Of a stretch of 64,000 nt of DNA, positions 1 to 64,000 are shown piece after piece. The stretch's first letter is position 1. Each line of letters begins with the position of its first letter. The translations under genes and the position numbers were made by a program. The notes below the pieces were generated by a model. The model was given only the letters and a program-made list of their open reading frames with translations, did not search any database and was not told where the DNA came from. Origin of the DNA: Eremomyces bilateralis CBS 781.70 (lineage: Eukaryota); NCBI GenBank assembly GCA_010015585.1, contig ML975151.1; one strand, given 5' to 3'.

Positions 1-719
1 TCTCCGCGTCTATAACTTGCTCATCAATTGCCTTTTGCTCTGTCGGCTGTGGTGCTGTCGGCTCTGCGCCAGGTCTGGCGTCCGAACCGGCAGGCAATGA
101 GGTCGCTTCATGATCGGTTGCGAACGGGGTTGGAGACGTGGTTTTCGCAAATCCGGGCGCGGATGGTGAGGGTGCCGGTTCAGAAGGTGATATCGGAAGG
201 GAGGGTTTCACTATTGGAGGAGAGGGCGCGTTCTGAAAGCCATTTTGGAGAGTTGGAGGAAGAGGGATGGTTTCTTCGCGAAGTGTTCGACCTCTACAAA
301 GTGAGTTAGCAGTCGGACAAAAGTGATACAACCGGAAAGGGTCGTGGAAGTTCACTGGACGCGTTTTTGGCAATGCACGTACTTTGTAAGGTCATTTTGG
401 TCGAGGAAGTTGGCTTCGTCGGGGGTGGGCGGCGCGTCGACGGGCGGTAGGGTTGGGAGGCCCCCGACGTTGGTGCTAAAGGTGAACAGGGCCCGCAGAT
501 GGTCGCGGTGCAGCTCGGCGGATTTCCTAGAAAACGCGAATTAGAATCGCAACGCGGACGTGATAATTTCCATCAACGAAAATACGGTGTCGCATCGCGT
601 CCGGCAAGTGATATATGATGACGATGGCAATATTCCATCGCTGTGGAGGGCGCGACTTACAGGGCCTCTGCCTTCTTCGAGTTCCATATTGCCTCACGGA
701 CGTTCTCCAGTATGGACAT
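1..719 (-). CDS. EAF1: 5' part of probable NuA4 scaffold subunit EAF1/VID21 (runs off the window start)
   Basis: Hand-spliced exons read MSILENVREAIWNSKKAEAL / KSAELHRDHLRALF...EANFLDQNDLTK / GRTLREETIPLPP, followed by Pro/Ser-rich sequence. This resembles the recalled fungal Eaf1 N-terminus (FLDxNDxTKGR). Donors are GTAAGT and GTACGT. Confidence 0.55.
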
Positions 720-1889
720 GAAGACGCTATTCGGGGGGCAGAAAATCCGGCATTCCTGCGCAATGAAACGGAGGAAGTGTACAGAAGTGGAATTTTCGGC
801 GCGAATTGATGGAAATGATGGGGTTGATGGGCTCCGACGATGAATGCGTGGTGAAGTGATAGTGGTCGTGGTGGTGAGAAGAGTGATGGAGTGGAACAGT
901 GGAAGTGCCAATTGGGTGGAGGAAGTCGTGGTTTGGTGAGTGAGAGCTGGGTGGGTGAGAGAGTTGTGACTTGTGAGTGAATCCAGCAGAGAGACTGAGT
1001 GAAAGGAGTGACATGGAGGCGGTTTGCCCTGGCGGCCGGGGGGCTACTCCCTCCCCCTCCCCCTTACGGTTCACAGTTCACCTCACTGCAAAACTGCAAA
1101 GGCACCTGCTCTCGGCGGCGGGGATGTACGTAGTGTCACTTCTTACTTCTTAGAGATGTCCTCGCTTCCCTACTTCCTTACTTCCCTAATTACTTTTCTT
1201 CATCTTCAACTTCGGAATCATTACTATAGCGTGCCTTTCATGTTTTGATATAATTATTAGATTCTACTTATTGTTCGGAGCCAGTCATCATTATGTGATC
1301 CATTCAAAGTGCATGTCCAACCGTGGTGGTATGTCTGGACTGGTTGAGCCTACCATACTTCCAGGCATTGTGTCAAATGAAATCAACGACACTCAGGTCG
1401 AGGGAAGCTGTCTACCGGTAGCCTGGATTACCAAATACAGGTAGATATAAAATTCCTTGCTTCCGCTGCTTGAAAAATCGATGCTGGGGATGATGAACCG
1501 CCTGGTGAATCGTGGGAATTTATATATCGAGCGACCATCGCGGCCGTTCAATTGGAGGGCATTACAGGAGAACATGAGGCACTAGGCATCAGTATTTTAA
1601 TTACAGCCTTGATGCCTTACTGCCAGGTCTGGGTTGGGTTGGAGGGTTGGAGCAGAGGGTTTTGGAGGCTTCAACTAATACAGTCACGTGCAGCTGGAGG
1701 TCGGTTCATGTTCGGTTGATTTTCCCCTGCCCGCCACCAGAATGGTGCCTTGATGCCTCAGGTATCCACATCTTCTCCGGCCCAGCCACTGTTCTGCCCC
1801 ACCATCAATTCAGGTTCCATCCCCAAAATTTTATTTGGCCTGCACAATCCCCCAACTCCGACGAGACCATGCCCTGTAAACCATAGACA

Positions 1890-3494
1890 ATGAGTAAACG
1901 ACCTGCGGAATCTGACGCCGAGGGGTTAGATCCCCTCAAGTCGGGTAATCGGCCGGAAAACGGCCAGGATCTCGCCCATGAGGCCGGCGAATTCGAAGAC
2001 GAGTACGAAGATGAATTCGAAAGCGAGGACGAGATCATAGAGGCCGGCGTCGATGGACGGCCGGACGAGGAGCGGGAAGCGGAGGAGAAGGAAAATGGTC
2101 TGTCGCCGCTTCAGCCTTGACGTATACGATCTAATGGATCTCCCAGCCATGGACGTGGATCAGGAAATCTTCATTCCCGGACGAAGTAAACTGTCCGCCG
2201 GACAGACGTTACAAGCGGATCCTTCGACATATCATATGCTCCACAGCCTCCAAGCACCATGGCCATGCCTGTCCTGCGACATTGTCAAAGACCAGTTAGG
2301 CGACAACCGCAAGACGTATCCCGCCACGATCTACGCCGTTGCCGGCACGCAGGCTGCCCAGGGACGCGAGAAGGAGAACCAGCTCCTCGTCATGAAGCTG
2401 AGCAGTCTCTCCCGCATGGACAACGCCGAAGAATCCGACGAAGAGTCCGACGAGGACGAAGACGCCGACCCGATCCTGGAAACCAAATCCATCCCGCTCA
2501 ACTCCTGCACCAACCGCATCCGCACCTACCAACCCCCGCTCTCCTCCGCCGCCCACCCGCTGACCACCCTGACCGCCTCCATGATGGAGTCCGGCGAAGT
2601 CCTGATCCACGATGTCACCCCCCATCTCACCTCCTTCGACACCCCCGGCGCCACCATCACCCCAAAACAGAACAAGCCCGTCTCCACCATCCGCGCGCAC
2701 GCCGGCGTCGAAGGCTTCGCCATCGACTGGGCCCCCTCGAACGTCTACCCCACGGGGAAGCTCCTTACCGGCGACCTGTCCGGGAAGATCTTCTGCACGA
2801 CGCGCACCGACGGCGGCGGTCTGGCAACCGACACCACGCCGTACACTGGCCACGGGGGCTCGGTGGAAGAGCTCCAGTGGTCGCCATCCGAGAAGAACGT
2901 GTTCGCATCCGGCGGCGACGACGGGACCGTCCGCGTCTGGGATCTGCGCAGCAAGTCGCGCAAACCTGTCGTCACCGTGCAGGCCAGCGCGACCGACGTC
3001 AACGTGCTGAGCTGGTCGCGTCTGACGACGCATCTGCTGGCGTCGGGCCACGAGGACGGGAGCTGGAGCGTGTGGGACCTGCGGCAGTGGAAGCCGACCG
3101 CGGGATCGTCGGGGTCCGGGAGCGATCCGCTGCGGCCGACGCCGGTGGCCGGGTTTTCGTTCCATAAGGAGCAGATTACGTGTTTGGAATGGCATCCGAC
3201 CGACGATAGCATCATGCTGGTGGGTTCTGGTGACAACACCCTCACGCTGTGGGATTTGGCGGTGGAGTTCGACGATGAGGAAAGCAAGGATACGGGCGGG
3301 GTCCAGGACGTGCCGCCGCAGTTGTTGTTCGTGCATTACATGGACGAGGTCAAAGAGGGCCATTGGCATCCGCAAATCCCCGGGGTGGTGTTGGCGACGG
3401 GAAACAGTGGATTTGGGTAAGTGATCATCTGCTCGTTGTCACGATAGGATACTAACTTCAGGCGTCTAGGGCTTTCAAGACCATTAGCGTATAA
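1890..3494 (+). CDS. RRB1: Ribosome assembly WD40 protein Rrb1/GRWD1 (3 exons: ~1890-2097, 2147-3416, 3469-3494)
   Basis: Acidic N-terminus (GEFEDEYEDEFESEDE), WPCLSCD motif, WD repeats (SVEELQWSPSE, DVNVLSWS, EQITCLEWHP), DVPPQLLFVH, and C-terminal FKTISV. Confidence 0.95.
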
Positions 3495-3736
3495 ACAGGA
3501 TGATGCAGGATGATACCCAGAGCACTTCAGCCTATGTAGCTTTGCCAATACGACACATCATGCCAATCGTTGTACCTGCTCGGAATCTTTGAGTGACACT
3601 GCGGTGTCGTATGACAATCTTGACTCCGGATGCCTTATAGAGTCCCAGAAAACGCCCAACGTGAGAATGATCGGGTATCGCTGTCCCTCCCCATACGCCA
3701 TGTAAATGAACGGTACTCCTCCCCGTCCCAACCTCA

Positions 3737-4087
3737 TCATTTACTCGCCCGGTCGCTCCCGTCGCCCACTCGTTGCTGCGCTTGTATCGTCGCCTCGAGG
3801 CTGTCCAGTCGCTTCGACATGTCGTCCACTATTCCAGATCAGCGTCGTGCCGTGATAGATAGGCGTTGTGGATCGTGGTATACTCTTGGAGAACAGTTCG
3901 CTGGAGACGGTGGAGAACTTGGTGGCCAGCTGGTTCAACAGCGTGTCGACCGCCGTTGTCAGCTCGGCCGTGGAGTCGTTCGGAGCGGCCTGGACGAGGA
4001 GAACGTGTTAGCTAGGTGTTTTGCCCAGACAGAGAATCGGCTCACCCCTTCGTCGTCCAGTTTCAATTTCTCCGGGGAGACCGGCAT
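3737..4087 (-). CDS. HSBP1: Heat shock factor binding protein 1 (HSBP1) family small coiled-coil protein, 3 exons
   Basis: Spliced product MPVSPEKLKLDDEG / AAPNDSTAELTTAVDTLLNQLATKFSTVSSELFSK / MDDMSKRLDSLEATIQAQ matches the HSBP1 pattern. It is absent from the ORF track because of the introns. Confidence 0.85.
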
Positions 4088-4624
4088 GGCTGAGGTGGTG
4101 GAATGAATTCGGTGCTGAAGCAGGTGGAGGAGTGGAAAACAATGATCAACGACGTCCTGGTTCCCTTAGCTCCGGACAAGGTTCGCGAGACCAGTTTGAT
4201 AATTGATTACAGTATAGATTGCACACAGGCTTGTATACAACACGATATGGAGATTGGTATTACCTAGAATAACATGAAGAATGATCGGGGATGATCGAGG
4301 GGAGGGTGGATGCGGCTCTACGCCTCTCGTCCCCCCCATGAAGCCATGACCCTGGATTTAGTAATACGGGAATCCACACCAATCATCCAACCGCCAACCA
4401 AGCTTGGAGGCTCGGGGTTTCGGGGGAACTGTCGAGGGGAGGGTTCGACGTGACAAGGGGATGTACATGTAGTCTTGGGAGTTTGTAGACGGAGGAGGAT
4501 TCTTAATGCTGGCTGCCTCTCACACTTCAAATGGATCTCTCGGTGTGCTCTATTTACCGATTCCACATCTATTCTCCTGCATTGGTGTAGCCAGTAGCTG
4601 ACAGCATTGATTGAGATCATCACC

Positions 4625-5525
4625 ATGCGTGGGCTTTTCTGGGCAGCGCTTCCGCTGTTCCTAATGGCCGTCTGGATCTGGGCAGCGAACCTCTCGCGCA
4701 CCCATCCTATCCTCACGAACCAGCGGATTGGGTTGCTCATCGCGCATCCCGACGACGAAGTCATGTTCTTCGCGCCCACGCTGCTGGCATTGACCGATCC
4801 TGGCCTCGGAAACCACGTCCAGATCCTCTGCATGAGTAGCGGTGAGTGAAGGCAACCGGTTCCACCTCACGAGGCACGATGCTAACCGGCGATGGCGACC
4901 AGGCGACGCGGACGGACAGGGCGCGACGCGGAAGAAAGAGCTCGTCGAATCCGCCTTGGCCCTAGGCATCCGGTCCAGCGACGACGTCCTGGTCGTCGAC
5001 GAGCCCGATTTCCCGGATTCGATGACCATTGCATGGAACCCGCACCTCCTCGCCCGCCGGCTGGGTACGGCGTTCGCGCCCAACAGGAGCACCTCGTCCT
5101 CGGGTTCCCTTCCGAAACCGCCCATCGATTCGCTCATCACCTTCGACGCAGGCGGCGTCTCATCACACCCGAATCATCGGGCTTGTCATACCGGAGCGAC
5201 GACGTTCATCCACACCTCGATGCGCGAGCGCGCCGGTTGGGGCTCACCGGTTGAGTTGTACACGTTGACCAGCGTCAACCTCTGGAGAAAGTACGTTAGC
5301 TTCGTGGATGCGCCCTGGACCATGCTCTTGGCCATGAGGAGAGCGACCCACGAGTCGGGGTCGACACCGTCCTCATTGGTCTTCATGAGCGATCCCGCCG
5401 AGTACTGGAGAGCGCGCCAGGCCATGACACAGGCCCATAAAAGCCAAATGAGGTGGTTCCGATATGGGTGGATCACGCTGTCCCGATACATGGTCGTGAA
5501 TGACCTGCGCAGAGAGAACGAATAA
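4625..5525 (+). CDS. GPI12: N-acetylglucosaminyl-phosphatidylinositol de-N-acetylase (PIG-L), 2 exons
   Basis: N-terminal TM segment, AHPDDEVMFFAP motif, ITFDxGGVSSHPNH, and HKSQMRWFRYGW. Intron GTGAGT...CTAAC...CAG at ~4842-4901. Confidence 0.95.
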
Positions 5526-7037
5526 TGAACCATCCGTCCGGAATTGTCCCCGTCACAAATCGCTTGCGCGACAATGTCGTCTACCTTGTTGGGATATTGG
5601 GATCCTATGATCTGTCCTACAGCGCTATTGCCTTGAGGATCACGGACGTATATGGAAGAGCACGAGCATCCGGTAGCCAACACAATAGCGACACTCAACC
5701 GGGTCGCAATGCGATCGACAAGCGTAGTTCCTTGATCGATGCCTTGTGCGTTCGGGAATCGACCATGGTGTCGCAAACAAAAGCAAGATGAGATGGGATT
5801 CCTAAACCAGCAAATCGGCTGCCAGTGGCAGTTCGTGATAGCGGCATCTGAGCCCAGTATCCACTCGTGCTGACTCGCACTCCAATTCCCTTTTCCTAGA
5901 TGACGATCACCATCTGCGAATTGCGATTCTGCGTATCGCGCACCCCTTGGGGCTAGCCAACCTAAGAGCGCGGGGAACCGCTTCCGGCGAAGCCGCGAGG
6001 AATATGGCGCAACCGGGAAGCAAGTTCGTGGCGGGGGAGCCAATGGCGGTGGGGCGCGACGGTTTTGTTAGCATACGATGCTCTGGTGATTTGCGTTACC
6101 TTTTAAGGGATTGTTGATTGCTCGCATACGGGGATCCACTCTCTGTCGGCCCGTCGCGTGGTGCAGCGGATTGGTCTGCTTTTTACAGAGCTTGATGCCA
6201 GTTCGTGAGTTTGGAGGGTGCGTATCCTAGTCCATCGGATGTAGCCATACTGGTAACCTTCGTGCTGCGTCGTAAGGCTTCAGGCCGATCCACTTGCAAA
6301 GAGGCTCGGGGCTGTGCAGATACTTCGACATCGCCGCAGTTCTACATAGCACGGCCTTGTCGTGAGCCTTGTCGCGAGATATAAAAAGCCAGGTCAGTCA
6401 GTCCGTTCTTGTTCCATTTGCTACGATAATTCGTCGTACCTGGACGAACCCATTGCAAGCCGCTTCTAAGCTTCGAAGCACTGAATCGGTGTAAGCAGCC
6501 TTCCTTTTCCGTCCAACTCGACTCAGCCCTTTGGACTTAGCGTGTTTCATCCGCTCAAAGCGTATCCCCATAGGAGGACTCACCGAGATCTTTTTTTGAT
6601 CTTCCATTAATCTCCTTTGCAGCAAAACTTGACACTCAACAAATGTGAGCCGAGATGTTGGTGATGCAAGGGCAGCTTTCGTTGCTAACTTGGGGTGTCA
6701 AAGACGTGCGGCGATTGATACGCCGAGCCGTGAACTCCCCGTCATATATCCCAACTATTCAATAATTCAACGCATAACACGTAAGGGAGATTGTTCTATG
6801 CAGGGCGAACTGTATTGAACAACCGGACCAACGTGGAACTTAAACGGTATTCGCTCCATCATCGCCTTCAGTTCCGATTGCTCAAGGCAACCGACGACGA
6901 ATTCTGTCAATTCCACTCGTCAATGACGAAAGCCAGGCCGACCTATCAGATTCTACGACATCAACTGTTCCGTCCTGAATTACCTGGCAAAAATATCCAC
7001 CCTTCAAAGCCTTGATAGATGCCTACTGGCCATCCAA

Positions 7038-7634
7038 ATGTCCTCAAACTCGGCTTCCCAACGCCTGACGCTCTCTGCTCTGCCAACCGAGATGCACCTG
7101 GAGATTATATCCCATCTCTCGATCCCATCCCCTCAGCGGCTTCAACAAACCTCCCGCCACTTCTGTTCTCTCGTCAAGCGACCGACCTTGCGAACACTTC
7201 TTGAAGAGGAAAGCCTACCGTGGGCCCGCGAACAGCAGTACCTTACCTGTTCGGAATGCGTCAAGTTTCGCAAGCGATCCTCCTTCGCCGATGATATGAC
7301 GGTCGGGGAGTATTCACCCGGTTGTCTGAAGGCGTCGCAGCGCATGTGCATCTGGTGCGCTCTGCAAAATGACAAGTTCCCTCTCGGCACGCTGATGCGC
7401 GTGGGGGGGAGAACACATGTGGTGTGCTTGCAGTGCGGTCGATGTCGTTCGGAAATCGGCACAAAGGGCAGTCGAAGTTGTCGAGATTGCTGGGCACGGG
7501 AAGAGAAGGGAAGGATAGGGAAGCAGCAGAATTGGTGGAGTAGGCGCGGCGCTGGTAGGTACCCAGGAGATGGAGAAGTTGGAAGTGGATTTGAAGAAGA
7601 AGGAGTTTGGGATGTGTGTGATGAGTATGACTGA
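7038..7634 (+). CDS. F-box-like protein with Cys-rich C-terminus
   Basis: LSALPTEMHLEIISHL...LQQTSRHF is an F-box signature, followed by several CxxC pairs. Confidence 0.75.
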   Translation: MSSNSASQRLTLSALPTEMHLEIISHLSIPSPQRLQQTSRHFCSLVKRPTLRTLLEEESLPWAREQQYLTCSECVKFRKRSSFADDMTVGEYSPGCLKASQRMCIWCALQNDKFPLGTLMRVGGRTHVVCLQCGRCRSEIGTKGSRSCRDCWAREEKGRIGKQQNWWSRRGAGRYPGDGEVGSGFEEEGVWDVCDEYD

Positions 7635-10312
7635 AAGAGAAGGACGTCTACTGCCATCTGATGTGGAAGTGCAGCGGTCAAGTCAGTCATCAAACCCTAG
7701 CACTAGGCAATTCCTTTATACAAGAACTATGGAATTGGCAGGCGAGTAATTATCTAGGAACAGTTCTCCTTCGCATGGAGAAGGTTGGACTTTATGAGGA
7801 GGCGAACAATACCAGGGTCCGCCGAAGCGCTCAAGAGCATGGAAATATCAAGTTGACCGCCACACTGCGTGTTGCGAATGAACCTCCCTATCGAATATCG
7901 AGAGCAACTATAACCACCCCGAGGATCCCTGTCGTCGACTGTCCACTCTGCCCAGCGATTTACTGCCGGATTCAATACACAAGCATAAATGACTGGGTGT
8001 GTTAACAGGATTCCGAGAGTCATAGTGGCAGAAGGCGAGCATTCATAAGGGGTCAAAGACTGTCTTTCAATCCTCGCCGTCGATGCATTATGGATAGTAG
8101 CTGAAGGGGGTCTTCGAAGCTCATGGATACTTCTCGTGCCGCAAGCTATGTACAGTCTATCAATCATCTTCGCTGTACCGCATTGCTCTACTACTTCAGT
8201 CTGACGAGGGTACTTTGCAGCTCGCAGAAATCATGGCGAGGAAGCAAAAGCATGTGGCGAAACGCCTCCAAGTGGAGACCAGTCCGGCCCAAGCAATCCG
8301 ACCGATTCCTCAAAGCAAACCTGCTTCCGCTCCCGCGTTGCGACCATAGTCAATCCCTCGCGGTCGGCGGGACAGAAATCAGACGTTGAATCGGGCACAG
8401 CGTCGTTGCTTGCCAGTTCTGGTAGAGGCGATATCGAGGCAAATCAAGAAGCGAGCACTGCGCCTACATCCGGCCCAAGTAGAACCGAGAATCAGAACAA
8501 ACAATCAGGAAAGCTCGACTCTTTCCCCCCGCTTCGATCCGGATCGCGGCGCGGTTCCACCGAAATCATCTCGGTCAGATCGTCGGGATGTATGATGTTG
8601 ACACGGAGCAGCGCAGTTGTTCGCACGGCCTTTGACAGAGCGACTAATCTGCCACGCATGGAATGTTTTCGGGGTGGTGATCAGCGGCAAAATAGGTCTG
8701 CTACTGCAGTTGATATTGTGCCGAGTACTCCTCATCTCGAACAACCACAACGCTCCAGCCTGCCCAGTATTTCACGGGACGGCATCGCCCTAAGTTCGAC
8801 AGAAGAGACTGGCAGTTCTCAAATCTGTCATACGGGCCAACTGGAGAATTCAGCGCTCGGAGCACTAGCAGATCGCCTAGATCCTCCGGCGTCTATGAAG
8901 CGGCTGATCCCGAGTTAAAATAAGAGTACTGGGAGGGGCGCAGAGCGCTGGTTTATGATGGAGAAGTGGAAAGGCCCTCCATACCACTGCCTCCTGACAT
9001 CGCAACGTCTTCCACCAGATCTCAGCGCATCTCTTCAGAGGAGGGGAATGCAGGCTCTCATGACCCACAGCGAGCTTACCAGTACGAGGGCGTCTATCTC
9101 TCGGTGCTAGTGCCACCACCAACCCAGCCACGGTCCAATTTATCCCTCACAAGGGGGGCAAAGTTGAAGTCGTACTCGACGTTCTCCTAGCCCACTCACT
9201 GACAACCGCTATAACTGGGTCGCCACCACGTCCAACTCCTTCCTCCGCCGACCGCGCAGCAAGTCAGCAGATGTGTCGCCCCCTCGCTCCCCCAGGCATC
9301 GATCACCCATGGGGAGGTGGGCCGGAGGCGAGAGGGTGCCTAGGACGGTGAACTGGTGAAAATCGAATGGAATATCACGAAGGCGCGGAAATCAAGCGGG
9401 CATGCGTATTCGAAGATACCCAGGGGACGGTCGCGGTCAGGAAGAGAATAGGGAATATCGTAGCCACCACCTGGCTTTGACATGAACAAACCTAGGAAGC
9501 TGAGTTAGAGGGTACCGGTGGTTTATAGAAAGCTATTCGTCATTGACTATACCCCGTACTGCCTAGTTTTCTTGCCTTTCCATGCAAGACGGCATTCCAT
9601 GTCTACATGAGAACGGATTCTAAGGCTCTCATCCTACGACTGGCATTACCCACTCATGGCCCCAGGCCCTGCCTAATTCAAGGAACTGTGAGTTTTCATA
9701 TCAAAGTCCTGGCACGATATTTTCAGGACCGGTGTTGTAGATGCCGGTGTCGACAAGACATGATGTTTGCTAGTACACGAGCCCGGCTAGGCGATCGACG
9801 ACACACTTTTCCGCTGATTATCGACGATGGTACCCACCCGGAATATCTAATATAAACAGCAGTTGACTGTTGGAAACACATGTGGAAAGTTGAAGGTTTG
9901 CGAAGACCAGATAACGTAAGCTTGGTTTGTGATTAATGACATTGCCCTCTGACGTTGGACTTCAGATAAAAGCGACCATATGACACTAACAGACATTCTC
10001 TTACAGCGTTCGACCGTAAATATAGATCCCTCAGTGCAGTTCTCCTGCTTGCAACTCCCCCACATTTGTGGCGATGCAATATAATCCGGATATCCCATAG
10101 GCAAATTAAAACAGTCCATATGCTCCTCCCAACACCATGCAAGTAGTCTCGCAAGATATGAAAAGAAATCGCTGAAGAAATAGTTTGCAACAGAACGTGC
10201 AATGAGGCCCTGTGCAAAAAATTAAATGATCGTGCTCAACTACAGGATTCAATAGAGTACACGTTAACATGAGTTAGGTCACTCAAATCGGATGACCCTT
10301 ACCAGGTCAGCT

Positions 10313-12403
10313 CTAATATGCTCGCCCACCGTGACCCCTCCCAAACATCTCTTCCTCCGTCACCGCGCCCTCCCAGCTCTGCCTCCCGGCCCCCTCCTCC
10401 TGCTGCACCGGCTGTCCCGGCATCGGCGGCATCGGCAGCTGTGGCGACGGATAGTATCCCGTGCCCGTCCCGACGCCGCTGCTTACCGGCGTCCGATTCC
10501 CCAAGCTCGGACTCGGCTTCCCATAGCTCCCCGTTTCCTCGCTGATGAACCCGCGATCCGCCTCATCCAGATGCTCGCGGAATGACCCGCGATGGCTCGC
10601 CACGCTTTCGGGGCGCTGGGGGCTCAAGGGCGGGGGTATGAGTCCGGGCGCTCCGTAGTGAGGGTCGCGCGGATGAGGCGATGCGGGAGTCGTGGAGGCA
10701 TACGCGGGGCTGATAGCGGCGGCGGAGACGCTGATGTTACTGGTGTTGTCGGAGCGAATGGAACGGGGGGAGAGGAGGGAAGGGCCGGGGGATCCCTCGA
10801 TTTCGGATGGGGGGCCGTGTGGCTGGGTGAAGAAGCGAGGGTCGCCGGAGAGCTCGAAGACGGCGGGTCGGGACTCAAGTTCTTGCGAGGCGGGGGCATA
10901 GTGACCTTTATGGTCCTGTGAGGGGACGTAGTCGCCAAGTTCTTGTATGGAGGTGTCGTTGAGTTCGGTGGGATGGTCGAGAGGTGGTTTCTTATTGTCG
11001 GAGGCGGATAGGTCGAACGCAATGGGTTTGTCGTTGCCGTCCAGCTCGGGAGGAATCCGGCGGCGGGGTTTGCGGAAGCGGAAGAACCATATGGCAATGG
11101 CGCCAGCTAGGAGGAGCACGACGGCGCCAGCGACAATTCCGCCTATGGCACCGCCGGAGAGGTTAGTGGATGAGGGCGATTTAGAGTTGATGGGATTAAT
11201 GGTGACGATCTGAGCCGCGGATGTAGGGTCAAGGAACGTGGCCTGATTGACCGTGAAATTGGTTCGCTCGTGGTCAACGATGAGATATGCTTCTTGCAGG
11301 AATGTCCGGCCAAGGGTATACTGCGAATCGTTCGCAGCGCGACGGATCGGGAAGTAATTCGTCGGGTTCTTGTAATAAGGCCAACGGGCCTGGAGGTCGA
11401 AAGCCGCATAGGGGAGGACAATGTTGGTGCTGTTCCCATTGTCGTATGCAGTGTTTCCAAGTTTGAAGGTGATGGACGGCTTCAATTGCTGCATCTTCGA
11501 ACGCATGGTGTCATTAATTACGTAGAGCTCGGTCAGCTCGTCGTAAGTTAGGCCAAAAGCCTCTGCCATCAAGTCGCAAGCGTCTCGTGGCAACCATATA
11601 TCGGGTACGGTGCTGTCGATGACCGATAGATGTCCTTTAGGAGTGAAGGAGGCGACGCCAAGGAGTGTGTTCGATGCGATGATCGATTGTATGCCCACGG
11701 TCAATGCTCTTGAATCTTCTTCGGCGAAGCTGAAGGATAGCAATGAGGGATTGAAGCGGCTCGAGTCGTATCCTCCCAGAACTAGGTTTCCAAGTACTCG
11801 TTTCAGACGGTAAGGCGCTCCAGCAGTGTATCCATAGGAGAGAGAAGGGATCAAAGATTGGTTATACGCGTTGACGAGGAAGGAACTGAGGGTTGATGCC
11901 GATGAGGAGAAGCTGACCGGTCGGATTCCAAGCCCAAATATGCCCAGAAAATAATCTGTATCTGCGATACCGGCGACGATTTGTCTCCCTAAACCCAACG
12001 TGCCCGGATCCTGTGTCGAGCCCAAGGTGACGTTGTCGCTGCCGTAGTGTCCATGCCCTTCATACCCCAAACTTGCTTCCAAATCTAGAGTGTAGAGGCC
12101 GGTTTCCGTCCAGGTAGTACTTTCATTCCATAGAAAGCCTCGGCTCGATTGCCCGTTGAAAAGTTCGACACCGCGTTGTTGAGGACAGTCTTCCGGATCT
12201 CTCGAGGTGCACCCATCGGGCATTGGCACCCACGTTTCGGAGCCAGCCGTTGAAGGCAAGACACGGAAATTCTGGCCGGGTGTACCTATATGGATCCTAA
12301 AGGTTGACCAGCTTCCATCGTTTCCCTCCCATTCCTCCGAAGGACTGGCGACGTAAGGGGCAGGTGTGACGGTGTCGCGCCGTACGCGTCGCCGTTGGAA
12401 CAT
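10313..12403 (-). CDS. Pepsin-like (A1) aspartic-protease-fold membrane protein with degenerate active site
   Basis: GNDGSWSTF, IGTPGQNFRVLPST, LVLGGYD, IDST and LGRTFLQEAYL motifs; TM segment GAIGGIVAGAVVLLLAGAIAIWFF; long cytoplasmic tail. Confidence 0.9.
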   Translation of the reverse strand: MFQRRRVRRDTVTPAPYVASPSEEWEGNDGSWSTFRIHIGTPGQNFRVLPSTAGSETWVPMPDGCTSRDPEDCPQQRGVELFNGQSSRGFLWNESTTWTETGLYTLDLEASLGYEGHGHYGSDNVTLGSTQDPGTLGLGRQIVAGIADTDYFLGIFGLGIRPVSFSSSASTLSSFLVNAYNQSLIPSLSYGYTAGAPYRLKRVLGNLVLGGYDSSRFNPSLLSFSFAEEDSRALTVGIQSIIASNTLLGVASFTPKGHLSVIDSTVPDIWLPRDACDLMAEAFGLTYDELTELYVINDTMRSKMQQLKPSITFKLGNTAYDNGNSTNIVLPYAAFDLQARWPYYKNPTNYFPIRRAANDSQYTLGRTFLQEAYLIVDHERTNFTVNQATFLDPTSAAQIVTINPINSKSPSSTNLSGGAIGGIVAGAVVLLLAGAIAIWFFRFRKPRRRIPPELDGNDKPIAFDLSASDNKKPPLDHPTELNDTSIQELGDYVPSQDHKGHYAPASQELESRPAVFELSGDPRFFTQPHGPPSEIEGSPGPSLLSPRSIRSDNTSNISVSAAAISPAYASTTPASPHPRDPHYGAPGLIPPPLSPQRPESVASHRGSFREHLDEADRGFISEETGSYGKPSPSLGNRTPVSSGVGTGTGYYPSPQLPMPPMPGQPVQQEEGAGRQSWEGAVTEEEMFGRGHGGRAY

Positions 12404-13347
12404 GATTGCGAACCGATAGGTTGGAACCTAGAGTAAAATGTACCGTCGCTGGTCGGGAGCGAGGTCTATGAGATTGGTTGAGCTCGCAGGGGAAGAGTCG
12501 GGAAGCGGGTAGTCGCGTAGAGAGCGGAGGTCCAGATAATAGCGTGCTAGATGCTCGGAGACGATCCGATCACGGTGTCGACATGACGAAATGGAGTTCA
12601 ATGGTCCTTGAACCTTGGAGAGAAAGAAAAGAACGTTCTTTTCGCAGATATCAAGTGGTCAACGCCGTTGCACCGATTGTGCCCAAGACCAGTGCAAGAG
12701 ATAAACATGGTCCGTGTCAATAATATAGGACGTACGTAGTACGTCGTACTGTGTAGGTAGCTCCTAAGAAAACGGGTCGTCGCCCGTCAGATGCTCCGAT
12801 GAGCCCAGATCACAGGTAGGAGCAGGAGGGATATGTCGAACCAAGTGGGAGGGGGTCTAGGGGACGAGCGAAAGCCGGGAGAAGAGATTAGATTCTGGGA
12901 TTTGATTGGAAGGTGGAGGTTCAGCTGGAGCAAATCATGCAAATGCCAAAAAGGGCTGAACAGGTTGGAGGTGGTCATGATCGGCTTCATAGCGTAGTCG
13001 ATCTACCGCGGCGTCAGGCGTGAAACACCGAAGGGCTGAACTGGCGAAGTGAGCTGCGAGAAGCCTTTGGGCTGAAAGGGGGTGTTTACAGTGATGCTAA
13101 AGAATTTCCGATGTAATTAACGAAAACGCTCGGGTAGCATTAATAAGGTATTTTAATCATTTAATACCTACCGTAACTAGGTAATTGTCAAGGCAGAAAG
13201 CCGAGAAAATGGTCCTCGTCCATGGGACACGAATACTCCCCTGCTTCTCTGGACCTCCTGTTCTCTGTGATATGCAAAAATCACAACACGACTATTCGTG
13301 TCGTATTCGCTGAGCGATTAATGACTACGTGATAGACTACGTGACAT

Positions 13348-16300
13348 TTAAGAGACCCAAATCAGCACACCCACTCCAAGTCCGGATGAGCTCGCTGCTC
13401 GTTCCGCGCACACAAAACATGGTCCTCCTGTCCTCCGAATCACAGCATTTTTCCCCCTTTCCGAGCACCAAGCTCGAGCAAGCAGCTCGGCGCCGTTGCC
13501 GGTGGCATTGATGACCATAACATTCCTTTCTTCCGAGTCCTCCTCCGTATGGTCCTTGAGCCGTTCGACGGTCCAAATATTCTCATACCTGTACAATTCC
13601 CTCCGATGCACCTCGTGCGCACCCTTCGGCCCTCCATGGCAAGCCGGCACCGTGATAAATACCGGATTGGTGTATAGCCGGTAGGTAGTTAGCTCGTCAC
13701 TATCGTCCATCTTGAGCACAATCTGGGCGCGATACGCTGCCTGGCTATCAGAGTTCGGTTCGCTTGCTGATAGGTCCTTCTTCAGTTGGATGGCTTTCAA
13801 TTCACAAGTGCTGACTTGCCGCACCGGCGGTTCTGGGATGATCCAGTTTCTGGCATCTCGCATCTCAGCCGCCCATGGCCCAGGTTCTTCGCCCTCGCGG
13901 AGCTCTATATCTTTGTATGGATGGACTGAAGGAGCAATGTCGATGGGATCGCCGTCGTGCCAGGTTTTGTGCGGCAAAAGACTCAACTGCCGCGCCTTGA
14001 GGTGGACGTGACACGGCTGGTTTTCTGGAAGCGGTGGAATAATTTCGACAGGCGGGCAAGGACCGGTCCATCCGCAAAGCGAGATCACTCCTGGCAGGCA
14101 ACCGAGAACACGACCGAGAACCGTTCGGATACGCCAGTAGGACTTCTTCGGCAACGATAGTCCGCAATCGAACAATAGAGCGACACCCACAGATTCCTTA
14201 ATCGATGGTGTGCACAAAATCATAGCGCTCATGATTTTAAATGCACACCATTTGCCGGGGAGTGTCATGCCGTAGAGCCAGTCGTACAGATCGAGAGGAA
14301 TATTTTGCCCTCCCAGCATGGCGCCATACACATCTTCGGCGTAGTCTCGAACTTCATTCATATACGGCCACTTCATTTTGGCGGCAAATCGGAGGATTCC
14401 TTCCACCTGTTGCTCATGAACGCGTGAATACACCTTCACGGACTTCAAAATGATTTCAAAATCTCGATCGAGGTATGCCTTTCGAAGAACCTCTCGTTGA
14501 TCTTCGTCGGCTTTGTCAATAGCCTCAAGGCTTGCTTTTTCTTTCGCTTTCGCTTCGGCGAGACCTTTTCTCATTGCGTCGGTGGCATTGGTTCCCGCCA
14601 GACGCATTCCGGCCTCATACGCGCCAATTGCCGCTTTCAGAAGACCCAATTTGGCTGCCGCATGACCGAAGCGGGACCGTGCGTTGACGTATTTGGGGTC
14701 CAATTGCATCGCAATGGCCGCATCCTCCAGAGCTTTCTCGTGTCTTTCCATGGAGAGCTGCGCCGCTGATCTGTTGCTTCGATAGATGGCATTTCCCGGG
14801 TCGATCTTGATAGCTTCGGTGTAATTCTCGATGGCGTCGTCAAATTCTTTCCGTGCAAATGCTTCATTTCCCTTTTTCTTGAAAGCTTCCGCCTTTGCCT
14901 TCAACTCGGCCGTCTCTACCGCCTTGACCTCGGACAAGTCCAATTCCGGGTGAACCAGAATGATGGAAATATGATTGAGCCATAAATCCGCCACAATCAT
15001 CGATGCCAGAATTCTAGGGGTGAAGCCGGTCGAGTAGCTAGTCCTTTGACCATGCTCAAATCGTCTGGCGAGCTCTTTTGCAATGATGACCTGCCAGAGG
15101 AGGTTCCAGAGCTTATGTCCATCCCCAGGCGTGTGCCATTGGGATCCAATGCTAGAGGTCATTAAAAAGTTCGCGAAAATGTCAGTGCGGTTGAGTAGCT
15201 GAAACAGGTTCGAGAATTGGGTCCAATCGTCCACTGCATAAGCCGGGTTGATATATTTGATCCTACCGGGAGAATAGGTTAGCAAAAGATGTCCCTTTTC
15301 TCGTCATTGAGTAGACGTGTTAACTGTACCCCATATCGCCGGTGAAGTCTTTCAAGTCCACAGCATCCCTCTTAGGATTCCATCCGAACTGGGGTGGTCT
15401 GTTTTGCAGTTCGTCAATCCTCCGAAGCAGCGTTTTGGCCTTTATAGGGGGCATGTTTGAACGATTAACTAAGATTGTCTTCTTTAGAGGATGGTGCTCC
15501 TCTTCAAACTCCCAAGCCTCTAAACCAAACCCTTCAACGGTCACCGTGCCAGGATGGATACTCTCGTATTTGGGATAGCTTTCGATATTGAATAGGACTT
15601 GACTTTCCTCGGTGTCATCGTATTGGTAGTCTCTGAGTCCATCGATTTGACTCTTCAAAGGCTGGAACCGCTTCTTCTTGTACAATGCTTGCTTGGATCA
15701 GTATTCTGCGCCTTTCCGGTGACAGGATCATACTTACCAAACGATGCATGTGTTGTGGGAGGGTATGTGATGTCCCGATCCCACCAGCGATCCTCCTTTT
15801 TGCCACCCCAGTAGCAGTGGGTGGTGACCTTGGAGGTGTAGCTGTTTGCACCAAGGACCTGCAAACTCAAAGCCCCTGCGCGCTTCTTACCGCAGTAGAG
15901 GTCGATTTCGTTCAACTTCATCGCCAGTTCCGTTAGGGCTGGATCTTCTCCCTGAGTGGTTCTGCCATCGTCGCCATCGTCGACATCTTGGCGACTTTCA
16001 CGGTCTTCACCATCAGCGATAAGCGTTTGACTCGTCGTCCTATGGCCCGTTTGAAGCCCGGTCCCGGTGGTGCTCGCTGCACCAAGCATCCGCAGCCTCG
16101 CGCTCGCACAATCGGCTAGTTCTCTATACTCTTCTGCCGTCGCATCTTGAAGCAACCGAAGCTCCTCTACACTCGTGCTGCTCTTAACTTCAACTCTCAT
16201 TGCCTCTACAACCCGAGCCGTCGAGTCGGGGAACAAGTTCTCTAAACTGTCAATATGCCCTTGGATCTCCGTAATCATGGTCTGAAAATTCCGCTTGTTG

Positions 16301-16812
16301 TGAATTGCCCATCTTGTCTGCTTCTTTATGCTTGCGCCTCTCTGCGGATCACGCGCGCTACTCTGGAGACTCTCATAAGGCTTTTTGAAGATCGCCCTAA
16401 GTAGAAACTGCGCCTGTTCAACAGCAAGGCTGTCTTCTGCTTTTTTCATTGATGGCCGAAGCCCGAATGTGCTCTGCAGCCGCTCCGAGTCCTCAAATAC
16501 GTGCTGAATGCACGCGAGCAGCCGCATTACCGTATCCTTTGCATCTTTTCGCTCCAGGCGCGAATCCGGTTGAAGAACGTCGCCGTCGTTGTCGAGGCCG
16601 ATTGTGACGCCCCAACTAACTAGGCGAATTCGTTCGACTTCTAGCTTGACGCGAAGGAGCTCATATTCCATGCCATCATTCCGACCAGAATCGATCACTT
16701 CGAAAATCTGCACACATGTTTTCCAAAAAGTGACGACGCCGTGTACGACGTCAGCAGCGTCCGCCATCATTAAATTCAACCGACGTAGAACGGTAGAATG
16801 ATCAAAAGGCAT
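13348..16812 (-). CDS. HeLo domain + TPR + uncharacterised C-terminal domain protein, ~1100 aa, 3 exons (start 16812 or 16770; introns ~15737-15688 and ~15328-15263)
   Basis: HeLo-like N-terminus (VVTFWKTCVQIFEVI...LLRVKLEVERIRLVSWG; RWAIHNKRNFQTMITEIQGHIDSLENL), three TPRs (AEAFKKKGNEAF...YRSNRSAA), and C-terminal LARAWC...CFVC. Splicing joins the three ORFs in frame. Confidence 0.85.
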
Positions 16813-17244
16813 GAGAACCGTTGGGAGCCGCCAGTTTGTCAGAGAGATTGGATTTTCATGCGTTTCTCTCGACCTGTGACCGTGGGAGTTAGTGGTTCGC
16901 GCCTCAAGGGCTTAATATGCTGTGGTGTCTAAGTCTTGACTAGTCTCGTATCCAGAAGGCGAGATCCCATATTGTTAGTAATGACGCCCAGGCCGCCAGG
17001 CGGATGGTCGCGCGCGTGTAGTCCTGCCAGGCTGCTACAGATTTACGTACATAGTATGTATACCGGATAGTATACGGATAGGTAGAGGCACGTGGGTAAA
17101 GTACGACCTCAGCCTGGCTGGCCTGGCTTTACTGTACCTATCACCAGGCCACAAGGCCAACCCCACCACCATTATCAGATCCTCCTTCCCAATATTTTCA
17201 ATCCTAGTATTTCAAACCGAAGGCTGGATCAGTCGGCAAGGCAG

Positions 17245-18078
17245 GTGAGATTTGTCCACCGTGCTAGGAATTGGGGAAATTATTGGCTTAATTAAGCCTA
17301 GCGTATATGACCAATCTTCCCCTGAACAACTTTTCATGCCAGTTTATCACCAATCTTTCCCAAGGTCAACTTTAATTCTTAATTTACTCTCTCTCACAGA
17401 TCCAAACATGGAAGATATTGCTGCTCCTCCAGATTGTCTCTGCGCTTCCTACGATGAAGCCTACAATGCTCTCAAAACCTATGACATGCAGCATGGCTAC
17501 GTATCTAGCAGCCTCCCTCGTTAGAAGAGCTCTTAGCCGACATCGAGCGTCGACGCTTCAGTCCGTCCTATAGACTGCAGTAACATAGTCTCGGTGACCA
17601 ATTTTTTTTAGCGGAAGCAGGACAGGAAAACGATCCGACAGAACTGGTTGAAGCCCAGAATATGGCTCTGGCTATAAGAGGTGTGAATGCTTCCTGTACC
17701 CCAACAGTGGCGTAGAATTATCACTTTGGAGATATGGAAGCTTTCTACGATGAAAGATTTGTACAAGTCGATACTCGAAATGCTCTTCTTCAGTCTTAAG
17801 ATGTACGTTGAGAGAGTCCTAAGCGTGCTGCTGCAGAGGCGGCTTTAAATGCGTGGAAAGGACTCAGCCCGCGCAAGAGACAGCGACGTTAGTACTTAAT
17901 ATAATCTACCAATCTTAAGTACTTTAACGCATGAATATGACGAGACATCGGAATACGCTTTAGATTCTTCTCAGTCGAGGCCTCAGAGCCCTCAAAAGAG
18001 CTTAGTTATACATAAAATTAATACGTAAAATATTTCCATGCTAGTGATAATATGGCTAGCGTGGTGGACAAATCTCAC
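17245..18078 (+). mobile_element. Degenerate, internally deleted Mutator-like (MULE) DNA transposon relic
   Basis: Inverted repeat gtgagatttgtccaccgtgctag (17245-17267) pairs with ctagcgtggtggacaaatctcac (18056-18078), 21/23 match. Broken ORF MEDIAAPPDCLCASYDEAYNALKTYDMQHGY resembles fungal MULE N-termini, and a stop-riddled C-terminal remnant follows. Edges are AT/TA-rich. Confidence 0.6.
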
Positions 18079-18155
18079 TGGCCAGTCTGCAATAACTCTA
18101 GATGGGTGGGTGACTGGACGTAGAGTTCAAATCGTTACTACTTACTACAGGCACG

Positions 18156-18187
18156 TCTCCAGTGGCATCTCCAGTGGCATCTCCAGT
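18156..18187. repeat. 12-bp tandem repeat (tctccagtggca) x2.7
   Basis: Read directly: tctccagtggcatctccagtggcatctccagt. Confidence 0.8.
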
Positions 18188-19362
18188 TCACAAGATTACA
18201 GGATCATCCCGACATGCAGAGCCTATAACCCATCTTGTCGCAGACCAAGGTATCATCTATGGGAGCCTAAGGCTACAAACTGCATTAATAATCTTGCCAT
18301 GAGTCTCGTATATCTGCAGGACCAGGGCACCGGGCATTCACATAGAACACACAACTTACACAATAATACAACAACTTCGCTGCTGTAACAACAGCACCTA
18401 ACTCCCAACCATTTTAGCACATCACGTGCGACACATCTCAACGTTCGCATTCTTCATAGGTACAATACGTAGTACGTATTTTACGTGTAAGTAATGACTA
18501 AGTAATAAATTTGTATGGCAATTGGCAAATTTCCGGTATTTAATCAAATCCACACGTTTCCCGTCCCTTTCCCTCCGTCTAATACTTGCAGTGTGCAGCT
18601 GCAACTTTCGCCCAGCTCGACGCCATATACACTTGGCAATTGGCATTCCGCTCCAGTTATGGTTAATAATTCAGTTTGATTGCACACTTATACTCTCAAG
18701 TGCGTCTCAGCGACGCCCGAAATGCGTCTCTCCGTCAGCCTTTGTACGCCTTTTCCATACTCGCCTTCAGCCTTGGGGCTAAGCCAAAGCTGCCAGTTGA
18801 TCGACTGTTGATCGCTCATTGGTGAGATTGATCACCCATCGATCATCCATTGATGGCCTTGTTTGGTACATAGTTTCATCCTTCACTGCATCCATTCGCT
18901 GATATCCCGCCAGTAGCCAATGGCTTAATGATATATTCCCCCGTCCCTAACGTGTCGCGAATACCGCCGGGGTGACACTGGGCAGGTCTTCTACTATGGT
19001 ATCTTCATCGCTGGCATCATGGCATCATGGCATGGCCTAGGTGCCTAGTCAGGCCCTTCCACTTTCCTTTAGTATACTTAGTACTTCCTTGGTCGCTACT
19101 CGAGTTCCCTTTTCGGTTTTCAGCTTTCAACATGTTCTCTTCCTTTATCAATCATCCTTGGCCTGCGGTGGAGCCGGTGCATGTGTATGAGTTGGTCGCT
19201 CTAGTGACTGGCTCTGCGCTATATTACTCCTTTTAAGAATAGGTGACGCATGGTGGACATGTGGTGACCCGACCCGAACCACCTGAAAACCGTACTTTAA
19301 TATCGTCCTATCTTCTCTCTACTACTCTCATCTTCTTCCAACTATCGACAGAGATACGAGTA

Positions 19363-21531
19363 ATGGCGCAGAGAAGACGACTCCTGAGCGCACCCATGCT
19401 ATTGTGGGCTTCGTTGTCTGCTTTCCCCCTCACTCATGCTCAAGGTAAGTCACTTTTCACTCTCAAGACTCACACAAGCGGATAGAGTTAATGGCCAGGT
19501 GGTTGGAAAAGGTCTATGGCCCATGTGTGTCGTACGATCGGTTCCTTGAATCATGCAACCACAGTATTGTGTTGAAATGCCACAGCCCATTCTAACTTAC
19601 TCGCAGTATCCTGGTCAAATTTGACAATTTCCTCTTCGTCTTCACCAATAATTGCACTCAATTCTGGGTCGGGGTCGTCGTCCTCTTCATCTTCGTCGGG
19701 GTCGCCATCGCCTCCCACTATAACGCAACCTTCAACGAAGTTATCCAGCAATACGACATGCTCACAATGTGAGATCGCTGCCCTTTACAAGGAGATAAGG
19801 TATCCGGGGGGTGTGGACGAGGATGCTCCACGAAATGTGACACTCTCCGTTCAACCAAAAATTACCACCTTCTCAGATGGCTCGTCGGAGACCAACTTTG
19901 TCACGATCACCTATATTGGTCCGAACGAGACCCTCGGAGCGAATGAAACGATCACCCAGACATCCTTAACATGGACCCAGTCCGGTCTCGACACCATTTT
20001 CACGTACCCCACCGTGTACGTCGCCTTCAACAGTATCAAGGGGGCTTTCTCCAGCTTCAATCCCAACGCAACGGACGCCTCCACTTGCGTCTCAGTCGAA
20101 CCAACCAAGATTGCTCTCGCAGAGGCCGACTACAACCGCCTGGTGTATCCCTGGATCACCTCCGGTCCTGACGATATCTCCCCTCCTACGGATGCCGCTT
20201 CGTTGCGAGTGGAGGCGAGCGTCTTCTCCTACATAGACGCCCTCCCAACCGTCAAGGAGCAGCTGTCGCTCCCCCCGGATATTTGGCCGAGCGACTGTGC
20301 CAGTACCATCACTCATGGCCCCGCTCTCACTCATACTAAGATAATAACGCATCAAAGCGTGAACTTCCTAATGCAAACCGGTGCACCTGAGTTTGTTGAT
20401 GGTGGAAGCAAAGGCGGCGGCACGGGTGGCGATACTGGTACAGGTACCGGCGGAGGCTCGGGCAGCGATGGGGGAACTGGTGATGGGAGCAATGGCGGAT
20501 CCCCAGGCGACGGGAACAGTGGTGGTTCTGGCGGCAATGAGGACAATGGAGGGATCAACAATGGAGGCTCGACAGGCGGCGACGTAGGTGGAGCAATTGG
20601 CCAAATTCTTGGCCCGAACAGTGGCGAGGGGGGGTCGTCCGACGGTTCGTCTGGAGGTTCGTCTGGCGGTTCATCTAGCGGGTCTGGCTCAGGGGGTTCT
20701 CCTGGCGATAATGTTGGAGGCAGCATTGGCCAGCTGTTCGGACAGAACGACGGACCTGGTGGGAGCGGAAGCGGCAGCGGAAGCTCCTCAGGGGGAAGCG
20801 CTGGCTCCGGCTCCGGCTCCGGCTCCGGGTCGGGATCGGAATCAGGCACTGGATCAGGATCAGGATCAGGTGCTGGATCCGGCTCTCTCCCTGTTGGCGG
20901 AACCCCCGTCCCATTTTCAGTCGGTCCAGGCGGCACAGTGGTTGTCAATGGGGAGACCGTTACCCCCGGCCAAGTCGCCACGATCAACGGTGTCCCCGTA
21001 TCCGTTCCCACAGGCGCCTCTGGCGCTGGACCCGGCTCCGATGGTGCCGGTGGCGTGTTGGTCGTCGGCGGATCGACCATCACCCTCCCCGCCGGGCCAG
21101 CGGGCACCCAGGGTTCTCGTCCCGGTGTGCAAGGTCCCGAGTCGGGACAGCCTGGAGCTGCTGCGAGTGGACCGATCATTGGATCTCAGACGCTTTCGGT
21201 GTCGGGTGGGCATTTGCTGATCGGAGGGACGACACTGACGTCTGGGGTTACCGTCATTGCCGGTACAACCGTATCTGTTGGATCTGAAGGGACAGTGGTG
21301 GTAGGTGGAAGCACGACTGTCCTGCTTGGCGTAACGACCATCGGCGTGGGTGACTTGATCGCGAGTGGTTTTGGAGAGACGATAGGGCCTTCTACCTCCG
21401 CAGATGCAACTGGATCTGGTGTTCGCCCGCCACCTTCGAGTGGAGCCGGTAGGGAGAAGGAGAACAGTGCTTGGACGATTAGCATAGGGGTTATGGGTGC
21501 TCTTGGTTTGGCTGTTGTCGGTGCAATGTAG
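19363..21531 (+). CDS. Secreted Gly/Ser/Thr-rich, probably GPI-anchored cell-surface protein, 2 exons
   Basis: Signal peptide exon MAQRRRLLSAPMLLWASLSAFPLTHAQ, intron ~19445-19606, Cys-containing domain, GS repeats, VVxGxTxxxG beta-repeats, and hydrophobic C-terminal GPI-like signal. Confidence 0.85.
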
Positions 21532-22495
21532 ACGGGAGCCGGAAAACTGAGCATTTGAAGAAACGATAGCAGGCGTACTAGCGCGGCGTCACGATTCATT
21601 AGCGGCTTGGTTTTAGCGAGCGAGCGATTGTGCACGTATATCATAAAATCTAATAACAGGCTCATATGACAAGCTATGTTTCATCATTTGTTGTCTATTC
21701 AATTCTTGACTAGAAAGGTCTCGTCTCTGGAAACATCCCTATGCCTGTGATCGTAGGGAACCCAACAGTGCGATGCAATGGTCCACACCATCTAACCGAG
21801 GACTAAACTGAATCGTACTTGGATATCCGCTTCGCTAGCTCGTGTAAAGAACTCCAGGTACGAGCCAGCTACTGGATACATACTCAAACCTGATCCAGAG
21901 AGACATACGACCATGCGGTGAAGTGACCTATCCACAGCTGTTTCCTCAGGTCCGCCTGAATGTCAGGGGGCCGAACATCCTGCGGTTTAACTACCCTGAT
22001 TGCAGCTATTGCTTTGCGTACCCAGTAGCCCACATACTGAGGCGATCTTCCTGAAGGTTGAAGTGGAACCCCTGAGTTTGGGCTTATCTCAATGAGATTC
22101 CGAGAGTAGGTCCTGTCAGCCAGCTGGCATAACGATCAATGGACGCCTCGTGGTACATGCAAAGATTCGATAATGGCAACCTTCCGCTACACAAACGTAT
22201 GTGCAGTACAAGGGACTGTTTATCGAAGAACGGACGTTGCGAAATAGTGGGTGAGATCCATTCGCACACCAGTGGATGGCATACTGGTCCGTATGAGAGG
22301 ACATTTCCTTCGAACAAGTCCTATTAGGACGGCCCTGCCATATGTGCGAAATGGGATTGCCACACGTCGGCAGGCTTTGCGACAGGCGAGACGGTATGTC
22401 CACGATGAAGACCAGACCCTCTGCTGGTGGGAACTAGCTTCGGAAGAGGTAGATAAGGACGTGGAAGGTAGCGAACATCATGTACTACCGGTGGT

Positions 22496-23500
22496 TCAAT
22501 ATTTGGCCCTATTGAAGCCTGGCCGTCCCCGATTTGGCTTCTGTCGCTGCCAATTCGGCCTTGGCCGCTCCATACGCTGAATATGCTCCAACTCCGCTTC
22601 TTCGGCGGCGCGGTTTGCTTTCTCCTCCTCTTTCCTCCTGCGTTTTGCCTCCGCTTTCTTCTTTCTTTCAATATCCTCCGCGGTTATCCCCGACTCCTTC
22701 GCCGGACCTGCTTCACTTTCTTTCTCAAGCTTATGGCCCTCAAAGAAGAGAGTTGCTGTTTCATCCTGAAGACCAGGTTTTTTTACATCCATAGGTTTGG
22801 ATTCTGCTGAGCCAGGGACTTCGGATAGGATGGACTTGAGGCGGTCGACGATCTCCACCCTTCTGTCGAGCGAAGGCTGCTGTGCGCGGCGCCGATTTGT
22901 ACGTCTCCTCTGAATTATTACCTCTACTTTCCTGCCCTCCTCAAGGAACTCTTGAAGCTTCTTGCATCGGTGATCGAGATCCGATTCCGAGATCTGCCAT
23001 GAGATTTCGAGGGTCTTTGAAGACAAGAGTGTCCGCTTTGAAGCCTTCTGCTTCATCTCCTTGTCGCGAAGCCTCTCCAATAGTTCCTGTGCCGTCACGA
23101 CTTTGACCAAAGGCAGGCTCAGCCCATCCTCGCCCGGGTCTCCTGAGGACGCGCCGCGTAATTGAATGACATGTTCGGTGGTCCGGTCGATACTGCGGAG
23201 GAGACTTGAAAGGGAATGTGCTTGAGGATCTACCCGACCCTCGGTGTTGATAAGGTGCACACGAAGGGTGGCAATGGCTTCATCGAGGATGTAGCCTTCG
23301 GCGAGATGCGGGAGAGCAGTCGAGGACCGAGGGGTGGAGGCCGTTGCATAACGGTATAAAGGGATTCGCTGGTGGACTCGGGGTGGATGTATGCTCAATT
23401 GAGGGCAGACTGTAGAACTCCTCAGGGTAACCAGGTCCAATGACTGGATGCAACGGCGGCAGGCTGAGAATGAAAGGGCTCCAGCCCAAGGTGATGCCAT
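22496..23500 (-). CDS. Mitochondrial translation initiation factor IF-3-like protein
   Basis: Mitochondrial-type presequence, LDEAI..VHLINTEG (IF3-N), and KTLEISWQISESDLDHRCKKLQEFLEEGRKVEVII (IF3-C). Confidence 0.85.
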   Translation of the reverse strand: MASPWAGALSFSACRRCIQSLDLVTLRSSTVCPQLSIHPPRVHQRIPLYRYATASTPRSSTALPHLAEGYILDEAIATLRVHLINTEGRVDPQAHSLSSLLRSIDRTTEHVIQLRGASSGDPGEDGLSLPLVKVVTAQELLERLRDKEMKQKASKRTLLSSKTLEISWQISESDLDHRCKKLQEFLEEGRKVEVIIQRRRTNRRRAQQPSLDRRVEIVDRLKSILSEVPGSAESKPMDVKKPGLQDETATLFFEGHKLEKESEAGPAKESGITAEDIERKKKAEAKRRRKEEEKANRAAEEAELEHIQRMERPRPNWQRQKPNRGRPGFNRAKY

Positions 23501-24970
23501 GATGAATATAAAAGTCCCAACCGTAGTGCAAGGAGGATTAACAGGGACGAACGATTTCAGTTGATTTCATAGCCACATGCCATGTACACGAACAAAATCA
23601 CGATCGACTTGTTGTAATTTCAAAGAATTGGGAATTGGGAATGAAATTCAATTGGATCTAAGACATTCCGTACGGTAAGGCTAAAGGCGCCTATGCTCCG
23701 TGGAGGAGAGCAATCTTTGTATGACCGCCGTTCCCACTTCCCAGTGCTTGCAGGGTCACGTGCAGCACAGCTGATCAACATCTCCATCTTCTCAAGAGTT
23801 CAAGTAATAACAACAATACTCCGTAGTTAGTTAACAATAACTGACTAACTTAACTTAATTGTTTTTATAGATATAGTGCCGGCAGACAGTCATGGTGATG
23901 GCGTCTCCAAAGAGGACTGACCCTGATAACAAGACTTCATCGCTCGTTCAGGCTAACATTGATCTGGAGATCGTCGTCGTGCATTCAAGCAAAAATGGAC
24001 ACGGCGTATTTTCTTTGGGATACGAACCGTGAGGTGAGACATTTCAATCTTCTTTTCCAGAACAGTCAGTCCCACAATTCAAAGTTTATCATGATGGCTA
24101 GGGAGAGTGCGATTCCGATATCACCAGCTTGCTCGATGCTGATCCTGATGGCATTCCGCTTTTCGATGGCAGCCATTATTACCTGCCTCACTGCATGACA
24201 GTCGGCCAACCTCCCAACCTCTCCAGCTGCCATGGGAAAGCCATGATTCCGACTGAAGGATGATGATCATCCTCAATCAACAATGGCGTACGCTCGTTTG
24301 AGGTGCATGCAGGTATTTGGACTTCAATCACACCGCGTCGAATCACAAAACAAGGGAGCTCAAGAGCGTTTCTGGCTAGGTCTCCCCTTCTTTCGCCTGT
24401 CCACATTTGAGCAGCATGACATTTGAATTCATTATGAAAACCTAAACTTGGACAATTTGACTTCCGCTGGAATAAATTGCCATTGGTTGTAGCTGACGCA
24501 GCTGCACAGTCTACGCTCCGGGCATGCAGCCGCGTATGCGAGCTACAAGATCTCGACATGATGGCGGGAACCTGCTGCATGCTGAGGAATGCCGCCAGTT
24601 CGGTACTGAATCTGCCCGTTGACCTTTAAATTATCTAGACGTCTGTCATGTAGCACAGATTTCGAAGACAGGAGCCATTGAAATATCTTGCTCCCTCCTT
24701 CGCTCCCCGTCCTGTTTAGACGGCTTTACTATTCTCTTTCACCTAACATCAACCATTTCGTCATTCTCGCAAATACACGACTTCTTGAAGTTGTTGACCA
24801 ACGTATGACACGGAAAACTGCTCGTGTCATCAGACCAAACTTCCATTGTTTCTAAAGAGCGAATCTTCCATCAGCTCCTCTTTGTTCGCAAAACACCAAG
24901 TGGTTCTTCTTCAATAGGAATTTTCATTCCTCTTTCTAGTCACCGTTGAGAAACTCCCTTCACTGTCAAG

Positions 24971-25416
24971 ATGTCGTCCAATTGCGTTACTGTGACCACT
25001 ATCCACACCATCTGTGCCGTAAGTCATCCGTTCTTGTTCCGTGGTCACCGATAGTCTGAACAATTGTTCCATCATGCTGGCTTGAAGAATCCTCTAATTT
25101 TCTCCACTGAATTATGTTCACTATCTGTTTACACACGGCTAACTGTCACCAGGCGTCTTCCTATGCACCAACCTTGGCACCACCCGTTCCAACGGCTGGA
25201 GGAAATGCGACCGTACCCAGCTCGGGTGCCAGCTCAGTGGGCGAATCTCGCTCTTCAGTGTTGCCGAGTGCAACGCATCCTACTACTACCTCGGCGAGCC
25301 CGTCCGCATCAACCCCAGCTCAAGCTACGGGTCTGGCGGTCGCGACTCAACCGGGCAAGGTGGATGGGTGGATGGGCCTGCTGGTCGCTGCACTTGCGAT
25401 GTTGGCTATGTTCTAG
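24971..25416 (+). CDS. Small Ser/Thr-rich protein with hydrophobic C-terminal tail, 2 exons
   Basis: MSSNCVTVTTIHTICA, GTAAGT intron with CTAAC...CAG (~25019-25151), then ASSYAPT...GWMGLLVAALAMLAMF. Confidence 0.5.
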
Positions 25417-26019
25417 ACCTCTGTTTCGGGATTTGGATGTCGTATATGGGTGGAGGTTTGGTGGTAAAGCGCGGCAGATCGGGGGTCTCGGCCTGAAGGG
25501 GCCGAATGGACAGTAGTCTAATGGAGCATGTCCATATTCTGGAGATCTACATGATAGGGACAGGTCATTCTAGTTGATCAGCGTGCAGCAAATTAAACAA
25601 GTATCGCAATATATTTCTGCCCAACATATATCAGCGTACCTTAGACGCGATCCGAGTTGCGAAAGAAAGGGTTGACTTCGGCATCTCTTCACCAACCGAA
25701 TAAATTTTCATACAAAAATCAGGCGCCTTTCGAGGATATCGGCTCCATCATCCGTACAATTAATCGGCCTCCTGTTTGCGGATCATCATGGAGACATCGG
25801 GATTCGGTCCTGGCATACCAGAATACAGCGGGCTGAAGAGACCATCGTCGCAATATCTGATCAGCTCAAATCATCGTGAACAAAATTTGTCGGGAATTGT
25901 TATGCACTTGAATGGAGTACAGTGTAACTCATTGAACTTTTCTGCGTTGTTCATAGTATTATCCTAGGGCGATCGTTTCATTTGTTGTTCAGACCTATCC
26001 TTCCCTTTCGTTCTACAAC

Positions 26020-26715
26020 ATGACTGATACCAACCCATCCTCAATCGCCCGCATCACCGTGCTCATTTCTGGCAATGGCAGCAACTTACAGGCCCTGATC
26101 GACGCCATCCGTGACGGTCAGATCGCTGGTAGAATTATCCGCGTCATATCGAATCGAAAGGCTGCATATGGTTTGACCCGCGCCGCCAATGCGTTGATTG
26201 CCACCGAATACCACAATTTGCTTCTGTATAAAAAGAAGTATGCCAAATTGGCCGAGACTTCGAATAGTGAAATCACCGCGGATCAAGCTGCACGAGAAGC
26301 TTATGACGCCGACTTGACCGAATTGATTCTCAAAGACGAACCCGACCTTGTGGTTTGCGCCGGATTCATGCACGTCCTCAGCATGACGTTTCTGGAGCCC
26401 ATGGACAAGGCCGGCGTACCCGTCATCAACCTTCATCCGGCGCTTCCAGGACAATTCAACGGAACCGATGCTATTGGACGAGCCCATAGAGACTGGCTAG
26501 CGGGAAAGATCTCCAAGACTGGCGTAATGGTGCACTTCGTCATCAAAGAAGTCGACATGGGCGAGCCGGTCGAAGTGGAAGAGATACCGTTTGAGTCTGG
26601 GGACGAAGACTTGGAGAAGTTTGAGGAAAAACTCCATCGGGTTGAATGGGGCGTCATCGTGAGAGGTACACGCAAAGCAATTGAGGCTGTTAAGAAGCAA
26701 AAAGAGCAACGTTGA
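26020..26715 (+). CDS. ADE8: Phosphoribosylglycinamide formyltransferase
   Basis: VLISGNGSNLQALID, PDLVVCAGFMHVL, INLHPALPGQF and TGVMVHFVIKEVDMG motifs. Confidence 0.97.
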   Translation: MTDTNPSSIARITVLISGNGSNLQALIDAIRDGQIAGRIIRVISNRKAAYGLTRAANALIATEYHNLLLYKKKYAKLAETSNSEITADQAAREAYDADLTELILKDEPDLVVCAGFMHVLSMTFLEPMDKAGVPVINLHPALPGQFNGTDAIGRAHRDWLAGKISKTGVMVHFVIKEVDMGEPVEVEEIPFESGDEDLEKFEEKLHRVEWGVIVRGTRKAIEAVKKQKEQR

Positions 26716-27191
26716 GAAACCTTCCGCATACACATTGGTTGGAAAGATCAGGGTACCCAAGATGCGACTTGGGACATCTAAAGGAGGACTACGGAAGGCA
26801 ATTGGAAGACTTCCCGCAATCATTTTGCTCTGGATGAACCCCGAGTATCGCACGGAACCACCCCGTTTTGGGCATCTTTTGTTCAAAAGGTCTCCGGACA
26901 ACCAAGGCAGGCAGCCGTGCGCAGCTCTCAAATTGGATTGGGGAGTGGGTTCGCATTCTCGCCTACAAGGAGTATGCTTCGACAGCAAGTACCCGAGATC
27001 GTTGCGTTGAAGGGGACGAAGCGAGCATGGATGAACGACTGATGGGACTATACACATCGTACTGAATGTTGATTCAGGCTCCCTTTCTTTCTTAAGGCTC
27101 CTTCGTGGTTCGACGAGAGCTAGCAGACTCAAACATCGGCCAACCAGACCTAGGCATAATAATAACCAAAGCGTCCAAAGCAAACCGATAT

Positions 27192-27893
27192 CTACGAAGG
27201 CACCGGCTCCGCATCTCGGAACATTAAAGTCATGATGTCCACAGAGTCTCCACCCCATTTGCTTAGATCAAAAACTTTCCTCTCAACTTCCTTGAAGCCA
27301 AATTTTTCATACAACCCTTTCCCCTTCTGTGAGGCCTCTAGAAAGGCTCGAACACGGTATTTATCGGCTTGCTCGCAACCCCATTTCATAATGATGGCCC
27401 CTGCACCCCGCCTCTGATAATCTGGATGCGTAGTAAGGAGATGTAGGACTGAAATCACTGTCAGGACATGTTTCTGTAACCCTTCCGACTTCCACTTCTA
27501 CTTACAAGCGATCGGACCATTACCCATGACATTCCGCCTCGCGTGAGTCAAGTAGCCGAAGAATTCTTCCCAAGCTTCTGGATGGGCAGTAGGAGGTATC
27601 GGTACAGGCCCCGTATCCTCCAGAAATTGCTCCATCGGCCGCTCTTCTTGGCGGATTTCCCAATATGCTACCGCAACAATGGCTTTCGTATCGCTGTCGA
27701 CAACTTTCACATAGCGACTATGCGGATCATCTCTGAAATGACCCAAATGACGATCCCGCGTGCTTGCCAGGACCTCTGGCGTCAAGTCGCCAAGAGTGAG
27801 GAGGTCCGCGATGCCGCCTTGAAAGGAGCTACGGGAAATCCGTGCGAAGTCGTCGAAGTCGGTTTCGACCATTGGGTGGAGTTCTAGAACCAT
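27192..27893 (-). CDS. GNAT-family acetyltransferase, 2 exons
   Basis: LTTHPDYQRRGAG acetyl-CoA motif and FLEASQKGKGLYEKFGF. GTAAGT intron near 27503-27452. Confidence 0.9.
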
Positions 27894-29382
27894 AGCTGCT
27901 TGTGGCACGAGCGTGATAGGACTTAGGGCATCTACGAAGTTAACAAAAATCTAGGCGCTGCGCAGTCTTTCTTTTATGTCTTGCAGATGGAACTCATGGA
28001 GCACATCAACGTGAGTCAACGCGTGCCGAACCCGGTTAGCAGGAATTTTTTGCTGTTTCGTTTGACGGCACATCGAGCATGGAGGTAAATTCTAAAATGC
28101 GGAGCCCATGTCAGGAAATATCGGTAACATGATGTGGGCTAGGGTGGGGTAGGAACTGGTCCCTGATGTAACCCTGCTGACTGAGCCCCTGATATCATCG
28201 CCAAACGCTTTGAACCTCACTTCCTCCCTGTCCCATGAGTAAGAAGATACTGCCGGGTCTGCAGTGTCTGTTACAAAGCGATGTATAGTGCAAGTTCCAG
28301 GCATATTTGGTCTCGAGGCATTGAAAGAAAACCGGCCGAATAACTGGTTCAGTGGCTGCAAAGCGATTAATCCTCGACAGTGGAAATGTTCACACTGAAT
28401 ACTCTAGGCCAGGCGTTTAAAGAGCTATCATGATTTAGTTTCTTGTAGTCTCGGCGATTGCTTTAATTTTGACTGATAGAGGATTACCCGCCGCTGGGCA
28501 TTTGCGCTGGTGCAGCCTCAGCTCGAAAACGCCAACCGGAATATAGCGGTTTGATCGCTTGTCTTGTCGTAAACGCGACGCCAGCATAGGATGTTGACTG
28601 TCTTGAACTGCGCGATCCAACCCAAATACAAGAGCGAGGGAAACCCATTATCCGGTGTTTGTTCCACTTCCTTCCCCCACTACGTCCTAGACCACGGAAT
28701 ATTCCCAATTCATTGATGTGTCGGTCGTCCCTCGCATCCAACGACACGGGAGCATCGTCGTCTTCCTCCTACTTAGCACAATGGTTAGAAAAATCGCTGG
28801 ACCGGGGGTTTCAAATGCCCACGCATACATTGCACGACCTGGGTGATGCCAATGGAAGTCAAGCTGACTCGAGACCACCCATTCTTCTATCTCGACGTTC
28901 CGCTTGCCCCTGGAGGCTCGACCGGACTCGAGTCCGTGGATGTAAATTCCTCACTGAACGTATGAAGCCTGGGCATCTGTGAGCGCTTCTTCTTGATGCT
29001 CAACCCTGGACACTTACGTTCGCAGACACCATATATGCAAGCGCAGATGTCTTGCAGCCATGCTGGCATCCACGCAGGCCACATCTTGTTGAAGGGCCTT
29101 TCTTTGGAGGTCAAATTAAAGGGGGGTGAACAACGAAGTCGTCAGATTTGCCTTTGTCGTTTACATTGCGAGTTATAAAGTAGGGCGACAGGATTAGAAT
29201 TTATCTGCAATTCACATGTTTCATCGCTTAGTCGTCGTCAACAAAGACCGCAAGGCCGCTCTGTGAGATTTACAGAGGAATTTTCGTGATAGCCTCGATA
29301 AGGGACGTCTAAACATTGTAATGTCTCTATATCTAACCTCCCAGTCGCAGCCAAAGTTTCACTGCGAAAGTATGACATCAAC

Positions 29383-30295
29383 TCACTGGTATGCCTTACT
29401 CCTGACATAGCGCAGCCACCAAGTATGGATTCTAGGATCCATTGTTAACTCAGGATGGAAGCTCGTCCCCAAAACGTTTCCCTGGCGGACGGCCACAATC
29501 CTGCCTTGCTCTTCTCCAGCTTGGCGTGGAAGCCGAGCCAAAACTTCAACCTCTCCCTTCGCAGCCAGCTGTGCAGCCTCTGTCTTTGGCAGTAATGAGG
29601 ACGCAACAACCAGTGATGGATTATCCACATCTTTGACCTGTATCCCTGGCTGGTTGGAGAGAATCTCTTGCACAATGGGTGCCCGAATAAAGATCGCATG
29701 GAACTGCAGGTGTTCCTTCTGTTCCATCCCCTGTGTGCCATTCAGCCCCTCAGTACCCAGCGTTTGAGGACCAACGGCGGGAAAATAAATGTCGATATTG
29801 GACTCGAAGGATTCGACTTGCCGACCGAAATGGTTACGATCAACTCGGACATCCAGACCACCAATCAAGTCCTGACCACCTTTCTTCGTACGGTTGGCAG
29901 ATTCGGAGAGAAGGATGAGACCGGCACAAGTCCCCCAAGTGGGTTTACAGTATCCTCTTGACTCAACAGTAAGCATCGGCTCAAACTTCATGCGTGGACG
30001 AGACATACTTTACAAACTCTTGAAGAGGCCCAAGGATTCCGGATCTTTGAGCGACAAGGCTCATTGTCGTACTTTCTCCGCCAGGTATAATCAGGGCATC
30101 GCACATATCCAATTCTTTTGCCGTCCTGACTTCCATAAAGCACCATTCTACATTATGGTCGCCATCTTGGTCTACGCCCAGGCTCGCAGAGGCAGTGCGG
30201 AGCAGCTGGACATGCTCAGAAAAAGCACCTTGCAAGGCAAGGACCCCAACTGTTATCTTCCGCCCGGACGATGAAGGCGACGCCGATTGTGTCAT
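29383..30295 (-). CDS. PDX2: Pyridoxal 5'-phosphate synthase glutaminase subunit (PDX2/SNO), 2 exons
   Basis: [48 protein letters not shown] and SFHPEL motifs. Confidence 0.96.
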
Positions 30296-30844
30296 TGCAG
30301 ATGCATATCGACAACGCGAAACCAGGAACCTGGAGTTTTCGAAAGATTGACATGGAGGAGTCATGATCGTCAAATTCGGCGTTATCGATAACAGACCCCT
30401 GGACAGGAGGCTTGAACAGAACCCTGTCGCTTATCCATGTCACTCGTCCCTCTCGTCGTGGTGTGCTTGGCGGAACGCCACAGTTCGTCCCGCTCCGCCA
30501 ACTGCTCCGCTCCGGCGTCCTCAAGGCAGATATGTAACAGATTTCTCTAGCAGACCCTGACTTAACCTCACGAATCATCTCCATCATCTTCCAAGGCGGA
30601 CTTTGGGCGAACCAGCAATGAGAACTCCGAGTCCACCTCTTGGGGCAAAAGATGCCCGTTGTTCGCCTTGCATTTGTAGTCTTGTAGGATTGAGCCTTGC
30701 TAGTGGCGATGATAAAATGTCAAGCGTCTGCCGCGTTTAAAAGAATAAGTCTTCCAGCGTGCGAAGCGCCCTTTCTGCTTAATTCACTCATTACTGCCAT
30801 TATATCCGTTATTATTTTAAACCGGGCTTATATCGAATACTATT

Positions 30845-31540
30845 ATGGGTTTCATGCGGCGCTCTGGAAAGAATGAAGAGAAGAGGAGCGAGGAGCAGGA
30901 GGGTGGACTGCGAGAAGCCACTCAGTACTTCATAATCGACAAGCACTCAACCTGGAGAAAAGAAATCAAGATCTTTGACATCACAAGCCTCATCGAGCTG
31001 CCCTATTTATCCGAGGCATGGGACGATCATATCCGAACGATCCAAAGCCGTATTCCAGGAAAGAGCAAGGATGGAACAGAAATCCTACCGAGTCTGGAGA
31101 TTTCACGCGCCAGATTCTTCACCTCGATGATGACTATAAGCCAACCACCCGACACATCACCAATCGGAACTTGGAAAGGATCGATATTTAGCACACAGAA
31201 ATCCGTGTTCGAGTTCCCTGCGGACAGCCCGCACTCGAGTCACCCCATCGTAATGAAGCCGATGGGATTGTGGACAGCGAGCGAGGAATTCGTCAAAGAG
31301 TCGGTTCGACATATCGGCAAGTTCGACAAGCGCCTGAGTAGCCGGTATTTCACGCTTTTCAAACAAATTGGCAGCCAGGAGATACCAGTCGCCCAGTATC
31401 GATCCACGAAATTGTCGGTTTGGATTGGGGGCGGTGTTCTTGCCATTGATGATAAGGAAATTGATCCCGTTGTTGCAGTTCTTTGGTGCGCCAACATGCT
31501 GAGGAAAGTTGAGCAGCGGGGTGCAGAGAGTGCTGTATGA
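30845..31540 (+). CDS. Hypothetical 231-aa protein (possibly tubby-C/LURP-one-like fold)
   Basis: Clean ATG-initiated ORF with beta-rich pattern and a C-terminal hydrophobic helix (IDPVVAVLWCANML). The fold is inference. Confidence 0.7.
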   Translation: MGFMRRSGKNEEKRSEEQEGGLREATQYFIIDKHSTWRKEIKIFDITSLIELPYLSEAWDDHIRTIQSRIPGKSKDGTEILPSLEISRARFFTSMMTISQPPDTSPIGTWKGSIFSTQKSVFEFPADSPHSSHPIVMKPMGLWTASEEFVKESVRHIGKFDKRLSSRYFTLFKQIGSQEIPVAQYRSTKLSVWIGGGVLAIDDKEIDPVVAVLWCANMLRKVEQRGAESAV

Positions 31541-32248
31541 TCCTTATGCTCCCCTAACTTTCCGACGGCTTGCATGTCAATGTCTTGATTTTGGAAATAC
31601 GTTCGAGTTCAGTTATGACGAAATGCTTGCATCTGTTATTCCACAGACACTACCTTAACCTCGAATACGGCAGAAGGGTATTGCAGCTCACCCACTTATA
31701 CATAGTTGCGTGACATGTCAACGAAATCCGCAAACCGGAAACCCTTGGCTCATGCATATGCTCTTAACACATCAAACCTGGTTCCAGTCAACACCTCAGT
31801 TCTGGTTACTTCTATTCCTATAATTTCTAGTCGCCTGCTTCTTTGCTTTTAACTGGAGCCTAAAGGGAAGTGCTATTCAACTCACTGAAAGCGTCTCACC
31901 TTTCCCATTTTCACTTTTCAGTTGGAGCCTACTCAACGCACTGAAAGCCTCCCGCATATCCAATCCTCGATCTTCCCTTGTCCTCACTTCACACCTCGAA
32001 CTCTTCACTTCAGTTCGGCCCTACTCGACTCACTGAAACCTCCATCTTCTTACCGTCCTCGGATCTTTCTATCCTCTTCACCTCTGCCTTCATCTTGGGT
32101 TCCTTCAGTCAATTCGTATCTGCCTCAATCCAGTGCTGCCGCACCGCAACGTCATTCAGTCATACCTGAATCAAATGTAAGGACATTCCTTATTCACTGA
32201 ATCCGTATGAACCTTGAACTGACTTCATATACAGACGTCACAACCATC

Positions 32249-32707
32249 ATGGCAGCTGTTACCAACAAACAGCAAGGCTGGTCTGAAGAAGAGACTGCGG
32301 CTCTCCAGTACATACTCGCGTTCGGTCCCACTGGGATCCGCGGTGATAACAAGACTATCGTTGAGCTGCTGGGCACTAGCCGCACTCCTATCGCAGTCGG
32401 GTAAGCTTGCATCATGTCAACGCCTTAGACATCTTTCACTTACACCTTCTGTAGCAAGAAGATCGTACGACTGCGAGAAGATCTCGAATCCAAGAACGCC
32501 GTGATCGCCGAAAAGATCAAGGCACTCGGCCCTGTCGGAACGCCTAAGCGTGGAAGGAAGGCGGGGGTCAAGGTGACCAATGGTCATGACGACGACGACG
32601 ACGAATCCCCCTCGAAAAAGCAGAAGACGACGAAGGTGGGGACCAAGGTGTCTGATGCGACTGAGGATGCGGCTGAAGTCAATGGGCAACGTGATGAAGT
32701 CGTATAG
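32249..32707 (+). CDS. Small Myb-like/HTH protein with basic-acidic tail, 2 exons
   Basis: GWSEEETAAL...SRTPIAV / KKIVRLR, then TPKRGRK and SPSKKQK. Intron GTAAGC...TAG ~32401-32454. Confidence 0.65.
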
Positions 32708-34477
32708 ACTGTACTCAAGACACGACCAGAACGGAATGGACAAGGACGATCTTTGATGGGCAGAGGTCGAGCAGTATATGGTGGATAGCATAGTTACACA
32801 CTGGAATGGCCAAATTCGGGGCCCATGAGAGCATCAACGTTTTGATGCGTAACCTACGAGTCAAATGCATCATCCATAGCGATATTCCGTGCACGCGTGT
32901 AGTCAGTTTCAAGTGGTACTACGTGAGCAATCGAGTTAGCAGGGAGAGGTGATTTTCCTCGTGCCAATCATCACTAGCGAATCTCAACTTCATCCCATGA
33001 AGTGAGAGGCGGATTTCCTCCCATTCCTTTTCCTCTCATTTCTTCCCTGAGATACTGTCAAATGAGTGATCTTAAACCTTTAGTTGAAGAATGTACTGTC
33101 TGTAATTCCTCTTGAATTCAATGCTCGACAGAATCCGAATTCTTCCCGGTCAAGTACCTACTGGACCGCTATTCACCTGCTCTTATTCTAATCAGATCGA
33201 GTTCATTCCTGATGATTCAATTCGTTAGCTTAATCTACCCTTTCCATAATACTTTTGTCTCCCTTTTGCCATTCCACGAAAGTCACATAGCCGGATATAT
33301 TAGAGGCTGTGTTAAACCTTGGACTTTTGGGCGAAAACTCGAGTCTGAGGAAGCGGAGAACCGCAGCGCATGCTACGAAACAGAATGACAGTTCGAATGT
33401 TGGGACACGACTGGGTACCGATAAGCTCAATGCTAACCGCAACGCTGACCGCAATGCCAACCTTGCGAAGCTCTTGGGCCTCGGACGTATATCAAGGCGA
33501 AGATGACCCTTTTACTAAGGGATCAGTCTTCTGGTTCGCGTAAGCAACAGCCACGAGTCACAAAGAATCCGCAACTCAAACTCGGGATTGGGGCCAGTCT
33601 TCAAGGGAGCGCAGGAAACCCCGCGCAAGGTGTGAGAAGACTGGATTGAGTTGGTTAAATCAGAGAGGATCAGACAGATCAGTTGGGTTTGAATCGAAGA
33701 GGAGCAGAACCACTGAATTGGAGAACTTTTCGAAACCTCATGCTGTCTGGATCAATCAGGAGACTTCTTATGGACATTGAAGACATTATAGCTGGCATAT
33801 GTACACTTATATGTGGTTATGCAGATGGTACATCAGGATGCCTCTACAACTGATCTTCTCTAATTGTTGCCGTGATTACGAGGGATAGTTGAAATTCGCT
33901 GCACTGTTAAGGCAAATCCTCGAAGGCAGGAATATATAATAGTACCTAAAGTTTAATTAATGACCTATGTGCGCAGTAAGATGTCTGCTAATAGTCACTC
34001 ATTATGCACCTAGATATAGGACAAGTTCGCTCTTCTGCGCAGGTTTAAAATGCCATCAAGTGATCGGTCACTTTTCTTATTTTAAACTTTTATGAATTTA
34101 TCGAATACTTTGCCCCGCCGACTGAACCATCCTTCAAATGTCATAGTTGGCTTCATCTTCTTCACTTCCTGAGACACGAGCAGCACATCTCACCTCTTCC
34201 ACTGATCAAGAGCCTCCAACTTACTAAGAACAACTCCGACACTTCACTGTAACCTCAACTTCTCGTCCACGCCTAACAAGCTTCACCAATTCAAGTTTTA
34301 CATTGGGAACTTGACTTCCCCTTGTGCTTCCTCCAGAAAGTGAACGCTTTCATCTCAGCTATTACAGCCTCGCATCCCGACACATCGATTATCGCCTGCT
34401 CGGCCTGGCTTCCTTCAGTATCAAGACTCCTACCAACCTCGAGATTGATTCTATATCAATCTATTTGAATCATCATC

Positions 34478-35237
34478 ATGGTTGCCTGGGGCGATCAGCA
34501 GCTTGCCTGGGTGAGTTCCATAACCGCATATGCTGCCATTTCCCCTGATCAGCCAGATTAGGATGATAAGACTGACTGTGCTGGACTCTTCACGAATTCT
34601 TCCAGTCCATCAATTTCCCTGCCTCAGTTGGAACATTTCACTGTTTGGTCACTTACCCTATATGCTAGGCACTGTGCGTTATCTTGAAGGAGTGTGACAT
34701 CAAGGTCACACCAAAGGACCTCGCTCCGAAGATTGTGGAACTTTGGCGTAAGTTTCCCAATTCATCCAGCGTTCATCCAGCCTACGGAGCCCTCACTTAC
34801 ACCATCCAGCTGCGGAGTTCGGTCCTAAGCCTACGGTCTCTGCGGTTACGGATAGATTCTCGCGCCTGAAGCGACGTGAGCGCTCCAAGATCGAGAAAGA
34901 CGGCTCGATGAAGTCTGGCCGACATACCCCTTCTGGGCGTGTCTGGAGGACGAAATCGACGCCGACCAGCGGGAAGAGGGTAAGGGACGACGAGTCCGAC
35001 AGTGATAGCGACGCCGTCAATGATGCTTTGGGGCTAAAGACTCCGAGTCGAAGACACAGGGAGCGTCCTAATGGAAACGGTGACGCCGTAACCCTGGAGC
35101 CGCGGCGGAAATCCCCAAGGAAGCCGAAGCCGATTTCCACGTTCAACAATGCGATGGATACCCTGCTCGACGGAGATATGGAGAATGAATATCCGAGTGA
35201 GGAGGATAGCTACGACGAATATGACGACGCTATCTGA
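34478..35237 (+). CDS. Small Myb-like/HTH protein with basic-acidic tail, 3 exons
   Basis: MVAWGDQQLAW / ALCVILKECDIKVTPKDLAPKIVELW / PAEFGPKPTVSAVTDRFSRLKRR...TPTSGKRVR. Donors are GTGAGT and GTAAGT. Confidence 0.65.
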
Positions 35238-36020
35238 TCCCCCGCCTGCAGGATGGTGCGCGCTTTGTTGGGCTTTTGTCTAGCATTGGTTGGAGGAGCA
35301 GTTTGCCGCTGCGATGCGTTCTTTGGAACGATATCTGGTTTACGCTGCGCTTTTCACTTTCCCCACGATACTCCTCCCCCCAACATCTGATTTCCCCACC
35401 CCTTTGAAACCCCTGATATTCACTCGACATGGAGAAGAAGGTTTCGGTTATGGGCGCGCTGCATGGTCGATTGACCATTCCTTACTCACAAGCTCGGAGA
35501 AAATGTTGTGATTATGGTGGCAACTCACAACTAGCTTCTACTCGTGAAGCATCACGAAGACGCGAAGCAGTGCTCCCCTCAACCCTATGACAGAAGAACG
35601 GTCGCAGCACAGCACACAATTTGTAGCTCGTTCGTAGCTCCAATGATAACGGTTGACCTGCACTGTCTCTGAGTTCGGTTGCTTCAGTATTCTAACTCTG
35701 ATTTGAAATCCTGGGATGAACTCGAAGGGACTATAATGGGAGGTATCTCTGATGGATTTGTTGTAATTGTTATGGTCGACGTTATGAGAGTTTGACCCCC
35801 ATTGTTCAGATGCCATTTCGGCTGACAGGGATGTTCGGTTCCAGCCACTGCAGATCAGGGACCGTCCAGTGAGGGTCTAGTGTCCAGCAGAAGCTTCAAT
35901 TTCAGACTTTGGACATCTGCCACCGTACAACCCAATTGAACCATGATCTTCGGCTGAACCGGTCATATTCAGATGGACATGGGATCGTCCGCATGAAATC
36001 GACGACCCTCCTAAATCCCG

Positions 36021-36370
36021 ATGCCGCGCCATTCCGGGTTACAGCGTGAAGTGCTCGCCCTGTACCAGCGATGTATTCTTGCGTCCAAACGGAAGCCTAC
36101 GGTGCGTGGACGCGTGTGCCGTCGTGCAGCGGCGAACCTGCATGCTGATAGGGTTGAACAGGAATCACGCCCGAAATTCCTTGAGTATACACGGTGCGCA
36201 GAGGAGTTCCCGGCGCCCTGATACGTCCGCTGACATTTGCGTGTAGGAGCGAGTTTCGACGATATGCAGATGTGGACAGGAAGGACTTTGGGACAATTGA
36301 ATTTCTTCTTCGCAAAGGACGACGCCAGCTCGAAATCTTGGACTCCCCTGGAGTGACCCGAATATCCTAA
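36021..36370 (+). CDS. SDH6: Succinate dehydrogenase assembly factor 1 (LYR family), 3 exons
   Basis: MPRHSGLQREVLALYQRCI / ESRPKFLEYTR / SEFRRYADVDRKDFGTIEFLLRKGRRQLE. Confidence 0.9.
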
Positions 36371-36464
36371 TTCAAGCTCATTCTCCTTGCATGATGAGGT
36401 CGCATCTCTCCACATTCTGTGTTTGATACTGTGGCGCAGTGGAATCTCGTGACATGTCTTGGCG

Positions 36465-36635
36465 GAAGCTTCTCGCATCGTCTCGAATGACTGCAACTGC
36501 ATGATCTCGATAATAACTTTAGTGATGCCTGATTGCAAATCACACCCAGCGATTGCGTAGACTTTTCTGGATATGATGATGGCCTGTTCTAGAAACCGGT
36601 GGCGGATTCGGTCTGCTCGACCAGAGTCTATAAAA
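36465..36635 (+). promoter_or_regulatory. Putative heat-shock elements and TATA box of the sHSP gene
   Basis: GAAgcTTC at 36465-36472, TTCtaGAA at 36587-36594, and TATAAAA at 36629-36635, ~150 nt before the ATG. Confidence 0.55.
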
Positions 36636-36785
36636 TGAATGTGAAATCTCGCTCCAGAAATAATCCTTTAATCAACACAGCTTCATACCATCAGCCAGAC
36701 GCATCACCAGACGACTATCTCAACTCGTTCGAGCCCATAAGCCGTCAATCGCCACCAAAGCACCTTTCCACACACATCCGCCAAC

Positions 36786-37364
36786 ATGTCTCTCTTTCCA
36801 CGCTGGACCGAATTCGAATCCCCCCTCATCCGTCTCCTTGACGACTACGCCTCCCTAGCCAACGATCAGACCCCGGCGCGAAGCCAGCCCCAAAAAATCA
36901 AGACCTTCTCCCCCAAGTTCGACGTCAAGGAGACCGAAAAAGCGTACGAGCTCCACGGCGAGCTCCCAGGCATCGAGCAGAAGAACGTGAACATTGAGTG
37001 GACCGACGGGAACACCCTCACGATCTCCGGCCGTGTGGAGCACCGCTCCGAACGTAAGGACTCGGTGACAGGGGAGGGGACCAACGGCCACCAACCCACC
37101 GTCGAAGACGCCGAGGATGAATCCGACCTCCCTCAGACGGCTGTCACCAAAGTGGACGACACGCAGAAGCAAGTCAGCAAGCCATCCGAGCAGGGGGTCC
37201 GCTACTGGGTCACCGAGCGGGCGGTCGGCGAGTTCCACCGGACCTTCAGCTTCCCGACCCGCGTAGACCAGGAGGGCGTCAAGGCTTCGCTGAAGAACGG
37301 AGTCCTGAGTATCTCGGTCCCCAAGGCTGCTGCTCCGAAGTCCCGCAAGATCTCTATCGAGTAA
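36786..37364 (+). CDS. HSP30: Small heat shock protein (HSP20/alpha-crystallin, Hsp30 type)
   Basis: FSPKFDVKET..YELHGELPGI and ERAVGEFHRTFSFP...ASLKNGVLSISVPK. Intronless. Confidence 0.96.
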   Translation: MSLFPRWTEFESPLIRLLDDYASLANDQTPARSQPQKIKTFSPKFDVKETEKAYELHGELPGIEQKNVNIEWTDGNTLTISGRVEHRSERKDSVTGEGTNGHQPTVEDAEDESDLPQTAVTKVDDTQKQVSKPSEQGVRYWVTERAVGEFHRTFSFPTRVDQEGVKASLKNGVLSISVPKAAAPKSRKISIE

Positions 37365-37838
37365 CTCCTCTCTTGGTCGCCGTCTCGACATCTTCTGTCG
37401 ATTACATGAACATCACGACACATGGGTTAGCTAATGGATGAAGAATCGATTTTGTGTGGATGGGTCAATTTGGATGAAACATAGCATAGCATAGGAGTTA
37501 TATGGATATACGCAGTCACTTTGTACTCTGCCTCATAGAGTAGTGCACTGGACAATCAAATCATTTCAGAAGAATACTTCTTCCTCGTCCTTCAGTGTGA
37601 AAGTGTCATTTTCTGGTTACCGACACCGAACCAGTGTGTCTATCAATCGTAGACGCGATCCTCCGAAATGAAAACGTAGAAAATGATCAATTCGCAAGTC
37701 CCATAGCCCATATATCTGTCCGATTAACTCCAGTGGCCGATAGACGCGCCCGACTCGCCTGCCATATGAATGCGCCATTTTCATGCAATACCAATTGGTC
37801 GCCATGTTGCCAACATAGCTCATAGCCCAACGACCTGC

Positions 37839-38701
37839 TCACTCCCTGCCCTGATTTGCAATCTTCCTCAACTCCATCTCTTTCAAGAAGTTATTGCTCA
37901 GGACCTCGAGCTCCTTGACGACGTCCTTGCAGCATTGCACGACTGCATCTTTGGGGGTGACGCTGCCATCCGTCGAAACACGCAAGTCGAAGGACGGAGT
38001 GAGAGGGTGAGGCGAGATGTAAGCTGAGAAGGTGACATATTTGTATTTGTGCAGGTGAGCGGTGAGAAGGTTCCCCAGAGTGTGATCTTCCTTATTGAAG
38101 GTGAAAATCATGGTGTTCGGGACGCCTAGGTCAAAGTTAATGAATGACATCGATGATATCGATCGATGGACTTACGGGTGTCGTGAGTGTAAGTGACCTT
38201 TTTTTCGCCTTCTCCGAGAAGGAACAACTCGAACCTTTCCGGGGACAGACATGTCAGTTGTGCGCGGTGGCCAGGCATGATTGCTATGCAGAGACAATGT
38301 GCTGGTGCTTGTAGGCTGAAGGACAGTAGTATGGGATTGTAGTGTCGAGTTCGATGAAATGTCTCTGACAAGAAAAGAAACCATTTGAAGGAACACCAGC
38401 CAAGTGCAAGCAACAACAGTCAAATGTGAGTAACAACAGTCAAATGCGAGCAATAATATAAAAGTAATAGAAAAGGGTAAGTAACGATTGGATAAAAGTT
38501 CGAAAATTACGAAGCTGATACCAAAACCCCTCGTTGGAGCATGAGGATCAAGCAATGAAAGGGAAAGGAGACCTGAAGTGCTTTTCATCCTGAAGTCTTG
38601 TTGCTCACGCAAATGCGATACAGTCCCTATAACACATGATACAAAACAAAGTAGAAAGCCATAGGCGCAGATGCGCTCACTCACCGGTCTGGCGCGTTCA
38701 T
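37839..38701 (-). CDS. RPB11: RNA polymerase II subunit RPB11, 3 exons (micro-exon 38701-38685)
   Basis: MNAPDR / FELFLLGEGEKKV / PNTMIFTFNKEDHTLGNLL...TDGSVTPKDAV. Confidence 0.95.
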
Positions 38702-39497
38702 CTTGGGCAAGTGCTCTCGAACGACTTTGGTGTTCTTTGGCGTATGTCTCCGTTTGCAGTCTGTCGCGCGATGTTAGTCAAAGCAGGAAACTTCCAGGTG
38801 GCGGACTATAGCCATCGTGAGAAGGCCTAAGGTATCGCGATTGGGACCAGGGATGAATACCTCGTGTCTTGACCTCTAATAGCTCCCCTACGCAGGGGTT
38901 GGTTATTCCAGGTACGAAATGATCAGGATTAAAGAAAGAGAATGTTCAGTAAATGGTTGATAAGTAGTAGAAGGGCAACTTGATCCAGCCGCCAGGGAGA
39001 TGTTGATGGATGTCGATGGTGGCTGCATTCTGATATTCTGCACGATTCCTTCACTGTTCGGCAAATCTTCGCGACAGCAAACGGCAACGTGTGGCGCAGA
39101 GGTGGGCACCTACATGGATCATGCATGGATAGCTGGATTAGTAAGGAGTTAGCGGACCAGTGCACACATCAATGAACCCATAGAGACATCATCATATCAA
39201 TCATCGCTTTAAATGCTGTTCCCTTGACCTTGATATACAAGTGGAGGACATTATATGGTCTATCGTCTCTACATTCAGGGTATTCGTGGTGGCCTCTGCA
39301 CAATTATCGGACTGCTCCAAGGAGAACTCAACCTGTGAGTCAGCAACTTCACGAGAACCTGTTGGGACTGCCGAATCGGGCGACTCAATGATTCAGCGAT
39401 TTCTAATGGAGGAAATGGGATTCCGAAGGTATATATATCTCGAGCTAGGCATTCCCAGGTGCTGTTGAGCAAGTTCACTCGTCCAAGTACTATCACC

Positions 39498-40644
39498 ATG
39501 ACTCCTCAAAGTCGTCTGATCAAAGCGTATCCATGGATCAAACTTCCTTTAATCGCCTGCGGGCCGATGCGTATGATCGCCCTTGCCAAACTTGCCGTGG
39601 AGGTGTCTCAAGCAGGTACAGTCATATGCCATGTCACATCGAGAAATACCTACCTACTAATCTTATCTAGGCGGTATTGGTTTCTTAGCCGGTGGCACAT
39701 CCACCACCATCCCTGACTTCTCCGCCCAACTCTCCACCGCACGCTCTCTCGTCTCCTCATCATCTCTTGCTTCTTCCTCAAGCGAAGTTCTCCCGATCGG
39801 TGTCGGCTTCATCCTGCACTCCGGCCTCTCCCTCTCCGCGGCCCTCCCCATCCTCTCCCACCACCGCCCCGCCGCCGTCTGGCTCTTCGGTTGGCCCGAC
39901 CGGGCGACGCTCTCGTCCTGGGCCGACGGAGTGCGGACGGCGACCGATGGCACGACGACCGTCTGGGTACAGGTCGGCACGGTCGCCGAGGCGCTCGAGG
40001 CTGTCGACGTCTGCTCGCCCGATGTGCTCGTGGCGCAGGGGAGCGACGCGGGTGGCCATGGTCTGGTGCAGTCCGCGAGCGTTGTGGCTTTGGTGCCGGA
40101 AGTGATCGATGCCATCGCGGAGCATGTGGCGGATGCTGCGAAACGACCCATTGTGCTTGCTGCGGGGGGGATCGCGGACTCGCGGGGCGTCGCGGCGGTG
40201 TTATCGCTTGGGGCGCACGGGGCGGTCATGGGGACGCGGTATCTGGCATCGACGGAAGCGGTGCTGGCGTCTGGATATCAGCAAAGCGTGGTGCAGACAA
40301 AAGACGGCGGGCTGAGCACGGCGAGGACGAAGATTTACGATCAATTACGCGGGACGACCGGTTGGCCGGAGCGATATAACGGACGGGGAATCCTGAACCG
40401 TAGTTATTGGGATGCACTGGATGGCGTGGACGAGGAGAAAAATAAGGCGTTGTATAAAGAAGCAGAGAAACGAGCTGGCACGGAGGAAGAGGGTGTCTGG
40501 GGACAACAGGGACGGATGACGATATATGCTGGAGCAGGTGTAGGCTTGGTGAAGTCGGTGAAGCACGCGGCGCAGATCACGGAGGAGGTAAGGAATGGAG
40601 TTGGAGATGTACTGAAGCAGGCTAAAGGGGTATCTAGGCTCTAG
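39498..40644 (+). CDS. Nitronate monooxygenase / 2-nitropropane dioxygenase family FMN oxidoreductase, 2 exons
   Basis: PLIACGPM, GGIGFLA, LVAQGSDAGGHG, AAGGIADSRG and MGTRYL motifs. Confidence 0.92.
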
Positions 40645-41034
40645 GTCTATACCGAAAATGTAAAGTATCGAGTGAGTCTATGTCGAACGAACTACGATTT
40701 CGAAGCCTTGTTACAATTCACATCAATTAAGTTGTCGATAGAGACGGGATGTTAGAACTTCCATCGTACAATAGAGTATATACAAAATTTATCCGCTCAG
40801 GGTTTCAATCCCATGAGCAATTATTCGAATATTCATTACCTTAAAGCCTGCCTTTCGAGGCTAGGCTGTTTAGACATTGACAAAGTGTCATTATTTTGCA
40901 GGCCGTCATGGAAAAAAATGAGCGGCTCCGCGTCAACAGTGGATATCATGAAGAAAAAAAGCCACCATCGCACATCCACAGTGCTGCTGCAGTCCATCGC
41001 AGCGTCTGAAACGATAATTAGATGGCAAACCTCC

Positions 41035-43839
41035 TCATCCATCTTTTTCCCTCCTTCTTTCCATCTTCCCAGCTTCTCTCACCGTCCCCAAGAAGGCTTC
41101 AACTTCACCTACCGCCCATCCGTCCTCCGACTCCAACGCCTTCGCAACCTCCTCGGTGCCACCCCACAACTTCCCTTCCAGGCTTATCAAGACCCCAACT
41201 GCACCCCGCACGAACGCTCCATCCCCCTCGAACACATACACATCCCACATCCGACTTGCCACCTCCACGTCCAGGCCATCCGTGAACAACCCCGCCAACA
41301 TGCGATCCATCGCCCGGCGCACCATGCCCACCTCCACCGTTTCCCGCGGTCCCCTCCCCACGTCGGAGTCCGTCGACGGCCGATCAGGCGGGTCGAAGAG
41401 ATGGGACGCGAGGCCCGGTCGTTTGTATCGGAGGGCGGAGCGGATGCGGTCGTGGGCACGGGCGATGGCGGAGGGGTCGTGGATGAGGTAAGCGAGAGGA
41501 AGGGGCCGGTTGAGGATGTTGGATAGGGCGATGAAGGCGGAGGGGGCGTCGGGGAGGTTCAGAAGAAGGAGAGCCGCGATGAGGTGGAGCGGGATGGTGG
41601 TGGCTAGGGGGGAAGAAGGGATAGAGGAGTCTCGCGGAGCAGGGAATTCAACATCGGTGCGGTAGTAGGCATAGGCGGAGAGGACGTCGATGAGTGGAGC
41701 GTGGAAAGGCCCAGTAGGAGCGAAGAGGCGCAGAGAAGGGTGTGTTTCAAGCGCGAGAGCATCTATCGTTGCGAATAGACGCGACTCTTGCCTTTCGGTC
41801 CCAGGAGAGTTCTCGTTTTCGAATGCAGAAGAGGGCCGTCGTTCTTGTTCTACTCGTGCGCGTGCAGCCCGAGCGCGACCCAGAGCAGCCTCGAAGCTGG
41901 TATGTGTGAGAGCAAGCTCGTTTCCGATCGCGCGGCTCCAGACTTCACCCCGAAGTCGAGGTGTGATGCCGCGCCACCAGAGCTCCCGGATTCGTGGCTC
42001 GTTGATCGCAGTGTTCCAGTTTGGGAGGACATGGTCACTCCAAAGGCGAGCGAGAGAAGCTTGAGACGTGTCTTTGGCAACGTTTTGCGCCTGCGCGGTG
42101 GCTGCTCGTCGTTTCTCTGCCGGCTTTGTAAGTATTCTTTCGAGCACATCAATGCGGATGTGGGGTTTGGTGGATAACATACCGATCTCAGCCGCATGCG
42201 CCATCATCCGCTGCCATTCCTTCAAGTGCTTTTTTTCTTCCAGTGGATTCTTAGGTGGAAGCCAACTGGGCCGTGTGCGTGTCAAAACCTTCTCCTTCTC
42301 TTTGCTGATCGGTAGCGGATCGATCATGATATCGCCTCGTCTCAACGGTGGAAGCGAGATGGATTTCCCGGATTTCGAACGCGCCGGATTGTATGGATCC
42401 CCCGATGGATATGACTGCGTCTTGGCGAGGTTCAATCGCCCGCTTTGCACATTGGCTTCATGAGCGCGATCGCCGGACTCGGCGTACGACTCCAAAGCTT
42501 CCGTCAGATTTCGTGCATCGTCGGAAAGGTCGGATAAAGCTTCCGTCCATGACTTTGTGCGGGTGTTGTGGTAGGGACGTTCCTCGACAAGACACGTCGC
42601 TGAGGCGCTCTTAGGAATGCGGTCTCGTAGTGATTGGGGGGGAGTTGTGCCGCTTGGTGAAGTGGTTTGGCCGGCGGGAGCGGATCGCAGTTGTTCCGAC
42701 GGGTAGGGGGAAAACCCTTCGGGGGAGCGAGCTAGTAGAGATGTCTGGGATCGAGGGTCGGGACTGGCGGAGAGGGATCGATCGAGAAGAGGTCGCGGGG
42801 AAAGAGGAACGTTCCAGATGACGGCATCGTCAGGGACGTCTTCGTCCGAATCATGATATTCGTCTTCCAGTTCCTTGACCGATTTCCTGCCTGGTTTCCA
42901 TGTCGGTCGTCGATGCGAAATGCGGGGGGCTGGCGACTCGCCGCGAAGGCTCGAATTCGCCGAGGAGTTCCCAATATGTCTTGAGCCGGGAGACGGCGAC
43001 CTTGATGTCGGATTCCTTGGTCCGCGGTGAGGTAGTGATATTGGTGAAGGACCGGTAACACCGCGGCGAGATCCATTCGGGGGGGGTGCATCACGGGGAA
43101 CGCTCGAAACATGCCCCTTCAAACTTGGGTATTTCGGTCTCGAGCGGTTCGTTAAGTCTCGTAAGGTAGGAATGCTCTGTGTACTGCTTCGGCTGCTGGC
43201 CATCGAGGACGTCGACTCGCGAATCGTCGGGCGATAGTCAGTCGCTTTCTTCTCGTATACATCGGAGGAATAGGTATTATGAAGATCATCTAAGGTAATG
43301 TCTTCGAAATGCGAAATATCAGTAGGACCCGCTGGCTCGGCCAGGTTGGAAGAATGAAAGGAAGATGATTTGGAGGACTTGGAATTGGTCAAGTCGGGTG
43401 GTGATCCTGGATCTGCATCATGAGGATGATTCGTGATTTGGTCGTGACCGTATGAGACGGTGGAGGCCATGAGCGGCCGAGCTCGCGGCTGAGACGAGGT
43501 TGGAGAAGTTAAACAAGCGCTTGGGGGTGAAAAGGAGCGAGAACGGTTCGTTACGATTTTGGAGGGAGTGTTCGGTCGTCTGCCGCGAAAGACGCGAGTG
43601 GTAGAGAGCGTGGAGGCGTCGTCGTCGTCGTCGAGCGGGAGACGGATTAAGGAGCGAGTGACGGCAACAGGCTGGAGAACATGTTGCAGCGGACGGGGAT
43701 GCAGGGGAAGATGGTGGAGAGAGCGACAATGAAGAGGAGGAGGAGTTGATAACGAATGTGGATCGGAGGATGTTGAATAAGCGGAGTGGAGGTTGTGGGG
43801 ATGGGATTGAGGCTGAGGAAGTTGTTGAAGGCTTGCCAT
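41035..43839 (-). CDS. TBC (Rab-GAP-fold) domain protein with long disordered N-terminus
   Basis: RTRPSWLPPK, RELWWRGITPRLRGEVWSRAIGN and SRMWDVYVFEGD. Probable in-frame 66-nt intron near 42183-42118. Confidence 0.88.
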   Translation of the reverse strand: MASLQQLPQPQSHPHNLHSAYSTSSDPHSLSTPPPLHCRSLHHLPLHPRPLQHVLQPVAVTRSLIRLPLDDDDDASTLSTTRVFRGRRPNTPSKIVTNRSRSFSPPSACLTSPTSSQPRARPLMASTVSYGHDQITNHPHDADPGSPPDLTNSKSSKSSSFHSSNLAEPAGPTDISHFEDITLDDLHNTYSSDVYEKKATDYRPTIRESTSSMASSRSSTQSIPTLRDLTNRSRPKYPSLKGHVSSVPRDAPPPNGSRRGVTGPSPISLPHRGPRNPTSRSPSPGSRHIGNSSANSSLRGESPAPRISHRRPTWKPGRKSVKELEDEYHDSDEDVPDDAVIWNVPLSPRPLLDRSLSASPDPRSQTSLLARSPEGFSPYPSEQLRSAPAGQTTSPSGTTPPQSLRDRIPKSASATCLVEERPYHNTRTKSWTEALSDLSDDARNLTEALESYAESGDRAHEANVQSGRLNLAKTQSYPSGDPYNPARSKSGKSISLPPLRRGDIMIDPLPISKEKEKVLTRTRPSWLPPKNPLEEKKHLKEWQRMMAHAAEIGMLSTKPHIRIDVLERILTKPAEKRRAATAQAQNVAKDTSQASLARLWSDHVLPNWNTAINEPRIRELWWRGITPRLRGEVWSRAIGNELALTHTSFEAALGRARAARARVEQERRPSSAFENENSPGTERQESRLFATIDALALETHPSLRLFAPTGPFHAPLIDVLSAYAYYRTDVEFPAPRDSSIPSSPLATTIPLHLIAALLLLNLPDAPSAFIALSNILNRPLPLAYLIHDPSAIARAHDRIRSALRYKRPGLASHLFDPPDRPSTDSDVGRGPRETVEVGMVRRAMDRMLAGLFTDGLDVEVASRMWDVYVFEGDGAFVRGAVGVLISLEGKLWGGTEEVAKALESEDGWAVGEVEAFLGTVREAGKMERRREKDG

Positions 43840-45116
43840 CTCCGTCCCTCTCGTATTATTAAATTCTTCTCTCGTGTCGCTCTACGGCTCGCCGCTCAGC
43901 CTTCGAACTCCCTCTCTTGGCTCCTAATTACCTGCAGCTTTCGAACAGTCAACATTCAACGCCTAACCGTGGCGTAGGGAGTGCCGGAACGGGGGCTTGA
44001 CGATTGACAGCTTCAAGCCGTCAATTCGGACACTTCGGTTCAGGGGCAGAGCGAACACGACGCTACTGTTGGCTCGTTCTGCTGCTCAACGACCGTGCGA
44101 CCGATTGTGGCTTGGCCGAATATTGCGGAAACCCGGATTTAGTGTCGATAGAGCACGATGGGCATCGTAATAGAACATTTAGCAAATGTCAACTAGCTTA
44201 GATGGGAAGTGCAAGATGTAAGATGAAAGACGGACGGCGACGAGACGAGAACAAAGGTATTATGAGGCGGATGTGCCGAAATGAGACGAAAAATGTGGTC
44301 GGGAAGGCACCGAGCGTCCAGGCGAGTTTACTGCTGACTGCATCACCTGGCTCTTGCGCAACAATTGACTTGGTTAATTATTATTACTATGATGGTGATG
44401 GTGATTATGATTAAGGTAGTATTATCATTTGCCAACTGGCAGGTGAGGCCCCCTGTTTTGGCCCCGGTTGGATGAATTATGGCTGGGATTGGGTGGAAGT
44501 AATAAATCTGCAGGCTGGGGATGCAGGTTGGGAGTGTTGGAGGATGCTGGAAATCTCGATCGACTTAACTCGAGCCTAGAGGCCATGATGTCAAGGTGAT
44601 AGAAACAGTTGGAGTCTCGGGCTGGTTTGCTGCTACACAACTTTACTGCTGCCCTCTCTACGGCAGCTGTCATTCCGACACGGTGAAACGCTCAAGTCAA
44701 ACCGCATTTGCTTCTCAGCTGAAGCACGAACCCAGGCACCTGGTCGGATGTATCATGTAACCCCAAAAAACCGTATCATTGCGATCAAATCTGATTCATT
44801 GACCGAACTTTGCGACTCCGTGCCCGGACAGCCATCGGCTCGCGCGTCCCTTACATGGCTTCATTGATAGGCTTTGCTGTATATGAATTCGTGATGGTCC
44901 GGAAATTGGCCAATAAGACAAGAAATTTATCAAGCTCCTGTACCTGCATTTGGGCTGGTTTGATCAAGGGGAACCCCAGCTGGAATGGCCCATCCATGTC
45001 CCCACGGGATTTGCCTACGTAGTACGTATTCCGTACCACTGCCCTTATTAGGCGTCGATCTCGGATATCTGAATTTTGAACAATTGGTTTTTGGGAGGCT
45101 CGATACTGCGAATTAT

Positions 45117-48100
45117 TCATGGCAACTGATTTCGAGCCTTCGATTCGGCGTCGCCAACGAGACGCATCATCCAGTGATAATCTGCAATGCTATGCCCCCG
45201 CCAAGCCACCCGCCGTTGTCGTGATAGCCAAGCGAGAAGTCCAGCATGGGCGGTCTGCTTCTGCCCAAACGTCTGCTCGAACGCCAGGTACCCGAGCCTG
45301 CATGAAAATCATACATGTCCCATCAGCTCATGACCGTGATTAAGGAAGATACCGGATACGAAGAAGGAGACTAGGTTTCACTTACCATTGCACGTGGCTT
45401 TCACAGGGAAGACGATGATCTGCACGACGGAACTTACCGTCGGGCATAGGGACATCAAAAAGGCTATTTTTGTCATCTTTCCGGGATCGACGGATTTCTC
45501 GGCCAACCCGCCGGGTCGGTCGACGACATGTCGAGGTGACTCCAAGCGCAATCAGGGCGTCAATGGTTCCTGTCGGGAGTTTAGTCTCCGTCTCACCTGG
45601 TAGTTCGCACACATTCGTGACCTACTCATCAAAAGCTGCTGTCCCAGCTTCTGTGCCTTGGGAAGCTCGCTCCAATAGTGGAGACAGCGACATGCAGCGT
45701 CGAGGAAAGACTGATAGAGGTTGCTTAACACCGTTGTGGTGCTGTTGAAGCTCGAGTCGAGTAGTGATCCCTTGATTTGAACCTTGAATCCGCTGCATGC
45801 ACGGTTAGTCCAACATTCCCTCACTCATTGACATCGTCGTATACTTCAAAGTTCTTCGGTAGAAACTCCGCCCTGGGACCTGCGTGTATTCGACAGTGAG
45901 CGAGTCTTTCATTCCTATTCGGCAAAATCGGTCAGTGAATGGTCGGTGTCGCATCAGCTGGTTCGACTCACCGTCATGTCCTTCCTTGGCCGGTCTTCGC
46001 CTGACCTCCAGTGTTTCCGTGTCAATGTACAGACCACAATACAGGAAGTACTGCCCTTCCCGAACCAATCCAACACTTTCTTGTTCCGCCAACCCTTCAG
46101 CGTTAACTAGGGTCTTCTCCCTCTGTACCTTGATCCCCCAGTCCGGCTCGCCATTGTGCATGATCTTCAGGAACCGTCGGACATAGTCCTTGTTCGTGCT
46201 AATGAGCAGAAAGTCGTCGATAAGCCGGAGCAACACACTCTTGGGGTTTCCGCCATCATCTTCTTGTAGGAAGCGAAGCTTTTTATCCTCGAAATCGGCA
46301 TAAAAGAAGTTGCAAAGCAGGGCCGACAGTATCGACCCCTGCGGGACGCCCTTTCGTCGCCTATACAATGTATTGCCGATCTTCACGGCGCTATACTTCA
46401 AATGCTCTTGTAGGGAAGCCAAGAGTGTTCGCCGATCCTCCGTCTTCTCATTAGGGGCATCCAGAAAGACTGCGCTGTTCTTAGCTGAGGTATGCAGGGC
46501 GCGAATGCGGTCTGGGAAGGGTGTCTCATCGCCGATCCGTTGGGCATGTTCATTCCAAATCGTGATGGGCTTGTTTAAGGCTTTGCCGTTGGCATGGTCG
46601 CCTTGCCGTGCATGGTAGGTAAGCCATGGATCGGTGTTTCCCAACATACGAGTCTCATAATGGGATTTAAAGGCGTACTCATCCAGCGACAGGATCTTAG
46701 AGACGTGATGGAGGAGGGCCTCTTGGGGAATCGTATCAAAGCAAGACTGGACATCAACCTTAGCGAAATATAACTTCTGCGGTTGGTTAGACGTCATTCC
46801 CAGGGCCCGGCGGAAATCTGCCAATCGAGGATAGATGTCGGCCACTGAGAAAAGGGAAGATCCCAACCTTGACGGATCTAGGAGCTGCACACTGTCAGTC
46901 GAATCCGATAAAGAAACATGGAGGAAGCGTTACCTTCTCGTACTTCAACGCATTGAATATGGGCTTCAACGAGTAGTTGATACTTCTCCCCAACATCACT
47001 CTTTTGCCATCTCGCACCTGCCATCGTTTCCGCAAATTGGTGATCATCCGAACACCACTCTTTTTGGGCAAGAGTCTGACACTACCTACTCCGGCTGCCG
47101 TGGATCTTAAGAGTTGATCGGTGCTCTCCCGGGGAACCGGTTCGAACATGTTGGATTTGAACTCTTTTATGTAAGGTATTGTGAGCTTCCGCCAGACATC
47201 GTGCCGAAAGTAGAACAGTTGTTGTTTATCGACGTTTGACTCCGTAACATAGAAATTCGATCGTATCAGGGGAATCAAAAAGGAATCAAAAAGGTAGTAG
47301 ACGAGTTCGAGAAAGATTTCTTTTCGTTTCAAGGCTTCGAATTTGCCGACTTTGGCGTCGGGGGTTGTCGGTGAAGAACTCACCCAAGCAATGGTTGATT
47401 GCTGTATTCCTTCCATTACATTGTGCAAGCTCAAAGTCTCCCTCTTCCGTATACGGAGAAACTGGTCAATTAACTTCATGATGCATTCGGCGTTTTGCCT
47501 ACTTCCCCAACAATCGCTAGGAAAGACTCGAGCGACGATGGCTCGACAAAATGCGGAAACGTGAGCAACAGGGGTGGCGAACTCGGTCAAACACTGGTTG
47601 GGGAAATCGGGACCAATTCCCTGGCCCAGACGCTTGTCATTGGTTTTACAATAGTGAAGCAGGAGTATCCGATATGGACAGCGTCTGTGGCGTTTCCGCA
47701 ACCTGCCAACGAGCACCTTTGCACCTGGTTTCAGTCTTTTGGGAACCGTACTGGGGATGATTGCCGGAAATTTCTCGGGGCCCTTAAGTCCCGGCCGAAT
47801 CTTCAACGTTGCATCGGCAATCTCTCCCTCTCGAAAAGTGTAGTCTTTCGACGCCAGGGCAGTCTCGTTGCGGTCAACCTTAAAAGTGAAGACGTTGTGC
47901 AAGCCAAACTGGCGTGGGAAAATATATTTGAGGATGTGGCATAACTCGGCCGAGTTTTCAACGTCATGAAGCCTGTTGAATACATCTACTTGATGTCAGA
48001 GAAGGGTGGGAGTTGGAAAGGAAGTACTAACGGTTAGGGTGGAGGCCGAAATTAATAAACCCCCCAGGTTTATATGCAGGACGAGCATAGAGGATCCGAG

Positions 48101-49060
48101 AACGAACAAATCTGATCTCGCTTGGTGATCGGAGTACGGCATCCTGATCAGGTTTGCTCTTCGCCACGACTTCCTTACGTAGGTTAGGTTCTGAGTTGTG
48201 CAATTTTTCAAAGGCTTGTAGCTCGGAGAGAGGGATTCCTTGTCACGTTAGTTTAGGGATATGCGAGCGGATAATATATTTTACCTGACAATTGATAGTA
48301 GCTTCCACGCCCGCATTCAACAGGGACAAAAATGCCACAATTCAGGAGCAGTTCCTCCATTATTCTTTCGCCGGCCGGGCCCAATATGCGGCACAAATCA
48401 CACCAAAACTTGCCCTTCATTGTCTCCACACGGTGGCTTGGATTGGAATGCACCAATCCTGGAATAGGCTGGTTAGCAGTGACGGGACCTCCAGCTCGTC
48501 GATAGCCCTGGCAAAGGAGATGAGAAGGCCAGTAGCGATTAGTCTCTCGTCCAAACAGTAGCCAGATTACGCGGTTAACGATCTATGGAAGAATCAGCCA
48601 TACCACCCAAAGGATCGGATCGAATGGATAACGGCAATGTCGCTGTGACATGGCCACGGGCGCCGACGCCGCGTCGTTCGAATCAAGTACGAACCTCTGG
48701 AAAATCCTGGCTTGGGATTGCCGAACTCGTAGCAAGAGTGGACTCGGTTCGTTGCTGAGTAAAGAGGGCCAACTCCTGAGCTTTGATCGCTTCGTGCGAA
48801 ATACTCGACGTCGTGCCACATCCAATGATGACTGAGTCGATCCATTGGGCGATATCTTTGTACTTGTCCGACTCATCGAGGCATCGGATTCTCTTCCGAG
48901 CTTCGCGGGCCGCATCTGGGAGTTGGCAGAGGATATAGGTGCGCAGGGTGATGGTCTTGGCGTAGTAACATCGGAGGACCGGATGAGATATCTCGGCGGC
49001 CTTCTGCCTCTTTGCTGGGTTTTGGTCATGATTCCGAGCTCTTTTCCGCTTCCGTGACAT
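45117..49060 (-). CDS. TERT: Telomerase reverse transcriptase, multi-exon, apparently intact
   Basis: TEN/GQ (SYYQLSG), QFP (YIFPRQFGLHNVF), T motif (LIRSNFYVTE...FYFRHDVW), motif 1/2 (VRLLPKK..RMI), A (FAKVDVQSCFDTIP), B' (GVPQGSILS) and C (RLIDDFLL). Confidence 0.97.
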
Positions 49061-51784
49061 CTTGACTACTATGTATAATGGGTGATGGCTGAGGAAGATA
49101 ATTGTACCATGCTGTAACTGTAGGAGACGGATGAAATAATACTGTAATACTGGGATGAGGTTGGGAGACGCGATCTGACCAGGCGACGCGATCAGATGAA
49201 TGCCTCAGGCACCAAGGAGCCAATGTCATCAATCAATCCGAATGAACCAGGAAATCATTGAACCTTTGCTCCTGTCCCTCTACCAAAACACCAACTGAAC
49301 GATATTTTGCAGAATGACCTGGTTCAAACCTTCCGTGGTACAAACCAAGCGGCTTCAAACATAGTCCTGTCATGCCGTGGCACAGGATGGCCTACCTGAT
49401 TTGATTAGTGCATGTGAGGATGAGTTGTCCTGGATGATCCCTTGCAGCGTGCAGGTTCCGTTGCATCTGGCAGCGGATGATTCGATAGTTCGATGATCCG
49501 ATGAATCGACGATTCGCCTGCAGCTGCGGGAAGCCATCCACGTCCTGCATCATTGCGCCTTGCGGTGTTTTGGCTGGGTTGAATGCCCTATTACCGCACT
49601 GTAATCTGGACGGTTCTGCGCTGGGCACCAGATGGGAAAACACGAAATGAGGGTCAGATGTGTCCGTCTCTCCATGCGTTCCCACTTCCAAATCTTGGAC
49701 ATCGATGTTGTATGTAAGATTTACCCGCTGCGGTATAGCTTGGACTCGTTGAGCCACCTGTATCACCACTCGTGGGCAAGTGTCCATGGATGGGAATGAG
49801 GATGGAATTGCTCCTTTTCCGGTTTCCAAGAATGCCCTGAGAGCTATGTTTAGACTTTAGAGTACCGCTGCATGAAATTGAATCCACCCTGCGCCAGCCT
49901 GGCTATGCGATCCGAGGCGTTGGATCCCAAACAGGCTGCTGTTTATCAGAACGATCCAACCATTCGAGAATCCGATCCCAATAATCCGGACGGACAACAA
50001 AGGAGGGCTTCGTATTCAACGCAGTCTGCATTCTACAGCCAACTCATACGAGATGTGGCACTTTTCTCCTTCTCGGCAATACAGGTCATTCAGTGGCAGG
50101 AGATATGAGCAGGAACGAGATATGTCAACTTTCCGACATCTCTAGTAACTTAGGCATGGCAAACCCTAGTGTCGGAAAGTTCCTTCAACGCCCTCCACTT
50201 TTCAACATCCATTGATTGATCAAAGATTCATCGATGATTATTAACACCGGGACAGTCCGCCATCCGGACCAGCCACAAAGGAAGAGGAAAATGAGAAGAG
50301 AGAATCGGATCAGGCCCGCCGAGTATAGGGTTAGTGGCGCCGGTTAGGAGTTAAGACGGAACGGTTGTCATAGCGTGTCAGTGTGGCTTTCTCCATTGAA
50401 AGTTTTGATGATGTGAAACGTTGGAAGGCTTGGAATCGGACATCAAGAACCATTCCACTCTCCTCGCTCTCCACTTAAGAATCTAGAATCTACGGATCAG
50501 CGGCACCATCACATCGATAGTGTGAGGGCCTGAGGGGAGAATTTTGGTCCTTTGTGTAATTGGGTGGGATGGAGATCCGAGATGGAGTGTCCGGAATGAA
50601 CTCCTGATTCCTGAAGAAATTGTCTGCAATTCTGCAACCGACGGTGGATGTGGAGAGGTTTTGGACCGAATTCCGTGTATCGTTGCACATCGGGAGGGAG
50701 AGATGTTTGTAGCCGGCGAGGCACAGCGGTCTCCGAGTGAGACTCCGACCGACTTGGAGGCAGTGGTAATAGAATTAATATGCAAAGGGCAGATGCTGGA
50801 CCTATCTCCAGTGGATCCGGTATATTTTAATACAGAATGATGAAGCGATGAAGTTGGAGAGCCCACCAGGGACAGTTCATGATTCCGTGCTCCCGGTACG
50901 CCGTCCTCCCCCATATTCCCACCGGACGAGGCTGTGAAGACTGAAGTGTGAACAGTGCGGGCGGAGAATTAGTTAATAGTTAGGGAGTTGGGAAATTGAG
51001 GGGGACCAAGATAAAAGCAAAAAAAAAATATCTGCAATTTGAGATTACTACGTACGACCGGTCTATCTCTCAATCCTCTCTGGTTAATTCCTCACTTTCT
51101 TACCGTTCTCTTGCTCATTGTTGGCTCCATCGCTGTGTTGCCCACCACTGTGAACTCTCTCACTGGCATCTCCGCTCTCCAGTCTCCCCATTATTGACAC
51201 CCACACCACATACCACCCTCTCGCACTCCCCCTTCGGTATTATTACTATATCTCCAGGCTGTGCTCCCTATATTCTCATCCAACTCCTTACTTCCCTGAC
51301 GTCCCGATCCAAAATTCTACTGAACTACACCTCGATCCCTCCTATTCCTAGCCGCGGTCCCTCCCGCAACCCGATTGACCGATTCCCGTCTCCTCTCCAA
51401 GTCCTACACTCCTATCTCCTCTCGGGTACGTGGATTTCCCCAATAGGACCTCCGATGCTCCAGTAGGAAATTCAGTTTCATCCAAGCGGCCAAAACCGAT
51501 CCCTTCTCATCGTGATTGGCCGCATGCCTCATCAACACTTGCACCGCCCACGCTGCGCGTCGTGCGTCTATTGGCACTTCACCCTGTCTACCACCACGTC
51601 CTCCACCACGTCGTCTTGCTTCCCCGACCCTCGCCTCGTCATCCGTTCGTCCCTTTGATCACTGCAGACTCCTCCCAAGTTACGAAGCACCTCGATCGCG
51701 GTCACTGGAGTGCCGATTGGAGTCGGATTGCCTCGCTGCTGTCCAACGGTTCATGATTCCCCTGTGCCCTGCTGTCATGACAGG

Positions 51785-54700
51785 ATGCAGTCGGTCCAGC
51801 CCGATCATCACCATGAGGGAACTTCGGCCGCTGCTCCCATCACCACCGCCTTTCACGACCAACATCCAACTCCACCCTTTACCGACCCCATTTACGATCA
51901 GGCCCACGAGTTTTACCGAAATGGATTCCCGACCTCGCCGTCTCGTCCGGACATAGTTGTCGCGGGCCACGAACACACCATGCCAACGAACCATCGTGCC
52001 CCGTCAGCCGGAGCTGCCGTAACGTCCAAAGCAAACCCGTCCGTCCGATCGACATCCAATCCCACCACCACTGCCACCGCGACGCCTACCTCATCCACCG
52101 GGCATGGACCTGCAAAACCAGCACTCACTTCAAGAATCCCCTCAGGCGGCGTGCGTGACCGGATCAATCAGTTTAATCAGGGCGGGACCCATGTCCCGAT
52201 TCCCATGAAATCTTCACGCGCTCCCACCACTTCCGAATCTCGAATTTTTTCTGCCGCACCTCCTACAGTTAGAGCCAGAGAAACGTCCAGACGCAAGGAT
52301 GCCGGCCCACGAGGGGGATCCGACGGTCGAAATGCCCCTCTCCGCCGGAAGACATCTTCTCATAGCTCCGGCTCGACTCCCTCTTCTGCTCGCAGGGGCT
52401 CGGGTGCTCGACCGCCGCTTTTTGGAGAGGTCATGACGAACGGAGCGCAAAGCGCCGGGTATGGCATCCCGACCTTGGTAAAGCAGCGAAGCAATATCGA
52501 AGGAAGCATGCACAAGCCGAATGCCATGTTTGCCGAAGATCGGGCGCTTTCCGACACCGAAGAAGCTCGATCTCCCCGTTCACCTCGATCTCCTCACTCG
52601 CCGCGCGACCTCCCGAACCGCCTTCACCGACCTCCTACAATCAGTTCGTTGCATCGACGGGCACAGAGCGAGACGTCGGGCGTCTTTAATGCCAATTCGG
52701 AGAAATCGACCTATAACGCCGAGCTGAATCATGAGGCTCCCCTACGGGAGCCATATAGTCCTTCGAGCCCCATCTTCACGGCCTCATCATCCCGGATCCC
52801 CGTCAAAGCAAGACGATCGAGCATGTCTAATGGGTCGCCCTCGATGCCACCCAATCCTCACGCCTGGTCCTTTTCATCCCATAGTTCTGGAGCCACGGCA
52901 TCTCTGCGGCCGCAATCGCGAAATCTACTGCACAAGGAAATTCCGACGAGAAGCCGACCCAGTACACCGCCAGTATACCGTCGGTATGAACCGTCACCGC
53001 ATCGTTCACGAGTTCCACGAGAAACGATGAACGCCACCATTCAAGTCCCACCGCCCTTGAAGGATTCACCCCGACTTCGTAGTTCTCGCCCTCGCCAGCC
53101 GGTGTCCTCTGCCAGTACTGCAGCATCTCGAGCACGAGCAGCGGAGCGTGTGACATCGCCATCTCCGACCAATCCCACAAGTCGAGGCAGTCCGACCAAT
53201 CCCACAAATCGACGCGGTCCCGCTAAACTCAAACGAATTCCAGGCGTAGTAGACACCAACGCGCGCCGTCGACCGTGGCAGAAGAACATCTCCACACCGA
53301 CAGTTTCGACCATTCCTAAATCCCAGCCATCTCCCCGAGACTCTCCGCGATCCGCCATTACTGGGGATTATAATCACTCATTCACCGAAAGCACTCCCGG
53401 CGCTTGGCCTGACAGCCCCGAGACGCCCCAACTCCATAGCTCAACCAGCCCTCACCGAACGAGTCCCTCTCACCCGAGTACACCCAAAAACAATACCATC
53501 CAACCCCCTAGACTTGGTCTTGCTGTTACAGGTCTTCCTATTGCCACTGACCTTGACAAACCTTCGAGCGCACTGACGGAGTTTGAATTCGACGGATCGC
53601 CCGTTATAGGATATGATGTGACATATCAGGGGCCTGCACTTCTTGCGGCAATGCCGCATGAACCCCAGGCTATTGACGCTTCTCCTACCGACGACAATCA
53701 TCTCGACCGATGCTCTTCGACTGATGAGTGCGCGTCAATTTGCGACAATATAGAGGACATCCGCTTTGCTAACGGCGGGATAACGCCAAATGACTGTTCA
53801 GCTACCGATTCCTGCGCCGAAACGTCGGATGACCTAGATTCTGATAGAGAAGAGCAGTCGATTCAAATCGCTCTCCGGAACACGCCCGTGATCAGTCCGA
53901 CAAATGGAAACTGGAGCCTGGACCATTCGGGAGGAGCATCCGACCACAGTTACAAGCCAATGATGCCCCAAGTGGAGGAATTCCCGGATGATGCGTCCGA
54001 TGTTGCTTGCAGCATCCTCCCTGATGATTCTGTTAGTGTGGTCATGGCTAGCAGACCAATCCAGAATCCTGGTCCAACTCCACCACCTAAAATTCCCGTC
54101 ATAGAAGAAATACCGGTGGACGAGAGCGGACACACGCTCACGAGCGAAGCGCGCAGCGTGGTCAATCGTGTCTTTGACCATTACCATGCTTTGCAAAACT
54201 TGAGTCCGGAAATGGCTGACCAGTTCAAGAACGAGGTCGAGGCAGCAACCCCGAGCTTACCAAAACATGGCGATTGGGAGTCACAAGAGAACACTCGGCT
54301 ATACCTTCAGGATATTCTAGACGGTCCCCGCACTCCGACAGCTTCGCGGCGCGATGAGGAGCCGATACCGCCCAGTGAAACTGGGACCGCGCTCTCATCC
54401 TATCCGTTTGTCGCCAATCCACCTACGGAAGACCATTTAGGGACCGCAATCATTTATAGCAGCTCTACCCCGTTCGAGCCGCCATCCGAGACCGACGTCC
54501 GCGAACCTCATCATAGGAATAGCGCGAGTGTTTCAACACTTCGACCTTCGCCTGGTCCTGACGGGAACACCAGTCCCATTGCGACCAGCTTTCCAGACGC
54601 CGCGGGCGAGCTGCTTGCGCCGGCAACATATCAGCCGCAGCGATCCAATGTCCATCTCCACGACCCCGCTTCAATCCTCGGGGCACTCCCTCGCGATGAG

Positions 54701-57493
54701 ACGAGCACGTTGCAGACGTCGGGCACCATCCATCTCGGCCTGGGGCTTGATGGGTTGCCCATTGCCGAACCCACTTTGGCTGTTCCACCCATGCCAGATT
54801 ATGCACCCCCTCCGCACCCTCCGCCTCCACCGCCCGCGACCATGTCAGAGACGCTGAGTCAATTGAATGGGCAAGCTCGATCGCCCCCCTCCGCGAGTTT
54901 CTACAAGCGCAATGCATTTTCCACCATTTCACAATCAGCGTACGTCGAACCAGGATCCTATAGACCCGAGTATTCCAGCCATTCCCAAGAGCGCCGTCAA
55001 ACCGTGGCTGGAGCGTCGGTCGTGGATTCCGAGGCCGCCAAAGCCGTCGCGGAATCGTCTGTGGGCTCGGTTGCAACCGTCATGGCGCCCCAGGATTCTG
55101 CCGTCGACCTCGAGACGCAGATGTCCGCCAAATCGAAAATTCTCAAAGACTTGGTCGAGCGGAAAAACATCCTCAAAGAGTTGTGTGATACCGAGTATTC
55201 GTATCAACAAGACATGATAATTCTGGAGGACATATATAAATCGACATCGACTGGGATCCTCAATGACGCCGACCGGAAAGTTTTGTTCGGGAATTCCGAC
55301 CAGATCCGCCTCTTTGCTACGAAATTGCAAGACGCTTTGAAGCAAGCAGTTTCCTCAGTCTATATCATGCCGCGACAAAATCGTTGGAACGCGAAACGCG
55401 GCAGTTTCTCGACGTCAAGCAGTGCTACAAACGAGACATCACTGGATTCTGACGCCAGTCTGTCAAAGGACGATCGGATTGAAATAGACCAGCGTACTAG
55501 AGTCGGTAACGCGTTTCTCGCCAACATGGAGGAGATTGAGCGCGTCTACAATGTCTATTTGCGCAACCATACCGCGGCGAACAATAAATTGACCGAACTC
55601 AAGGCAGAACCCAATGTCGAGGCTTGGATGGAGGAGTGTCGAAAGATGGCTGCCGATTTGACGAGCGCGTGGAATCTGGATGCGCTGCTCGTCAAGCCAA
55701 CGCAACGGATCACCAAGTATCCGCTCATCCTGCGGAACTTGCTGCAGGTCACAGTCAAGGAACACCCGGATTACGCCGACATTGAAAAGTCGCTCCTGCA
55801 GTTGGAGGAACTGCTTCACAAAATGAACGATTCGAAGAAACGGGCCGAGCTCGTGGACCAAGCGATGAGCCAGAACCGCAGGCGGAAGGAGTCCGATATT
55901 CGCCTCTTCCCCCAGAAGTTTGTCAATCGTCGCGCCGAGAAATTGAAGCAACAGGTGGGGCTTTCCAATTCTGCGATCGATGCGGACTACGACAAACTGT
56001 CTCAGCGCTTTGGCGGGCATTTCTTCCAGTTGCAGATTGTGATGAGGGATGTTGAGAACTACATCCGCGAAGTGCAAGCCTATGTTTCTCGATATGGCCA
56101 TTTCCTCTCCGCGTCCGAACACTTCCTGGGCTTCGATATCCAAAATCAGCATCCCGAGGAGCAGAGTCACTTCGTCATCTTCGCTCGAACGGTCCGGGAG
56201 GTCATCGCCGTGGCACTCCCCGAACATACGGCGAAGATCCGCAAGTCCGTCATCGAGCCGATCCAGACCCTCTGGCAACTCCATGAAAACCCTCAGCAAT
56301 TGATGCGAAAACGAAAGAAGCGCGTCGTGGACTATGCCAAATGGAATGCCATGGTTGAGAGGGGCGAGGCGCCCGATAAGAAGCTTCGGGATGCCGCAGA
56401 CCAATTCAAAGCCATCAACGAGACGCTGAAAGATGAGTTGCCGAAGCTGTATGATTTGTCCAGCAAGCTTATGAAGGTATGCTTGGAAAATTTCATCGAG
56501 TTGCAGAAGCAATGGCAGGACACATGGATGAGGAAATTGGAACCGGCTGCTCGAGAGCCTCAGATCACCGATGATTACAGCTCCGACATGCTCGCACTTG
56601 AACGCGACTATAATGACAACTTCGCATACGTGGACGAGCGAATGCAAACTTTGGGAGTCCTGAATGGCAAGACTCTTGAAGAGGCTTCCCGCTTCCTATC
56701 CTCCACGCCGTCTTTGAACGAGGAAGGCTCATCCAAGCGACCATCGACCGTGGGGAGCTCAAAACGTACCATGTCCGTTGGCGGGGAGCAGTCTCCTGGC
56801 GCCCCCTCTAGCAAAGACCACCACCGTGTCAGCGGCACCTTTTCACCGCCCTTCTCACCTCCCGGGTCCGGCTACGTCATCCCCGACAGCTTTTCTCTCG
56901 GATCACCACCCGCGACCCGCACTCGAACCAGCTCGGCCCTCTCTAGCCGTGGGCCATCCACTCCCCGCTCTATGTCTGCCCAAACCCCAGGCAATGCGTT
57001 TTATTCGTCCAGCGCTTTGCACCGCTATACGGATCTGCCGAGCGCGCCGCCTCGCCTTAGTGTCGATCTCTCGTCCGAGCAACTACCATCACCACGCTTT
57101 GCCGCCTTCCATGGCTCGGTGTACGGCCAGCCTCCCGAGGTCGATAGACAGTCTCGGCAATCACAGGAGTCGGTGCTTGGCTGGCACAGTGGCATCTTCA
57201 ACAGCGCGATGCCCATGTCTGAGTCTCCACTCGACGCCACGCATCCCAATCTCATGGGCGACGAGGATGAGGACCCGGAAGTCATCTTCGTGGCCGCCAG
57301 CCTTTTCGAGTTCCGCATCGACGACTCGAGGAGCTTCGTGGGGTTCCCGTACTTGCAGTACTCGATGGGCGAGATCTTCGATGTCATCGGGCAGCAGGGC
57401 GAGCTTTGGCTGGCACGGAATCAAGACGATCCGGACAAAAAGCACGGGTGGATCTGGGAGAAGCACTTCGCGAGGATCCTACCTGATGGATGA
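51785..57493 (+). CDS. RhoGEF with DH, BAR and C-terminal SH3-like domains (dynamin-binding protein/Gef1-like)
   Basis: ILKELCDTEYSY, LLVKPTQRITKYPLIL (DH), helical BAR region (NETLKDELPKL), and AASLFEF...GWIWEKHF. First in-frame ATG is at 51785. Confidence 0.92.
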   Translation: MQSVQPDHHHEGTSAAAPITTAFHDQHPTPPFTDPIYDQAHEFYRNGFPTSPSRPDIVVAGHEHTMPTNHRAPSAGAAVTSKANPSVRSTSNPTTTATATPTSSTGHGPAKPALTSRIPSGGVRDRINQFNQGGTHVPIPMKSSRAPTTSESRIFSAAPPTVRARETSRRKDAGPRGGSDGRNAPLRRKTSSHSSGSTPSSARRGSGARPPLFGEVMTNGAQSAGYGIPTLVKQRSNIEGSMHKPNAMFAEDRALSDTEEARSPRSPRSPHSPRDLPNRLHRPPTISSLHRRAQSETSGVFNANSEKSTYNAELNHEAPLREPYSPSSPIFTASSSRIPVKARRSSMSNGSPSMPPNPHAWSFSSHSSGATASLRPQSRNLLHKEIPTRSRPSTPPVYRRYEPSPHRSRVPRETMNATIQVPPPLKDSPRLRSSRPRQPVSSASTAASRARAAERVTSPSPTNPTSRGSPTNPTNRRGPAKLKRIPGVVDTNARRRPWQKNISTPTVSTIPKSQPSPRDSPRSAITGDYNHSFTESTPGAWPDSPETPQLHSSTSPHRTSPSHPSTPKNNTIQPPRLGLAVTGLPIATDLDKPSSALTEFEFDGSPVIGYDVTYQGPALLAAMPHEPQAIDASPTDDNHLDRCSSTDECASICDNIEDIRFANGGITPNDCSATDSCAETSDDLDSDREEQSIQIALRNTPVISPTNGNWSLDHSGGASDHSYKPMMPQVEEFPDDASDVACSILPDDSVSVVMASRPIQNPGPTPPPKIPVIEEIPVDESGHTLTSEARSVVNRVFDHYHALQNLSPEMADQFKNEVEAATPSLPKHGDWESQENTRLYLQDILDGPRTPTASRRDEEPIPPSETGTALSSYPFVANPPTEDHLGTAIIYSSSTPFEPPSETDVREPHHRNSASVSTLRPSPGPDGNTSPIATSFPDAAGELLAPATYQPQRSNVHLHDPASILGALPRDETSTLQTSGTIHLGLGLDGLPIAEPTLAVPPMPDYAPPPHPPPPPPATMSETLSQLNGQARSPPSASFYKRNAFSTISQSAYVEPGSYRPEYSSHSQERRQTVAGASVVDSEAAKAVAESSVGSVATVMAPQDSAVDLETQMSAKSKILKDLVERKNILKELCDTEYSYQQDMIILEDIYKSTSTGILNDADRKVLFGNSDQIRLFATKLQDALKQAVSSVYIMPRQNRWNAKRGSFSTSSSATNETSLDSDASLSKDDRIEIDQRTRVGNAFLANMEEIERVYNVYLRNHTAANNKLTELKAEPNVEAWMEECRKMAADLTSAWNLDALLVKPTQRITKYPLILRNLLQVTVKEHPDYADIEKSLLQLEELLHKMNDSKKRAELVDQAMSQNRRRKESDIRLFPQKFVNRRAEKLKQQVGLSNSAIDADYDKLSQRFGGHFFQLQIVMRDVENYIREVQAYVSRYGHFLSASEHFLGFDIQNQHPEEQSHFVIFARTVREVIAVALPEHTAKIRKSVIEPIQTLWQLHENPQQLMRKRKKRVVDYAKWNAMVERGEAPDKKLRDAADQFKAINETLKDELPKLYDLSSKLMKVCLENFIELQKQWQDTWMRKLEPAAREPQITDDYSSDMLALERDYNDNFAYVDERMQTLGVLNGKTLEEASRFLSSTPSLNEEGSSKRPSTVGSSKRTMSVGGEQSPGAPSSKDHHRVSGTFSPPFSPPGSGYVIPDSFSLGSPPATRTRTSSALSSRGPSTPRSMSAQTPGNAFYSSSALHRYTDLPSAPPRLSVDLSSEQLPSPRFAAFHGSVYGQPPEVDRQSRQSQESVLGWHSGIFNSAMPMSESPLDATHPNLMGDEDEDPEVIFVAASLFEFRIDDSRSFVGFPYLQYSMGEIFDVIGQQGELWLARNQDDPDKKHGWIWEKHFARILPDG

Positions 57494-58399
57494 GTCAGGA
57501 TCACATTTCTTTTCCTTCCTTTACTTTATGAAAGCTGGATGTCCACCTCTTGGTCCGACTTCCGCAGTTTTCCTTTCTTTCTCTTCTGTTCTTCAATTGG
57601 GCCTTCGAGGGGAGCATGAAAAGCGTCGTATAAATTGGGGCGTTTCTGGGCGTGAGGGAAGACGCCTCACGGCTTTTCATGGCTCATCAATATTGGTGGG
57701 CTTGGTTTGCAGGACCCCGTTCTTGTATTTGCATTGTTGAGTGGTGTAATTAATCACTGCATTGTCCGATTAGAGGGTTGAGACAGCCAATACAGTCTAA
57801 CCGGGTCAGGAGGGCGCACGAGGCGGGTCTACGGATCAACTTCATGTTTAACGATATCACACCTCCTTTGTTATATGGAGGAACTGCGGAGGGTATATGG
57901 ATAGTGCAGAAAATGGAACCATTGTTACTCCCGTCCAGCATCATGGCCATGTCTCTTGGTGTATTCCACGTACATACCTTCTATCGTTCCTCTACATTTC
58001 CCATCTGGCCAGCAAATGTCCACGCAATAAGCCTCGACTACAAAGGTCGGCCCCGTATGGAGATAGACCTGGGTAATATTTGGAGTAGACAGCGGCGATC
58101 TAGTATTAGATGAGAGCACCTAGACTATCACGAATTTAGAGGGTGATAAACAACCACACTTTTGAGCCATCCTAGTTTTAGTGATGGTGGTGATAGTCCT
58201 TTCGTCCAACATTCAAACCTACTCACAGAAGGCTAGTGAGTTTAAAGGCCATATAAAATCCATTTTGAGGCCAAGCTAGCGATCTAACCCACTGCAGTTT
58301 TCATCATCTCGTTCATTCCCCCAGTTCCAACATTCCGTCAGGATGAGTGTCAGCCTCCCTTTTCCGAAGCATAATCGCAAGACATTTAATCTTAGATCT

Positions 58400-60749
58400 C
58401 TAGACTCGCAGATTGCCAATCTCCAAATCCCGGTCATCGGCACGCTGGACGCCAGCTGTCGGCAGGTGATCCTCCCCCCCAATATGCTCATTGCCCTCTG
58501 GACATCGTGCTAGAGACATTGTCATGTCACATTCGCCGACTGTAAACGGATGGCCATTGAAGCAGTAGTACCAATACCCAGTAATGAATCTCATAGCAGC
58601 CAGAACTGCCCTCCACTCATCACTAGTTACTTCAGTATAAGTTGCGGCTTCGTTGAGCATTTTTACTGCCTTTTGGATGTCATCTTCGGCAGACTTAGTG
58701 ACAGTGGGATGCTCTGCTCGGCATTTCTATGCTTCAGAGGTGAGATCAAACCCAACTATCTTAAGGTTAGCGATCCTTTCCGGGTCCGCTACTGCGGATT
58801 CTAAGGCGCAGATCTGTGCCAGCAGTGCAAGACTCTCGGCTTTTGAAGATATCGCTTTGACTTGTCAGTCGTTGCGATAATGGCGTCACACTCTTGTTTC
58901 AGGAGAGTCAGATCAAATACTCCGGTGCTAGCCTTCGCCGGAAATTCGATACGGGCAGGAAGTGACAGAAGGTCTTGAATGATGACCACGTCGCATCTCA
59001 ATCGAAGGACTCCACCAAGCTGAATTCCGCTACTGTTAATGAGTTCAAAATGGAACTCGAAAATCTGATCATCTGCTCCATTAGAGTTCGCATCGCGAGC
59101 TAGGTCATAGACTTTCGAAAATGGAGCTTGATGCTTGCCCACAGAGTCGCAGTAACGGGAGATGCTGCGTCTCAACTCTGCAATCTCTTTTATAACGACC
59201 TTCAAAATGTACGCTGATCATTTGTACGGTTTTGGTCTTGAAACTACCCCTGAGCTTCGATTCCGGCATCTTTTGGCGCAAAAACTCGGACTCGAGCTCC
59301 CCGATTGGGTCCGCAAACTTATCGAGAGTAGCTAACAACTGTAGTGCAAGCTGCTTGTGGCCTTCGTAGATGATAGAGACAAACCGCCGAGTCGGTTTAT
59401 CAAGTAGGGCTCGACGTACAATTCGGCCGTATCGACTGATATTGCGGAGTGGCCCTTGGAAATCCGGGAAGCCTTTCGTTTTTTGATTGAGATTGGTGCT
59501 GAAAACAGGTCATGATTGATACAGCGTTGCCAGCTTCTTCTAACTCGTAGTGGCTCGCTATATCAAGGTGACCGTCCAAAGACTGGAAGGTGAAGAAATG
59601 GCCACAATCTGGAAAGAGACAAGGGCTCTCATTCTGATTGATATCTTAGTATCTCTCGAATAGAACCAGATCCACCATTCATTCAAGGACAGCCTTTTCG
59701 GTACAAACACGACAGCATTTCTGGTCTGGACAATCGGCTCCGCAAACACAAGGACATACTAGCATTAACGAAGCTCATTATGCACAAAAGGTTGACTTAC
59801 ATTGATGTCCACAAGGAAGCTGTTTCTAGCAACGTCTCGAACAGGGCAAATAGGTACAAGGGACACCACATGGAAGCTCGCATTTCTTATTATCCAAGGC
59901 AGACGTTTTGACGTTTGGCTGCGAGGTGGTTTTTGCGTTCTCCGAGATACGGCGTTGAATGCTGCCCATAAGCTTCTTGCTGCGGTAGAAGTTGAACTCA
60001 TTTTCATCTTGTATGTGCTGACCAACTGCTTTCATGAAGCTGCCGGCAGTCGACATGGCATCATTGCCCATAGTCGAGACTGATCAAGAGTTCAAGAGGT
60101 CACAGAAAATGAATAACATCATCTCGAAATCATCCTCGCGAAGAAAGTTTCCATCCACGGTATCCCCAACACGCCCAAGTAACCCGAAAATGAAACTGAA
60201 GAGCTTTGCCGCTCTAGATCCATTTGATCCGAAGTGGATTGCGGAAACATGACAGACGTGTTGCTTCAGCGTAGCAGACACCCGAACGGCTCGATGGGAC
60301 GGGATGCTGAGCAGCGGGCGTACCTTACCCTCATAATTCGATTTGAATTTTTCCTTTGTTCCGCCCCCTGAGAGAGCTTAAACGACTTTCTTGACCCGGC
60401 AAAGCCCTGCGTCAGTTGCAAGTTTGGTAATCACTTCCTGCCTGCTTCCATCATCCAATTCGACAAGTTTCAGAGCGTCCGCGAGGAACCGTTCAAGCAG
60501 CCGGCCCAACGGATTTGTGAACGCACCAGTATATATTGGAACCATGGCTCTCCATTCTCTAAATTTCGCGAATCCTTCGTCTTCTCTGGGAGGGCCTTGG
60601 GTTCGGGCATTGCCATCGGAGAAACGGCAGTTTGAACGGTACCTGCATCTGCCGTGCTTCTGGAACTCGAAGCATGGTCTGCGTAAGTTAGCAAGAAAGG
60701 CCTTTATGGGATGATGGGTTGAACTTCACTTTTGCTTCGAGGCCATCAT
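58400..60749 (-). pseudogene. ZNFX1-like (NFX1 zinc-finger helicase family) pseudogene lacking the helicase core
   Basis: Fragments in shifting frames with stops: CCCH relic PCFEFQKHGRCRYRSNCRFSD, NFX1 relic CELPCGVPCTYLPCSRRC*, PLRNISRYGRIVRRALLD, and RZ-finger relic GYWYYCFNGHPFTVGEC..ARCPEGNEHIGG. Confidence 0.82.
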
Positions 60750-61105
60750 GGTGTATCTCGCTGTTGTGCTGCAAAGCAACAGAGACTGAGTAGTGCTGCG
60801 GTTGAAAAGCAGAAGGGTTGAATTGTATGTGAGTGCGTAAAGGAAACTAGTGGAGAGAAAATGAGAGATCAATAAACTTGAATTATCAGGATAAGGGAGT
60901 CGACCATGGTGTCTACGGAATGTGATATTTGGAATATGGTAGGTTAACTCCGGGAGATAGGAATTGGCTCAAATAAGGAATAGGTATGTCTTGTTCCCAG
61001 AAATTGATCAGCCCATAAACCAACCGCCTTGGAACCCTTCCAGAGACATCCCTGGTCTTTTGAAAGGCTTTTTCATCTTTGGTCTGGAGCTTTTGAGGCA
61101 TCAGG

Positions 61106-61981
61106 CTATCGCGATTGATAACCTAACCTCCAAGCCTGTCGAACGGCACCCCAATATCGATCCGCATCCTCAAGGATAAGTCCCGCATGTGGGCTGCTCT
61201 GGAACATCTCGGCTTCTACTTTCCAATCCTTGCTCGCTTCTGCGACATGATCTTCCACGTCCGAAAACCACACCATTTGATCGGCCTTCGAATACAAATA
61301 GAGTCGTGACCCCCCATCTTGGAACCGCTGGGTATCCAGTAAGCTTTTCCGGAGTCGCTCGATCATATTTGGCTGATGAAAAACTTTGTCGAGGAGAAAT
61401 TCCGCGACTATCACGATATGAACGATCATGAATCCAATGATGCGAACCACGGGGTTCGGCGGCATTGTTTGCATCATAGCAGCTAAGCTCCGTTTGTAGG
61501 AAGCGCGTCCAGGACTGCTATCTAACACCATGGTGGTGAGAGGTAGAGGGCGGTTATTTCCATTCGGAGTGAGACGATATTGGTCGGCAAGCTGTGTGGC
61601 AGCATAGGCTCCACCGTTTGAATAGAGGTGGAGAAGAATGCGAGGCGCCCTAGCTCCATCGGTCGTTTGGTGAAGTGAAGCAATTTTCGCCACGGCTTGC
61701 TCGATAGTCTTGTTATATTGTGCCTTGGTCCGGCATATCATGTCGGATAGGGATGTCGTTACAAGCACGATAGGACTCTCGGGGAATAATTTCTGATAGC
61801 CGGCCGTATGCTTTGCAATATTCTTGTAGGAAGCTCCCATCCAGGAACAAATGACGATTAGGTCTGGATTTGCGACATGGCCGCCATTATTCCTCTCGCT
61901 CTGCCGGCCAGAGGGTATGTAGTAGAATGTTGAAGGACTGAGGGATATAAACCCCCGAAACGCATGTGATGCCGACGACAT
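61106..61981 (-). CDS. DUF829/TMEM53 (PaxU-like) alpha/beta-hydrolase-fold protein
   Basis: ICSWMGA..KNIAKH, HLYSNGG, LDSSPG, RLYLYSKADQMV and SPH motifs. Confidence 0.9.
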   Translation of the reverse strand: MSSASHAFRGFISLSPSTFYYIPSGRQSERNNGGHVANPDLIVICSWMGASYKNIAKHTAGYQKLFPESPIVLVTTSLSDMICRTKAQYNKTIEQAVAKIASLHQTTDGARAPRILLHLYSNGGAYAATQLADQYRLTPNGNNRPLPLTTMVLDSSPGRASYKRSLAAMMQTMPPNPVVRIIGFMIVHIVIVAEFLLDKVFHQPNMIERLRKSLLDTQRFQDGGSRLYLYSKADQMVWFSDVEDHVAEASKDWKVEAEMFQSSPHAGLILEDADRYWGAVRQAWRLGYQSR

Positions 61982-62847
61982 AGCTGCAAATGAGTTGCGA
62001 ATTCGAACAGACTTCTATAGCAGTTGAACGGATAGAATGACTCTTGAGAACAGAAACCAATGCCTTCCAATCGTCTATCATTATGTAAGGAGAGATTGGT
62101 GAACTTCGACTCGCTGAATCAATGTGGGCTCGAATTTGATTTAACCTCTTTCCACCCCAAAAGATCCACGACGGTGACATCAAGTCTTTCCCGCCATTCT
62201 TAATGTAGCGATAGTATCACAATAGGACTAAAACTAAACGCTTAAGATGCAAATAGATAATTATACGGTACGGAAGCAGGAATTGAGAGGTTGGAATCTC
62301 TCCCTCGGTCAGGACTCACGACTCGGAGGCGGAGGGAATTGGGATTGGCAGAAACCCGGCTCCGGACTCCAGATGCTTCATCTGCGGTATCCTAACCGTG
62401 AGTGCCATTATGGAACGAGATGGACCCGGAACGGACCGTATTCGGCACAAGTGTAATTACACCGAAGGGTTAAGCGATCGAGTGGCTGTTGGCACTTGGC
62501 AATTGGCATCCTGGCATGTGGGTGGAGGTTTGGATGGAAATCGGTCCACATCTGAAGTGGAGCGGGGAGGTCAATCACGTGAAAGTAATAAGTATGCCGT
62601 ACATCACATGACTTTCCATGAGAATTGAGTATGGCCTCAGGCATTAAGGCATCTACACCACGTTGGAGGCGTTCGCTATTTGTGACTTCGTGAGCGTCCT
62701 GTTGACGGTTTATTACTTCAGATCTGGATCGTTCACATGCAGATGGATATGTATTTTATAGTCTGTACCGTTAAGGTATGTACCAGTACTGATATCTCAT
62801 CCTCTCGAGTTTAGGACCGTCCGAATACCGCCGTCAACGACCAGATC

Positions 62848-63611
62848 ATGTCCCTGGTTCTACCGTCATTCCCACTTCTTTCGAGTTCGGATTTCCAAGC
62901 CGTATGCTCAACAGCAATCCATGAGTTGCAGTCAGGGAAATGGTTAACTCCTGCGGATTGGAACATCTCCAGATTGGAAAGCAACGACGGTAGTGGCCAA
63001 GGATTAATCGGTCTGCGTATCATTCGGGCACTGGACAACCCCGATCAGTTTGGACAAGATGCGGATAAGGATGATGATGAGCTTCTCGAGGAACACGATA
63101 CTGTGCGGTAACCCAGAAGCATAGCATGGCCGAGGACTAACAATATTCAGGAGAGACTTTCAATCTCAGTAGCAAGAGCACATCGATATCGGGTTTTTTA
63201 TGATATTATGCTTTCGCCATCTATGCAAATGCCCGTGGTTTGGTTTAGCATCCACCGCGCGAATGGAACCGCAGTCCCGCTCCAACGAGACGTTATAATA
63301 GATTCTCTCGTTCCAACCAACGTCCGTAGCGAGCTCACAACCCAGGGTGCTGGTCCACTCGGTGGCATATCGCAAGCGGTATGTCGATATCAGTTCCTCT
63401 GCCATGGACCTCACCCTTCCCTAACACAACAGCTGCCCAGATCCACCCTAACACGGGTTTCCCGGCGTGGTACATCCATCCCTGCGAGACTGCGAACGCT
63501 TTGAGAGAAGTTCGTGGAGATGTTGGATCCGTTCATACAGACGAGTATCTGCGCCTTTGGATGGGAGTGGTTGGACCAGCAGTCGGGCTCTACTGGCCGC
63601 AGCCAAGATGA
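62848..63611 (+). CDS. ATG10: Autophagy E2-like enzyme Atg10, 3 exons
   Basis: YDIMLSPSMQMPVVWF, HPNTGFPAWYIHPCET (catalytic HPC) and EYLRLWMGVVGPAVGL. Confidence 0.88.
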
Positions 63612-63796
63612 CGCCGGTACCTGCCGTGCTTTCTGACCCCTATTTAGAGCTCGTGCTGCCAAACAGAGCATGTCGTTCGCCAAGAGTGAACTTGATATAT
63701 TGGTGCTGTTGAAGGAGGCGGCCTCATACGAAGCCTTTTGGAGCGAAGGCTGCGGCAGAATGTGGAGTGATGCCAATGTCCTCTACGAGTCGTCCA

Positions 63797-63963
63797 TTAA
63801 TCTTCATCGCTCATCTCCATCTCGCTCTCCTCATCCTCCATGGGGGCATCGCCATCTTCCTCGCCTTCGCTCTCATCCCGCGGCCTCTTCGTCCCAATCG
63901 CTGCCGGCGAAGCTTCCTTTGCGGGAGCTGCACCTCCGGTGGTGGTACCTGCTGATGGGAGAC
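63797..63963 (-). CDS. Last exon of a gene starting beyond the window (possibly U2B''/U1A-type snRNP protein)
   Basis: After a TAG acceptor the frame reads LPSAG...GTKRPRDESEGEEDGDAPMEDEESEMEMSDED*, which resembles the recalled fungal U2B'' acidic tail. No domain is visible in the window. Confidence 0.4.
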
Positions 63964-64000
63964 CTATAGGAGCAGTGAAAATAGAGGGTTGCGCAGCAGC

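Follow-up and report, generated by a model that had tools for sequence, protein, structure and literature searches.

A HeLo-domain protein of Eremomyces bilateralis with an SGT/Hop-type TPR unit and a conserved C-terminal domain of predicted fold: a candidate cell-death effector without a NOD

The minus strand of the stretch analysed here (the window; 64,000 nucleotides of contig ML975151.1 from Eremomyces bilateralis CBS 781.70) carries a gene for a protein of 1115 aa in which a HeLo domain is followed by a linker, a conserved central region (Cen), three TPRs and a C-terminal domain of ~360 aa, here called X. The original prediction had proposed this order, with an unknown domain in the place of Cen, for a single chain of ~1100 aa spliced in frame from three ORFs. 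Three such minus-strand ORFs are present (15655..16911, 15320..15697 and 13348..15303), the joined CDS amounts to 3348 nt over exactly the predicted span (13348..16812), and its translation matches letter for letter the hypothetical protein P152DRAFT_479755 of E. bilateralis (P0004 hereafter); Pfam matches and a single spliced contig bear out the domain order. Exon 1 (15738..16812, annotated ATG at 16812-16810) is separated by intron 1 (15688..15737; 50 nt, GTAAGT..AAG) from exon 2 (15330..15687), which encodes the N-terminal half of Cen, and intron 2 (15263..15329; 67 nt, GTACAG..(tgctaac)..TAG) precedes exon 3 (13348..15262), which encodes the C-terminal half of Cen, the TPRs and X and ends with the stop codon TAA at 13350-13348.

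Sequencing run X1 yielded a single contig of 3630 nt, at a depth of 32.8, that crosses all three exons and lacks both introns. It aligns in three pieces (13312-15261, 15329-15687 and 15738-17000), whose joints skip 50 nt and 67 nt with ends reading CT..AC on the plus strand, i.e. GT..AG on the minus strand, the 67-nt joint being cut at +1. The absence of introns suggests that the contig derives from cDNA, X1 being labelled only ‘RNA?’ and none of the runs listed for the gene being recorded as RNA. The transcribed region (13312..17000, minus strand) ends 36 nt beyond the stop codon and begins ~57 nt beyond 17000. Rather than the separate transcripts that would have spoken against the predicted protein, one contig thus spans all exons with both introns removed, and the gene is real and expressed as a single spliced mRNA covering all domains. 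An in-frame second ATG lies at 16770-16768 (MMADAAD..), the annotated start adding 14 residues to it. As 29 of 31 HeLo homologues begin at the position of this second ATG, it is the likelier start in use.

The HeLo domain (16150..16743, minus strand; residues 24-221) was confirmed by a match to PF14479 with an E-value of 1.2e-47 and 162.8 bits (gathering cutoff 23.2) over profile positions 7-205 of 205; the full protein gives the same match, the scores of the two scans lying at 160-163 bits. If the second ATG is used, a hydrophobic first helix (M-x-x-x-A-G, a hydrophobic run, then W) lies at the extreme N-terminus. HeLo is described as a pore-forming death domain in the accessible parts of PMC12881547 and PMC10197012, and membrane permeabilisation and cytotoxicity may be expected of the HeLo domain of P0004. 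The predicted lack of a P-loop, NACHT or NB-ARC also stood: no Walker A motif (G.{4}GK[ST] or [AG].{4}GK[ST]) occurs in all 1115 aa, and neither NACHT nor NB-ARC is matched in Pfam at E<=1 on the exons or at E<=1e-3 on the full protein. Pfam likewise returned no amyloid or HET-s motif on any exon at E<=1 and no Pkinase or PK_Tyr_Ser-Thr match, and no kinase appeared in the fold searches.

HeLo is followed by an acidic, Gly/Thr-rich linker (15811..16107, minus strand; residues 236-334). The linker and the link between the TPRs and X are the two least conserved stretches of the protein, with mean pairwise identities of 31% and 32%, respectively. Cen (14920..15810, minus strand, a span that takes in both introns; residues 335-592) has no Pfam model, and an ESM Atlas look-up gave no usable match for it. 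In relatives that lack the TPRs, the C-terminal half of Cen directly abuts X.

The three predicted TPRs are borne out by Pfam matches to TPR_1, TPR_11 and TPR_2 (residues 124-194 of exon 3) and by similarity to solved clamp TPRs. Together with a capping helix they form a unit of the Hop/SGT2/PP5 class (14551..14913, minus strand; residues 595-715), which matches PDB sequences of Hop (5.1e-32), Sgt2 (1.4e-25), SGT (6.1e-25) and PP5 (2.8e-16), with TOM70 also falling within 1e-16 to 1e-32; with yeast Sgt2 the alignment, capping helix included, extends over 125 residues, and the unit also aligns with TPR1 of Hop. The clamp residues of Hop are, in the numbering we assume, K8, N12, N43, K73 and R77. 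The corresponding positions of P0004 are K606, N610, N641, N671 and R675, so that four of the five carboxylate-clamp residues are kept and an Asn stands where Hop has Lys73. Across 57 aligned family members the consensus residues K, N, N, K and R occur in 39, 38, 35, 35 and 35 rows, respectively. Some homologues have been automatically named ‘small glutamine-rich TPR protein 2’; the dimerisation and Gln-rich domains of SGT are absent from the Pfam matches of P0004, and other SGT/Hop domains were not detected. The TPR unit is missing from a HeLo-Cen-X subclass (12 proteins by local HMMs, and the loci L014, L036, L037, L042 and L043) and lies N-terminally in another subclass of eight proteins, which makes it accessory rather than core; since a whole subclass lacks it, it cannot be the essential switch. 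The three repeats belong to the Hop/SGT co-chaperone class rather than forming an NLR-type sensor array, and they are optional in the family.

X (13351..14439, minus strand; residues 753-1115) combines a helical bundle with a beta-rich part and, at its C-terminus, an alpha/beta part. It ends LARAWC..CFVC, as had been read from the sequence for a C-terminal domain of ~350 aa. Its fold is predicted with a pLDDT of 89-92, and the predicted model closes with a Rossmann-like beta-alpha-beta unit of ~90 residues. A Cys/His cluster (13408..13641, minus strand) comprises the invariant C1019 and H1027 and, each present in at least 90% of 112 aligned rows, W1076-C1077 (‘ARAWC’) and C1093-x2-C1096; E1070 is conserved to the same degree. 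We presume this cluster to be a zinc site, and X to be a new and probably zinc-binding fold. Pfam gave no match in the C-terminal 400 aa at E<=1, the TPR was the sole match of the protein to PDB sequence profiles, and the ESM Atlas look-up of X was without usable match. The structure search proposed with the original prediction returned no PDB neighbour for X: with a 402-aa model the best Foldseek E-value against the PDB was 0.15 and the best Z-score of a wide VIA-align search 3.4, with a 278-aa model of the beta and alpha/beta parts the best values were 0.055 and 3.8, and in both cases none of 48161 chains reached Z>=5. The queries were these two models as wholes rather than the helical bundle (residues 41-118 of the 402-aa model) or Cen singly, and coverage of the N-terminal ~110 residues was minimal with the 278-aa model. 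The weak matches are generic Rossmann-like pieces, namely TPP enzymes, RecA-like lobe 2 and the SRP GTPase. PADLOC matched neither X nor the full protein, and among GTDB contigs 47 pattern matches gave no confirmed prokaryotic relative of X.

For the C-terminal part of X, a CDA-fold deaminase was considered and dropped. The motif of that fold is [H/C]-A-E followed by P-C-x-x-C ~25 residues on. X reads G-A-E..(21)..P-C-F-V-C, with Gly at the first ligand position and a Glu that is shifted or lost in some members, the invariant Cys being that of ‘ARAWC’; no deaminase is found among the listed matches of the X searches (best Z 3.8).

A search with the 402-aa C-terminal piece retrieved 439 clusters at E<=1e-3, in which X is almost always C-terminal, and the Cen-X family spans Dikarya and Mucoromycota. 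The domains of P0004 show mean pairwise identities of 43-59%, with the helical part of X at 59%, its alpha/beta part at 55% and HeLo at 45%. Sensor repeats of NLRs are fast-evolving. X, as the best conserved part rather than a variable one, is unlike them, and in this respect the original interpretation was not supported. In metagenome DNA, 17 of the 19 loci with at least 1.5 kb upstream of Cen have a same-strand HeLo ORF ~1 kb upstream, and all 10 database proteins matched by the HeLo domain of P0004 belong to the Cen-X family, which indicates that HeLo and Cen-X travel together. Two members (L020 and P0145) join Cen-TPR-X to a C-terminal HET domain without an upstream HeLo, so the part outside HeLo behaves like a module that can be reused. 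Tandem copies occur in L042 and L043; in the X tree the class labels are polyphyletic, and the family tree departs from taxonomy. Pfam scans of 20 and 45 relatives and local HMMs had pointed to a ‘minimal’ Cen-X protein of 450 aa and to numerous forms without HeLo. Both were largely rejected as artefacts of gene calls that introns had split in two or more pieces. HeLo-less proteins of 820-940 aa are also annotated at NCBI. Many metagenome ‘TPR repeat proteins’ are truncated calls of the HeLo-Cen-TPR-X gene. LopB of Leptosphaeria maculans is found neither among the 10 HeLo-matched proteins nor among the best 120 homologues listed, and the accessible part of PMC1325252 does not give its architecture. 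Our literature search found no paper on a HeLo-TPR or similar architecture and no functional report for any Cen-X family member; the accessible portions of PMC12881547, PMC9815663, PMC10197012, PMC1325252 and PMC8778642 do not mention HeLo-TPR-X.

The genes next to P0004 encode an aspartyl protease, an F-box protein and a mitochondrial IF3-like protein and look like housekeeping genes. An accessory defence location, as originally envisaged, finds no backing here: the neighbours are not defence genes, the supposed AT-rich patch has a GC content of 0.41-0.47 (17200-18700) against about 0.52 within the gene, and the supposed MULE relic gave no Pfam match even at E<=10. No NACHT or NB-ARC was found among the seven ORFs of the window that were scanned, and the sole NACHT among 43 flank ORFs of related loci (L045) is a match of merely 25 residues.

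Based on these findings, we propose a hypothetical mechanism in which P0004 is self-contained and has no NOD, its HeLo being an autoinhibited executioner under the control of Cen-TPR-X, a reading to which we give roughly even chances: (i) the N-terminal HeLo, whose hydrophobic first helix opens the protein, would be the membrane-permeabilising executioner; (ii) the flexible linker would tether it to the conserved regulatory module Cen-TPR-X, which most likely keeps HeLo inactive; (iii) X and/or the SGT/Hop-type TPR clamp would register a conserved intracellular signal, for instance that an acidic C-terminal ligand of the Hsp70/Hsp90 type has been lost or altered, upon which HeLo would be released or oligomerise. 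X may in this way replace the NOD as switch or sensor. The strong HeLo match with its aligned N-terminus, the single transcript, the lack of a NOD, the coupling of HeLo to Cen-X, the HET swap, the tandem copies, the polyphyletic classes and the TPR clamp argue for such an executioner, whereas the even and fairly high conservation (43-59% pairwise) with no hypervariable sensor, the housekeeping-like neighbours, the Asn at the Hop Lys73 position and the TPR-less subclass argue against it. The gene model, the single spliced mRNA, the domain identities, the lack of a NOD, the coupling of Cen-X to HeLo across the family and the HET-bearing variant were observed, whereas a death or immune role, zinc binding, autoinhibition and oligomerisation of HeLo and the kind of signal are inferred.

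The conservation of X would also fit an enzyme. X could be a zinc-dependent enzyme or a metal/redox catalytic domain and the business end of the protein, with HeLo recruiting it to the membrane or gating it in a conserved physiological role other than death or immunity. The mean pairwise identities of 59% and 55% for its helical and alpha/beta parts, the invariant C1019 and H1027, the conservation of E1070, W1076-C1077, C1093 and C1096, the modelled Rossmann-like unit in the last ~90 residues and the expression of the gene (depth 32.8) among ordinary genes are all consistent with this explanation, and the Cys/His cluster with Glu1070 would be as much at home in an enzyme as in a sensor. However, neither Pfam, PDB sequences, Foldseek (best E 0.055-0.15) nor VIA-align (best Z 3.4-3.8) points to an enzyme family, HeLo is documented as a pore-forming death domain in the parts of PMC12881547 and PMC10197012 cited above, and the near-obligate coupling to HeLo, together with the HET domain joined to it in one lineage, points to the logic of a cell-death effector; we regard the enzymatic explanation as unlikely.

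The kinship of the TPR unit to that of Sgt2 (E 1.4e-25 over 125 residues) and to TPR1 of Hop, the clamp residues kept in most family members and the automatic naming of some homologues would instead suit a co-chaperone or proteostasis factor, in which the SGT2-like TPR recruits Hsp70/Hsp90, Cen-X takes charge of a client or of a membrane process and HeLo serves as a regulated membrane anchor. Such a role is quite improbable, as the TPR is absent or N-terminal in subclasses and hence accessory, the SGT dimerisation and Gln-rich domains are absent from the Pfam matches, and P0004 has the Asn in place of Lys73. Amyloid templating, through which a separate NLR switches on a downstream effector of the HET-S type in trans, is the best-studied mode of HeLo activation in the accessible parts of PMC12881547 and PMC9815663. 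For P0004 it is very improbable: a large globular module (pLDDT 89-92) rather than a short prion tail lies C-terminal of HeLo, Pfam detects no amyloid or HET-s motif at E<=1, and the only NACHT in the ORFs scanned, seven in the window and 43 in related flanks, is the 25-residue match in L045.

Returning to the autoinhibited executioner, a bolder version of it, which we put forward tentatively and consider rather doubtful as a whole, is that Cen-X, with or without the SGT-type TPR, might be an unrecognised NOD-free switch for interchangeable death effectors (N-terminal HeLo or C-terminal HET) that is old (Dikarya and Mucoromycota), in which X would be a new zinc-binding fold reading a conserved danger signal from within the cell and the TPR would link the receptor directly to Hsp70/Hsp90. 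If true, Cen-TPR-X would be the fungal equivalent, within one chain, of the way in which plant NLRs depend on SGT1-HSP90.

In fungi, plants and animals, necroptosis-like death is carried out by bundles of the HeLo, HELL and MLKL type. To our knowledge, the switch that turns such bundles on in fungi is established for NLR/amyloid pairs alone, with kinase fusions as a suspected second case. A large, conserved and expressed family that links HeLo to another module, Cen-X, which is also found with HET and with a chaperone-type TPR clamp, may control cell death without an NLR switch, and HeLo-Cen-TPR-X offers a concrete third mode of death-effector control that can be tested. X, a domain without a Pfam model, with a confidently predicted fold and no structural relative found, merits a family model of its own and an experimental structure.

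Among known systems, HET-S and HELLP of Podospora anserina share with P0004 the N-terminal HeLo (PF14479) with a hydrophobic first helix and a C-terminal regulatory part. In HET-S, however, this part is an amyloid prion-forming tail of ~70 aa triggered by an adjacent NLR, whereas P0004 has a globular module of ~880 aa and no NLR neighbour was found. The fungal all-in-one NLRs (HeLo-NACHT/NB-ARC followed by TPR, ANK or WD40) likewise have an N-terminal HeLo with TPRs downstream, exchangeable effectors (HeLo or HET), a patchy spread and tandem copies; P0004 differs from them in having neither NOD nor P-loop, three clamp-class TPRs in place of a long variable array and a highly conserved C-terminal domain. 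With SGT2/SGTA, Hop/STI1 and PP5 it shares the three-TPR unit with its capping helix (E-values of 1e-16 to 1e-32) and the clamp residues K, N, N and R, but its TPR lies inside a HeLo protein, flanked by Cen and X, and carries Asn at the Lys73 position of Hop. MLKL and the fungal and plant MLKL-like proteins (4HB/HELL plus pseudokinase) follow the same logic of one chain without a NOD, in which a helical-bundle executioner is joined by a linker to a big regulatory domain; their regulatory domain has a kinase fold, and the module of P0004 does not. By analogy, the logic of P0004 resembles that of MLKL, a four-helix bundle with a regulatory pseudokinase, more than that of an NLR.

The gene under study encodes P0004, listed in the database as hypothetical protein P152DRAFT_479755 of Eremomyces bilateralis CBS 781.70, in which a HeLo domain, a linker of ~100 aa, a central region (Cen, residues 335–592), three TPR motifs with a capping helix (assigned from Pfam and solved relatives) and a C-terminal region X (about residues 753–1115) follow one another. 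The HeLo domain anticipated by the original prediction is matched over nearly its full length (PF14479, E 1.2e-47, 162.8 bits in Pfam). Cen has no match in Pfam or in the ESM Atlas and X none in Pfam at E ≤ 1, and neither a Walker A pattern nor a Pfam match to a NACHT, NB-ARC or kinase domain was found anywhere in P0004, in agreement with the predicted lack of a P-loop switch.

Reading the DNA directly gave a minus-strand CDS of 3348 nt (16812..15738, 15687..15330 and 15262..13348), whose spliced translation is identical to the 1115-aa database protein; the three ORFs originally proposed at 13348–16812 thus correspond exactly to the P0004 CDS. They are separated on the minus strand by introns of 50 nt (15688–15737, GTAAGT..AAG) and 67 nt (15263–15329, GTACAG.., a branch-like tgctaac, ..TAG). 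In the public sequencing run X1 (labelled 'RNA?'), 92% of the sampled words were found, and over 13200–17000 it yielded a single contig of 3630 nt (depth 32.8) that spans 13312–15261, 15329–15687 and 15738–17000+, skipping both introns and nothing else, with CT..AC ends on the plus strand. The three ORFs therefore belong to a single spliced mRNA, so that the refutation by separate transcripts named beforehand does not apply, with the reservation that X1 may itself underlie the public annotation, in which case contig and annotation are not independent. The 5′ end of the transcript extends at least to about 17057. The annotated start (ATG at 16812) adds 14 residues (MPFDHSTVLRRLNL) without counterpart in homologues, and a second in-frame ATG (16770, MMADAAD..; both ATGs lie within 16768–16812) is the start position in 29 of 31 HeLo-bearing homologues. 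The choice of start codon matters because the HeLo mechanism, according to passages of two publications (PMC10197012, PMC12881547), requires the first helix at the very N-terminus. Given the start position in homologues, the extension is probably not translated; otherwise it would bury this helix.

A search with X among 1.84 billion cluster representatives retrieved 439 proteins (E ≤ 1e-3), of which 265 reached ≤ 1e-10 and 141 reached ≤ 1e-30, with X almost always at the C-terminus. Named members belong to Dothideomycetes, Sordariomycetes, Eurotiomycetes, Orbiliomycetes and Agaricomycetes and to the Mucoromycota Calcarisporiella and Bifiguratus, and no prokaryotic relative was confirmed among the GTDB contigs searched. 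Pfam assigned HeLo to 13 and HET to one of 45 diverse X matches, the others having TPR only or no match. When 255 of the retrieved proteins were scanned with local HMMs, the result was a set of architecture counts that are misleading owing to split gene calls: Cen-TPR-X (101), Cen-X (53), X only (42), HeLo-Cen-TPR-X (29), HeLo-Cen-X (12), TPR-X (10) and TPR-Cen-X with N-terminal TPR (8). Of 45 metagenome loci examined by six-frame ORFs, 19 have at least 1.5 kb of upstream sequence, and all of these but L020 and L023 (17/19) carry a same-strand HeLo ORF ~1 kb upstream of Cen; among 17 loci with less upstream sequence, 6 show an incomplete HeLo where the contig ends. Gene calls that were cut at introns therefore account for most 'HeLo-less' database entries; such truncated calls of intron-containing HeLo genes include many metagenome 'tetratricopeptide (TPR) repeat protein' entries (620–790 aa) and many 'Cen-X' proteins of ~450 aa. 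All ten proteins retrieved with the P0004 HeLo as query belong to the same family. Judged by these sequence comparisons, the constant core of the family is Cen-X, its usual partner is HeLo and the TPR is optional, Cen directly adjoining X in TPR-less members (e.g. loci L014, L036 and L043) and the TPR lying N-terminally in 8 proteins.

AlphaFold2 modelled the last 402 aa with a pLDDT of 88.9 and a pTM of 0.83 (58-row alignment), predicting a helical bundle together with a beta-rich part and, at the C-terminus, a beta-alpha-beta part, and the last 278 aa alone with 92.4 and 0.90 (112 rows). No credible PDB neighbour was found for the 402-aa model (Foldseek best E 0.15, VIA-align best Z 3.4) or the 278-aa model (0.055 and 3.8); none of 48161 representative chains reached Z ≥ 5 with either, and both best Z values lie below those typical even for unmatched models. 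By these searches X is an unmodelled domain without structural relative, a statement covering the predicted models as wholes, the first ~110 residues of the shorter one being barely probed. All 112 sequences compared have C1019 and H1027, and E1070, the Trp-Cys of 'ARAWC' (1076–1077) and the C1093-x2-C1096 pair are conserved in at least 90%; this Cys/His cluster is a probable zinc site. A resemblance to the deaminase signature (GAE-x21-PCxxC) was discarded because Gly occupies the first ligand position, the Glu varies among members and the fold matches listed include no deaminase.

Variation around the core was observed in several loci. In L020 (8668–13256), where no HeLo lies in the 8.6 kb upstream, the Cen-TPR-X frame does not stop at the usual C-terminus but extends into an ORF carrying a HET domain (PF06985, 2.4e-30), and the database protein P0145 (1364 aa) has the same order (X 271–639, HET 889–1045). 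L023 (2563–7370) carries Cen-TPR-X without HeLo upstream; the 675-aa ORF directly upstream, without Pfam match, may represent another N-terminal domain used as an alternative. Two complete head-to-tail tandem copies of TPR-less HeLo-Cen-X genes lie in L043 (6306–12493), the end of one such copy precedes another, head-to-tail, in L042 (3–4094), and two Serendipita sp. 396 entries have adjacent locus tags. Isolated fragments matching just the first ~90 X residues (59–61% identity) in L032 (3236–3637), L033 (3100–3504) and L035 (8175–8576) look like relics of partial copies; that of L033 diverges, then stops, with no Cen, TPR or remaining X nearby, and in L035 a HET ORF lies about 4 kb upstream. 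An X tree of 34 named proteins (35 chosen, one dropped for short X; P0068, P0085, P0105, P0106, P0108 and P0112 left out beforehand) placed Sordariomycetes, Eurotiomycetes and Agaricomycetes each in at least two places by its starred branches, joined Serendipita with two Mucoromycota (support 100/100) and put P0004 in a 98/99 clade mixing Dothideomycetes with some Eurotiomycetes and Sordariomycetes, a pattern in keeping with old paralogy or gene transfer rather than with a simple orthologue in single copy. Pairwise identity in 19 full-length members averaged 45% in HeLo, 31% in the poorly conserved linker, 43–44% in Cen, 47% in the TPR and 59%, 47% and 55% in the helical, beta and alpha/beta parts of X; no domain was hypervariable.

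The accessory defence location expected for the gene is not supported. Its neighbours are a minus-strand 704-aa aspartyl protease ORF downstream (10313–12427, PF00026 1.9e-20; the domain is followed by a hydrophobic segment and a long tail rich in Pro and Ser), an F-box protein (6927–7634) and a mitochondrial IF3-like protein (22496–23566). The supposed AT-rich patch is a mildly AT-richer flank (17200–18700, a stretch of ~1.5 kb upstream of the gene, GC 0.41–0.47) with short ORFs only and no Pfam match, and the MULE relic is not supported either: no transposase signal was detected even at E ≤ 10. A 651-aa open frame at 19576–21531 (plus strand), without Pfam match, lies where GC content is high (0.61 at 20001–21000) and where several long overlapping frames occur on both strands.

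We propose, as the best-supported reading and with roughly even confidence, that the Cen-(TPR)-X module controls HeLo: it would restrain HeLo until a conserved signal acting on X and/or the TPR clamp ends the restraint, whereupon the freed first helix would attack a membrane. The HeLo identity, the near-obligate coupling of HeLo with Cen-X, the HET variant, the tandem copies and the non-taxonomic tree support it; the even and high conservation, the enzyme-like invariant cluster, the ordinary neighbours and the optional TPR weaken it. That X is instead an enzyme with HeLo as its membrane-targeting part is the main rival, a tentative one to which the invariant cluster also speaks. The closest natural solved relatives of the TPR are Hop/STI1 (5.1e-32), yeast Sgt2 (1.4e-25), SGT, RPAP3, TOM70 and PP5, all of them Hsp70/Hsp90 EEVD-clamp TPRs. 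Of the carboxylate-clamp positions (K8, N12, N43, K73 and R77 in Hop), P0004 retains four in alignment with Hop, as K606, N610, N641 and R675, with Asn671 at the Lys73 position; 39 (K), 38 (N), 35 (N), 35 (K) and 35 (R) of 57 aligned members retain them. A co-chaperone role, to which these clamp residues would be suited, is improbable in a family with an optional TPR, and activation of this NOD-less protein in trans by an NLR appears very unlikely.

The portions consulted of two reviews (2025 and 2023) and of an NLR survey from 2022 make no mention of a HeLo-TPR-X architecture, literature phrase searches were without result, and the public annotation describes solely a hypothetical HeLo-domain protein; we therefore rate P0004 as a new HeLo arrangement carrying the unmodelled X. 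The same portions place HeLo with amyloid tails and NLRs, and HELL with kinase or pseudokinase domains. The restraint proposed for P0004 would resemble the control logic of MLKL, from which it differs in operating without a kinase.
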